A DNA stretch of 62,996 nucleotides, the filler included. It is 11 parts of 11 records of this genome, joined end to end, with 100 filler letters (N's around TTAATTAATTAA, not from the genome) between each part and the next. Parts side by side here need not be neighbours in the genome. Positions count along the whole stretch, not along the records: positions 25,053 to 32,615 come from SRR7504441_13531; 10 more parts are not named here. The stretch is one strand, 5' to 3'. A model generated the notes under the pieces. That model made no database searches. It saw only the letters and a program-made list of their open reading frames with translations, and was not told where the DNA came from. Below are positions 1 to 62,996 of this stretch, piece by piece. Position 1 is the first letter of the stretch. Every line of letters starts with the position of its first letter. Position numbers and translations under genes: made by a program.

Positions 1-182
1 ATTGATCGAACTGACTTCCTCGGTCGACGTACATAAACAATCATGATGGTACGTACGGTGACACTGCAGCGAATATGGAACCGGCTTAGGTTCCAAGTAC
101 CGGTAAGATAGAAGCTCGGTAGTCATAGAACAAAAAGTACACACGTTCTATTCAGTTCTTTCTTCCTAAGCTTTGTAGCAGG

Positions 183-1343
183 CTATAGGTCATCATGGAG
201 GGACAATCCCTCCATGGCAACACGAGCTTCCAATAGCTCCGACCAACCTAAGCAACTGATGACATGTTGTGTGGATTGGGTGCAGGAGGCTGCACTCTCC
301 TCCTCGGCGTCATCATCATCCGAAGGAGAACAGCAGCTATCACTATTCAAACTTTGACTTTCATCGTTGTCACTTGCCAGCGCCAACTCACTATAACTTC
401 CATGCAGCATTGTCAGCGCTGCACTCTGCTTGTCGGCTAGGGAGCCGACGACTGCCCCGATAGCTGCGCCATCTTTGGTCCATTCTGACGAGCCCGAATC
501 TAGTAACACGGCCTTCTGGGGATCCCTCAGTCGAACTTCTGCAGTGAGACACTTTGCATGACACGGCCTGCCGGAGCTGTCGAGCACCTCCAGCACCTCC
601 CAGCAGCCCAAAGCTTGCACCCAGTAGCCAAAGAAGAGCTGGTCATCCTCGTGCGACATTAGCTCCACGAAAGAAAGCATCCCACCACCGCCATTCGTGA
701 ACGGCGCCAACCGCTCTTCTGCCACCGACCAGCGGCAGCCCTTGCGGAGGCAGTAGCTGTAGTACAGCGCAGCAACGTGCCCGCTGGCGGCCCTCTCGAG
801 TTGTAGCACGATCGGCTGACTCTCGAAGAGCGTCTGCTTGCATGGCCACCAGTGATACTGTACAGCAGCGTCAGCATCGTGCGCTGGCGCGCACTCCACC
901 ATGGCTCGTAGAAGCAGTTCAGCATCTTGCTGCGCGCCCACAACCCGATCGGGCCAGACCTGCTCATCATTGGAGGCCTGCGGATGCTCCATCGCCACCT
1001 GCGGCGGGCAGCACGATGAGAGCGGGTGCCGAGCCACAAATTCCAGCAGGCGGCGGTGCTGCTCCTCTCGCAGCAGGGCTGGCGTGAGTGAGTCGAGCTT
1101 GGCCGCCACGTAGAGGTGGGCGGCGCGCGAACACGCCATTAGTTGCATAGAGGCCCGCAGCCCGGCGTGCTGCAGCACCAATGATAGCGTCGCCTGCATC
1201 GGCGCCGCCAGCAGTGCACACGATGCATCGGAGGGCGGAGCAGTTTTGCCGCCCGGGAAGCTTCGTGCTGCTGTGTCCAGGGCATCGCGTACAGCCTCAG
1301 CAGACAGGCTCACCCGCAGGGTGTAGTAGTCGGTCCACCCCAT
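183..1343 (-). CDS. Hypothetical protein, possible weak F-box-like segment, acidic C-terminus
   Basis: 386-aa ATG-initiated ORF with protein-like composition and an AT-rich 3' flank; LSLVLQHAGLRASMQLMACSR resembles an F-box helix only weakly. Confidence 0.5.
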   Translation of the reverse strand: MGWTDYYTLRVSLSAEAVRDALDTAARSFPGGKTAPPSDASCALLAAPMQATLSLVLQHAGLRASMQLMACSRAAHLYVAAKLDSLTPALLREEQHRRLLEFVARHPLSSCCPPQVAMEHPQASNDEQVWPDRVVGAQQDAELLLRAMVECAPAHDADAAVQYHWWPCKQTLFESQPIVLQLERAASGHVAALYYSYCLRKGCRWSVAEERLAPFTNGGGGMLSFVELMSHEDDQLFFGYWVQALGCWEVLEVLDSSGRPCHAKCLTAEVRLRDPQKAVLLDSGSSEWTKDGAAIGAVVGSLADKQSAALTMLHGSYSELALASDNDESQSLNSDSCCSPSDDDDAEEESAASCTQSTQHVISCLGWSELLEARVAMEGLSLHDDL

Positions 1344-1462
1344 GTACCAGTAGTAGCCCCCTCGGGCTCACGGCCGTGGTTCCCTCAGTACCGTACCAAT
1401 GCCAGGATCCACAACGGACATTTTTTGCACTTATATGGGTGTGGTAGAGCTGTTTGGGGGAT

Positions 1463-1865
1463 ATGGCTGAGGAGGCCTGCATCGCCGCGCTGGACAGCGC
1501 CGGGGGCTCCGGTGGCCGCCAACCCGTGCCCCATGCCAGCTCGGCTGCAGGCCGGCTCAGTCTGCGCAACCTGGACATCAACGCGGTGCCGGCTGCAATG
1601 TACTTGGACCCTCGGCTGCGCAAGATGCGCTCGTTCGACCTGTCGAGCAACGCGCTCTCGAGCCTGCCAGAAGTGCCGGCGCTGCCCGGTTGCCGCCCAG
1701 ACCCGGGGCCAGGACGCGCTCAAGCAACTGAACGAGCTGAACGAGCTGAACCTGTCGGATAACCTGTTCCGCGAGATCCCACCGCTTCGCCCAGACCGGT
1801 CGGTGGCGGGTCGCCTGGTTCCACAGGTCCTCGGTCGGGGTCCCCCGGTAGAACTTGCTCTCTAG
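1463..1865 (+). CDS. Leucine-rich-repeat protein (spliced; 3' structure unresolved)
   Basis: LRR units LSLRNLDINAVP, FDLSSNALSSLPE and, after a short GT-AG intron, LNELNLSDNLFREIPP. Confidence 0.55.
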
Positions 1866-2134
1866 GTATTTGCCCTTGTACCCGAACGGCACGAAGCGGC
1901 AGGCCCGGTGCTTATTGAAGCTCGGATCCCGCTTGTGCATCCCGGACCGCCGCGGATCTCGCTGGCGGCCACAGTGAGCGCAGCGTCTCCTGAAATAGAC
2001 AGTCACAACGGAAGAGAACCCAACTGGCAGACCAGAAGAACTCACCAGACCAGCAGCACGGGGCCAGCGCGGGGGCATCTCGAGCATTGCGGAGCGCAAC
2101 TGGCGGTTGACCCCAACTGCACTGTTGTGGGCCA

Positions 2135-3779
2135 ATGAGCGCGGTCTCGTGGCGAGTGATGCCGCAGAGCATCGGTGCGGGCAGCCCGGTGGCTGAGCTG
2201 CTGGCCACCGAGGAAGTGCTCATCCGGATCTTCTCCCAGAACTTCCTGGTAGAGTCGCTGCTCCGCTGCGCGCTGGTGTGCTCCCAGTGGTCCCGGCTCA
2301 CAAAGCACGCCAGCTCTCTGCTGTTCGACTGCATCAGCCTGACCGGCCAGTCGGCGGTCGAGACGGTGATCGCGTCCATCACCATGCGGGCGGCCCAGCT
2401 CACCAAGCTGATGCTGGTGCACGAGGAGGCCTTTCACATCTCGGACCCGCTGGTGCTCGCGCTGCTCATCCACCACGGCAAGACCCTCGAGCAACTAACC
2501 ATCTCCGAGCGCGAGGCCGAGCACGACGGCTCCGAGCCCGTGGCCAGCCCCAAGCTGGTGCATATAAACCGGCACTGCAAGGCGATCCGGCAACTGGTGC
2601 TTGAGATGCAGGGCGAATACAAGCTGCTGGTGCCGGGCACTGTCGGCTACCTGGCCGGTCTACGCACGCTCGAGCTCAAAGACGTGCCCAGCCCCAGCTT
2701 CGGCCGGCCAGCCCGGGGCAGGTGTGCTTTGGGGAGGACGGTCAGCTGTCGGACCTGCTCAACCAGATGACTGCGCTCGAGCACCTATCACTTGAGTACA
2801 TTCGCGGGGTGCAAGAGCTAGACCTCACTCTCGGGGCACTCGAGACGTTTGCCGTCGAGAGCCTAAGTGGGTGCGAGTCGATCAAGGTGCGCGGGGGCTG
2901 CTTGGCGGAGGTGTCGATCCAGGAGCCCGACCACGCGGACTCTGCTCGCGCTCTCCAAAGGGTCTATATCACCGGAGTAACCGCCAGACTCACCGTGCTC
3001 AGTCTGCGGCTCTCTGGGTCGGTGGAGCTCACGCTGGCGCCGATGCCCGGGCTCACGCATTTGATGGCTCATGGGATCGCGTGGCGCAATCTGGAGGAGA
3101 TTGTGGCTGCAGCGCATTCCCTCCAGGCACTGGCTGCGCGCTTCGCTGGCTGAGCCGCTGGCAGGTAGTCGAGATTGGAGTGTTTGGCGGATGGATCTCA
3201 GAGGTGCGATCCACAGCACTGGCTCGGCTGAGCCGTGAGGCAGCCACATTTTGAGGACGCCAGCTTCACGCTGGTGTGCCGGCCCGCGGCGCTGGGATCG
3301 AGTGCGTGGCAGGCCGGTCTGGTGCAGTTCATCCGAGCCACCCCGCTGCTGAATGACTTATCAATTGGATCTGCGATCGGGAATAGGCTGAGCAGTCTCC
3401 GGCTGGTGCCCAGCAGCCCGAGCCCGGCCGATCAAAGGGGCACAGACTCCAGACTCGCCGCTGCTCCAGCCACTGAGCTCCGGAGGCTACTGGAGTCAGC
3501 TGTCCGACTTGCGGGTAGCGTGTGCCACGGACCACGACGCAATGACCTCGATCCTCCACTCACTGCTGCAGGCAATTCTTATAAATGGCAGGCACGGTCG
3601 CCTGAGCAAACCAGCAGGTCGCTCCTCAGATCAAGACATTGTGTGTCGGGTGCATGCGCAACTTATTGCCGTCTGCCCACTCGCCGGACTACATTCGGAT
3701 GGCCTCGGAGCTCAAGTTGTTCAACAGCCTCCTCGGTTTGCAGAGGGCTTTCCCCAATACGCACTTACAACTCGAATAA
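2135..3779 (+). CDS. F-box/LRR (FBD-like C-terminus) protein, multi-exon
   Basis: F-box motif EEVLIRIFSQ..SLLRCALVCSQW, LRR-like repeats, five introns of 38-46 nt including GC-AG at 3127-3164 and 3572-3617; spliced frame ends TAA 3777-3779. Confidence 0.7.
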
Positions 3780-3842
3780 AATCAAATAAAACCGAAGAGG
3801 TGCTCGAAAAAGTTACCGTGTACACATTCTATACATATTCAG

Positions 3843-5045
3843 CTACAAGCGCATGTAATTGTGATCGGATCCGTGATCTACTCTATTAGCATAGTCGTGT
3901 CTTGGCCACGACTTGTAAGCAAGCACGGAGAGCACTAACCCGGCACCGAGTAGCTTGCCCAGCGCCCCCAGCGAGAGCCCCACTCCCGGCAGAGGCTGCT
4001 CTACCCTCAGCAGAGCCCAAAGCACCCCATTACCCCACGCAACCGGTGGTTGCAACCGATATACCGCCGCTGCCCTCGCAGCGGCCTCAGGTGCCTCCTC
4101 TCCGCAGCCCCACCCACTCTTCAGCCATTCGCTTACCCTAGGCTCGTCAACCCACACTGCCACCCGAACCGGCCAGCCTGTCTCGCCGCTCCCACCCAAC
4201 CGGAGCCCCGTCGCCCCCATCTCTGCTGAGGCCTCCCTAGTGCGAAACCAGCCCGGATGGAGCAGGGCCGCAAGCACGACAGCGTCCCACGGGACAGCGC
4301 CCTCCACAGGACGGCCCCACATCCGACTGAGCAGCCGCCCGCGCTGCTCGGCCCCCGCAGCCAGCGCTGCCAGCAGAGGCCCAGCGGGGCTGTTGGGGCA
4401 CTGCTCATACCGCTGCTCCAGCCAGGTGCGTGGCAGCTGGACTGCTAGCATTACGTCCACAGGGACGAACAGCACCGGCACCGCCGACTGCAGCACCGTT
4501 CGGACCGCCCGAGGATCCGGCAGAAAGTATAGATTGGCCACCAGCGCCGCCGCCATACTGGGGGGCGCCTGCCACGAGCCGCCCACGCACACCACCCGCC
4601 GGATCCTGGCGGCGATATCCGGGTCGGCAGCCAGCGCGGCGCCGATATTGGTGAGCGGACCGAGGGCCAGCACACTGACAGTGCCGGGGGGATGCTCGCG
4701 GACCATCTGGGCGATCGCGCGGGAAGCCGGGCTCGGTGCACTGGTGGCGCACATGTGCGGCAGAGGGAGCAGGCAGTCGGTCCCGAGATAGATCGGCACA
4801 GACCAGCCCACCCGCCGGGTGAGTCGCTGCACTGCGTCAATGCAGAGCGCGGCCGGCGCGTTGCCGTATGTGACGGTGAGCCCGATCACCGGCTGGTGTC
4901 TGGCCAGCAACAACGCCAGATCGTCGTCCGTGTCCATGGCGAGGCGCGTCAGGCCGGCGGCGTCCGTGTCGATGATCAACCGGTCGGCCGGGCCCAGCTG
5001 CCCGTCGGACACGGCCAGCCACAACAGAGCCAACAGCGAACGCAT
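3843..5045 (-). CDS. Inosine/uridine-preferring nucleoside hydrolase family protein with signal peptide and C-terminal hydrophobic anchor
   Basis: IIDTD..DTDDDLALL, TVTYGN, LALGPLTNIG, ANLYFLPDP, PWDAVV motifs; hydrophobic N- and C-termini. Confidence 0.85.
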   Translation of the reverse strand: MRSLLALLWLAVSDGQLGPADRLIIDTDAAGLTRLAMDTDDDLALLLARHQPVIGLTVTYGNAPAALCIDAVQRLTRRVGWSVPIYLGTDCLLPLPHMCATSAPSPASRAIAQMVREHPPGTVSVLALGPLTNIGAALAADPDIAARIRRVVCVGGSWQAPPSMAAALVANLYFLPDPRAVRTVLQSAVPVLFVPVDVMLAVQLPRTWLEQRYEQCPNSPAGPLLAALAAGAEQRGRLLSRMWGRPVEGAVPWDAVVLAALLHPGWFRTREASAEMGATGLRLGGSGETGWPVRVAVWVDEPRVSEWLKSGWGCGEEAPEAAARAAAVYRLQPPVAWGNGVLWALLRVEQPLPGVGLSLGALGKLLGAGLVLSVLAYKSWPRHDYANRVDHGSDHNYMRL

Positions 5046-5216
5046 GATTATGCGCCGAACGCAGGCGAGCAGCGCGAGGCAGGGTTCTCAACCGGCCCTC
5101 AACTTTGCGCATGCCTTGACTTCCTGAGGATTTTCAGCCACCAATTCGGTCAGCGTGACCGCTCAAGACGACCAGAGAGATCGGGTCCACGGCGTGGTGC
5201 CAGGCGTGCAGGCTCG

Positions 5217-5645
5217 ATGGTTTGCCTGCAGCAAAAGCTAGGGCGGCTCTGTGCGCGCCAGCTCGGCCGATTACCGCTCCGACGCGGCTACTCCTCCGGG
5301 GCCGAGCGGTTGAGCAGCGCGCTCACCGAGATAGACAGGGCGATTGACCTGAGCTTCCCGGCCGATCCTGCGGCCGCCCGGAGGCAGCTCGAGCAGCTCG
5401 AGCTGCGGGCCAACGAGCTGCGAGATAGCGCCGCCGAGGCCCGGATGCAGGCGCGGCGGCCGCGGGCGTTGAGCTCCAAGCAGTGGCTCGACGCGGTACT
5501 GGTGGCGATGCAGGAGGAGATCAGGCAGCAGCGGCACGACCCGAGCGAATCTCTGGACTTGTCCCTGCGCGAGCTCGAGACGAGGGCCAAAGAGCTGCGA
5601 CTAGAGCACAACGTCAACCAGCTCTGCGCTCAGCTTAAATTCTAG
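5217..5645 (+). CDS. Small hypothetical coiled-coil protein, possible mitochondrial presequence
   Basis: ATG ORF with an Arg-rich N-terminus (LCARQLGRLPLRRGYSS) and helical heptads; divergent from the nucleoside hydrolase gene. Confidence 0.4.
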   Translation: MVCLQQKLGRLCARQLGRLPLRRGYSSGAERLSSALTEIDRAIDLSFPADPAAARRQLEQLELRANELRDSAAEARMQARRPRALSSKQWLDAVLVAMQEEIRQQRHDPSESLDLSLRELETRAKELRLEHNVNQLCAQLKF

Positions 5646-6430
5646 AGTCGCTGCCTTCGGCTGCCCGCGGAGTGCACCCGCGGGTTCTCATCAATATCAA
5701 TTATAATTACAATAGTAAAAAGCACTCGAACCATAGCTCTCAGCTAGCTCAGCTCATTAGATCTGAATTTACCCTGTAATCAAGCATGGCCATTCTACTA
5801 GATCTCATCAACGACCCACTCTGGCTCGAGCTCTTATTGCTCGGTGGTTGTCCGTATGAATCGGTAATCGAGGTTTGCACAACTGTTGTACATCTCTCAT
5901 AGCTGGGGCATCATGGCCACGGGCCGTGCCGTCAAATCTACTCGCCGCCGGTCGTGCCGTCTGTGGGGCGCGCGCGACCGGCGCGGCGTTGAAGGCCGTC
6001 CCAGTCCGCAATCTGCTCGGCCGTCTATGGTGATACCGCTCATTCGACCGTCTAATCAAACTGCAATCCAGCAATGGATCCATTACACTCAAAGAATGCA
6101 CATACCTTTCACGAGTGGCGTGACTCTCTGCAGCGGCGTTCGTAGATTGGCCCAGCTGCTTCCAGAAGGTGGCGTCATGGGTATTTGGGCATAAACTCTT
6201 CCCTGGGCGGCTTTGCTGCCGTTCAGGTTCTCGAAGATGTCGCAGGCCCGCTGGCTCGCTGGCATCTCACGCCCCTGGCAGCACCTTTGTTTCTGTTTTT
6301 GCTCTCTGAAAAACTCGAAAAGCAGCTACGATTCAGTTGTACTGATAGCTGACTGAGGGGCGAAGTGAGGAGGTGAGCATGCATGCATGAGCTTGATAAT
6401 TAAGTTACGAATAAAATCATTAGTAAAGCT

Positions 6431-7830
6431 CTATCTCGAGAACAATCGGGCCATAAGCGACGTCTTCCCGGCCTGAGTTGATTGCTCGTCATCGCCTGGG
6501 ACAACCTCCGGCACGAGAAGCGTTCCGCTCAGCCAATCTAGCGCGTATCCAACCAACGAGTGCAATGCCGCGACAAACATGCCCAACCCACACTCGAGCC
6601 TCACCTCAAAGCACTTGCCGTCGCACGGGATCTCCTCGGCTCCGAGCTTGTCGAGCATTCGGTTGCCCAACCCAGCAGTTAACGGCCCTGCCACCGCTCC
6701 GACCAGCCCAGTCGGGCCACGCACCCAACTCGAGCTGCAGCAACATGAGGGCCAGCACCGCCACGTCGAGCGAGGCCCACACCCCGGCCAACTGTACCCG
6801 GGGCTCGCCGGCCGGCTGGCTTAGGCGCACCTGGTGGAGCCAGACCCATCGCTCCTGCCCTCCTGGCGCAAAGTGGCCCCACGCGCCGCCCCAGACTGCA
6901 GCTTGGCTGACCACGCGCAGCAGTGGCGCCAGCATCACGAACAGCACGAGCAGCCCGCCGATCACAATCATGCCTGCCCCCAATGGGCCTGCCACCGCCC
7001 CGGCAGCCCACCGAATGCGTCAGAAGGCTGGCTCTCACTGCTGAATGCCTGTGCACCAAACTCATTGCATGCAGGCGAGGGGCGGGCACCAGAAGAGCCC
7101 CGATGCACTGCACCAGCGAGTAGCCACGTTCGGTCGGAGCCAGGCTGAGTGGGGTAGTCGTCACTGTCCGAAACGCCGGCAGGAGCAGCGCTGCGGGGAG
7201 AGTGACCAGCTGCGAGGCAAGCAGCCAGCCAGTCCCGAGCCCCAGCCGGCCGCGAGCCCGGTCGGTCGGCCGGGGAGGGTCCGGCTGGGATGGCTCGGCC
7301 ATCAGCCCGGCCAGCTGGCCGCACGCGATCGACAGGCAGGAGGCCAGCCCGTAACAGTACAGTCCGGGCAGGGCGCGCACTGCCAGCAGCAGCGGCAACT
7401 TGCCCTGAAGCAGCCCGGCCGGCATGGGCCCGATGTAAACCCGGACGGCTACCATGATCACCCCGCACACAATCAGATCGACGTGGTTCCACCGGCCGTG
7501 CCGCTCCAACAAGCCGAGCCCCTGCTTGCGCCCGGTCGCAGCCAGCCCCAGCGTCAAGCCCAGCTTTAGGTACGGCCACACCCCCGACAGCACAAACAGG
7601 ACAGCCGCCAGTGCCACCCGGCCGTTGTTCCGCAGCGCGGTGATGGCCTCGAAGAGGTTGTATTCTTTGAGCCGAGCCGGCAGGGGCATATTTGGAGTCT
7701 GCAGCTCCACAGCCCACTCGCGGTCGATCTGCCCGATCGCGAACAAGCCGGCGGTGAGCAGAACTAGCACCCCGAGGACGCCGAACCCCGGGTCCGGGTC
7801 GCGCGGCCGTGGCGGGTGGTAGGGCATTTG
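6431..7830 (-). CDS. Paraquat-inducible protein A (PqiA)-like membrane protein with two PqiA-like halves (spliced)
   Basis: LFVLSGVWPYLKL..GRWNHVDL and MLAPLLRV..GVWASLDVAVLAL match the PqiA P-x-x-K and W-S-M-x-D-V patterns; many TM segments; frame changes bridged by short introns; exact start uncertain. Confidence 0.6.
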
Positions 7831-7968
7831 CGCCACGCGGCTCCGGAGAGGACTCGCGCTGAGGCGGTGGCCGTGGCCGGTGCAGGGTCGGCAACGATAA
7901 TGTTACGGTGGCAACGATAATGTTAGTGTCTCACTATCATATCCTGACTAGCTGTTGTAGCTGGTTAA

Positions 7969-9195
7969 TTATAATTGAGCACTTGTCCTAGGTAAGCTGT
8001 GGAGCTCTAAGCGTCCAAGAGGAGTCCCGATCTTGGCCAGCGCGTTCTTCCCCTTTGAGCGCTCAGACCACGGCGGTAGACACGAGCACATCATAATCGC
8101 TCCCCGGAGCTCCTGTCCGCCAAGCGCTCGGTCCTGGCACCGGTGGGTGTGGCCGCACCTGGCAGTTTTCTTTGGTCTTGGCTGATGTGAGGAGCAGCTG
8201 CTTCACACCGATGTCCCGAGCCACCTCCAGCCAGTCCTTCTCCTGGGCCAGGTTGGGCCCGCGCCGCTCGAGCCACAGATCGTACTTGCAGCCCACGAGG
8301 ACAAAGTCCTCCAGCAACGGGGCGGCCACCCGTACCTCGTTTGCCCAGCCGTGGATATTGGACAGAGAGGTTGAGTTGGTCATATCAAAGCACAGCACCG
8401 CCACATGCACACAGGAGCAGGCAGACTGCCGCAGGCGCTGATACGACGGCTGCCCTCCGGTGTCCCAAATTTCGAGGTCGTCTCCGACCTTGTCGCTGTT
8501 CACCGTCGTGGGTGAGTCTGCCAAGCCGGTCAGCCAGTCACAGCAAACACGCGCACAGTAGTCCTCCTCCATAGAATAGTTCGGATCCTTCAGCACATTG
8601 TACAGCTGGGTCTGTCCTACCGGCTCAGCCCGTCAGCCTGCCCAAGACTCGCCTTCCCCACCGTCCCGTCCCCCACCAGCACCGCTTTGACCACCCTATG
8701 CGCACTGCCGGCCCACGGGCGACCCGGGACACTGACTGCACCGGTCCGGTCACCCCGAGGCCGGCGATTCGAGGCCGGTGACTCGATACAGTTCCTCCGG
8801 AACTCGCTGGTCTCGCGCGCCCGGTTCTGCTGTATAAGGCTGGTGAGTCCGCGGCATTCGCTCAGGTTTGCCGGCCTGAGCGTGTCCCGTAGATCTAGCA
8901 CAGGGAGGATGTTGCCCGATGCTGTCCGTATGCTGGTGGCCAGCCGCGGCTCCCTCACGGTCTCGATCGGGATCAGTGCGTACTGCTGACCCTCTCCTGC
9001 TGCAGCAAGGAGAGGGTCGAGGATCTGCTCCTTCAGCCCCGACAGCTGCGCTGGGAGCGGCGCCTGTGCGGCCGCCTCGGCCTGCAGCGCTTCAGACCAG
9101 CGGGGCTGATTCAGATGGGCAGGATTGCGTGGAGACGGAGCAGTCCACGGGGGCGGGGGCGGCTCCCCACACGAGGCCTTGCAGTAGTTTCCCAT
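7969..9195 (-). CDS. Ras-superfamily (Rho-like) small GTPase with long N-terminal extension
   Basis: G1 GDGTVGK|T (restored by GC-AG intron 8612-8652), G3 WDTGGQ, G4 GCKYD, G5 TSAK; starts MGNYCKASC. Confidence 0.8.
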
Positions 9196-9291
9196 GGTAC
9201 CACAGGCCTTCAACCACGTCAGTGCAGTGCCGTTGGAGCGCAATTTGATACGAACTGCAATGTTCGTGTTCCGGCCTTCCCCAGCGCGGGC

Positions 9292-9929
9292 GATGACCGA
9301 GGACGAGGTGCTCAAGGACCTCGAGAGCATAAAACGGTCGCTCCCTGCGCTCGCCCCGCGCTCCGCCCGGGCGCGCCCCCGCCGGCAGCGGACCGACAGC
9401 TGCAGCAAGGAGAACCGGCCGCCCAACCTGGAGCAGCTGATCGTCAGCGTCGAGAAGCTCACCAAGTGCCTCGAGCCCAGGCCAGTCCCAGCGGTCATGC
9501 CCGCACCGCCGGTGGCGCCAGAGCCGCCCAAGTTCGACAGCCCGCCCCACCGGCTCCGGTCACAGCTCAGCGACCGGAGCGACGGCTCGCTGATTTGCCT
9601 CTCGCCGCTCACGGATATGGCCGAGAGCCAGGCGGCCGTGCTGGCGCCCGAGGTCGGGGACCTGGTGAAGGATATTCAGCTGGACAGTCCGCCGGCGGAG
9701 GCCCGGCGCCCAGTGCGAGGTTGCACCCCGGCGGCCCAGCAGCTGCACGATCGGCTGCACAGCAACCACGAGGTACGCGGCCGGAGGCCCGGGCTCACCG
9801 TCGGGCGCAGGCTGCAGTCAGGTCGGCTGCCGCTCGGTCGCGACGGTCGGTGATTGAAAAGCTCAAGGCGGGCAACTCGCAGCCGACGTGCGAGGACAGC
9901 CCGAGCGCTGCTGCCCTCGAGGATGCCTC
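9292..9929 (+). CDS. Hypothetical disordered protein, 3' truncated at contig end
   Basis: ORF MTEDEVLKDLE.. with KEN motif, Pro/Ser-rich; no recognisable domain. Confidence 0.4.
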
Positions 9930-10029
9930 NNNNNNNNNNNNNNNNNNNNNNNNNNNNNNNNNNNNNNNNNNNNTTAATTAATTAANNNNNNNNNNNNNNN
10001 NNNNNNNNNNNNNNNNNNNNNNNNNNNNN
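9930..10029. other. Artificial contig linker N44-TTAATTAATTAA-N44 (first of ten)
   Basis: Identical 100-bp spacers with stops in all frames also at 18198-18297, 24953-25052, 32616-32715, 35853-35952, 40190-40289, 43451-43550, 48089-48188, 52046-52145, 59283-59382. Confidence 0.99.
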
Positions 10030-10436
10030 ATCTCGAGAGTCCAGGCCATTTGAGCTTTGTCCTTGCTTGGGCAGACCTTGGCCGTGTTCGACACTCGACC
10101 GTTGTAGGTGGTGAGTGAAAAGTTCTTCCGTCAAATAACGGCAAGCGAGCTCTTGGAGTATTGACCAAGTGCTGCGCTTCAATGGCAATGCATGCTACAG
10201 TACCCACCGGCGTTAGTCATGGTATGATGAACTCAGGGTTTGTCCTTTAAGGATACTTGCAATTGTAATAAAGAAAGGAGACATGTATGCCTTCTATTTA
10301 TGATTGTTGGATTTAATCCATTGTAAAACAACCCTACAGTGGCGGGTGTGATCTCGCGTGGATGAACACTTGATTCCACCTCCATTCCACCGGCGTGTAC
10401 TCAGCTAGTGACTCAATAGGCTATCAGCCGACACAA

Positions 10437-11975
10437 TCAATGCTGGCACGCTGCTGCACGCGCTCCACGCAGCACAAAGAAGCCATAGGCCTGTGCAGGC
10501 ATGTCCAGTGTGGCGGCGCTTGTGACGGTCCTCGGCTTCAGCGCTGGAAGGCCACCCTCTGGTGTAAGTTGTACTTTGTTCCCGTTGAGCGCCACTGTCG
10601 CAGAGGCGAGACTCGCCTCCAAATTCCCTGGCGAAAGCACGTACTCGTCCCAGCCGTCAGAGAGCAGCTGACCGGTCACACTCAACTGTGCTGCCACGTC
10701 CAGCGTGTTCAGGACCAGCAGAGTGACGCTACCACTTGGGTATACGTGGCCAGCAGCGTCTGTGGCTGAGGCCGATGTGCAATGGGCCCAAGTGCGCACA
10801 ACACGACCTGGCGCGAGTGACCCCGGCACATCCAGTACTCGGACCCCCATCAGTCGCTTGTAAATCACAGAGGAGAAGTAATCTGGCGTTGGGCAGAAAC
10901 TGCCGGCATGGCACGGTTGATCCAGCAGGCTGTATGCGCCTCCACGCCACGCCTGCCGGCAAACCACCTGTACGCCCATCCTGGCTGCGACCCCAAGCTT
11001 GTCAAGCCAGGTGAATCCAGCCACGAACCGATCGGAGATATTCTCCGTCCCACCGCCATAGAACGAGCTTGTCTCGTCAACCCATAGCGGAGTGCCAGCT
11101 GCGGCGGTCAGAGCCAGCCTGTCCGACATTCTGGACAGGCCGCTGATGAAGCTGTCCAGAGTGGCTGCGCTGTGTGCTGCCTCGACCGTTGCCTTGGCAG
11201 CACTGCCATAGTAGTGATGCCACGACGCGGCGTCAACAGTGGAGGCCGTGGAATTTCCAAAGAATTGGCTCCAGAAGAGTCCACCACCGGTTGGCCCGCT
11301 GTTGGCGACCGAAGGACCTACGACGAACGGAGCTGCCTGACCACCGCCGCCACTGTAGTGCTGGGAGATGAGCCGCCGCAATGCTCTAAAGTCTTTTGTG
11401 TACTGCTGCGGCGAGATAGGGAACACGCCAGGCGGCTCTGTAACGTTGTAGGCGTAGTGTGCAAGATCGGGCTCGTTGCCCAACTCGTAAGCCGCCAGCG
11501 TGCCGTTCAGGTTACCGCGCTTCGACACGTACGCAACCAGCTCCGCCGCGCTGCCCTGCGGCGAATTCGGGTCCCAATCCCCGCTGCGGGTGCGCAGGTA
11601 AGCATTGAGGCCCAAAACAATGCTCCAGCCAACTCTACCGCTAAAGCGCGCCAGCTCCTCCAGCTCGGCGCTGCTCACGGTGGTCTGATTCACCGTTCTG
11701 GGCTCGGGCAAGCTCCCGAAACCGCGAAACACCCGGGTGGAAGCCGAGTTGCCACCGAGTCGAAGGTACGCGGGGGCGAGAGCCGCGGCCAGCGGCTCGT
11801 TCTGCCACACCGCGGTGTCGGCGAGGCCGCCGTCCATGGTGACAGAGAGGAATCGGGGCGACACAGAGCCAACCGCGGCCGTGGTGTTGACTAGAAGAGT
11901 CATACGCCGCGACGGTCCCCCGGCACTGCCCGCTGCGGCGGCGCCAAAGATCATCGCGACTGTCTGCAGCCGCAT
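10437..11975 (-). CDS. Heparanase-like glycoside hydrolase family 79, secreted, intronless
   Basis: Signal peptide; PRFLSVTMD, PAYLRLGG, acid/base YELGNEPD, nucleophile WVDETSS, F..LDKLG, PTPDYF. Confidence 0.92.
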   Translation of the reverse strand: MRLQTVAMIFGAAAAGSAGGPSRRMTLLVNTTAAVGSVSPRFLSVTMDGGLADTAVWQNEPLAAALAPAYLRLGGNSASTRVFRGFGSLPEPRTVNQTTVSSAELEELARFSGRVGWSIVLGLNAYLRTRSGDWDPNSPQGSAAELVAYVSKRGNLNGTLAAYELGNEPDLAHYAYNVTEPPGVFPISPQQYTKDFRALRRLISQHYSGGGGQAAPFVVGPSVANSGPTGGGLFWSQFFGNSTASTVDAASWHHYYGSAAKATVEAAHSAATLDSFISGLSRMSDRLALTAAAGTPLWVDETSSFYGGGTENISDRFVAGFTWLDKLGVAARMGVQVVCRQAWRGGAYSLLDQPCHAGSFCPTPDYFSSVIYKRLMGVRVLDVPGSLAPGRVVRTWAHCTSASATDAAGHVYPSGSVTLLVLNTLDVAAQLSVTGQLLSDGWDEYVLSPGNLEASLASATVALNGNKVQLTPEGGLPALKPRTVTSAATLDMPAQAYGFFVLRGARAAACQH

Positions 11976-12097
11976 CGTCCCGCGCGGAGATCGGTGGACT
12001 GCGTCCGTTGGGCTCGCTTGGGCGGCTTACTGTAAGCTTACAGTGTCGGCCCGCCTATTAGTAAGACACTTTATTGAGCTGAGCTATTATTCTACAA

Positions 12098-13138
12098 CTA
12101 TCGAGCTAGCGCTCGCACTCGCGGCCCCGGGAAGAAGCAATTAACCTCCTTGCAGTATTGGGCATAGCCGGGCCTATTCGTGATAGAGTAGTACTCAGCC
12201 GGCACCGCGCCGGTCCAGTGAACGAGACAAATATACATCGCGACCGGGCCAGCGAGCACCGCGGCTGCCATCTGCAGCTTCTCTAGCCACCCCGGCCGCT
12301 CAGAACTTGACTGCTGCCCGGAAGAGGCTTGCTGCACTGCTGGCCAGCTAGACAACGCCAGCCCAACCCACACGCCCCACTCCCCAAAGTAGTTGGGCTG
12401 CGCACACACACCGGTCAGCGCCGCCACCGGGCCCACTCACATGGCGCGAGTAGTTCCACATGCCCCAGTCACAGACCTGCTTCCTCAGCCCTTGCCGCTT
12501 CATTGCCCGCCCGAATCCCATTTTCTGCACATCAGCCGAGTGCTCCAACACAAACGAGCCGCACCAGACCGCCCACCCTAGCAGCTCTGTCCGTTGGACC
12601 GGCCCCGAGATCAGGCTGGAGGCTGCCAGTGGTACGGCCAGCGGGCCGAGGTTGGCCAGGCACTGGGTGAACGCTTCTTTCTGGATCTCAACCGTCTCAG
12701 CCAACGAGCCGGGCCGGATGTCGTTGGCGGCCCACCGCAGCCGCTGGAACTTGTACCGCTGCATCTCAGTCTTCAGGTGCCCGCCCGCCCACATTGTCCA
12801 TGCACCCAACGCCATTCGGCCGCCCTGGAAAATATACTGCACAGCGACGAGCACCGCCCGCCAGCCGGGCGCGCCCCCGCGTACTAGCTGCGAGAGAGCC
12901 CGGGCCAGCCCGACGAGGCCCATGGCGAACAGCCCGGTCGGCCAGGCCAGGTCGACGTAGCTGAGCCGCCCAGTGAGCAGCGCCGGCAGCTGCACAAGAG
13001 GCACAAACACGGCGAGCTGGGTGGCCAGGTTGGTGAGCGCGAATTGACGGCACCGGAGGTACAGGAAGCCGAACACCGCGATGGCCGGGGCCGACATGAT
13101 GTTCGAGTAGAGCGTCGGCCGGAGCACGCTCATCATGG
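12098..13138 (-). CDS. DUF1295 / steroid 5-alpha-reductase family membrane protein
   Basis: VDLAWP, E..AD.QK..F, GMWNYSRH|PNYFGEW across a GT-AG intron near 12397-12439. Confidence 0.85.
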
Positions 13139-13352
13139 CGTCGCTTCCGTTATCACCAAATCTCCAAAATACGATTACGAACTCAATCAACTGCGGCGGC
13201 GGACGAGCGAAGCCGAGATGGTAGCCTCGCTCCCACGGGCGCACTGAGCCGCTCGGGGGGACAGAACTACTCGCTATCGGGAATCTACGTCGGGGCGCAC
13301 CGGACCAACGTCTCGCACTGCCAGGGCTGCTCGGCCGGATTCGGGGCCACCC

Positions 13353-13850
13353 GATGGCAGCACCACTGCCGGGCGTGCGGGTCGGCTCTGTGCGCCAGCT
13401 GCTTGGGCAAGGAAAAGCTGCCGCTCCGGGCGGCGGCAGACATTTTTAAGGAGGAGCGGGAGTCCTACTGGGCGCACACGGCGGCCTCCGTGGTGCCGTT
13501 CGAGTGCTCGCCCGACGCGCCCGATTCGGTATGGCCGGAGGAGCCTCAGGTGCCGACCCCGCGGCGGCGGGCCGAGCCGGGCGCAGGCGACCTGCGGGGC
13601 GTGCGTGAGTCGGATCATGCGGGGCGAGCGGCACGAGCTGGCCGCCAAGGTGATGGAACTCGAGGCGTTGCTGGCAGCCAACGGCGCCGATCTGAGGCTT
13701 CAGCTCGAGGCAACCGCCCGGCTGTGTACGGGGATGACTATTAGCCCAGGCGCGCACCTCGGAGCTGGCGGCCACCAAGAATCAGCTCGAGCTGACCAAG
13801 ATCGAACTGTTAGACACCCAGCGGTGGATGGCTGTGCCGGCGGCGGCTGA
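13353..13850 (+). CDS. Small hypothetical spliced protein
   Basis: Short exons in different frames flanked by GT..CAG; divergent from the DUF1295 gene; no homology recognised. Confidence 0.3.
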   Translation, partial: DGSTTAGRAGRLCAPAAWARKSCRSGRRQTFLRRSGSPTGRTRRPPWCRSSARPTRPIRYGRRSLRCRPRGGGPSRAQATCGACVSRIMRGERHELAAKVMELEALLAANGADLRLQLEATARLCTGMTISPGAHLGAGGHQESARADQDRTVRHPAVDGCAGGG

Positions 13851-14092
13851 GGTTCCGGGTGCAGATCGCTTGTGGCCGAACGGGCGGCAAAAGGCAAAAG
13901 CAAACTCTCCGAGTCGTCAAAGCCGATGTCCAGGATTGTCGGCCAGATTGCGTGATTTCGGTTTAAGTAGGCGTCGCGCGCTTTGTAGATAACTTATCGG
14001 GCAAACACACAGATATAAATTTTCATCTCACATTCGGATAATTATAGTTGGATTCAATGGCCATGCATAGTACATGTAAGCCTTTGCATGCA

Positions 14093-15773
14093 CTAGGGCT
14101 CGAGCTTTTGCTTTTGCGTCACGAGTAGTTTTTGCAGCGCCGAAACATCAACGTCATGCACACTGGTGCCTGCCAATAGCGCCATGGCGGCTGCCGAGCC
14201 TGCTGCGTGCGCTTGGACCGCCCAAGACGGCTCCATCCGCACCGCATTGTACCGGACATGCGAGCTGGAGCAGGCCACAGGCACCAGCACGTTGGTGAGC
14301 TCTTCCGAGCGAGGAAGCAGCACATCGTAGGGCACTTTGTAGGCTGGCTGGGCAACTCCAGGCACCTTACTCCCGTCATGGCCGTTGTTTACTCGGCCCT
14401 CGGCGGAGACAACGGCCTTGCCCCCTACAGTACTCGCATACAGAGAGCACCAGTGGCAGTCGAACGTATACGCCCCGAGCCCCACCCCGCGGGCCAGCAG
14501 TCTCGCCGGGGGCTCATGCTCTGTCCAGATAAACTCTCCTTGCAGCCGCTTTGCCTCCCTCACGTACAGCTGGTAAGGCCAGTGAGCCGGATCCTCAGCA
14601 AAGCTCTGCGGCGCGCCGTACTCGTCTGAGCAGTGCCCTATCGAATTCATCTCCGCATGCAGTTCGCTCCCCACTGCCGGATCAGTGGCCCAGAACCAGA
14701 GCAGCCCACTAATATAGTCAATATGCGCCCGCCTGATCGCCCGCCGCTCACTGGCAGAGCCGTTTGGGTAGCCCCAGGCTCCATTCAGCAAATCAGTTCC
14801 GTGCTGCATTCCGAGCATGTCGCACTTGACGCACGCCCGCGCCCCACAGTCTGCATAGCTGTTGGGCACAGGCCCAAGACAGCCTAATCCGGCCTCGGCC
14901 AGAGTCGTCGGCGGCTTGCTCCGGTAGAGCCTCCGCCAGAACTCCCAATCCGACCCATTATAGTTCTTAGGCTTCCATATTGGGATTCTATGCCCGGGAG
15001 AATCTGTCATGCAAAGCCGGAAGGTATACGCCTCCACTCGACTGTCGCCGGCGCCCACTGCTGCCAGTTGCTGGTCTGACACATAGGAGATCAGAGAGCC
15101 GTCCGACCAATATGGATTCACGTCATACGTGATCGAGGCCGGCTGCCGGCCGGCTCCGGTCTCGTTGTACTGCTCGGCGGGCTCGCGGCCCCAAGTCATC
15201 GAAGCCCCGGCGATTGCAGCCAGGTCGCCCTCGTATGAGGCGTCCACCCACACCTGGCCGGTAATCTGGTCGCCGCTCTCGCTCATCACACTCTGCAGCA
15301 CCGTCCCGCGCTTACGGGCCGCAGCCAACCCGCCCACCCCCGCAGCACAGTCACGTTCGCCTCGCGCAACATGCTCTCCAGCACCGCCTCGGCGGTGTGT
15401 GCCTCGTAGAGCCACCCGGGCGGCCCCCCAGGCCGGAGCGGCGAGCGCTGCGTCGCAGCCACCAGCCGCTCCAGCGGGCTGACGGGCGGGGTCGCGAGCT
15501 GGGCAGGTCGACCACCGGCGCGCAGGAAAAACTCGAGGGTGATCCCGCCGACGGCGCTCTCATTGCCCGGGTCGGCGTGCTGGAGGCCGCCCGTGGTCAT
15601 CCCGCCGAGGTGCAGGCTCGGCTCGATCAGGACCACCCGGCGGGCACCGGAACGACTGGCCGCCACCGCTGCCACGCACCCCGGCAGCGTGCCTCCGTAT
15701 ATTACCACCTCAGATGATGCAGCGGCCAGGGCCACCAGCCCGAGAGCGACCCGCACAAGTACCCGCATCGTCA
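14093..15773 (-). CDS. Secreted FAD-dependent oxidoreductase (FAD_oxidored-like family), apparent 1-nt frameshift at 15337-15341
   Basis: VVIYGGTLPGCVAAVAA..IEPS.HLGGMTTGGL, DASYEGDL, LYVREAKR, NVLVPVACSSSHV..VRMEP; the two halves join if one G is added to a G5 run. Confidence 0.8.
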
Positions 15774-15895
15774 TACTCGGGCTTCCCGACCGCCCGAGCA
15801 CGCCCATCCCGACCGGTCTTGGGCGCGACCGCGGTCCGATAGGCGCAGAGCCGAGTTCGGGCCGGGTGGGCGTCGCTGTCCGTTACTCCAGCCCG

Positions 15896-17342
15896 ATGGC
15901 CGGCTGGGGGCGCGAGTGGGCAGCGCTGGCCGTCTGGCTGGGGGCAGCCGCGGTCCGGTGGTGCCGGACGGCGGGCGAGCGGGGGACCCGCACGATCGGG
16001 CAGCGCTCCGGGATCCTGGGCGGATCGTTCATGGCCCGGGCCGAGCGGACGCTCCCCGGAGTGAATGGGATAGGCCAGTTCGACCCCGCGCTGTACGGTG
16101 CGCCCAACCGGACCACGCTGGAGGTGCAGGCGACCGCCGGTGGGCCTGATGGTACCGAGCATGCCTGCTGACCCTGCGGGGGCAGCCGCAGTGGTCGAAT
16201 TGGCTGGGATCGGGCCGGAGGATGTCGTGTTCGATTTGGGCTGCGGAACGGGCGAGCTGCTGGTGTCCATCTGTCAGGCCGCCGGGTGCCGGGGCGTGGG
16301 GGTCGAGCTGGACGCCGCCCTGTGCGCCGAAGCCCGGGCCCGCGTGGCCGAGTGCGGCGGGCGGGTGTGCCTGGAGCAGAAAGATTTAATGCGCTGCGAG
16401 CTGTCCCGAGCCACTGTGATTTACGTCTACCTACTGCCGGCCATGCACAAGCAACTGTCTGGACGGCTGGACCAGGCGGCACGGCGCGGGGCGCGGGTGG
16501 TTGCCAACGTGTTCAAGTGCTATCCACCGCTCCCACTCTTCCCACGCAAGGCCAGAGTGCCGGGGGTCCCGCGGCCGTATGGCGAGCTCCTGCTTTACCA
16601 ACGGCCGCGACGGTTCCCGGAGGCGCTGCGGCCCGACCGTGTGACCATCTTAGCTTACGGGGGGCTGCTGTCGGAAGCTTCCTCCCGGCTGACCTTCCCA
16701 GGTGTCCTGTAGATCTAGAAGCATATTGAGTGTACCAGCGGATCAGGCTCATGATTGTTGTGTGTGCCAGGACTCGCAAACTTTAGGCTGGTCAGGCTAG
16801 ACGGCTGGCGCCGGCTGTTCGGGACCACTCACCTCCTGCTCGCCGGCCACGCTGACCCAAGCCAGCCTCTCCACCTGGCTGCGCTTTCTGTCGAGCCGGC
16901 TGCCGGCTGCTCGTTTGTAGCGGGAGCGTTCGAGGTGGAGCTCAACGACCGGCAGCGGCAGGCGTTTGTCGAGCGCGAGGTTGGGTATGACATCTGCACG
17001 GCCGGGTACCGAGAGCTAGAGGGAGCCGGCGTGGGGTCTGGGGTGATTTGTGCTGCGAGCTGCGACAACAAGCTGCCTGCGGGGCTGGCTGTGCCGGTGG
17101 GCGCGGCGCATGTCTGGGACTGGCCGGAAGACTCCGGGCTACGGCCGGTCGACTGCTACCTGCGGCACTGCCTGCTGGCGATCGAGAAGATCGGTGGAGA
17201 GGCCGAGCGGTCGTTCTTAGAAGAGACGCTGCTCGTAGACAGGTGGACGACTCTGATCGAGTACCTGGCCGAGGATGGCGTGCGCGAGAGGGTGATGGCG
17301 GCCCGGCCGCCGGCTGAGGTGGCCGCACGGTTTAGTGGATGA
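15896..17342 (+). CDS. Class I SAM methyltransferase fused to gamma-glutamylcyclotransferase-like domain
   Basis: VVFDLGCGTG, GVGVELD, ATVIYVYLLP; then ILAYGGLLS..FP|GLANFR..GWRRLF..EREVGY; two GT-AG introns. Confidence 0.7.
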
Positions 17343-18297
17343 GACGCTATATCAAGGGGTGAACATGACATTGTGAATGTTGATTAAGCTCGAGCTAACT
17401 AACGCGGCTTGTCGAGGGTAATTCATTGGAACACATTTTATTCAATAAAGTTTTAAAAATCTTACTATCGATCGCGCATCCACGGTGTTGTCTGTGTTTG
17501 CGGTCCGGGACGGGTACAATGTTGACGTGCAATCATGATGTGAACTAGCTGTAGACCCCATTTCGCAATAAGTACCGTCAAGAGCACACAGCAACAAGAC
17601 CGCGCGTGAACCGATCAGTGGCGCGTTAACCTCGCGTGAGCCGACTGCAAGGAGCCCATGCCCTCAATCAACGCTCGCTCCTCCACCGCCTGCCGCCACA
17701 GTCAGCCACACCGTGCCCCCCGGCCTACCCTATACATCTCGTCAATCCGGGACACCCCATCCGCCTGGCAGAGTATCCGGACAGCCTCCACCGCCTCGTC
17801 CGCGTGCTCCCACCCGGGCCGGGCCCTCGGGTAGCACACGTCGATCCTCCCAACGGACTTGGTGTGAGGCGGTCGGCTGTCCGCTTTTCACGGCCAGCTG
17901 CCCAGCCGGCATACCGGGCGCAGTCGTGCAGCCAGTCTCGCTGCGCGTCCCGGCTGTCCCTCAGACGCGCCGCGACTGACTTGCGACATGCCGGCCCGCC
18001 CAGCTGCCACCCGGAATGAAGCCCAGGCAGGCCCGGCCGCTGCCTTGTGCATCCCGATCGTGAGAGGCGAGTGTCGGTCGCCCTGCCGCTCCTCCAGGCA
18101 GGCCTGCCCCGGCTTCCGCCCCCTGGAGCCGGCCTGGCACCATCAGACGGCCCAGCTCCTCCAGAGCACTTGGCGGTCCTCCGGCTGTACAGCGGCTNNN
18201 NNNNNNNNNNNNNNNNNNNNNNNNNNNNNNNNNNNNNNNNNTTAATTAATTAANNNNNNNNNNNNNNNNNNNNNNNNNNNNNNNNNNNNNNNNNNNN

Positions 18298-21200
18298 GAG
18301 GTATTTGCCCGACTCGGCTTCCAGGTTATGCACCCGTCCTTCTTGCAGGTTCCACTTGGAAGATAATCCGACCAGCCTCACGGCCTGGCCAGGGTCCAGT
18401 GCTGCTTGAGTGGCCGGATCTGCTTCAATGGCCGGATCTGCTTCAGTGGCCGGATCCCCCATTCCCATGCCCATATTCTCTGGCTCCTGCGGCGTGTTGC
18501 GTGACATTACGCAGGAGTAAGCGTGCATCACTGGCGGTTGCTTCTTAACGACAGCTTCCGCTGCTTGCTGGAGGGCAAGGTCCAAGCCCGTATGGTCGAT
18601 AGGTACACCTGTTTTGATGGCATTTGCTAGAATCACACTTGGGGTGCCACAGACTGGACAGCTGAGGCTCTCGGGAGGTATTACTGTCCGCTCCGAGCAG
18701 CGCATACACATCTCAGGAGCACCGTGAATTAATGACAAAGCTGTAAGCGGGGCCCAATGTGGATAGCCCAACGTGTACCACCAGACTAGCACCTGTGGAA
18801 AGCCCGAGCTAACTGCGAGCACGACCCCAGAGCTTCCAGAGGGCACCAGCCCGAAGCTGGCACCTGGGGCCATGCGGATAGGCATCCCTGGCTTGAGCAC
18901 ACCCAGCAAGTATCTGCACGCCAGCCAGTCAGGAATTCACCAATGCGGCCTCACTCTTTGAAGCTTTCTTCGTCCCCAAAGTGTGTCAGTTGAGATGGCA
19001 GCAGGGACAAGCCAGGCAACTGCATGACCCCGAACCATTCCAGTGAACAGAACGTGGCTTGAGCGAGTTTCTGGCCAGAAAGCACGAGCTTCAGTACCGA
19101 GCATGCACCAACATCTGTGGTGATCTGCAAGCAAGCAGTCAGTGAACGCAACCAAGAATGTCAGGCAACCGGAATCACAAGCTGTGCGACTGATGAGGTG
19201 GATTCGTGATTGTACTTCCAGTTGACGTGAGCCGACTGCAGCTCGCGGGTGGGCACGTAGTAGTCTAGCAGTCCCGCATCACCATAAAGTGTGAAATCCA
19301 CATCTTCGATAGAACCTTTCTCCATTTCGGTCCAGCTCCATGGGGCGAGACCCACTGAGGCGTGCACACTCGCGCCGGGGTTCAGGCCTCTGATGCTGAT
19401 ATGGGCCTCGCGCGGGGTGAACATGACCCCGGGATGAAGCACAAACCGAAATTCTAGGGGATTCGACACGTAATCCCGGTTTGAAGCACGAACCGAAACG
19501 CCTTCCAGACAAATATTACACGACTCAGCAACATCTTCACAGAAAACACCAGCTTTCCACACTGAAGTCGGGTTGCCAGGCTCCAGAGGGTTGCTCCATT
19601 CGTTCTGTGGTTGACCTCGTCGGCCAAGAAAAGAGAACAATCCCTCGCAGTGGTTAACTCCTGCTGCTACCCCTGCTGCATCTTCGGCTGCTGCAGCAAT
19701 CGGCTCTGCTGCAGGAGGATGTAGGGGAATGCTTGATCGCTTGGCCAGCAGCTGCACAATGTAATAGATCGACGCCTCCAACCGAGCAAGACGGCGGGTG
19801 CACATATCTCGGTCTGTAACAAAGGAATCGACTTAATCTATTACAGCAGGGCGCAAGGCACCCGACTTTGCGGCGCAGTTTAATCCATCGTAGTAGGACG
19901 CACAGTAGCAGCTCTGGACAACAACAATGGCTTCCGTAAGTACCCAGAGTGTATGCTCATCAGTCAAATCTTTGAGGCATGTCTGCAGCTTTTTAAGAAG
20001 AGAGAGGGCCGCGAGCATTCGCTTGGCAGCAATCCTATGGCATGCAAGAGTTCCTCCATCTTCCTCAGACATCGTATAGGCATCTTTCCGACCCTGCTTT
20101 GCAACTTCGTTGAGGATCTCAGGGGTATGGTCACGAGCCACATTGTGGCCAGCCCAGCTGCCATTAGAACAGTGAGTACGCGCGCACAACAGAAGCTAAC
20201 TCACGGGCGTAGACAGTCCCAACAGAATTGTCCTCCACAGCCTCCTGGGGGTTTACAGACCATGTGAGGACATCCTGCACAAAAGTGTCTCAGCATTCAG
20301 CAAAGGAGCTTAGCAGACCGGTAAATCTGTGAGTCAGTCTCTGGCAAAATGGACACCTTTTGCAACTGTCTGCCAGCATGCGAACAGTGGCTTCATCGGT
20401 CTCATTCTCTTGGAGCTGTACGTGTGAATCCATCTGGGCGATGGCCTTGCAGCTCGCTGGGGCATGGTGGAGATGCGTGTGGCCCTGCGCCATGCGCTTC
20501 CATGCGCATTGCCAGCACCAACGATGCCCGTTTCCACACTCTACTGTCAGCCCATTGGGCCCGGTAGGGCGCTTCTTCATCTCGGAACTTAGCTGGACGA
20601 CACACTTGCAATCAGGGAATGGGCAGAACTGATACTCCGGTGCAGCTTCTACGAATCGTTTCGCATTGAGTTCATCGTACTTTTCAAGCTTCTCAGCAGA
20701 AAGATACTGCGCCAGGATTTTCCTTGGAAGCAACTCCAGGCAGCCCTGCCCGCTGTCAATGTCAAATCCGGGACACGAGATGGAGGTCAAATCTTCCTCG
20801 CTTTGGCATTCTATTTGTCTCTGCAAGCAGTCAGTGCAGAATCTGTGTCGTGACTGGCATGAAACCATTGCATCTGGGGCAACTTCGACACAACATATCA
20901 GACACTCGTTCTCCCCAGAGTTGGATACATCAGGCTCGGCCGAGTCGGTCAGAAAGAGGTTGCCGGTCACAAACGGTGAAGTTACCCGTTTGAGTAACCC
21001 ATCAGGCCGTTGAAGGACAGTCTTAGCATGCTCTGGATCCGCTTGGCATGCTCGAAAGACCGCGTCCTTATCAAACCTGTGGTGACGGAGTAGTGCAAGG
21101 GCGTCATGTCGGTGTATTTTCAGATGATCGGCCACCTGTTGCGCCATCCCTTGTTGCACGGTCCCTGCTTCTGTGATGTCGAGCTGTCGCTCACCAACAG

Positions 21201-24200
21201 CAAGACGCTCAAGAGCCCTCGAGGGTATGTATGAAGTCGCGCGCTTAAGTGCAGAGGGCTCTGTCTTGGCTTTCATACAAAGCCATTTGCAGTCACTCCA
21301 GGCAATCGCAAAAAGAAGAACGCCCAGTAGAGATAAGGTCCCAAATTGTAGGGCTCTTGTCGCATATTCAGAGTCTGAGCTTTGCTCGGCCACAATTGCG
21401 CAGCTGCAGGCCCACAGTCCGATTGCAGTTGTGATGGCTCTTGTATACTCGAATGGATGCAACTGCCATGCGAAGATGATAAGAGACAGCAGAGCAATGA
21501 TGGCCGAGACGAGGAAAAAGAGAGGGGAAGCGTGATGTGTTGAGACAATTGCTAATGTCACAACAAGGAATAGCTTTATGTTTGCCAGTCCAGTCAGCAA
21601 CAACGGCTGCTGACGTCTTGAGGATGCATGCTCTGCCAACCAGTGCACAGCGGGGTAGATGCAAACGCACACGAGATGATAAACTGTCACCACAAAGAAG
21701 CCAACAGTAGCCAGGCCCTTCTGCTGTGCCGAGAGACACGTTTCAGAGCTGTCTCCAGACATAGTAGTGCCTGACGCTGTTGATGAGCAAGACCAAGTCA
21801 ATGAGATGGTATAAACCACTGGCAGGTAGCATGTGTAGCAGCCAAGATGCATAACTAGGACCACAAAATCACGTGCCAATCCAGTGCCAGGAAACACCAT
21901 TTTGTGATGCAGATATGGCGTCACGAGTGCGCAGCATATAAGTACAATGAGAACTATGGCACAGCAAAGTCCAAAGAGGAGCTGAAAGTTTTCATCCGAC
22001 CAGTTGTGAGGAAACTTGAACAGAAATATCTCGAAAAAACTCTGATGAAGATCATGTCCATCGTCCCAACCGGACACGCTGACAACTGCGAGGGCAATGA
22101 ACTGAATCGCGTCAACAAGCATGAGGACAAATCCCAAGAAGGAGAATAAACAATTCACATTTCCTGCATTGGCCCGAGCAGCTGGCTGCTCGTGCAACAC
22201 TCGATCAAGAAAGTCTTCGAACATAAGATAGCCACTCTTGTACCATACGCCTGCCGTGAGTGTCTGCTCAACCTCATCAGTGGTGAGGCAGCTGTATCCC
22301 ACAAGTCTTCTCGTCAAGACATGAAGTTCTCGGGCGCATATGACTGCACTCACATTATCGTCACCAGTGGCCCTTCTTTCTGTCTGTGCAACATCTATGA
22401 AAAACTGGAACAGCGTCTGCCTAGGACTCCACGAAGTGGCGGCCTTCAGTGCAAGAACTCGCCATATGTTGCCTGTTCCGAGGCCAAATGCATGACATGT
22501 GTTGTTGAATGTCTCAGCAAGAGACCTTCGACAATCTATCACGTCCTGTCCCTCCTCTATGGTACTGGAATCAGCAACTACTGGGGCAGTGCCACAGAGT
22601 CCACCGTGGTCGGCCATCCATTGATGGGTAAGCTTAAACCTTGTACCGTAGCTTTCATGCTGCGTTAATATGCAGTTGGCATTCAAGTAAGCCCCAATGC
22701 TCTCGACATCCGCAAGTTCCTCACCATCAGATACTGAGCGCTCCATGAGACAAGGTCCCCTCACGATGTGGCTTAGGGTGAGGTAATCGGCAGAAACAGC
22801 ACACGTATTCTTAAAGGCCAACTGCAATTCCTCCACCAATAAAGCGTGACACTCGCCGTCTGAAAAGGCCTGGTTAAGATATAAGATGGACCACTCTCCA
22901 CATAGATCGACTATGTTGTCGGGTCGATTGGGCAGAATTGCCTTCAACATTGCTTGAATCTGTAGCCCAAGCAGCAATGCAGTAGCGATCGTAAAGTAAA
23001 GCACCAAATCGCAACCAAGCATCCAGTTCGTGAAGTAGTCACTATCAGCAAGGCACTGGTACGGAATAAGTACTGCAACTGGGAAGAGAAGAAATATGCC
23101 CACATGGTGCAGAAAGCAGAATGGCGAAGAGATAATGAAAGCATACCCAGGCATGTCGAGATCAGGCTGGTGCCGTGCCGTCAGCACGAAAAGTGCCATC
23201 AGCACAAACACCACCATGATTCCGGCCATTCCGCTTATTGTGGCCAGCAGAGCTCCTTTCAGCGGTGCCGAAATGTCCGCTGCCAGCGCCACAGGCAGAA
23301 GAATCACGAGTGGCACAGCAACACAGCACACGACCTGAGCTATCCACAACATCAATCTGCTCGACTCACGTTCTCTCTCGCCCTGGAATTCAATACCGTC
23401 GTTCCACATGACTATTGCTCCTGTGAGCAGATGGCACAGTAGTGCAGCCGGGAGCACGCCAACTGCAAGCACGCCAAATGCACCGACGGTCTCGCTGTTC
23501 TGATCGGCTCCATGTAGGCCAAACCCGAACATAACCTGGGCAGCGACAATGAGACACAGGCATACGAGCCCTGCGATGGCCCGGTATCGATCTCGCCCAA
23601 CAAACATGCTGTCCTCGAGAGGAGAGCGTAGAAGTTTGAGAGCAAGCCACAGCAGCAGCAGCAGCCCGGAAGGATTTGCACACAGGATGATGCACCGTGT
23701 TGTCCAGCTCTCGTCCAACGCCAAAAACATGGGCAATTGCAGCGCGAGCGGCACGATGCCGCAAGAATAGATGGCAAGTGTTAGTGGATAGGTCACATCA
23801 ACGAGCCCGACCTCGGCACCCTGTATCATCCAGCTGGTTGCCGCCCCGAGCACAGGAATCACGTACGTCAGCAGAGCCAGTGTGACTACTACGAACCCGA
23901 GCCCACCCGCCTGGGAGCCTGTCATGGACACTGAAAATAGAACCGGCACTCCGATCACGGTGAAGAGGAAGGATAAGCATCCCAAACCCATCATCATGTA
24001 CACTCTGCCCTCCCCATCGGACTCACCAATTACCCCACCGCCCCAGCCCACAGCGAGGTACACGAGAAGTACGAGCGAGAGAAATATTCCAGCCATCACC
24101 ACGCCTTGGCCCAGGTTGGTCAGCCCTGAGCCCCAGCCCACCGCAGCTGCGAACACCATCAGGAGCAGGCACGGAGACACCGCCACTGGCAGGAATGTCC

Positions 24201-24952
24201 GCTCGATAAAGCCTTCAGTCAGCACCACCGCGCCCATCTGCACCGGGCAACAGAAATACAGAAGCGGAACTACTGCAACACTCAGCAATCCCAGTGAGAG
24301 CAGGCCAGCACGGAAGAGCCAGTCGCGCACTTCCCCATCGAGCGCCATCGCGATCGGTGCCACGACGAACATCGGCGTCGCACAGAGCAGCAGCGACGGG
24401 ATCAGGCACGAGCGCATCATGATCCGGATTTCACCAGCCCCCTCGTCGTCCTCGTTCGTCAATGCGCCGAACGTGTAGAAATTGTTGGTGATTTGTACTA
24501 CGCAGCCGGCCGGCAGGAGCACCCCCAACGCCGTGAGCACGCCAGAGGAGGTGTCGTCCAGCCCGGCGGCCAGGCCCACTGGCAGCAGGACCAGCAGCGG
24601 CAGTCCCAAGCAGCAGATCAGTCCAATGACAATGATCACCGCGGCCCCCACATCCCCCCCGTCAACCATCAGCACCGCACACAGCGTCGCCAGCCCGCTC
24701 GATACGATCGGCCCAGCGGTCACGCAGACCATCGTGGTCCTGCCACCCAAGCCTGATCAGCGGCAGCAGCCGCAAGCTGCCACCTGAGCGCGGCGGTCCA
24801 CCACGCGTCGGTGTCCGCCATCCGGATCGTGAGCTCGAGCCCGGCAATGGATCCGGCCCAGGCCAGGGTGACCAGCACCAGCGCGAGCCGACATGGGCGG
24901 GGCCATTCCCACCGCTGCAGCACACAGCCCGTCCACAGCCCGAAGATTACCA
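18298..24952 (-). CDS. Giant polytopic-membrane RBR (Ariadne-like) E3 ubiquitin ligase, truncated at both contig ends
   Basis: More than 20 hydrophobic segments; UBA-like ALALLRHHRFD; RING1 CLICC..C..RHRFCTDC..CPG; IBR CPFPDC..C.NGHRWCWQC..H.PASC; RING2 KRCPFC..TG|CPHMVC..C..FCWDC; further spliced exons downstream. Confidence 0.8.
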
Positions 24953-25227
24953 NNNNNNNNNNNNNNNNNNNNNNNNNNNNNNNNNNNNNNNNNNNNTTAA
25001 TTAATTAANNNNNNNNNNNNNNNNNNNNNNNNNNNNNNNNNNNNNNNNNNNNGAGCACCGAGCCGGCCAGCGACGGGAACAGTATCACCGGCGTCACTTG
25101 GGCCATTCTGTGCAGTACTCGTCACACCATCGAGACGGAATCCCAACAGGCAGCTTCAGGACACGCTTCGGCGCAGCTGCAGCGGGCAAGCCCAGCACTG
25201 AGCACCGAGCCGGCCAGCGAGGACAGC

Positions 25228-26010
25228 ATGGCTCTGCGGTTCCAGCAGCGTGTGTGCGTGGTGACAGGCGGTAGCGAGGGGATCGGGCTGGCGGTGGCGC
25301 GGCAGATGCTGTGCGAGGGTGCCGGTGCGGTGCTCATCTGTGGTCGGTCCGAGGAGAAGCTGGACCAGGCTCGGCAGGAGCTGGGGCACGACCGGCTGCA
25401 CACCGTCCGCTGCCACATCGGCCGGCCGGACGACCGGCAGCAGCTGGTCGAGGCGGCCAAGGCGCTGGTGGAGAGCTCGGGGCTGAAGGAGGGCGGGCTG
25501 GTACTGGTACTGAACGCAGCCATCTCGCCCCCGATCCCGACCATCATGGACACTAGCCCGGAGGCCTTCAGCAAGATCCTGAGCACCAACGTGGTGGCCC
25601 AGCTGGCGATCGCGCAGCAGTTTGAGAGCGAGCTGGCCGACACGGGGGCCCCGCTTCGTTCGGTCTGCCTGGTGTCCAGTGTGGGCGGCTACATGCCCGG
25701 GGCGCCGCACCCGGCCTATTCTGTTTCAAAGACGGCTCTGTTTGGACTCACCCGAGCGCTGGCAGAGGAGATGGCCCCGGAGGTGAGAGTCAACTGCGTG
25801 GCGCCCGGTGTGACAGAGACCCGGTTCAGCCAGCCGATATGGGCCAACGAGAGCATCAAGGAACTGATCGAGGCCCGCAGCCTGCTCGGGCGGCTAGCCA
25901 AACCAGAGGAGGTGGCGATGCCGGTGTGTTTCCTGTGCTCGGACGACGCCAGCTTCATTACGGCCGAGGTTCTGGTGATAGCCGGTGGCATGCCCGCGGC
26001 CCGATTGTGA
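25228..26010 (+). CDS. Short-chain dehydrogenase/reductase, DHRS4-like, probably peroxisomal
   Basis: TGGSEGIG, LNAAI, YSVSK catalytic motif, RVNCVAPG, C-terminal ARL PTS1. Confidence 0.92.
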   Translation: MALRFQQRVCVVTGGSEGIGLAVARQMLCEGAGAVLICGRSEEKLDQARQELGHDRLHTVRCHIGRPDDRQQLVEAAKALVESSGLKEGGLVLVLNAAISPPIPTIMDTSPEAFSKILSTNVVAQLAIAQQFESELADTGAPLRSVCLVSSVGGYMPGAPHPAYSVSKTALFGLTRALAEEMAPEVRVNCVAPGVTETRFSQPIWANESIKELIEARSLLGRLAKPEEVAMPVCFLCSDDASFITAEVLVIAGGMPAARL

Positions 26011-26234
26011 TAAGATTATGCCTCATCGTGGCCATTTGTGCGGCGGAATTGTCGCATGAACAAGCTGCTCAAAGTTCATTAATAATAAACATTAATATTA
26101 CACTGAGCGCCGAATGCTTGCTTAGATATTGATCCCATTTCCCGCCCGTGCTTATTGATCCCATTTTCGCGGCGTCGCGGCACTGAAAACCGTTGTGGCC
26201 GTTGCCGACTGTTACCGTACCGGTGGTGCCGGGC

Positions 26235-29200
26235 ATGCCGAAGCGGCGCTGCGCGGTCAATGCGTCCTCGCCTACTGCAGCGGCGGGTCGCGTACTGCTG
26301 CAGACACACCACGGAAGCTGGTTGCAAATGACGGACGGTGAACTGACGCACAAGGCAGCCTCGAGGCACGAGGCTACTGCGCTCAGCGTCAGCGAGGATG
26401 GCCGATCGCTCACCGTGGATGACCAATTGCTGTCTGTCTCCAAATCTCGGCTAGTGCTCGGGGCCTGCAACCCTGCTGAGCTAAAGATAGTGGACCTGGG
26501 GAACAATCAGGTGGCGCTGCAATGTACTACGGGCTACGCGAGCGCGAGGAAGAACGGTGGGCTCACATGTGGAACTGGAGGTGTACGTGGCTGGGAGAAG
26601 TTTACGAAGCATTTGCCAGCACCGGCAATCACAGCGCAGACAGATGTCAGGCTCGAGCCGCCCGAGGATGTTCCTGCTAGCGACATCTCACAAAGTCGCA
26701 AGAGACAGCGACGATTGCTCACCCAAACAGCGAACGAGCAAGAATTAGAGGCGACTGATGAACATCTTTTGAATGGGGGTAGGACCGGTGATTGCTGTTC
26801 GGGCACCAAGCCGGTGGTGGTGATAGAGCCGTTGCCACGAAGGCTGCTGCGCCCACCGCATCCAGCGCTGCCGGTCGAGCCGACAGCCCAGCGCGTCATG
26901 GAGGCAGACAATGGAGACGCTGGTGGGAGGACTGATTTAAGCGAGGAGAACGCCGACCTGCTAGACGAGCAGCTGAGTCCAGCAGGCGATTCATCGCAGC
27001 ATGGTGCAATTCCACAGCTTTGGGACTGGGCAAACTGGGCCATGGTTGGTCTTCTGGTAGTGGTAAATTTCCCGGAGGGGCAAAGCGGATCATCAGAGCC
27101 AGGCGACTACGAAGGGTGACTGATTGCATGCAGCTTACTTGATGCATGTGTGCCTCAGGTACGTGGAACACTATGATCCCGATCTCGTTAGTGATCTGAA
27201 CGAAAGGTGGAAGCTGAACTTTGGCCCGAGCAACGAGTTAGAGGATGAATATTTTGACTATCACTTTGTGCAAAAAGCAATTCGAGACCATAGGGAAGAG
27301 ACTGCTGGAGCGAATCCTGTATCGTTTAAGTCTCTGTTTCGTGACCACCAGGAAGTGTGTACACAAGCTCATGAGGCATGGGGGCATGCCTGCATGCATT
27401 ACCAAGAATGGATCTTGGAGGCAGGGAAACAGCACTGCTGCCAGAAGGTGAGCATGCCTCCTGCCACAGTCTGTAAGTTGGAGCTGGCAGTTCTACGTCC
27501 AGCGTGTCGTGGCAGCTGGACCTGGTGTTGAAATGCACCGAGTAGTGTTCCAAGTTAAGGTTAGAGAGCACACCCGGCTTACATGGCTTGCCAAGGATTT
27601 CATGGAGGATCAGCTGTCCATGTCAAAATGTGATTTTTTTTACGAGTGCGTGCTGGTGTCCTAAGCTACCCCTGATGTCAGTTTGTGGTGCAGGAAAAAA
27701 CTATCTGCAGCTAAACGCAAGCAGATCGAAGAAGAGCTGCAAGCGGTATGCCGCCAAAAGTCTAGAGCCACCATACGGGTGAGTGGCTTTGAGCACTGCC
27801 CGGATGGTCTGGATGCTGGTGACAGCGAGGAGTGGTTCGGGCAGCTCAGCAATCTGTTGGACAGCGCTCCGCAAGCCGTGGCCCCACTTGCCCAGGAGAT
27901 GAATTTGCTCCCTAGTGTGGTCGACAGGCGTCGGAGCTGGCGCACCAATATTGAGTGGGTCGATGAACATGAAATGGCAGAGTGGGGCTCAGAACGTCCT
28001 TGGGATAGTGCGCTCCTTGGGATAGTGCGCTCCGTCTTTGGACACAGCGATTTTAGATCATGTCAAAAAGAGATATGCAATGCTATGCTTGATGGCATGG
28101 ACTGCATTGTACAAATGCCAACCGGTGTGTGCCCTAAGGCCAGTCGGAAACAAAGTTGCATGCATATTTGGATGCCAGGCATGTTCTGAGTGTATGGGTG
28201 TAGGGGCTGGTAAGTCTTTGCTGTATCAGCTCCCAGCGCTATATAGCTACATGAACATTCGACAAAGCTTTACAGTTGTCATAACTCCGCTGAAGTCGCT
28301 GAAGAGCGATCAAGTGAACCAGGTGTGTATCTAAAACGCCGTCTCGATCCTATTTCCAGGTGAACCAGAAGATACGACGTTCATCGAGGGGACGCTGTTT
28401 CCCTCATGGCGCTGCCTTTAGCCTTGAAGGCGGGTTGGGGCGGCAGCAAATGCAGCACATACTCTCAAATTTGACCAACAAGCCAATTCCATTGTTGTAT
28501 ATGACACCAGAGAAATTCATGACCTTCGATGTCAACCGTTTTCTGAAGCAGATGCATACAAAAAAGCTCATATCAAGATTTGTGGTCGACGAATTCCAAG
28601 TGGTTTCAGAGCATCAGGACTTTCGTGACTCCTACACCAAACTTCGCCTGAAACACGATTTTGATAGTGTACCTATTTTGTGTTGCAGTGCCACTGCAGA
28701 TGCGTCGCATGTTGGCTCTTGTCACCATGTACTCGGGCTTCAAGATTGTAAATTTTTCCGAGGAGACATGCAACGCTTCAACATCTCAATTCATACTGAG
28801 ATGATGTTCCGTGCGATGTCAAAAAATCCCAACAAGATCCGTGAGAATCTTCCAAGAGTTGCTGAGCTTTTACGGCGCCACAAAGATGAAAGCTTCATCG
28901 TTTTTGTGATAAAAAAAGTAGAAGCCGTGCTCTGGTCTTCGGCACTACAAAAAGAGGGATTTTCTGTCGACTGGTATCATGGGACTCCACCAGGTGCCAC
29001 TGATATTGAGCGCATGCGCATAGATGATCATCGGGCGTGCGTCCAAGAGCGGTGGAAAACTGGCAAGTTGCATGGTGTGGTTGCCACATCATCGTCGTTT
29101 GGGTTAGGGATCGATAAAGAGAATGTGCGCTGTGTGATTCATGTTGGGCTGCCAATCTCTCTAGCAGCTTGTTACCAGGGCTTTGGAAGAGCGGGTCGAG

Positions 29201-32200
29201 ACGGCAAACCAGCTGACGCATATTTGCTCTTTGACCATGACGACTTTGGAGTTTGGAAAACCATCAAGCGAAACTGCCCTGCCCCTGTGTGGGCTGCCAC
29301 AGCAAGTGGGCTACGGGACCTTCTTAGATTTTGTCACGATAAGAATACTTGCCGGCACAAGGCATTGATTCGTGCTATACAATGCCAGCAGAGCATACGA
29401 CTATCAGACTTGGCAGAGTGTGCACCAGACGATCCGAGGTGCGATGTCTGCCAGAGGCAGAAATCTGGTAAAGAGCTGGTTGAAATCACACAGCATGTCC
29501 AGTCGTGCTTCAATAAGCTTGTCGCCAAGTTCAACTCAACTGAGTTGGGGTCGAGTGAGAAAGCTGTCAAATCAGTGTTTGACTGCAGCTCCTTTCTGCA
29601 TGGCAACGGCCAAGACTTGGCTCATACCCTCGTTCGTCTCTTGGATCGCGTAATCGGCGCGATTCATCGGCCAGATAGGAGTACATGCTACGAAGTGGTA
29701 CCAGATGCCCAAAGCAAACTCAGCAAACACCGCTTCTTCATAGAGTGGGTGGCTGGCCAAGAATGGAATGTTCCCACCCCAGCAGCATTTAGTGTGCCAG
29801 AAGTCAGCCCAGTGCCAGCACTCAATCTGTATGAGCAGCAACGCATCGACAATATCACCAGAAATCATGCCTACATGATGAATTTAGGTCTGGGCCCTGG
29901 AGCAAGCAGCGAACAGCATGATGATACTATCTACAATGTTACGAGTCTTATCCCAGAGCCAGAGTCGAGCCAACATGTGTGGGTATCTCAATTGTCATAT
30001 GATTTAAGATTCGAGGTTGAATCAATCCTGCTGGAATGGGGACTTTCATGGAAGAGATTCAAGGCAGCAGACCTGAAAACCTTCGTGCAGAATGGAAATG
30101 GGAGCCCCTCGGAAGCTGCGGGCAAGCTTATTTCTGCATCAACAGGCATCGATTGCGGACCCTGGCGGAGATATTGCCAGCATTCCAATGATGAAAGTAT
30201 TTTCTTCACTTTTCACGGTAGTATTCAACCTGTAGGCCCCACAGGGAAGCATAGAAACAATGGCAACAAGTTCGAGTTTCGCCTCAAAGCACCGATTCGT
30301 TCAAGACCAAAACGAGCTTACCGAAAGTTTGGCTACAGCCGATTCCTCAGGCTATCTGTAGGGCAAGGCTGCGACAGCGCATCTATAAAGTCATATTTGC
30401 GTGAGATTCATGACTCAGGTGGGCTACTTATTGGTGGTAGGAACTTCAAGCTCTTGAGTGTGGATGCATCCAATAGTGACAGTGGCCCCAAAGGTAACAG
30501 CAGAGGCACGTTGGTATTCTTTGCAGAGAGCGGGCCAGGCTTAAACACAATCGAAGTCTCAGAAGTTCAGGAGTGGCACCAACCCTCATGCTTTTGGCAG
30601 CAAGACCTGCCGATGCGCAAGTTCTTGAAGCGGCAATCCTTAATGACCTCGGATGTAACACCGACATGCATTGTATCACATGTGCACATGTCCGAATTAC
30701 CGGACATCGTGTCTGTACAGTCCGGGGCGGCCATGACTGACGGGTCCGCGCCCATTTCCGAACGCTTGATGAAGCGGATCGCTGACCACCTACCTGAAAG
30801 GCCGGGTTCGTGCCTTCCAAGTTTGGTGCAAATGCGGTATGCAGGGCTCAAAGGAGTCTTGTACGTGGACAGTGAGCTTCAGGACGAAACACTAAATTAC
30901 TGCCCCTCTATGCAGAAAATAATTCACAGCGCTGTTGGCATGTGTGAAGAGCAGCAGCGACTAGAAGTGTGCCGAGCAGAGTACCCAACAATGCCACCGT
31001 CTAAGTTGAACGTGGAGAGCATCCAGCTGCTAGAAGGCAGAATGAAAGATGGAGCAGCAGAGGAAATATTTAGCGAGCTGCTTGAACAGGACATTAGTCA
31101 GCTCAGATTGTGCCTCGAGAATGCCGAAGCTGCCAAGGAAATGGTGAGACTCAGAGACGTGCACAGTGCATCATCTGGGGGCGAGTTTGAGCAGCGTGTG
31201 TCCGACATGCTTCGTGCTGGCTTTGAGCCAGGCAGTTGCATCTTCCTCAAAAGATGTCTGCAACAGCTAGTGCTTTGGCGACTAGAAGAACTCCGTGAAA
31301 AATTTAAGATTACGGTGCCCGAGTCCTGCAGGTTTCAGCAATGCCTCCTTCCTAATGCGCAAAATTTGCACTCTATCCCCTAGCCTCCCTTCTCCTCTCA
31401 TTTTTCTCTGCAGGCTCACCATAACCGAGGACCGACAAGGGATCTTGAAACCAGATGAGTGCTTTATAAACCTCGGTGGCCGGTTGGGGTTACTCACTGC
31501 AGACGAGAATCCAGCAGGCGTAGTCCTGATGAGAAATCCAAGTTATCAGCCAGGAGACATTTTGCACCTCAAGTTAGTGTCGGGTGCTCGGGCTCGGGAG
31601 CTCTCCAGTCGTTTTAGACATGGCCCGGTGTGCATGCTGTCGACACAAGGGAACAGGATGATTGCAGACATGTTGTGTGGCGGAGATTGTGACGGCGATA
31701 AGCCGTGGGTGTGCTGGCATCAGCGCATCGTGTGTGCAGTGCTGCATGTCAGACCCACAGATGAGATGGTGCCAATCCAGCGAAGTATTTTTGTCTCAAC
31801 CAACCCGGCTGAGCGTCGCGAGGACATGATAGAATTCTTTTGCACAGCTATACTCCGCGACACCCTTGGGTCATTAGTGAACAAACTCAGATGGGCTGCT
31901 GACGAGCTGGGAGCTGACGACCCAAAGGTGATCGAGATCGCTAAGTTGTGTATGCAGCAAGTGGACACCCCGGATGAGCCAATAAAGCCACCAGAATGGT
32001 TGGCTGATCTGCAATGCCCACATTGGGATAAGAAAAATAGCAAACATGGAGAACCGAGGCAGAGTAACAGAGTGCTGGGAAAGCTCGCAAACCAGATTGA
32101 CGGAGAAATCGGCGAAGTCGAGTCTCTGGTGGTGACTCAAAGTGATTTGCAAGTCGATCCAGACCTGTGCTCTTGTACTGTGGACAGCGTGATGCAAGAG

Positions 32201-32551
32201 ACAAGACAAATGCTGGATAGATTCAGGCAAAAGTGGAGGGAATGGGATGAAAGTGGGAATCGGGGCAGGAGTATTGCACTCTGGGAGCGGGAGGTCATGA
32301 GCGAAGAGCTATCCAAATCCCAGTCTCATGACAAGCTGAGAGCGATTGCTTCCTGTGCGTATAAGCAAACACTAGAGCAAGTAAGGACGAGAGCAGGCAA
32401 AGACGACGTACTTCAGCTACGTGCTGTTCACAAGTATGTTGCATGTTGCTGGAGTCCAATGTTGCCATGGCTGTGCCGAATCAAGGCAGACAGCATCGAG
32501 CAATCGTCTGGCAGAGGCATCGCAATCTCAGTAGCTAGGCGGGTGGGCTAG
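26235..32551 (+). CDS. RecQ helicase - RNA-dependent RNA polymerase fusion protein (about 1,994 aa, 7 exons)
   Basis: Exons 26235-27115, 27159-27447, 27491-27645, 27694-28124, 28204-28322, 28360-31331, 31414-32551 (all GT-AG; total 5,985 nt, in frame). RecQ: FGHSDFR, MPTGAGKS, TPEK, VVDE, SATA, FGLGIDKENVR, GRAGRDG, Zn CRH..CDVC. RdRP: TDGSAPIS, QMRYAGLKGVL, RNPSYQPGD, GGDCDGD. Confidence 0.88.
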
Positions 32552-32961
32552 CACCACTTGAGTTTAACTTAGGTAGATGTGACATAGGCAGATGTGACAT
32601 ACTGGACATGTAAGANNNNNNNNNNNNNNNNNNNNNNNNNNNNNNNNNNNNNNNNNNNNTTAATTAATTAANNNNNNNNNNNNNNNNNNNNNNNNNNNNN
32701 NNNNNNNNNNNNNNNAAGGCAAATCGTTACAAAAGTTACTCAAAAAGGGAATTTGTTACGTAACATTACGCAGAAGTTACTGCTTGTGCTGCTGTGCTGG
32801 GATCTTGTGCTGTGCTGGGATCTAGCCTACCGGTAGTGGCTGGCGGCTCTCCCTCTCTCTCGAGTAGAGTTGTGCTTTGGGTACTAAGCTAGTCTATCTG
32901 AGTTAAATGAAAAGGTAACGTGCAATTCGTTTATCAGGATTGGACTGAATGGACTCCTATA

Positions 32962-35852
32962 TCAAGTGGATGCTTCTGCGAGCTCGAGCCTCAGCCGCTC
33001 AATCTCTTGATCCTTTCGCTCCAGCTGCTCCGTGAGCGCTTCGACTAACCTCAGCTGCGAGTCCGTGACTCCATCATCAAACTCATCCTTAGCTCTAGTG
33101 GCAGCCGTAACAGCAAAGTCCCGCGCGTCCGGCTCAGCGCTGCCCATGACCTTCTCAAATCCTGACCGATCGACCGGCAGCCCAATCAGCCGCTTAGAGT
33201 GCAGCAGCCCGTGCTCCACAGCGTAAGAAAACAGCGCTTCGCACGCAGCCGACTGCACAAATCTACCGGACAAGAGCACAACGCACGCATCGCTGTGTGG
33301 GTTGAGCCGGGCGCATGCCTCGTACCATTCAAATTCATCCGCTTGAATCAACTGATCTGTTGGATCGGAGCTGTTCCCGTCACGTGCCATCGACCTGCGC
33401 GTCACCTCAATCCTCGAAAACGCCTGGCCGCGCTCGTTCTGTGCGGTCAGCGCGGCCGCTAGCGCGGCGGCGTGCTTTCTGTCGTGAGAGTCGAACAGGA
33501 AAAGCACCCGGGTCGAACTCGGGGTGGCGGGGGCCTCCTCAGCGGCCTCTGCCCGGCTCCTGGGCGACAGTTCATGCAACAGCATTCTGACGTCTTCCCC
33601 CAACGACCCCTCAGGTGGGATGCTGGCCGTTGGCAGGATGCGCAGCATGCTGGTCAGGCAGCGATACTTGGGCACTCGCTCGCGCGTGAGCGCCGCCTCC
33701 GTCTTGTCTCGCTTCACGTGACTCCTGATAGCTTCGGCCACCAGCCCTACATGCGCGCTGTTCAACTGCAGATCCTCATTCGCTGGCACGCGGTTCGCAC
33801 GAGACAGCAGACAACTCAGGAAAGGGTGCGTGGCGGTCCCGTATCGTGGCAGCGACAGCCGGACTGGCAAGAGCCCAGGGTGCGGCCCGCACCGGTACAG
33901 AGACCCGTGCAGCGCTCGAATGCACGCGTGATCGTCGTACAGCGCGGGCGTGACCAACGGAAGAATCACGGGCGCCGCACGCAGCTGCGCTTGACTCTCT
34001 GAGCTCTGGCTGCTCTCGGCCGTCATAGCCGTTACAGTCATCCCGTGCAGCTCTTTCAACAAGCTGCAGAGCTTTGTTGCAGCCGGTTTGTCCGTTACTG
34101 CACACAGCACCACCCCGAGCAGCTGACTCCCACAGCACTCGGCCAGATGGGCGCCCAGCGCGTCCCCAAGTCGTACAAAGTTCGCCCAAAACTGGTCGAA
34201 AAAGCTCATTTCGTGCGTAAACCTGAACTGCTCGGCTGCGGTCAGTCCGGCGTAGAGGCCGGCACGGGCCACTTGAGCCGGGTCCTCCGACTGGGCCAAC
34301 TCACCCAGTGCAAGCCGCCACTCCTGCTCGTCTGCTATCACGCCTGCAAGCCACAATCTCACGATGCGTGCAGGCGCGCGCACTGAATGTGGGCATCTGG
34401 AGCTCGGCCGCTCTCCGGACTTCGTCGTGGCATGCCCCAGAGCCGAGCATTGAAGCCGAGATGATCGGCAGGAAGGCGCTCGATTGCTCCAGTTCTCCAA
34501 AGTACCACTGCCGCCAGTCATGCCCCGGAGGGACCTGCCAGCCGCTTCAGAGGGCTGTGCTGACGGAGCGCGCACCATGGTGCCATCCTTGGTTACAATC
34601 CCTACAGCCGCCAGGCACCGCGCCAGCCGCTTCATCTGCATCACGTGCGTAGATCTGTAGCTAATCATCGCGAATCCTGTGTGAGCGGGCACAGCTGGTA
34701 TCCGGAGCTCGTGCTGCGCGAAGAACGCGTGTCCCAGGACGGTATCCATGCTCTCCGGCCGATCGAGCGGGTGCGGGTGCCGCCGTCTCTTGACGCTATC
34801 ATACCCATAGCTGCCCGAATTGCCCAGCAGGCACCACGCGATTAGATCTTGCGTAGCGAGCCGCTCAGCGGGAGAGATCAGCCGCAAGTGGGCCGCTTGC
34901 TTGAACACTTGGTCCAGCAGCGCTTGGTCGATCACGCTCCAATGCGCGAGCACGCTGGCGTCTGAATCGCTCCGACAGACGTCGTCGTTCAGGTCTTTGG
35001 GCAAGAAAGCAAGCCCGCTGCTCAGCTCGTAAAGCACCTACCCGCACAGACTCACACCAACAGGCATCCCGGCAGTATTATCAGTGTTAGCTGCACCAAA
35101 TTACTAGTTTGCGCACCACGCCAAACTGCCAGATGTCCTGCGCCACCGAGGCCTTGATCGTCGGCTGGCCGGGCTGCGGCCGCCCGTCCACACGGCCGGC
35201 GATCAGCCGCTGCTGCCACTCTGGCGGCAGATAAGCCTCGCTGTACTTCACTAAAGTCCCGCCATCGACCTCCACTCCGGCCCGCTCGGACCCGATACAA
35301 GCTGACGCGTCAAAGTCTATCAAAGACCATCCCATCTGGCTCTTGGTCTTGACAATATTCCTTGGCTTGAGGTCTGCCCAGTTAGTGTCACACCCCGTCT
35401 ATCGTGCTGCAGCCACCGCCATGGATCAGCCCGGCCTGATGCAAATGCCTCAGCCCCGTAGCCACCGCCCGGCAGATCCGCTGCACCCCCCCAAAGTCCA
35501 CCCCGGCGATCCAGCGCATCCTGATCTCGTCTTCCTGCCGTTAAATACAGTTAGAAATGCCGTTAGAAATGCCGTTGGGACCAGGCTCTTCTCGGCCCAT
35601 TCCATCACCAGCACGCACCGCCAGCCGTTGCTCTCGGCACCGGCCACCGGCACCAGCTTGCTCCCCAGCCCGAGCCCGGCCATCGCCTCGCACTCGGACT
35701 CGGGCACGTGTATTCGGATTATCCCGAGCACAGTGTCGGAGGCGGCTGGACTAAGCTGCTGACGGACTTGCACTTCCATACGCAGAAACGCCGTGGTTGT
35801 GCTCGTCTTAAGAGCCACCTGCGTGCCGTTAAATGCCGTTATAATGCGGTTA
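32962..35852 (-). CDS. Ser/Thr protein kinase with C-terminal TIR-like repeats, 5' truncated
   Basis: VALK, VLVMEWAE, HG|DLKPRNIV, LIDFD, DIWQFGV|VLYEL; downstream FAMISYRS, PVILPLVTP, VLFLFDSHD..CVVLLSGRFVQSAAC TIR_2-like segments. Confidence 0.75.
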
Positions 35853-35952
35853 NNNNNNNNNNNNNNNNNNNNNNNNNNNNNNNNNNNNNNNNNNNNTTAA
35901 TTAATTAANNNNNNNNNNNNNNNNNNNNNNNNNNNNNNNNNNNNNNNNNNNN

Positions 35953-38524
35953 TGTCGGCTACCTTCGCGAATGGCGCGCCGAAAGCTCCCTTCATCTGAT
36001 AGTTTGTTTCCTAGCGCCTGCCATTGGGCGTGAATTTCTTACTATTGAGGTGCAGCAATCACCACAGCATACACAGTGGCAGCCAGCGAAAACAGATCGG
36101 CTAGCCGCAGATCCGCACAGCGCTCGTTCATCAGAGCTGGGCACACATAGCGGCCGTCACCTGCTCTCACACTCAGCTCCTGCCAGACGGCACTGAGCGC
36201 CTCCAGAGCCAGCATCTGCGCGGCCTTGTGCGCCATCAAGCAGCGTGGCCAGCCCGAAATCGCCAATCTTGAGCAGGACCTCGCCTTGTGGCAGTAGCCG
36301 GCCGTTTGAGCCCGGCTGAGTGGCCACTGCTGGTTTGGCAAAAGAGATGAACACATTGGCCGGTTTGAGGTCCAGGTGCACCATCGATGCCTGGCACTCT
36401 CAGTCACAGCAGCTGGTCATAAACCGTTAGGGTACCAGGTGGATGTGCTCCAGCCCTGCGAGCATCTGGTCCAGCATCGCCCGCACCTGTGGGTCCGTCA
36501 CGAACCCTCAAACAGCACTGCACTCACCACTCTCTCTGACATTGGCAGCTCCGGGATGAGCCCTGCCACCAGTCACCGTCAGCCACAGTCAACCAGGCCC
36601 GGTGGCTCTCAGGCCACAGCGCCGTCGATTACCAAGCGATCGCGAGAGTGGACGCACACACAGCTCGGTCACCTGTCAGCAGTCGGTCAACTCAGGTGTT
36701 AAGAGGTCACTCACGATAAACAGCTGACGCGGCGGGCCCTCCTCCTGCCAGGGACATTCTCAGCCACAATCAACAAGGCTCGGCCAATTTCAGCCACAAA
36801 TATTGTCGGTTGCCTGCCACGAATCGTAGTACCGGAGTACGTGCTTGTGCGAGAGTGCAGCCAGTGCAAATACCTACATTTTGTGTGAATCGAACTGGAT
36901 TCGGTTTCGCACCTCGGTTCGGGCCTTAGTCAGGTGCGTGCTTGAGTGGATTTGCAGCTTCTTGACGGCATACAGCGCCCCATCAAACCTGATCCCCTGG
37001 TTACGCAAGTATCGAGACAGCCGTTTGGGAGGAATCCCTAATCAAGAAAGCATCGCACCTCTTCCGGCAGCGGCAGACTTGGCAATTCGAGTTGCTGGCT
37101 ATGCTCTTGACCTGGTCCAACCGTTGGGGTTAGGGAGCTCCTAGCTCGGCACCTCCTCAAACTCATTCCGGAACCTTGAATCTGTCCTCACCTCGCGTGG
37201 TACCTGGCACTGCCTGACTAACACGGACTCAGAGCACGGCACCATCACACTGCGCATTTGCTCAGCATCAGAAAGCGGCGGTAGGAATGGATTTTGCCCG
37301 ACCGGTTCAACGCGTACTGCCCGAGAGCTGGGCTGCTGCAGCAATCCTCAGTCAGGTGCGGTATTGCCTAGTTGGGAACGGCTGAGCAGCGACTCACCTG
37401 GCTGCGCCGGCACGACTGGGAAGCATCGGCCCGTCGGCGCTTGAGCCCAACCATGCTGCAACCAATCAGTACTGATCGGCAACCAGGGCAGCACCAGGCA
37501 GGCTGTGTGGAGGCGCCAGGCTCTGGTGAAATCACTGCCGCCTGCACCAAAACAGGATGATTCTGTCGTTGGGAATATGTCGCGGCACCTGGGCTAGGGC
37601 CGCCTCGACACACCGCTCGCCGCGCCGCCGGGCACCGGTCAGGTTGCTGTCCGAAACCTGCCCGTGACGTTCAGCTGGAATCTGCGGCCTGTTGCTGTCT
37701 GGCACCTGCCTCGAGGGCGCCGTGGGCTTGGCCGGAGCCGCCTTCGCTGGTTTGGCCGGGGCTGCTTTCGTTGGTTTGGACGGGGCTGCTTTCGCTGGCT
37801 TGGCCGGAGCTGCTTTCGCTGGTTTGGCTGGAGCTGCTTTCGCTGGCTTGGCTGGGGCCGCCTTAGCCGCCTGCACCCGCAGGTTTATCCGAGACTTGCA
37901 GCGCAGTGACCTGTTGTACATTTGCGGCTGATGGCAGCAGCGTACGGGGCCGAAGTTCCTGCGACATGGCCTGCGACGTTGCGTCGTTGGCCTCCTCCGC
38001 CAGCCCTGCGCCCCAGGTGAGCGCTGCAGGAGCGAGACACAGACCGTTGGCCGGGCCGGGGCTGCTGCTCGACTGCTCCACTTTCGACTTGCGCCGCGAC
38101 GGGCCCTGCGTGCCGTTAGAAGCGAACGGGTTGCCGATAGTCACCTGCTGCGGTGTGGGCGGCATCAGCCGAGGTTCCTTGGCCTGCCCCCGCGGCTCAG
38201 CGGCGGCAGACGATCTGGCACCTGCGGCTCGGGGTCCCATCCTAAAGCGAACATGGCGCACTGGGGAGTGCACACGGGCAGCTCCTCGCCCCGGGAGAGC
38301 CCGCTCGAGTGCCGCGACAGCTGGCTGAGGCAGAGCTCCTCCAGGAGCGGCACAGCGGGGGCTTTGGCTGACGACTGCTGCATAAAGCAGTCCAGCGAGG
38401 TCTGTTTGCGCTGCCGGGCCGCGTGCTTGCGCACGCTCGCCGACTTCCTGATCATTCTCGGCACAGCTTGCTGATCATGTTGCGTCTTCCGCCATCGTTT
38501 AAAAATTGACAACGGACTCTCCAT
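35953..38524 (-). CDS. Wee1/Myt1-like protein kinase, many tiny introns, long disordered N-terminus, 3' truncated
   Basis: SRF..EFEE, YAVKK, YYDSWQ, HLDLKPANVFI, KIGDFGLA, GDGRY, ADLFSL; N-terminal exon connectivity only partly resolved. Confidence 0.75.
37725..37870 (-). repeat. 24-bp coding tandem repeat encoding (AKAAPAKP)n, about 6 copies
   Basis: Repeated GCTGCTTTCGCTGGYTTGGC units on the + strand; translation AAKAAPAKPAKAAPAKP. Confidence 0.9.
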
Positions 38525-38591
38525 CCAGTCGGCAGGTCCACACGAAGCCGAACACCGACAGCGAGACGCATCCGGAGGAGGGAGGCCGATC

Positions 38592-40189
38592 ATGATGATC
38601 GGATCTCGGGCTGCTTTCGCCGTCGGGCTGCGTGCCCCTCGGTCGTCGCCGGGCGCCTCGAGGGTGGTGGGAAGCTTCGCGCAGTCGCTGCCGTTCCGGA
38701 TCCGTGCACCGCTGGCGGCGCTCAAGCAGAAGAAGGCGGCGGCTCTGCCGGCCGCACAGCCGGAGACCGGGCCCGTGGCGGGAGAGACCATGTGGTCTGC
38801 CCGCGCCCGGCCCAACTACCTGTCGCTCACGCTCACTTCGAAAGTGTATGACGTTGCCCAAAGCACGCCGCTCCAGCGGGCCCCTCGGATCAGCGAGCGG
38901 CTGGGCAATGGGCATACGGTGCACCGCCCGGCTGACTCGCCGGTCACGGCGGCCGGCAGTGCCTTCTCAAGAGGGAGGACCTGCAGCCGGGCTCGAGCTT
39001 TAAGCTGCGAGGAGGTGCCGGGCCGGTGTGGCCGGTGTGAGCCGCCCGCAGCGTACAACGCAATGTACCATTTGAGTGACGAGGACAAGGCGCGCGGGGT
39101 CGTCACCTACTCGCGCGGGGCGCATGGCCGCGCGATAGCCCTGGCAGCCCAAGCGCTACAGGAAGCCAGCCGCTGAGGCTCGGGAGAGCTGGCGTGCAGG
39201 TCCCAACCACTGTGGTGATGCCGACTACCGCCGACCACGAGCAGCAGCGCGCAGTGCAGCGGCTCGGGTGCACAGTGGTGCAGCTTGCGCGGGCCGGCGC
39301 GAGGCTGGAACCAGGTAGTGCACGGGTCGACCCCGCAAGATGCCGAAAGCCGCGCTATGGAGCTCGCAGCAGACGGAGAGCTCCGATTCCTGCCGGGGTT
39401 TGACCACCCGCACATGATCGCCGGGCAAGGCACTGTAGCTATGGAGATTGTGAACCAGCACCGGACCAGCAGCCTCGACGCTATCTTCTGTTCAGTTGGT
39501 GGCAGCCGTGGCGGGGCTCGGTGATGAATGGTATTCAGGAGGAGGCGACCTCTTGGCGGGGGTGAGCGCGTACATCAAACAAGTGTGCCCTGGGGTCAAG
39601 GTGATTGGAGTAGAAGCCGAGGGAGCTACTACGATGACCCAGTCACTTGCCGCTGGTGCTCCTGCCCGGCGGTGTGCAGGCTGACAGCGGGGCAGGCCAC
39701 CGAGTCGTCTGCGATGACGTGTCACGCTTTGCTGATTCTGCTGCAGTTAACCAGGTCCGTGCTGGCGGCCGTGTCCGCTGATTGTAGCCCCCAGGTGGGA
39801 GAGGAGGCCTTCACGCTGTGTGACGCGATGCTAGACGACATGCTCACTGTAACAAACGACGAGATCTGTGCGGCTATTCGAGACGGTCGGTTGGGTCGTT
39901 ATGTCAGACTTAAAGCCCGGTTCTGGTGTAACTGTCCAGTTGTGTGCTAAGAGTCCCGCGCCAGCAGACCTGTGATAGACTGTCTCAGCGTTTGAGGACA
40001 CTCGTGCCATGCTCGAACCCGCTGGGGCGTTAGCCATTGCTGGGATGAAGAAATGGGCTGCACAGTCAACCCACGTCAAACCCGGTGCCTGGCCACTGGC
40101 TCGGATGCTGGATCAGCTCGCAACAGGAAGCAACTTCGTGGCCATAACCTCCGATGCCAACATGAAATTCGACCAGCTGCGGTACTTTT
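38592..40189 (+). CDS. ilvA: Threonine dehydratase (PLP fold II) with transit peptide, multi-intron, 3' truncated
   Basis: [83 protein letters not shown]. Confidence 0.85.
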
Positions 40190-40297
40190 NNNNNNNNNNN
40201 NNNNNNNNNNNNNNNNNNNNNNNNNNNNNNNNNTTAATTAATTAANNNNNNNNNNNNNNNNNNNNNNNNNNNNNNNNNNNNNNNNNNNNTCGCGGGG

Positions 40298-41487
40298 ATG
40301 CAGGCAGAAGGGCTGACGCCATTGTGCGTGACAAATGGGGATCAAGCGCTGCTGGAGCAGCTCCTCGCACAGTTCGCGCCGTGGGTAGTTGACACTCGCA
40401 CGTTCGTACAAGGGTCTATCCTTACTAAGGTCAAGTACCCCGATGCAGTGGAGGCTGCACGCCGAACTACTGTGGGAGCAATGCGGGCTGGCCACAAACT
40501 GTGCATTGACTTGCAAGACCAGGCGCCGAATTTCGAGGACAGGATCTGCTCCCGGCGGCAGTACAATCGACAAATCCCATCACAGCTCTTCTCAGCAGCA
40601 GCCGAAAAGTCCGGATGGCAGGTGCGCTCATTCATCGGCATGCTGGGCTTACCAATTGAACAGGCTCAGATGTTCAAGGCAGCGGAAAGAGAGAACGGCG
40701 TTGCGAAAGTGAAGCCCGGTTTTGCGGTCTTGATGGCCACATGCTGCCGGCTGAGCGAATTCGAGCAGTCTATCCAGGCTCAGTTTAGCAAAAAGCTGTG
40801 GCGCAAAATTGCCATACTGAGGGTGGAGGACGGCAGCATGGTGACGAGTCTGCTGCGTGTACAGTTACTCGGGGGCAGGCCGAGCGCGCTCCCGCTGTCC
40901 TTCTAGAGGAAGTGCTCGAACATGCTGCCCAAGAGTACCACAAGGTGCTGGACATTCCAGGCTCGCCAGATGATGTTGCGGCCACCTGGCTCAAATTTCA
41001 GCACACAGTATCCATTGATGTGCCAAGTGACCGTGCTGGCCAGCTGAGGGTGCAGTGACAGGTTCGAGATTACCAGGCCCAGATTCGATCAAGTTCATCA
41101 AAGCAGGTCGAGCTGGCCAAGGAATCAGTACGATGCAAGATTCTCCAAGCTATGGTGTTGGGCAACTACCTGCACCTACAGCTCGGCGCAGCCACACCGG
41201 ACTTTCAGCAAATATGCGATGACCAGCACTTCCCCCTTTGCATATTTGAGCAGGGGGCAATTGAATCGCCGGCCGCCACACAGAAGCTACTCCGTGACTA
41301 CGACTTTCATCCTACAGGTGGCGCCTCCCGAGCAGCCTATGCTGTTGCCTGTGGTGGCTCGTTTTTTGTTCGATCAAATACATTTCGCGTAGTGATTACA
41401 TCGACTTTGTCTCTCGAAGAATATCGATGCAGTATTGGGTCAAAGATGCCTTTGTGGAAATTGCATGTTGTTGCTTTGGAGAACTGA
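40298..41487 (+). CDS. Hypothetical protein with two similar alpha/beta repeats, 5' truncated
   Basis: Spliceable ORFs; two segments AM..G..L.(I/L).L..AP.F..IC..P..F..F.V..T; weak resemblance to dynein AAA5-like/IQANK1 region. Confidence 0.4.
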
Positions 41488-41651
41488 GTTCCTTTTGTAA
41501 TCACTACAGTATACCGTAAGAGTACATAAAAAGAACATGCTCATGAATTGGATACATGCAGTTACTCGGGGTAAGTTAAGAATACAATAAGAAACAATTA
41601 CTTGTACATGCACATGTGCTAGATACCACGAATCGGCTAGCCACAAAGAAC

Positions 41652-43450
41652 TTAGGGTTCGGTGGTTTCAGCAATCAATATTTGTGCCAATTCCTTTGGA
41701 AGATAAGAGCCGAGCTGTGAATCCTGCCCAGGGATCGCGACTGTCTGGTTGTTCATACAGGCCTGGAACAACTCGTTGGTCACAGATAGTACTGTACAGG
41801 CCTGCACCCTCCTGTCTTGCTTTGCTGGATTGCCATGTCCACGAGTCATCGCTCGTGCATAGCGTTGCCAACTCGTCATGTTGTCGCTGCCACCCAGCCA
41901 GCTGCGCGCAAGTGCATCCCACGAGGCAGCAGATAGATCGTTGAGCCCATAGTACTGCTTGGCCGAGTGGTCCAGACGCCACAGAGGCCTACCAGCGGCA
42001 TTTGATCCGTCAAGGTCCACCCAGTACTGGTCATAATCCAAGATCTCAAAGCTCTCCAGGTCGTAGTGGTATACTCTAAAGGCCGGATTGCCTCCATTCG
42101 GAGTGCCGCTCCCGGATATATAGGTCACGTCCACGGGGGTGTTGCTATTATCTCTCAACACTGTGAGCCAACTCGTGTGCGAATGACCTGCAAAGCTGGC
42201 CACAATTACATCTGAGTATGACGCGGTCACGTTCTTGATCCGTTCAGCGAATCCTCCGCTGAAGTCGCTGATGGGACAGTGTCGAAGCAACAGCACCTTC
42301 TCTCGCCTGGCTCTCGCCTGTGTGAGAACATCCTCGAGCCACCCAAATTGGCCTGCCACATCAGCCTGGCTTACGCTGAAGAACCAATTGCCCGAGAAGC
42401 CACCATTGAACATCGTGGAATGCATCACCACCGCGCGCAACCCAGGCCCCACCGGCAGTTGATAGAATCCCCCATATGAGAGTGTACGATATGCGTCATC
42501 GGATAGCCATGGCCGCCACAGCTCCGCAGCCCCGCTGTAAAGCCAGCCATCAAGGCCCGGACCGCGGAACTGGTTCACTGGCACAGGCGCGTGATTGCCA
42601 AACGTGTTCACCACCGGCCTGCTAGGTACAAACTGGCCAACACTTGCTCGACCCCGGTATGGCTTCCCGAAACTCATGTTTCTCTCGAGCTGTGAGACGA
42701 ACTCGATTGCTTCCAGATTGGCCTCTTCCGTTTGGGCCCACACATCGTGCGCTGGGTCGTCCCCTGTGTTCAGCACGAAGTCGGGAGCCACCTCCAGAGC
42801 CCCGATAGTCTCAAACATGGACGTGGCCAGCGCCGGCGAAAGGTCGCACGCCCAGTCGCCAAACTTGCCCGCACGCTTGTCGGCTGGACCTGGGGGGCTT
42901 CCGGCCCAGCAGCAAATCGGCTCGCCGCAGTCTGTGTTGGCGCCCTCTGCGTAGCCCATCTGCAGATGAAGGTCTGTGACGTGGACGAAGCTGCCTGAGG
43001 GCCGGCCCCAGTCGGGATAGCGCGCCCCCCCAGAGCTGTCTGAGAGGTTGGACCGGACAGTCGGGGGTGGTGGAGCCGGGGCCGGGCTGGCGGGGCAGGC
43101 ACCCAGCATGCGGCACACCTCGGCAGGCGCAAATTGTTCCACGAGCTGCTCGATTGTGCCAGCCTCCAGCGGCATCAACCCTTTACACAGGTCTGTGCAG
43201 CCCCACGTCCCAGCGCTGGGCGTCGGGTGGCACTGGCCGGTGCCGTTCGTCCGCTCACAGATAGGAATCGCGGCGTCGACGGCCAGCTTGCCAGCGGGGC
43301 CTCGGGCAGGCCGCAGCGCGGTGAGCGCCAGCTTGCATCCGTCGCATTTGAGCCAGCTGCCCGAGCCGGCACTGATCGCGAGCAGATTGATCAGGGCCAG
43401 CCCCCGAAGTTGGCAGGCCCTGCTCGTAGCCCGAGGACCCAGGCGACGAG
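41652..43450 (-). CDS. Acid sphingomyelinase-like metallophosphoesterase with saposin-B domain, 5' truncated
   Basis: CDGCK..C..C..EVCRMLGAC saposin pattern; VTDLH, DCGEPICC, FGDWACD, TGDDPAHD, GNH, FAGHSH, NPAFRVY. Confidence 0.9.
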
Positions 43451-43726
43451 NNNNNNNNNNNNNNNNNNNNNNNNNNNNNNNNNNNNNNNNNNNNTTAATT
43501 AATTAANNNNNNNNNNNNNNNNNNNNNNNNNNNNNNNNNNNNNNNNNNNNGATGTGTCGTCGAGCCAGCGTTGAGCCTCAGGGTGGCGGGGACCGCAGTG
43601 AATTGTTTTCGGGCGGAGTCACGACCACCGTCCACCGGTGAGCTGACCCTGTGGGAGGGTCCGGCGCTGCGCTCGGCTCACTTAGAGTTCGGGTGCAGAT
43701 AGCCCTGGCGACCGCACCGTAACAGT

Positions 43727-45453
43727 ATGCCGGTCATCATAAGAGGGCCGTGGGCCGAGGAGATCAGGTCGCGCGATGCGGCGATGCAACGGGCGCTGTG
43801 TCTAGGCAAGGCGGACCCGGCTAGTCCGCTCTCGCGTCTAAGCGAGCGGCTTCTGGAGGTCATCTGGCGGCTGTTCACCGACCGACGGCAGCTGGCGCAC
43901 CAAGCCAGTTTCTGGGTGAGCTCCGGCGGGCTGTGCTACGGCGCGCGGCACAACATCAGGGTGGGAGCGAGCACTGATCTCACTACACTGCGGTCTGGGG
44001 CCCCAGGGTGGGGCTCGCCGGCGGGGCTGGTCGGGACTGCGCTGAGTCAGAGCCATCACTTCAACACACCGGCGCTGGATGGACAGTGGAACGCCTACAG
44101 ACTGGCCGACCGGCGCGGGGCCGCTCAGGCCTGGCTTTGCTGCCACATCAGCGTCGATCCGGAGGCCGAGTGCAGCCACATTCTGGATGTGGCCCACAGC
44201 CCGCGCGAAGGGGGACCAACTGGGACCAGCAAGGAGGTCTGGCGGCAGGGCGTGTTTGTGATCAACCGTTACGACTGGCATCATTACGACGATCGTGGGC
44301 GGGATGGCGAAGAGGATGACGAGGAGGCGTGGGGCTCGTTCGAGACAGGATACGGTGGGCGATTGATTCTCTAGCTCAGGCTAGAGTCGTGAGCCTGGGC
44401 AGGTGTCGGGCTTGTAGACTACGGCTGGGCCCATGCGGACAGCAGCGAGTGGAGTGAGCATGGCTTGATTGTGATTGCAGCCGGCGAGTATCAGTATGGC
44501 CGGATTGGTCACGTGGACGGTGATCATCGCAGTAAGCATTCAGACTGACATTTGGGCCAGGGCAGGCCTGCTCCTTCCTGTACTTCACTGCCGAGACTAT
44601 GTTCGAAGACCTCTACTTCGCGGGGCAGTCCTCGCCACTCTATCTGCCCCTTTCCGAGGCCGAGCGCTTTGAGCAGCTCATCCTTGCTGGCGAAAAGTTC
44701 CGTGGCTTTCGTGAGCTGCGGCGCCGGCGAGAGGTGAGAGATGTCTTCGTCTCACAGAACGTCACAGAGGTCCAGGGCGGCTGTGCAGATGTGCCCCAAA
44801 AGTATAGAAGTACGATGAAGGGGCCGTTTGGTGGCGAGAGGCTGTTCTTGGGTGCAGAGCTGGTGGCCCTCGGCCGGACTCGCTGGGGGCAGTTGGACAC
44901 TGAGCTGCCGATTCGTCCAGAGTTCAAAGATAGCGTGTGCGAGCTTATTGACGAGCTCTTAAAGAGCTTTCTGGCCCATGCGATCATCCCAAAGCTGGGT
45001 TGTGCAGAGCTAGCATCGGCTGTATTTCCGAGGCACTCGAATAAGGGCAGTTTGGATCATTACATGCACCCACTGCTGAGCCCCAAACCACTGCCTGAGG
45101 ACCTCTCAGAGTATAATACGGCCCCGGAGGGCGTGAACCGGGCTGCGGTTGCGGACAGGCTGGAGCGTTTTATGCAGGTTGGCAGCGTGTCGGCTCGAGT
45201 ATGCATAATGTGTGAGTATTTGTTAGCGGAGGTCCTGGAGATCGCGCAGAATTCTGCATTAGACCAGTGCCGCAATCACATACTGCCAATGGACGTTAGA
45301 TTGGCTGTGGCTGGTGGTTCTGATGAGGATCTTGAGGAGATGCTCGGCCATTGCCGAGTGCTGTGGGTGCCACCAGATGATGAGTTGCCGGAGGCGCCCA
45401 GGCCCAAGTGCAAGTTGTGGGTGCATCAAATCGTCTATGAGGTACGCGCGTAA
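43727..45453 (+). CDS. Hypothetical protein with C-terminal H2A-like histone-fold segment
   Basis: ORFs 43727-44374 and 44599-45453 join via two short GT-AG introns; CEYLLAEVLEIAQN..ILP.DVRLAV..DEDLEEML. Confidence 0.6.
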
Positions 45454-45823
45454 GCGAGCAAAACTGAGGCCGAACCCTCGAACCCTTTGGATCTAAAAAC
45501 ATCAGGTGATTAGGTACATTAGTCAGTTTATCAGTTCAATTTGATCAGTCGATGTAAAAAACAGAGCATTAAACGTTAACAACTTACAAGTGGACCTATT
45601 AATCTAGACAGCGCTACCTGTACCGGACCTATACGTACGTCGGTACTCGTCCGTAGCAATCAGTGATCACTCCGTAATGCTCCGTCATGCCTGAGTGCCT
45701 GACGGGCTGCGGCATGAATCCCGTGGATGATTTGGTGGTGCCTCATCTCATCACACGTTTTTCGACAAGGCTGAGGCTGTGTGTGAGGGGCGCCGCGACG
45801 AAGAGGAGCTCGCCACCACAGCG

Positions 45824-48088
45824 ATGGAGGGCGAAGGGGCAGCAGCCGAGCAGGGGTGCGAGCCTTCTGCAGCCTCGTCCTGCCCGGGTCCGCTCGCGCT
45901 CACCACCCGCGGTGTGTGCCCCCCTCTGCGCGCGCTCGCTGCGAGATTGAACCCCCGCCCTCCCGCTCAACCTGTGACGGCAACGGTCGCAGGCGCGACC
46001 AAGCGCAAGAACCCCGAGCAAGCCTCGCCCAGCCAGCCCGACCGAGCGGCCCACAAGCGCCTTCGTCGCGGACCGAGTGGCGGCGCACCGCACATCGTAG
46101 TGTCGGTGGCGGAGCGCGAGTTGAGTGCGGAGGGCCACCGGAAGTTCCGCAGGACCCAGGCGGCGGTCAAGTTCCGCAACATGCGGCCACAGGTGACTGC
46201 GGCTTGTACCTAGTACCTGACAAATCTCTGGCTGAGAATGGCCCTGGGACGAATCATTGTGGCTGAGAATGCTCGGTTCGGCAGGCCGAGGTTGACACCT
46301 TCGACCCGCGCGGGAGCATGAGCCGGTCGGTTGCCGTTGGTTTGCAGTTGCGCTTAGGCTTTCGTGGTTCAGGTACCGGGCCAAGAGGTCCAAGATCGTC
46401 GAGATCGTCTCTGCGCAGGTTCAGTACACTTGTGGCCTGAGAGTTTGACGGCCCTGGCTTTTTGCGCAGGACTATATCTTCGCGCTGACCCACACCGGGG
46501 TGTGCGCCTGCTTCCACCGCCGGACCACCCAGCGCATGTAATTTTTGGCCTAGTAGCTTTGCCAGTAGGGTACTTGGGTGGTCAAATCTGAGCGTCGGCT
46601 TCAGATGCTTTCTAAACACAAGTCCAGATGAAGTGATTCGATCTCTCTTCTACAACAAGGAGAACGGCTGCCTGATCCTTGTCTCCGTGTACCGGTGAGC
46701 GTCAATCTATGGCCTGCGAGCGCCCGTGCCTCGGGATCTGTGGGCTGACGAGCGCCCGGTGGCAGCGTGGACAACTTCTCTTCTCTCAACTGCCGATCCT
46801 GCCCCCTCGAGTGCGTAGTAGTGGACGCAGCGGGGGCTGACTGGAGTGGTGACGGCAGGGACTGCAGAAACGGCGAGGTGGAGAATGGCGCGTGTATATT
46901 CCAGGGCGAATCACTGAAGTGGCCAGGTCTGTCACACTTAACCACCTTGTGTGGCTGAGAGCGGCTAATAGTCGGTAGCTGAGAGCGCTATGCGTGTCAG
47001 GGTTTGTTGAATTCGATGACGTGAATAGCAAAGTGCTCACCTACTCGGCCCAGAACAGGTGCCTGCCTCCTCACGAGATCTAGCTCTGATTGTGTTTGAT
47101 TGCAGTGTTTACAAGATCTGGGGGCTAAAGGAGTATAACCTGCTGTATAGTATCAACTCTGCTGAGATATCCGAGATCAAAATCAGGTGAGCGCCGGTCT
47201 CGAATTTCAGTTTGAATTCTGGTCGCAGCCCGGGAATCATGCTCCTTGTGATGGAGCATGGATCTTCAGACTCACAAGTAACCCAATTATTCAATTCAGC
47301 TCGACCCCCGGGCTTTAACGACCTGAGCTCACTCCTATAATCTGTGGTCTGAGAGCTGCTGGGGTGCCAGGTGCGTCTGAAAATTCTTGACATCGAGACT
47401 GGAGCAGTGAGCTTTCAGCAGCCACTTGTGGCTGAGAGGTGGACAGGTGAAGCAAGAATTTAGCCAAAAGCTGGTGAGCATCAACCTGTGGCTGTGTGCC
47501 GCCGAATTTGGCTAATCTTGGTCGAGAGCAGGCCGCGTCGCTGATTCTGTGTCTAAGAACACTCGGTGTAGGTGCCGGACAAGAAAATCGATTTTATCGA
47601 GCAATTCAACGAAAAGTTGCTGGTGAAACAGAAAGAAGAGTTCCTGAAGATCCTGGATGTGACTTTTGCTCCGTTTGTCTGATTGTGAGCTGCGTGCACC
47701 AGGTAAAAGACGGCACTGTCACAGAGGTTACGGACTTCAAGACACCAAACGCGTTTATTTTCTTATATGAAAACCAGCTGTTTCTGACCTTCTGTCAAAA
47801 CTCCGTGGCGGTTGGCATTCAATTTGATTTGATTGAATTAGGCTGTCAGGTGTGGAATTTTAAGGGGAATCTGATCACAAAGTCAGTTGGGATCGAAAGC
47901 TTAACAATGATTTTCGGCTTGCAGGTTTGAGGATCATAAGATCTGGAATCCGGAAGCAACCAGCAACTGCATCGTAGGCACGCATTTCGCATGATCCGAG
48001 TTGACAGTTACTGTAGGCAACACCAACAATATTTACATTACCAGTCAGCAAGACATGATTGTCTCTTACTGCAAAAGCCAATCCGACA
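45824..48088 (+). CDS. Conserved uncharacterised plant/protist beta-rich (WD40-like) protein, about 15 introns, 3' truncated
   Basis: Spliced peptide RSKIVEIV..CFLN.SPDEVIRSLFYNK..DNFSSL..ESLKWPGFVEFDDVN.KVLTYSAQ..EIKISPGIMLL..DFIEQFNEKLLVKQ..TPNAFIFLYENQLFLTF..CNTNNIYIT, recalled as a conserved family in land plants. Confidence 0.8.
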
Positions 48089-48188
48089 NNNNNNNNNNNN
48101 NNNNNNNNNNNNNNNNNNNNNNNNNNNNNNNNTTAATTAATTAANNNNNNNNNNNNNNNNNNNNNNNNNNNNNNNNNNNNNNNNNNNN

Positions 48189-49664
48189 TCTGCCTTCTCA
48201 CGCTCCTCTTGCTCGATTTCGGAGTCATCCATCTGCAGGAGCACAGCTGGCTTCTTGGCCTTGGCTGTGGCAGTTCCAGCCTTTGAACTCGAGCCTTTGA
48301 AGTTGAGAGGCTTGAACTTCATCGTCCCAAAGCTCTTGGGTTTCTCTTCTACTTTTGGCTCTGGCTGCGCGGCTGGTGCACCGTTGCCAGCCGCATCGCT
48401 GGGCTCAGCTGGGTCGTACGAGCTTTCCGCAGTCCCCAGCGCCTGCATCAAGTTGAAATCCGCCTCGGGAGGTGGAGGATCCTTGGGTGGCCCGCCCCCG
48501 GCCTCCTCGCTAGGCTCACTCGGATCGTACACCGCCTCAGGAGGCGGCGGACCTTCCGGTGCAGCTGGTGGCGCGCCGGGCTCGTCAAACGCAAACGGCT
48601 TGGCATCAAACAGCTGGTGGTACTCGCTGGCCTGTTCGGGCTGCTCGATCTCGACCGGCCCATCTGGTCTGGTTGGGCGGGCCGACTCGGCGGGCGGCTG
48701 GTCGTCAGGGTCGTGCACGAGCGCCCGAAGGTGCTCCTCGCCCATCTCGTCCAGCAGCTGCACCAGCTGCGCGCTGTTGGCCTGGTCGTTCCCCCTGCGG
48801 AACTCGAGCAGCTCGACCTGGTGGCAGCGCGGCTGGAGCTTATTGTCCAGGTGCGCCACTCGCAGGAGCGCCGCGCCCAGCCCATGCCGCCCAGCCGCAT
48901 CGATCAGCTTCTTGGCGCCAAACCCGAGCCGTGACGGCCCGCGAGCCAGGTACCCCACCACGAACACCCCCTTGTTGTTCAGGCTCTGGGCCGCGGTCGC
49001 GAATAGCGCGTCTATCCCAGCCGAGTCCACGTGAGCCACTTCACAGGCAAGCACCAGATCGAATTTACGGTTGTTAGCTGGGTCCTGGCTGCCCCATTGG
49101 AGCTGCTCGCAGCTGACCGCGCTCTCCAGGTGGTTGAGCGCAATGCTCCGCCGGGTGAGACTCACCGCAGCCGGGCTCCCGTCCGAGACAACGGTCGCCC
49201 GGGCGCCGAGCGCCGCGGCGGCCAGCCCGACCACCCCGCAGCCGGCTCCGAGCTCGAGCACCGAGAGCCGGGGCAGCTCGGCCTCCTTGGTCCCGAGCCA
49301 CTCGGCCAGCAGGAACGAGGCCGGCCACAAGGTGAGCCCTGGCCCCCGCGCTTAGCCGCCCGCCGCCGGGCCATCCGGCACCGGTGAAGTCGGTGTGGCC
49401 CTGGGTGGCCCCGCCGAGCGTGTCGCCCCGCTCTGCGGCCAGTTGGGCGTCGACGCAGTGTAGCACCGTGAAGCCGGGGCCGTCAGGCCGGGTCTCGAGC
49501 ACGGTACAGGCCAAATGCTCCTCCGGCGGTTGGCACCGAGCCGAGCAGAGCAGCCGGGTCTTGCACCCCGGCAGATAGGCCACCGGGTCCAGCGTGCGGC
49601 TGTCCGCCGCGGTCGCTCCGCAGCGCTGGACCTCGACGAGCGCATCCCGGGACAGGCCAGTCAT
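48189..49664 (-). CDS. METTL21/family-16 lysine methyltransferase with acidic Pro-rich tail, 3' truncated
   Basis: DFTG|LTLWPAS..LAEWL, VLELGAGCG, VVSDG, LQWG, DLVLACEV. Confidence 0.85.
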
Positions 49665-49763
49665 TGATTGCCCCGGCCCCGCGACCGGGCTCGAGAAGAA
49701 CTCGCAAGAAAAAAAAAATCCTGCATGGTGTGATGGCCATGAGATAGAGATGCTGAGGAGAGC

Positions 49764-50611
49764 ATGAGGCAGCACTTGCTCTGGCTCTGGCTGCTCCGGG
49801 CGCTGGTGGCCGGGATGGGGAACAGGGGGGTGATGGAGCTCGGCGAGGACATGCATCAGTTCCGGACCGCGCTGGCCGACGAGCGCCAGGCCCAAGCCCG
49901 GCGCGAGCAGCGGACGGTCCGACTGCTCGAGCGCGAGCACAGCTGGGCTCACAAGCGCCTAGAGCGTCGTGACTACCTCAGGCGCAAGGCAGCTGACCGC
50001 GCCACGCGTAAAGCCAAGGAAGCGGTGCAAAAGGCTGACGCCGACGGGGATGCTGCTGTGGAGGCTGAGACCCTGCTGGGCAACGCGCCGTTGCCGCAGC
50101 CCCGGATCCAGCGCGAGGAGCGAAGGATCCGCGCCAAGATAGTTGGAATCAGAGTGAAACTGAAGAAGCTGGATGCCCGCTTCTTGAAACTCGGGGACCT
50201 TTCTCCGGCATGTAGCAAAAACTTAAAAAGCTGCGAGGCACAGTGTCCGCCGATCGCCATGCTTTCTGTCCAGACAGGTGCCGCCTGGATTCGTTTGCAG
50301 GGTTGTGACACTTGTGGCAGATAACCAATGCACGCTGAAATGTAAATCAGTGATGGCGGACTGCATAGCGAGCTTCGTCTCTGACGTCTACAAGGACGTT
50401 GCCGGTATCCCTTGCCTGTAGTACCATGGTCGTGCAGCAGCAGGCGCTGACGATTGTCGGCTTGCAGCTACGGCATCTGCTGTGAAGACAGCGGTGACTA
50501 AGCGGCATGCCATGCTCGCAAGGAAGCGAGCACAGGAGGCCGCCGCGGGAGTAGACGAGGTCGGGGACACTCGCACCTTCAAGCTAGGCCATGATCCAAT
50601 CACCGCCGTTT
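49764..50611 (+). CDS. Hypothetical secreted coiled-coil protein (spliced; end uncertain)
   Basis: Signal-peptide-like start, charged coiled coil, Cys-rich segment. Confidence 0.35.
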
Positions 50612-50869
50612 AGATCGCATGTTAATTTAGATCAATCTGTTGCTCTTGAAATCTTGACGGCCAAACTGCAATACATTTATAGGACATGCCACCATGCTTG
50701 ATCTCGGGCTTTGTATTGTATAGATGCGTAATATGCAAGTTGATAAGGTACTCCGCAAGCTTGCCTCCACGTGTGCATGGTACACCTGATCTGAAGACCC
50801 GCGTTGCTTTCAACGGTCCTGACGTCCAGCGCTGACGGGCCACTGGGCGGAGCGCAGCTCACAGAGAAC

Positions 50870-51931
50870 ATGTCCGAGGCTACGGCGGACGCCTCTGATG
50901 GTGAGCTAACCGACGGATCTACCTCGTCGATCCCGGAAGAACTGGCGGCGCGAGCCAGCGCTGCGAGTAAACCCGCCATCAAGAGGTGGCCCCGCTGCTC
51001 GCGCCAGGGCGAGTTTTGGCCAGGGAGCATGCTCGGCCACTGCACGAGCACCTGCAGGCCAGTTCGGCGGCACCTGCGTCGGATGAAAGCTCCCGCGGCA
51101 TGAACGAGCGCCCGCCCGGCGTGATGCCCGGCGTGATGCCCGGCGTGATGCCGGGCGCGCCGGCATCCGGTGACGGAGCGTGGCCTGTGAGTGCGCCGTC
51201 CGGGCAGCCGGCGGCTGGGATGTCAGCCGGAATGTCGGTCTGGCAGGTGGCTCCCACGTTTGCCCGGCGGGCCGCTTCTCACGCGTGTGTCGACAGGTGC
51301 CGGTCCAGTCGCAGCAGATGGTCGCCATCGACGCCCCGGACAAGAACGGAGGAGACAAGACGAAGCGCGACCGGCGGGTGGAGAAGCGGTGCTATCGGCA
51401 GCGCAAGTCCCAGTACTTCCACGAGCTCATCCGGCGGGTGGACGAGCTCGAGCAGATGAACCACAATTTATTCTCACTCAGGGCGGAGCTGGTGCAGATG
51501 AGACACCAGAGGGTGTGTAACCGCGCGCTGCAACCGGGGCGAGGCGTGAGGGGCAGGCGAGTTGCCAGCACTACGGGGCGCCCGGCTCTCTGGAAGGTGT
51601 GATCAAAATCGCGTCTGACATGGTCACTGCGAACGAAGCTCCACCGCTCGAGGAACCCCAGACGTCAGCAGGGACGCCGGGACCCCCAATGGGCATGCCC
51701 GTGCCTGGGAGCGGCGTGCTCAAGGCCACGTGGCACGAGTACGTCCCGCAGAACAAGACTAGGAAGACACAGCTGAACGACAATGAACAGTATCATGTCT
51801 TGAAAAAGGAGACCTCGCTGTTACAGCCTGGGCCGGCACTGGCATCAGACCAGGAGGCGTTCCAGCGCATGATGCCGCTGATGGACTGCTTAACCCAAGC
51901 AGCCAATGCTCCAAGTGCGCCCGAAAGATAG
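50870..51931 (+). CDS. bZIP-like protein (spliced)
   Basis: Basic region plus heptads KTKRDRRVEKRCYRQRKSQYFHELIRRVDELEQMNHNLFSLRAEL. Confidence 0.5.
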
Positions 51932-52145
51932 GTGCGACACCATGAGATTGTGAGATAGCTTGGAGCGCCGATCCTATATAGTAGACCACTACCACCCGTA
52001 CCACCGGAGGCATTTAGTGCAGCAGTTGGGGGGGGGGGGGGGGAGNNNNNNNNNNNNNNNNNNNNNNNNNNNNNNNNNNNNNNNNNNNNTTAATTAATTA
52101 ANNNNNNNNNNNNNNNNNNNNNNNNNNNNNNNNNNNNNNNNNNNN

Positions 52146-52855
52146 GCCACAGCTGTGTTGATCACGAAGATGGCGTCTTTGCCGCCGGCCCAGCCAGCTG
52201 AGCCCGGCCCGGAGTCTTGCCCGATGTACGACTGGAGCAGCTTGAACAAAAGCTCAAGCCCGAGGTAAAGCCCAGCGAACCAGCCGGCCAGCCGGGCGCC
52301 GGCACTGGCAGCCTGCTGCTCGGCGTCCTCCGACAACGGGCCGGCGGTCAGCGCGATCAGCGCGACGTTCTTGCCAAAGTAGTCGAACTGGGCGGTCCAC
52401 AGGAAGCCGGCCGCCAGCCCGCCCAGGCAGCCACCAACGCAGGCGGCCGGCTTGGCCAGGTGCGGCACCCGGTCGGCCAGGATGAAGCTGGCGTCGTACA
52501 GCACGTACATGGCCAGCCCGGACAGCAAAGCCTTCTTGGAACCCAGCACGTGCAGAATCGGCCGAGCGGCCACGAGGGCCGTGAGCGTGTAGCACGCGTA
52601 GAGCAGCGCGGTCTGCAGGTTGCCAATCTCCGGGTCCAGGTTGGTGGTTGCTAGCCCAATCAGTGCGGTAACAGTGGCGTGGTTGGTTGCGAACGCGGCG
52701 GCCATGAGCAGGAAGTTGCGGTGCAGCTGGCGCGAGCTCAGCCCGCACGGACACGCCCGGCCCAGGTCGAGCCCGGGGGCGATGCCAGCTGCCCCCGGCG
52801 TCCCGCACGACAGCGGCGAGGTTGTGGTCCGCCGCCTGCTCAGGGCGGAAGCCAT
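52146..52855 (-). CDS. UNC-93-like MFS membrane protein, 3' truncated
   Basis: TM helices; LG.KK.LL.G; GLAAGFLWTAQ.DY resembles the UNC93 motif. Confidence 0.7.
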
Positions 52856-52899
52856 CCGGCTGCCGTGCAGTGCGCCCGTTGTCGCGGCTCGCATAAAAC

Positions 52900-53594
52900 A
52901 TGGTGTGGCCTCGATTGAGAGCTCCGGGCTGACCGCCCGGCAGGCGATGCCCAAGCGGATCACCAAAGAGACGGCTCGGCTAATGCAAGATCCACGTAAG
53001 CATTCCGCCCGGCCGCAGAGCCCTCGGCCTGAACTCCCCGCTGGGCAGCCCCCGGTGTGAGCGCGACGCCCTTCGAGGATAACCTGCGCTACTTCAACGT
53101 GATCATCGCCGGTCCGCAAGAGTCACCCTACCAGGGTGCCTTGCCCGAGCCGTCCCCGACCGGTCGGCTGACACAGCCGGGCTCAGGCGGCATCTTCCAA
53201 CTGGAGCTCTTCTTGCCGGCCGACTACCCGATGGTCCCGCCCAAGGTGCGCTTCCTGACCAAAATCTACCACCCGAACATCGACAAACTGGGGCGGATCT
53301 GCCTGGACATCCTGAAGGATAAGTGGAGCCCCGCCCTGCAGATCCGCACCGTCCTCCTTAGCATCCAGGTCTCTGCTCGGATGGGCGCCGGCCGAGCCGT
53401 GTGCTGGCTGCAGGCGCTCATGAGCGGACCCAACCCGGACGATCCTCTGGCGAACGACGTGGCTGAGCACTGGAAACAGGACGAGTTGGGTGCGATTCAA
53501 AGAGGTGACTCGCTATCAGCCGGGAGCCGGGTTGCCTTATACCTGGTGTTGTGCAGCGAGGGAGTGGACAGATAGGCATGCCAAAGGTAAATGA
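52900..53594 (+). CDS. UBC13: Ubiquitin-conjugating enzyme E2 N (Ubc13), 5 introns, first coding exon is ATG only
   Basis: [96 protein letters not shown]. Confidence 0.95.
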
Positions 53595-53928
53595 AAAATG
53601 AGAGCTCCTAGCTGGGCAAAACCCAGAAATACTTAACACAGAAAATTAAAAATGAATCGATTCTAGACTGTATTGGTGATGTGGCAATGAGCATAACTGA
53701 CTGTTGGGATTCGGTGATTTGGATCACGAAATTCATGATTGAGTGAAACAGTATTGAACAATTTTCCATGTTGCCAATTGAATATGCAACCGAAGCGTCA
53801 AACCTAATACATAGTGTGGCATTTCTGGCTGCCATCGTGATTTACTAGCTGCTTAAATGGCTTTTAATATGTTTTACATACGTATTCTTAGAATTACAAC
53901 GAAGAATTCTTAATTAAGCCCCACACAA

Positions 53929-55008
53929 TCAGTCGTCCTTTTGCCTGACCACAGGCTCGGGAACGAGCGGCCGCTCCGGGTGTGCAATTACCACGGCACT
54001 GTCCTCGACCGGCTCGGCCTTGGAAAGGCTTGAGCTGAGCAGTGGCTCCGAGTTTGAGAGGTCAGCCTGTTCTCTCATTAGCTCGACTCTGAATCGAGCC
54101 ATCAGCACCACCCCAAGCACCGCAATGCTCGCCCCGATGCAGAAGATGACCGCCTGTTTGGTGTCGAAGTGGTTATAGTCGTGGAAGCAGAGCAGCCCTC
54201 CGGAGACTGCTACAATCATCTCGGTGACTGCGAAGATTGACATGACAATGATCGCAGTGCAAGCTTCGAGGCCCTCTATGGTAAGCAGCATCTGCAGCAC
54301 AAAGGTGCCCAGCAGACTGAACCCTATCACGTAGAACAAAGGCGTGCTGAACAGCCCGCCCACCCCGTTGGCTTTGCTCTCACCAACTATCAGTGAGAAG
54401 AACATCTTGCAGATTGTGATATTGATCCCGCCCATTGTGCCGGGCAGGGTGCCCCAGGACATGTTGAGTACGGTCTGCTCCCAGGTGCTCAGTGAGTCCG
54501 GTTCCCGGTCGTTGAGCAGATAGGACTTGATGAACGCCACCAGGATGATAAAGCTCGAGGTGAGCACCGCGAAGGTAATCCAAGGGGCGCTCACGATAAG
54601 GTCCCAGAGCTCGACCGCCGTGTAGTTATCGCTGTCTTTCGGCGCCACCACCAGGCACATGGCCACCCCCGCGGTCACGAGCACACACGCTATGCCGTCG
54701 GTCCATATACTGAACGGTTCGTCGTTGAGCCAGTAGGCGAACACATAATTCCCCGCGAACAGAAAGAGACAGAGCGGGGCCAAGGTGGTCTGCGCGGTGA
54801 AGAAAAGCGCTATACTCATGAACACCCCCGCCAGGACCAGCACCACGAATCCTACCCGCCACATCCCCTGCTGGTGCGTCTCCAGCCGGTCCTCCACCGG
54901 CTTCTGCTCCTCCTTCTTGAAGCTCAGCCGCTGCAGATTGGCCCCCAGGCTCTGACCCACCGCCCCAACCACATATATGGCCACCCCGACCAGCCAGATG
55001 TAGCTCAT
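53929..55008 (-). CDS. NIPA-family (DMT) Mg2+ transporter-like protein, intronless
   Basis: G.NLQR, W..GF, AQTTLAPL, WLNDE.F, about 9 TM helices, GGLLCFHDY. Confidence 0.8.
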   Translation of the reverse strand: MSYIWLVGVAIYVVGAVGQSLGANLQRLSFKKEEQKPVEDRLETHQQGMWRVGFVVLVLAGVFMSIALFFTAQTTLAPLCLFLFAGNYVFAYWLNDEPFSIWTDGIACVLVTAGVAMCLVVAPKDSDNYTAVELWDLIVSAPWITFAVLTSSFIILVAFIKSYLLNDREPDSLSTWEQTVLNMSWGTLPGTMGGINITICKMFFSLIVGESKANGVGGLFSTPLFYVIGFSLLGTFVLQMLLTIEGLEACTAIIVMSIFAVTEMIVAVSGGLLCFHDYNHFDTKQAVIFCIGASIAVLGVVLMARFRVELMREQADLSNSEPLLSSSLSKAEPVEDSAVVIAHPERPLVPEPVVRQKDD

Positions 55009-55100
55009 CTTCGGCTAAGAAGGCAGCCCATCGTCTCAAGTGACACTATCAGCGCACCACTCGAGCGCAGAAAAAAAAAAAGCCAGAGAGGCCCTTTCCC

Positions 55101-56075
55101 ATGGCGTCTGGGGAAGAGGGGGGGCTGGATGGGCTGGTCCCGCCCTGGCGGCCGGACGACGACCTGGAGGAGGTGGTCGAGAGCTTCCACGCGGCGGTGC
55201 TCGGCACAGGCGGCCAGCATTGGATCCGGGGCTGCTCGCTCCGTGCGGCGCTCCGCTGCTGCTGCTACCTGCGCCATCGACTCTTGGTCGCCCGCGACAA
55301 GTTCGTCATCACCCGCGGCCGGTGCCCGGCGATCGGCCCAGCCCCACCGACCACCCGGGCGGCAGGCTACCCGGACCGGACCTCGAGGCAGAGCTCCGCA
55401 CCAAGTACCGCGAGATCAAGCACGCTTGTCGCCGGTTTGCCGCCTCCACCATCCAAGCTCAGGCCCGCGGGATGCTCCTCCGGTGTCCCCCCTCCTCCCG
55501 TGCCCAACTCTGAGCCCCCCTCCCCCAGGCTGCGCGCCGATCCGAGCCTGCGCTCCACCGCCGAACAGCCGGACTTCCCCACCGAGCGGCCGGCCAGGCC
55601 GCAGCCGCTGGGGCCACTGCTCCGGGAACTCAAGGCTGAACGGGATCTGGCGGGCGACCAGCTCCCGGGCATGAGCTCGACCGCCGAGGAGCTTCAGCGC
55701 GAGAAGCGCCGGCTCAAGCTGCTGCTCAGGGGGTACAGTGAGAAGGTCGGCGCGGCGCCCATGGAGCTGGAAAGGGTCCGGCCGGCATTCGTGATGTACC
55801 ACACGCTGACCGGCCGGCTGCGGGAGCTGGACGGGGGCGGGGCGGGGGCCGAACTGCGGAAGGAGGCCGAGCGTGCGGGCAGGAGGCTGCAGGCGCTGTG
55901 CATGGAGGCGACTGAGCTGCAGGCGAGACTGCGGCAGTACGAGGAAGCGTTCGTGGCGCACAAGGGGCGCAGGATGCAGTGCAAAGCCGAGATAGCGCCG
56001 GTGGCCTCGGATTACGAGCGGTTCCAGCAGGTGAAAGCGCTGATAGCAGAGTTGGCCAACAAGAGTGCTGAATGA
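55101..56075 (+). CDS. FAM13A-like coiled-coil protein, probable IQ motif exon
   Basis: EKRRLK..LR.Y and LR.YEEAF..KGR..IAPV..DY.RF..VK resemble the FAM13 C-terminal repeats; IQAQARGMLLR in an adjacent frame implies introns. Confidence 0.55.
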   Translation: MASGEEGGLDGLVPPWRPDDDLEEVVESFHAAVLGTGGQHWIRGCSLRAALRCCCYLRHRLLVARDKFVITRGRCPAIGPAPPTTRAAGYPDRTSRQSSAPSTARSSTLVAGLPPPPSKLRPAGCSSGVPPPPVPNSEPPSPRLRADPSLRSTAEQPDFPTERPARPQPLGPLLRELKAERDLAGDQLPGMSSTAEELQREKRRLKLLLRGYSEKVGAAPMELERVRPAFVMYHTLTGRLRELDGGGAGAELRKEAERAGRRLQALCMEATELQARLRQYEEAFVAHKGRRMQCKAEIAPVASDYERFQQVKALIAELANKSAE

Positions 56076-56958
56076 GAGCAGTCAGTGCCACACGTGTACA
56101 TATCTTGGTGGCAGGGACTATTAGGCGGGGATTTAGCACGAGAGCGGTTTATGTGGTCCGATCCTCGGCTCAGTTGGAATCGAATTGGTGGGGATTCGGG
56201 GACCAGAGTGGGAGAGTAGTGTACATCCTCGGATGTAAGCACTTGTACAATTATTTTTACAATTCATACTTTACAGTTATAATACACAGCATAGGCTTGA
56301 TAACAGTTCTAGTACTCTGCACAATCAAAACGCTTGGGCCAGCTCTAATACCGAGGAGGACCCCACGGGCCACCCTGGCCACCCATCTCCTGCCAACATC
56401 AGCACCACTCACCGACTGCGCACCGGCAGCCACCCACCAGCGCGACTCGGTGCTTTGCCAGTGCCCTAGGATCGTACAGCCGCCGCCTGGCCTCTGCCGC
56501 CAGCTCTTCCGGCCGGTTCCGCTGACGCCCCACGCTCCGGTCACGGGGCACCGAGCTCGCCTCCGCTGCTGTGGCCGCCCAGTCTAGCCTAGGCCGGGTC
56601 TGGCCGTCTTTGAGCTTGAGCCGTGCGCGCTGCCTGCCCGCGGGACCGATCAGCGCGCTGCAGCCGGGGGGGGTTGGGCGCCTGGCCTCGAAGCGGATCG
56701 GGTCGTGCAGGTCGTGCGGCGGCTGGTCGTCCGGGCGGCGGTGGCCCACGCTGTCGTATCCAAACAGGAAGTCGGTCTTGATCGGCTGGGGCGCCGGGTC
56801 CGGGGTGATGATGTGCCCCACCCGCAACGGCACCAGCACCGGCGGAGGAAGCGGGACCAGCCCCGGCCTGCCCAGAGGGAGCATTAGCCCCCCAAAGACC
56901 GTTGGCGGTTGCGGGCTTGCGGCGCGGGCTGAACGGGCGCTAGCTCTGCTGCGGGCTC

Positions 56959-58914
56959 ATGGCGACACCTCCAACCGATGGGGGCAGCCCGGTGCCGGGG
57001 CGGCTGCGGCTGAGCACCCACAGTTCGCAAGGGGACGTGCTCCTCTCGCCCCGCGACCAGTTTGGCGGACGGGTCGAGCCGGACAGCATCAAGCAGCGGC
57101 TCCGGGCGCTCGACCAGCAGCTACTCGCCCTCGAGCGGCGGCGGCCGGAGCAGGCCCGGTCGTTCGCCAACCCACTGAGGGACGAGCCGCCCGACGGGAT
57201 CGAGATGGACGAGCTGGAGGGAGGCGATCACGAGCTGCAGACGCTGGCCTGGCGGCTGGACCAGGTGGAGAGCCTCACCACCGAGCTGTGGTTCTTCCAC
57301 AATAAAAAGGAGCTCGAGGTGAAGCAGGTGTCCATCAAGGCCCGGGCGGTCCGGATCGACGTGATGCAGAAGATCTTGGCCATCATGACCGGGTACAGCC
57401 TGTCAAAGCTAATCACCACCTCCATAGAGGCCCAGTTCGACGATCCAAACTCGGTGGTGCCCTCAGTGGTGTACAACACCCTAGCCGCAATCTCGTTCGC
57501 GCTATTCCTGGCCCTGGCCGTCCCGCTCAAGACCCGCTGGGCTGCGGAGGAGGAGCATGGAGATAGAACGTTCACCGCCAACACGCTGCAGCTCTACATC
57601 ACAATGACGCCTGTGATCATGGCATGGGCCTACAGAGACACCGTGATCGCTTTCTGGAATCGCTACTTCACTGATGGCGACGAGTTCCCCTCTGGGACCA
57701 ACTGGCTGGTGCAGCTGACGGTGGCTCTACTCTACTGTGCCTGTGTGGCCTCTCTGGTTTTCCTCAAGTGTGTGCGGGAGGAACTATGCGATTGTGACAA
57801 GAAAGGTAACTTCTGGAACCGGCTCAAGCAGACCTTTGCCTACACGCCGCTCTCGATTGGGTGGGCTTTGAACAAATCGTTACAGACGCTCTACCTAGGC
57901 GAGATAGCTGGCGAAAACGACCCGCTTGATGACAATTCGGAACCGAGCGATAAGTGGAACGTGTGGTGCCTGTTCCTGGTGTTTGCGGTGATTTTCTCGG
58001 CTCTAATCGCACTTGCAGTCAGAGGGCTGCGATACCTGCAGACCCGAAGCAAGGAGCATATCAAGGAGAGCAAGGAGAAGCTGGATGCTGCAACTAGAGA
58101 GCATCCGGACCCTATGCTGCGGTCTCAGGAAGTCAAGACCGCGCTGTTGCAGCTGGAGGTCAAGATGGAGGCGGGGATATGGCGGCTGGAAGTGATGAGC
58201 TTCTTCGAGAAGTCGGTTGCGTTTGTGTTTGCCTGGACCTGGAACTACGTGATCCAATATCTCTGGTTTGTGATCGCTTTCAACTGCACCAGCTCCACTT
58301 CGCTCAACTCGGTTCAATGCAGCCCGGCTTCCAATTTCCTGCTGGCTGTGCTGGCCACTGTAATGATGTGGATGGCAGTCCCACGCCTGGCTGCTCAAAT
58401 CGCGTTTGCCAACAAGTCTAGGGCGAGTGAGATTGGAGGTTTCGCCTCTCACAAGGTCGGTCGCCACTAAATGCTTGCTTGACTGAGCAGTGCGCCGCAG
58501 GAGATTCTAAATGCGACAACGCGATACGTGGAGTTGATGACCAGTTCGATTGGTGTGAACGTCGGTTGGTTCTGGACAGGCTACATTGGGTCTCAACTCA
58601 ATTTCTTTTCGGAAGAGCTCCACATGAGCGAGACTGCTCTATACGCTATAGCAGTGCTGATTCTGGCCATCAGTGGGGCCTTTTTCTTTTATTTCTACAG
58701 ACATTTTGAAGCGACCCTTGAAGATGCAGAGAAGCATGCTGACGAGGAGAACCAGCAGATGAAGACGGTGCACCAACAGCAGAAGAGCATGGAAGTCAAA
58801 GAGAAGCGCGAGGAGTTCAAGCGGAAAAGCCTGGCTTCCCCTCGAGCTACGGCTTCGCCTAGGAGTCCTATGAGCAAGGAAGAACCTTCTGATGGCGGCG
58901 TCATGTGGGCATGA
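56959..58914 (+). CDS. Hypothetical multi-pass membrane protein with coiled coils
   Basis: Long ORF with about 10 hydrophobic segments; short intron near 58456-58501 joins the 58528-58914 frame. Confidence 0.6.
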
Positions 58915-59404
58915 ATTCGGTGCGATCTTGGGCTTTTGCTCCCATGCATACTCGTATGGCGCATGCACGCAAATGCACCTCTCACCGAACTAGTTAGCGA
59001 TTTTATTCTAGACGGAAGTCACGGAATGATAAGTAGTAGTGACCTTCTTTTAATACTAAGCCTAACAGACTGGAATGATAATTATCGCATCTTAATTTGA
59101 TTAATTAAGCACCTCCGTGAACACCATGAACAAAGGAGATCTGTAACGGTACGAGCAAAGACATGGTCTCTGCCGAGCTCGAGGAACGGATGCTACCGCA
59201 GGGGCCGGAAGAGGCGGCCGAGGAAGCGGCCGAGGAGGCGGACTGGGAGGAATCTTGGGTCGGCCCGCTGATCCTGCTCGGCNNNNNNNNNNNNNNNNNN
59301 NNNNNNNNNNNNNNNNNNNNNNNNNNTTAATTAATTAANNNNNNNNNNNNNNNNNNNNNNNNNNNNNNNNNNNNNNNNNNNNCCCGACTTTCTAATAAAT
59401 GTAC

Positions 59405-60972
59405 TTATATGTGCATTAATTTTTCGGAGCACAGGCTTCTTACGCTTGCCCAAACCGCATCGATCGTGTCACTCGCATCCACTTCGATTACAGGAATCTG
59501 ATGCCGTTCAAACCCACCCAGCACTTCACCCAGCCGTTGCTCAAATAGCTCAAGCCGCGCTTGTATTCCCGCCAGCGTGTCATCGGCCCGGCGGCACAGG
59601 CATCGAGGCCCCTCAACCAGCACAAAATCGTCCGAGACGTCCTCTTCTACGGGCCTAAACTGTGTGTGCATAATCGCATTCCCCTCCAGAGCCTCCAACC
59701 TTCCTAGCGCCCGCTCGGTGAGCGCCGGGGCCTCAGCTTTGAAGTGGATCACGCTTATCTGATGCTGAGGACAGTTCTGCTCAAGCCATTCATAGAGTGC
59801 ATCTAGCTGCCCCGCAGTCCTGGGCAAACCATCTAGCACCACCCCGCTGCCCGCCTGCTCAACCCGCCCGCCCACCAGCTGCACCAACAGTCCGTCTGGA
59901 ATCCTCTCGCCTGATTCGAACAAACGTCGCACCGACCAGCTCTGTTCATCGTCCGACTGCAAGGCCTCTTGGACTAGACGGCCTGGGCTCACAAGTTCCA
60001 GCCCGCCGAGCTCGGCACACAACGCGGCGGCGTGCGTGCTCTTCCCGACACCCGGCGGCCCAAACACGATGATCAGCCTCATTCGCGCTTGCTCGGGCCC
60101 AGCCGCTGGGCAGAGACCTTCTTTGCTGGGCCCACTCAGACCCCAGCCGGCTCCGAGCACCGAGCCAGCAGCCCCGCTCACCCGCGCGCTGATGGCTGCC
60201 GGGCTGGCCCAGGCCCCAATCCCCTCCACGCTCTCGCGGACCGGGCTAGGTATCAGCGCCTTGGCAGCCAGTCCCATCTCTGTGTGGACACGCAGGCCCA
60301 TGTCGGCCGGCACGCCGTACACCGCGAGCGACCACAGCTCGGTCCTGGCAGAGAAGCTTTCCTGCACAGGCTGAATCAACCATCCGCGCGCCCGGTGGCT
60401 CGCACCTCGGTGTCCACGCTCTGCCGCCGAAGCCGGCCGTCCACAAGGATCGGCGTGCGGGCCACAGTAAAGGTCACAGTGAGCGGTCGGGCCACCGTCC
60501 GGAGCAGGTCGAGCACACGCTTGAACCCTGAATTGCACACCGGGTGCGTGTTTACCCGCTGGACCAGCATCCCAGGCCGGATCTTGCCTTGGAGCTCCGG
60601 GGCCGACACCCGCGAGACGTACACACCGCGGTCGTCGGCGGTCCGCTCGATGGTGAAGCCTAGCTTACCGCGCTGCCGCCAGGTGTGCTTCACCCGTGGC
60701 TCGTCAGGGCTGCCGATCAGCGTCCAGGCGAGCAGGTCGGCCTCGGACGCATCGCGCTGGGCGCGGTGGGCTTTGATTCGCTGGGCGGGAGAGGCCGGCT
60801 CGTCGCACCGACTGCCAGTGGAGCAGAGACTGCCAGTGGAGCCCCTGGCCCGTCGCAGAGCGGCAGCCCCTGGCTCGTCGCACAGGCTGCCCGAAGAGCC
60901 CCTGCCGGTCCTGATGGAGGGCATGTTGGGCTCCCACACAGGTTGACCTTGTGCAGGACCTTTTGACCTCAT
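59405..60972 (-). CDS. PDZ-domain / adenylate kinase fusion protein
   Basis: PDZ GKLGFTI..VYVSRV..IRPGM..RVN..V..LLR..RPLTVTF; AK GPPGVGKST, LDGLPRT..Q, RADDT..RL; joined by GT-AG intron near 60362-60405. Confidence 0.75.
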
Positions 60973-61241
60973 CAACAAATGACGTTCCGCCTCTCGTGTC
61001 GCAGACTTGAAATCAGCTGACGTCGTCGTTTCAGTATCTACTATAGTTTATACAGCTGCTGTACGTACGTAGTCTACGTACCTACCCGCGCTTCAGTGAA
61101 TCTTCTAATCAGGACAGTTCAATGGCTCAGGAGCATATCAGGAGCACATGCAGATGCATTTGATATTCCGCAAGACTATCTCTGAGACTATAGAACGTAT
61201 CATTGGACAGCGCATATTCCGCGATGCACACAACCTGTACA

Positions 61242-61986
61242 TTAAGTGCAGGTGTCCCCGACCCAATTGGATGGGAAGTCTGCCGATGAGCATGAGCATT
61301 GTTTGCTTTCGGCGATCGTACTCTTGTGGCACATTGGCCTGCAGCTCGCTATGGGATAGGAGCATCCGGTGCTGGCGCTCTCGACACACTTTTTCATGTA
61401 CGGACAGCAGTAGCCAGAGGCACATTGGTCCGTGGCCATGCACTTGGCACACTTTGCCACACTCTTGGCTTTCACGCAGTCAAAGCTTCCTGTTTTCTTG
61501 GCCGCAGTCGGGGCTGGGCTCGGGGGCGGGGTAGGTGTCGCCGCGCAGCCTGTGCAGGTGTGGAGGCAGAATGTTTCGAGCGACTCAGTCCCTACCCTGT
61601 ACCTCTTCTTGCTCTTATCGAAGCAGTAGTTCCGCCAGCCGGGGCAGCGCGGGCTCTTATCCACGCACGGCGCGTCAGATTCTACGGCAGCGCAGTCCTG
61701 GCAGCCGGCGCAGGTATGCTTGTATTCACACTTGATCTGCCAGCTCTTCTCGTTCGTGGCGCACCAGGGTTCGCAAGGCGCGTCAGACAGCGCCAGGAGC
61801 TGAGGTCTCCCGGCCGCCCTCGGCACCGCTCCGTCCCCGTGCCCCGGCTCATCGTCTGGCACCCCGTCGGCCTGGGCACTGTGCAGAGCCGTGTCATCCT
61901 CCCGCTCCAGCCAGTCGTCATCACTCTGCAAGGCGCAAGTAGTCGCGAGCAGCAGCGAGAGCAGCACCGCCCGCGCTCTCGGCATT
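61242..61986 (-). CDS. Secreted cysteine-rich protein with ShKT-like domain
   Basis: Signal peptide; CVDKSPRCPGWRNYC..FCLHTCTGC; further Cys-rich modules separated by a Pro/Thr linker. Confidence 0.65.
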
Positions 61987-62996
61987 GTCGGAGATCTTTT
62001 CCACTGTTTTATTCTGCCTTTTATTCGGATCATAGATCGATACTGCAGTTGTACTGGTAGCAACCCCCTTTCTTATCACTCCGGCCTATACAGCTGTACA
62101 GATACTCGTACCGGCAGTAAGTACTTTTCGAGCAACAACGGGGTATACGCCATTTTAGCAATTAAAGGGGTCTCGCGAGCCTGTTCAAGTACAAGTTTCT
62201 AATTCAGTATAACTAGCTAGCTTGCCTTGTCCTTTTGAATTGTTTCTTGAGCTTGCCATTGCACGGTTCCACGTTTCAATCTGCATGCATCAAAGCGCAC
62301 ACGAGTTGTCTGCAGAGTATTGCTGACGCTCAAACTATTGTATGCAAGCTGAATAGACACAGGGCTAGATTGCCGGCCAAGGGCCTTGCGCATAAAGACT
62401 CGTGTCTGCCGACAGTTTGAGCCCTGGTAGCCTGCTGTGATCTTCTCGGCAACACTTCCCATATTGCACATCTCCTTGCAAGAAAGGGGGGGCGAAGTCG
62501 GTGTTGCAAAAATAGCGCTGAACGAGGTGGGTCCTCTGGTCCTCCCTTTCTGGGCCTTAGAGGATACGTCGCTTTTGAGCAGATCTCTCTGTGGCACTTC
62601 AAAATGCAGCTCCTGATAAAGCAGGCTGTCCACAACATTGCCTTTGAGAATCAAGTCGTCGCCCATGCAGACAGCGTTGCTGATAACAATCACGCTGCCT
62701 TCGACTAGGGCCGACTCGAACGGTGCTAGCGCCTCGCGAAGCTCTAAAGGTTGAGTGCTTGGCGAGGATCGACCGTTGCTTCTGCATCTTGCCAGGATCG
62801 ATCAGTGCCTATGGCGAGGTGGCGCCTCCCCGCAGCCGCCATGAGGATGCCAGTGTGCGCTGAAAGGCCGAATTCACAGGTAACAATGTTTGACCTGTTG
62901 TTGCAACTGTTTCTTGATGATCTGAAAGGCTTCAGGAATGGATTGATGAATCTGATGTAAGGCGTGTTGCTCCCACCACGGGTGATCCCGCATAGC

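Follow-up and report, generated by a model that had tools for sequence, protein, structure and literature searches.

How repeats or damaged DNA are recognized and converted into silencing-trigger RNA is still open in the field, and the sole worked example is the Neurospora pairing of RecQ helicase with RNA-dependent RNA polymerase (RdRP). The locus described here raises the question of whether both enzymes can be carried by a single chain and, if so, what such a chain would do. It lies in a window of 62,996 nucleotides (the whole stretch of DNA that was analysed), in which 11 contigs are joined by linkers of the form N44+TTAATTAATTAA+N44. The initial annotation described a one-chain equivalent of QDE-3 plus QDE-1 and held that the gene is not produced by the linkers; the latter point is borne out, as the fusion gene is wholly within one 7.56-kb contig (25053-32615), away from the linkers.

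Structure of the fusion gene

The stop-free exon that had been annotated as carrying the RecQ helicase and the first half of the RdRP (28360-31331) agrees with both the open reading frames (ORFs) and Pfam: ORF 28318-31383 comprises 1021 codons from stop to stop, and DEAD, Helicase_C and RdRP all lie inside it. Similarly, motifs 0, I and Ia, which had been assigned to upstream exons, are found on two short exons (Table 1). The gene model 27694-32551 translates into 1552 residues with zero internal stops and includes PTGAGKS, DEFQ, SATA, GRAGRDG and DCDGD. The 5' limit of the first short exon is uncertain (acceptor 27693 or 27710), and the DEAD match of the second was obtained on ORF 28029-28334. 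The intron that follows has another possible donor at 28314, which would lengthen it to 46 nt.

Table 1. Features of the fusion gene and of the region upstream of it.
Position	Strand	Feature	Evidence or remark
26235-27119	+	Upstream ORF	Open frame; candidate 5' exons, separate gene or non-coding
27160-27447	+	Second upstream ORF	Candidate exon; GTGAGC donor at its end
27694-28124	+	Exon with motif 0 (FGHSDFRSCQ) and PTG of motif I	phmmer E 2e-11 to RecQ proteins
28125-28203	+	Intron, 79 nt, GT-AG	Splicing restores PTGAGKS; 1 metagenome variant within
28204-28322	+	Exon with GAGKS of motif I and motif Ia	Pfam DEAD profile positions 20-64
28323-28359	+	Intron, 37 nt, GT-AG	Read from sequence; spliced model stays open
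28360-29560	+	Helicase part of large exon	Pfam DEAD, Helicase_C; recQ_fam; BLM match; fold
29561-30276	+	Inter-domain stretch, same frame	Partly disordered by prediction, then helical segment
30277-31331	+	First half of cellular RdRP	PF05183 profile positions 6-347
31332-31413	+	Intron, 82 nt, GT-AG, phase 2, CAG/GT...CAG/G	Gap-free junction
31414-32551	+	Second half of RdRP with DCDGD	Profile positions 348-582; stop codon ends 32551

The 82-nt intron proposed to lead into the catalytic exon is likewise confirmed. The RdRP profile ends at position 347 on one exon and restarts at 348 on the next, and the exons therefore abut exactly; in addition, the spliced junction aligns gap-free to three relatives that have no intron (P0123, P0125 and P0129). 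A shared intron position, read from the end of the P0281 ORF, was considered and dropped, as that end lies about a dozen residues past the intron site of the window gene. The suggested gene start at 26235 found no support: neither of the two upstream ORFs gave a Pfam match (at E<=0.5 for the first) or similarity to stored proteins. Numerous splice combinations are possible at the 5' end of the gene.

The metagenome variants are one synonymous and three non-synonymous in the first upstream ORF, one of each in the second, five and four in the motif 0 exon, and five and one in the last exon; over the two large exons together, 11/16 are synonymous. This pattern in the fusion gene is consistent with purifying selection. 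A perfect 17-nt tandem duplication is present at 27997-28030, inside the motif 0 exon. The Rfam scan of the window gave zero matches.

The helicase half

Motifs 0, I, Ia, II, III, V and VI of a RecQ-family SF2 helicase are all present, in order. Motif II reads DEFQ at 28588-28599 in the window gene and DE[ACD]H in five relatives, motif III is SATA at 28687-28698, motif VI is GRAGRDG at 29185-29205, and zinc-binding cysteines lie at ~29329-29451. On 28321-31383, Pfam reports DEAD at residues 35-127 (28.4 bits) and Helicase_C at residues 179-295 (E 3e-11). The top scores of the helicase are to BLM-type RecQs; BLM itself is matched with E 8e-29, the HMMER alignment extending through the Cys cluster, and the predicted fold gives Z 27.4 against RECQ1 and 26.8 against BLM. 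For NCBIfam TIGR00614 (recQ_fam), the cut-off of 219.8 bits is passed by the relatives P0129 (259 bits) and P0123 (220.3 bits), and the window exon, which is without motifs 0-Ia, reaches 163.1 bits.

What had been called an RQC zinc cluster stands in part. The RecQ zinc-binding subdomain is there: C331, C361 and C364 are invariant in 6/6 fusions, and Pfam RecQ_Zn_bind is significant in P0123, P0121 and P0278. The RQC winged helix and HRDC, on the other hand, were detected by Pfam in none of the six fusions; structural alignments to RECQ1 and BLM reach model residue ~460, the place of the winged helix, where pLDDT is <50. Among the Pfam domains anticipated for the spliced protein, DEAD, Helicase_C and PF05183 were found, and the matches of the window piece did not include RecQ_Zn_bind.

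In RecQ helicases, the aromatic-rich loop that follows motif II (SQWGHDFR) links the hydrolysis of ATP to the binding of ssDNA. Its Trp is missing in all six fusions and D[FY]R is kept; the loop of the window helicase reads SE-HQDFR. Because of this loss of Trp and the DEFQ motif II of the window gene, the DNA-coupled ATPase activity may be altered in the fusion helicases. The assignment of the helicase as a QDE-3 orthologue was dropped, given its own tree group and the undetected RQC and HRDC.

The RdRP half

Pfam PF05183 (gathering cut-off 23.8 bits) matches in two halves, the first at residues 653-1004 (profile 6-347, 164.1 bits, E 7e-48) and the second on ORF 31286-32551 (profile 348-582, 115 bits, E 5.5e-33). 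The motifs read in the initial annotation were all located in the sequence: TDGSAPIS at 30736-30759, QMRYAGLKGVL at 30829-30861, RNPSYQPGD at 31532-31558 and the catalytic DCDGD at 31685-31699. The last aligns with DYDGD of QDE-1 and of the relatives P0123, P0125 and P0129, and with DLDGD of 7w82.

With a Foldseek model that covered the first half of the RdRP domain only, the exon matched the QDE-1 structures 2j7n and 5fsw (E 2.1e-18, ~520 columns), and QDE-1 supplied the sole RdRP structures among the Foldseek matches listed. In phmmer, the window RdRP matched QDE-1 with E 4.9e-6, 7w82 with 4.5e-6 and RDR2 with 1e-4. By sequence, QDE-1 is no nearer to it than the other RdRPs of solved structure are. 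The RdRP as a QDE-1 orthologue was dropped, since the phmmer E-values are alike for QDE-1 and 7w82. From the proposed equivalence to QDE-3 plus QDE-1, the RecQ-family helicase and cellular RdRP in a single chain are retained; the specific QDE-3 and QDE-1 lineages are not established.

The junction between the domains

The fusion gene is very probably genuine. The contrary reading is that a mis-assembly, or a gene model drawn too long, put together two neighbouring genes or the DNA of two organisms. The source assembly is indeed fragmented (contigs of 3-10 kb), and 29560-30277 is spanned by no independent contig of the same organism. DNA contigs in three runs from three studies gave 95-99% identical pieces of 151-880 nt for both halves and the linker, none of them bridging both domains, and a fourth run was without any match; the coverage over the junction that had been called for was obtained for the linker and not for the bridge. 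The sequencing runs listed for this stretch included none of RNA. Against an artefact, however, the 1021-codon ORF runs unbroken through both domains, and the chance that the ~230 inter-domain codons stay open is (61/64)^230 ~ 2e-5 at an assumed stop frequency of 3/64. Homology reaches into the linker, P0121 aligning to 29080-30006 and P0125 from 30133. The composition is even over the join (GC3 of the linker is 0.48, like both domains beside it), and both metagenome variants in the linker are synonymous. Furthermore, the same join is found in five independent relatives, and a Picozoa fragment spans it. An artefact is thus extremely improbable, and that reading is close to refuted already. Disorder in the linker is predicted over exon residues 411-529, with pLDDT <50 at 411-488 and 508-529.

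Relatives and phylogeny

In the recurrence search, made among 1.84 billion representatives, 6 of the best 150 of 19482 matches had two matched stretches, and five of these six combine a RecQ-type helicase with an RdRP according to Pfam. These five (P0123, P0125, P0129, P0132 and P0145) come from independent metagenomes in Logan, ENA and JGI assemblies; their contigs are short (5-12 kb), and each cluster is found on 1-2 contigs. The P0129 cluster includes Picozoa single-cell-genome fragments, and P0278, a Picozoa single-cell fragment, has one ORF that runs from DEAD through Helicase_C and RecQ_Zn_bind into the beginning of the RdRP. Some relatives bear further modules, namely two Chromo domains plus GNAT in P0281/P0132 and a SET domain in P0145. 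P0293 is a helicase-RdRP of another kind, with a Hef-type helicase (best match 82 bits) and no recQ_fam match.

When the entire exon was used as query, the word-index protein search returned 482 matches; each of the 120 listed was a plain RecQ without an RdRP domain, as words from RecQ filled the limited set of candidates. With the window RdRP region it gave zero matches, and with the P0123 RdRP region five proteins, none a further RecQ fusion. The protein atlas search returned RecQ-like clusters only (scores <=0.86), and the metagenome scan with P0129 and P0145 returned eight loci, which are ordinary RdRPs with the RecQ part absent. The public sequences of the fusion relatives are automatically named merely 'RecQ family ATP-dependent DNA helicase'; because these names mention the RecQ helicase only, the polymerase half goes unremarked there.

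In separate phylogenies, which had also been suggested, the fusion helicases and fusion RdRPs each group away from their ordinary counterparts, on long branches. In the careful helicase tree (37 rows), five fusion helicases fall on one side of a branch with support of 98/98, and in the quick tree (63 rows) all six do so with an SH-aLRT of 97. They are apart from RECQL4A (BLM-type), RecQ1, RecQ5 and bacterial RecQs in a tree set without QDE-3, and branching with BLM-type RecQs was not seen in these long-branched trees. In the RdRP tree, the six fusions and P0290 group with 100/100 against seven other RdRPs, an outgroup of seven rows with none of Neurospora (QDE-1), plant or animal origin; the RdRP of P0293 falls outside the RecQ-RdRP group. 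Because all fusion branches are long, of which the tree program itself warned, the grouping may partly reflect long-branch attraction. Both halves co-cluster in the trees, and the fusions probably form a small, old family with a shared architecture.

Comparison with known systems

As the initial annotation had supposed, no description of a RecQ-RdRP fusion was found in the literature searched. The published fusions of Dictyostelium (Rrp), peronosporomycete oomycetes, Hydra and Nematostella are similar in that an SF2 helicase is N-terminal to PF05183, whereas their helicases are DEAD-box or Dicer-like by description, as had been stated, and that of the window is RecQ; 'RecQ' is not mentioned in the available text of that source (PMC4791657). 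P0293, of the Dictyostelium/oomycete type, differs from the window gene both in its Hef-type helicase and in an RdRP outside the RecQ-RdRP group. The available text of PMC6396948 holds nothing on helicase or fused domains, and in PMC6896033 RecQ appears solely in a telomere context.

For Neurospora, the accessible part of PMC2950127 describes QDE-1 as a DNA-dependent RNA polymerase that acts on ssDNA and makes RNA and dsRNA, reports that its interaction with RPA requires the RecQ helicase QDE-3, and states that QDE-3 homologues unwind DNA 3'-5', BLM being named as a human homologue. The window gene brings together the same two enzyme families as QDE-3/QDE-1 in quelling and qiRNA biogenesis, and the best solved-structure matches of its halves are BLM and QDE-1. 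It differs from this pair in being a single polypeptide, in a helicase without detectable RQC/HRDC or aromatic-loop Trp and with DEFQ in place of DEAH, and in an RdRP whose sequence does not point to the QDE-1 lineage in particular. In the RDRC of S. pombe (Rdp1, the Hrr1 helicase and Cid12) and in Arabidopsis Pol IV-RDR2, an RdRP is physically linked, at chromatin, to a motor or polymerase from which it receives its template. The weak sequence matches of the window RdRP include RDR2 structures; both complexes are multi-subunit and of another helicase class, whereas the fusion is covalent and RecQ, with chromatin modules in some relatives. In Entamoeba histolytica, EhRdRP1 pulls down a RecQ helicase, an association of RdRP and RecQ outside fungi; unlike the fusion, these are separate proteins, and the pull-down match is of low confidence (PMC8546589).

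Proposed role and alternatives

Taking the fusion, the family and the proposed mechanism as one statement, we consider it somewhat probable that the product of this gene, which comes from an uncultured marine eukaryote, is an SF2 helicase of the RecQ family, N-terminal to a two-barrel cellular RdRP, that works as a DNA-opening maker of silencing RNA. We infer a DNA template, a silencing-trigger RNA as product, a nuclear location and a link to Dicer/Argonaute. The RecQ motor would bind and open DNA, for example at R-loops, at repeats or at intermediates of recombination or damage, and would translocate 3'->5' along one strand. As 3'->5' is the direction in which the polymerase reads its template, the tethered RdRP could use the single strand laid bare as template for aberrant RNA, which it would next turn into dsRNA that feeds silencing by Dicer/Argonaute. 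Since relatives bear chromatin-reader or chromatin-writer modules ahead of the same core, the helicase-polymerase probably acts in the nucleus on chromatin. The Rosetta-stone argument made from the fusion is legitimate because the gene belongs to a recurrent family: the return of the join in several other marine protists suggests that helicase and polymerase form one machine, which would be a self-contained counterpart to QDE-3 and QDE-1 acting together.

Covalent fusion in several marine protist lineages, at times with histone readers or writers added, speaks independently and on comparative grounds for a partnership that is functional and old. With one polypeptide, how DNA unwinding is coupled to RNA synthesis would be testable in vitro without rebuilding a complex. 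A broader proposal, which we put forward only tentatively and regard as possible rather than probable, is that RecQ-RdRP proteins form an ancient and so far unrecognised class of RNA polymerases that are targeted to chromatin and templated by DNA. They would be one-chain counterparts of QDE-3/QDE-1/RPA, Pol IV-RDR2-CLSY and RDRC, multi-protein machines whose silencing triggers are made straight from DNA, onto which a histone reader (Chromo) or writer (SET, GNAT) was also fused in some lineages. If so, aberrant RNA made from DNA by an RdRP would not be peculiar to Neurospora, and DNA-templated synthesis by RdRPs would be a widespread, possibly ancestral eukaryotic route to heterochromatic silencing.

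Three other functions of a real fusion were weighed. A helicase-polymerase in DNA repair or replication restart with no silencing output (for example in RNA synthesis upon damage, in priming by RNA, or in repair on RNA templates where forks stall) is very unlikely. RecQ helicases do work at damaged forks, and Pol theta is a helicase-polymerase fusion in repair. To our knowledge, however, every characterised PF05183 member feeds small-RNA pathways, and silencing fits the chromatin-reader and -writer additions better. DNA damage does induce QDE-1/QDE-3-dependent RNAs, according to the part of PMC2950127 available, but RNAi amplification is given as the only known function of eukaryotic RdRPs in the accessible text of PMC6396948. 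It is rather unlikely, in turn, that the RecQ-derived motor acts on RNA or RNA:DNA hybrids, feeding RNA templates to the polymerase or stripping its products in classical RNA-templated siRNA amplification, in parallel to Hrr1 with Rdp1, DRH-3 with nematode RdRPs and the Dictyostelium and oomycete helicase-RdRPs. Partner or fused helicases are common among RNA-copying RdRPs, the latter as in Dictyostelium, peronosporomycetes, Hydra and Nematostella (PMC4791657, in the text available), and the lost aromatic-loop Trp, the DEFQ motif and the undetected DNA-binding modules RQC and HRDC also point this way. Nevertheless, the helicase belongs unambiguously to RecQ, a DNA helicase family, unlike the Hef/Dicer type of P0293, the Chromo, SET and GNAT additions indicate chromatin over cytoplasmic RNA, and the sole RecQ-RdRP partnership studied experimentally operates on DNA, as described in the accessible part of PMC2950127.

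In contrast to the proposed host silencing role, the gene could belong to, or be recently gained from, a mobile element or virus, which it would serve in replication or counter-defence; this we regard as quite improbable. The short contigs of the relatives would suit such an origin, as would the chromodomains of one lineage, which some retroelements use too, but the clusters are not high-copy, as each is found on 1-2 contigs, and the gene has spliceosomal-type introns. A repeat search of the contig gave no terminal repeats, long inverted repeats or transposon-like ends (28 nt at 75% being the longest repeat), and the ORFs tested showed no domain of an integrase, a transposase or a capsid. Viral contigs, scanned once with P0129 and once with the exon at a sensitivity limited to close relatives, returned no relative. 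With respect to composition, GC3 is 0.48-0.56 throughout the fusion gene, in helicase, linker and RdRP alike, against 0.64-0.82 in 9/10 other window ORFs measured; the SDR gene that lies on the same contig, 225 bp upstream, has 0.82. This difference would fit a foreign or mobile origin; however, an IBR-domain ORF, also long and in the window, has a GC3 of 0.58, near that of the fusion gene.

Structure of the fusion gene

The window is built of 11 short contigs separated by linkers (N44+TTAATTAATTAA+N44), and the fusion gene lies wholly within one of them (25053-32615, 7563 bp). This contig starts within a gene for a short-chain dehydrogenase (25054-26010; adh_short_C2, E 5e-43). There is a sharp step in composition in this contig between the dehydrogenase gene and the downstream region 26235-32551, with an AT-rich stretch at approximately 26060-26110 between them. 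Since the RdRP profile match ends at position 347 in one ORF and resumes at position 348 in the next, the two pieces abut to the profile position, and the junction spliced over the intron between them aligns without gaps with relatives that have no intron there. By joining exons 27694-28124, 28204-28322, 28360-31331 and 31414-32551 by coordinates in a script, a chain of 1552 residues with no internal stops was obtained. The four motifs quoted in the initial annotation were all recovered in place, including DCDGD at 31685-31699.

Features of the RecQ-RdRP fusion gene
Feature	Position	Strand	Basis
Exon with RecQ motif 0 and 'PTG'	27694-28124 (5' edge 27694 or 27711)	+	sequence
Intron, 79 nt, GT-AG	between 28124 and 28204	+	sequence
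Exon with 'GAGKS' and motif Ia	28204-28322	+	sequence, Pfam
Intron, 37 nt	ends just before 28360	+	sequence
Stop-to-stop ORF, 1021 codons	28318-31383	+	Pfam: DEAD, Helicase_C, RdRP PF05183
DEAD	aa 35-127 of 1021-codon ORF	+	Pfam
Helicase_C	aa 179-295 of 1021-codon ORF	+	Pfam
RdRP PF05183, first part (profile positions 6-347)	aa 653-1004 of 1021-codon ORF	+	Pfam, E 7e-48
Intron, 82 nt, GT...AG	31332-31413	+	sequence
RdRP PF05183, second part (profile positions 348-582)	ORF 31286-32551	+	Pfam, E 5.5e-33

Further upstream, 26235 is only a putative start of the gene, as proposed in the initial annotation: ORFs 26235-27119 and 27160-27447 were without a Pfam match at thresholds up to E 0.5, and without similarity to the fusions and relatives used for comparison; several splice combinations could connect them to the helicase exon. 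Just 5' of RecQ motif 0, within the exon, lies a perfect 17-nt tandem duplication (TCCTTGGGATAGTGCGC twice, 27997-28030). The open frame requires both copies, and the duplication is spanned without gaps by metagenome contigs of two runs.

Public metagenome contigs from three studies contain pieces of the fusion gene of 151-880 nt at 95-99% identity, none of which bridges helicase and RdRP. The depth of these contigs is low (2-4), so that single differences among the 38 variant places listed against the window may be errors. Seven of the 38 fall in modelled introns or the unassigned gap. The two large exons hold 16; 11 of these are synonymous, among them the two variants in the linker. The motif-0 exon holds nine (five synonymous), and the two upstream ORFs together hold six (two synonymous). 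The excess of synonymous change in the two large exons is compatible with a translated, constrained frame.

Reality and recurrence of the join

The RecQ-RdRP fusion is real. The single chain of helicase and RdRP proposed in the initial annotation is borne out by an unbroken ORF, relatives with the same join, tiling fragments and an even composition. The approximately 230 codons between the two domains stay open, for which our own arithmetic gives a chance of about 2 in 100,000, and GC3 is 0.49 in the helicase part, 0.48 in the linker, and 0.56 and 0.56 in the two RdRP parts. Closer relatives, the 42-58% identical fragments P0121, P0122, P0124, P0126 and P0128, together cover the helicase, the RdRP and part of the linker between them; P0121 aligns from the helicase as far as 30006, and the alignment of the fusion protein P0125 resumes at 30133.

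Searched exhaustively with HMMER, a set of 1.84 billion representative proteins yielded 19482 matches. Two matched stretches were present in six of the best 150 of these, and in five of the six DEAD/Helicase_C and RdRP lie within a single called ORF by Pfam: P0123 (1508 aa), P0125 (1392 aa), P0129 (1413 aa), P0132 (1577 aa) and P0145 (2167 aa). The remaining one of the six is an ordinary RecQ that has RQC and HRDC. The fusion relatives come from different collections (Logan, ENA and JGI), share only 24-31% identity with the window protein, and bear automatic database names that mention RecQ alone. The P0125 cluster has four members on four contigs, and the P0129 cluster comprises five full-length JGI members together with fragments of two Picozoa single-cell genomes (EukProt). 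One Picozoa fragment, P0278 (712 aa), contains DEAD, Helicase_C, RecQ_Zn_bind and the start of the RdRP.

Of the Logan fragments, the closest at the helicase end was P0122 (58% identical by tblastn) and the closest at the RdRP start was P0126 (48%). The longest contig given is 2616 bp in both cases; the two may lie on one contig, which would make a further independent copy of the join. In the linker of P0123, residues ~560-640 form a cysteine-rich insert that resembles, by eye, a zinc finger of the PHD or RING type; Pfam gave no match for this insert.

Classes of the helicase and the polymerase

On sequence and predicted structure, the helicase is assigned to the RecQ family. The top NCBIfam model is recQ_fam, with 163 bits for the partial exon of the window, 259 for P0129 and 220.3 for P0123, where the cut-off is 219.8. 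Among proteins of solved structure, the best matches are BLM (E 8e-29), bacterial RecQ, RECQ1, RECQ5 and WRN, and the closest named non-fusion RecQs are mite BLM and fungal MusN. The exon as modelled by AlphaFold, with a mean pLDDT of 72.5 and approximately 90 for residues 20-380, aligns to RECQ1 with a Z score of 27.4 and to BLM with 26.8. These structural alignments extend to approximately residue 460, the place of a would-be winged helix, where the confidence of the model is low. From canonical RecQ the helicase differs in several respects: motif II reads DEFQ in the window gene, whose relatives have DE[ACD]H, the aromatic-rich loop is without tryptophan in all six fusions, and Pfam detected an RQC or HRDC domain in none of the six.

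In the polymerase, the PF05183 profile is complete and the catalytic DxDGD is present. Its sequence lies at about the same distance from QDE-1 (E 4.9e-6), 7w82 (4.5e-6) and Arabidopsis RDR2 (1e-4); in the fold search, the RdRP structures among the Foldseek matches listed were all QDE-1 (2j7n, 5fsw; E 2e-18).

Origin of the fusion

In the careful helicase-core tree (37 rows, with P0281, a protein akin to P0132, omitted as the longest branch), five fusions lie on one side of a branch with support of 98/98, and plant RECQL4A, insect RecQ1, a RecQ5, fungal and bacterial RecQs and 13 unnamed RecQs lie on the other. A quick helicase tree of 63 rows placed all six fusions together (SH-aLRT 97). The tree tool warns of long branches, and this grouping may owe something to long-branch attraction. 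In the careful RdRP-domain tree (14 rows), the six fusions and P0290, an 841-aa RdRP-only gene call that is possibly truncated, were grouped with 100/100 against a small outgroup of seven rows (two Mucoromycota RdRPs, the metagenome protein P0293, which is a Hef-type helicase-RdRP, and four metagenome ORFs) from which plant, animal and Neurospora sequences are absent. The linker has columns conserved in all six fusions. Taken together, the trees and these columns fit a single old fusion whose descendants have since diverged.

Codon composition leaves room for a possible mobile or viral origin of the fusion gene. Its GC3 of approximately 0.5 (0.48-0.62 by part) compares with 0.82 for the dehydrogenase gene, which lies 225 bp upstream, and with 0.64-0.77 for the majority of the remaining window ORFs; however, no element-like repeats were found in the contig and no element genes were seen, and two limited scans found no viral relatives.

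Proposed function

Two chromodomains and a GNAT acetyltransferase stand N-terminal to the fusion core in P0132 and P0281, and a SET domain does so in P0145. These modules, which precede the same core in two lineages, point to a putative action in the nucleus, on chromatin. According to PMC2950127, the DNA-dependent RNA polymerase activity of QDE-1 is far above its RNA-dependent activity, its template is ssDNA and dsRNA can be made from ssDNA; the interaction of QDE-1 with RPA requires the RecQ helicase QDE-3, whose homologues unwind DNA 3'-5'. In Entamoeba, a RecQ helicase was pulled down by an RdRP and by an Argonaute (PMC8546589). Based on the chromatin modules, the QDE-1/QDE-3 work and the Entamoeba association, we infer, beyond two intact-looking active sites in one chain, that a self-contained helicase-polymerase is the best explanation. 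The RecQ motor would open DNA and travel 3'->5' on the strand copied by the tethered RdRP; the product would be aberrant RNA at first and subsequently dsRNA that feeds silencing.

In the main rival explanation, the motor derived from RecQ would by now act on RNA or RNA:DNA hybrids in ordinary RNA-templated amplification; in its favour are the degeneration of the aromatic loop and the absence of RQC and HRDC domains. The mechanistic reading of the initial annotation, a DNA-unwinding helicase coupled to an RdRP, is a plausible hypothesis. To equate the protein specifically with QDE-3 plus QDE-1 is to draw an analogy, not to demonstrate orthology.

Relation to known systems and other ORFs

Helicase-RdRP fusions have been described in Dictyostelium, peronosporomycete oomycetes, Hydra and Nematostella (PMC4791657). 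The text of that paper calls the helicase of these fusions DEAD-box/Dicer-like and does not mention RecQ, whereas the helicase of the window fusion belongs to the RecQ family. Cooperation of RecQ and RdRP is known between separate proteins, in contrast to the one chain encoded here. A single chain with both RecQ and RdRP was nowhere found described in full-text literature in which most subscription journals were absent, and among the matches listed for papers containing RecQ, RdRP and helicase, the fusion appeared in no title or abstract start. The one-chain fusion is an addition to both the known helicase-RdRP fusions and the RecQ-RdRP partnership.

P0293 (1851 aa, Logan metagenome) combines a Hef/Dicer-type Helicase_C, a full RdRP (492 bits) and a C-terminal MTPAP-like/NTP_transf_2 nucleotidyltransferase. 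It seems to unite in one protein the three activities of fission-yeast RDRC, namely a helicase, an RdRP and a Cid12-type transferase. Elsewhere in the window, ORF 20293-24756 (minus strand, 1488 codons) has a single Pfam match, to an IBR half-RING domain close to its C-terminal end (E 1.6e-7); at 0.58, the GC3 of this ORF is similar to that of the fusion gene. On the next contig of the window after that of the fusion, ORF 32965-35037 (minus strand, 691 codons) has a weak TIR_2 domain match (E 1e-6).
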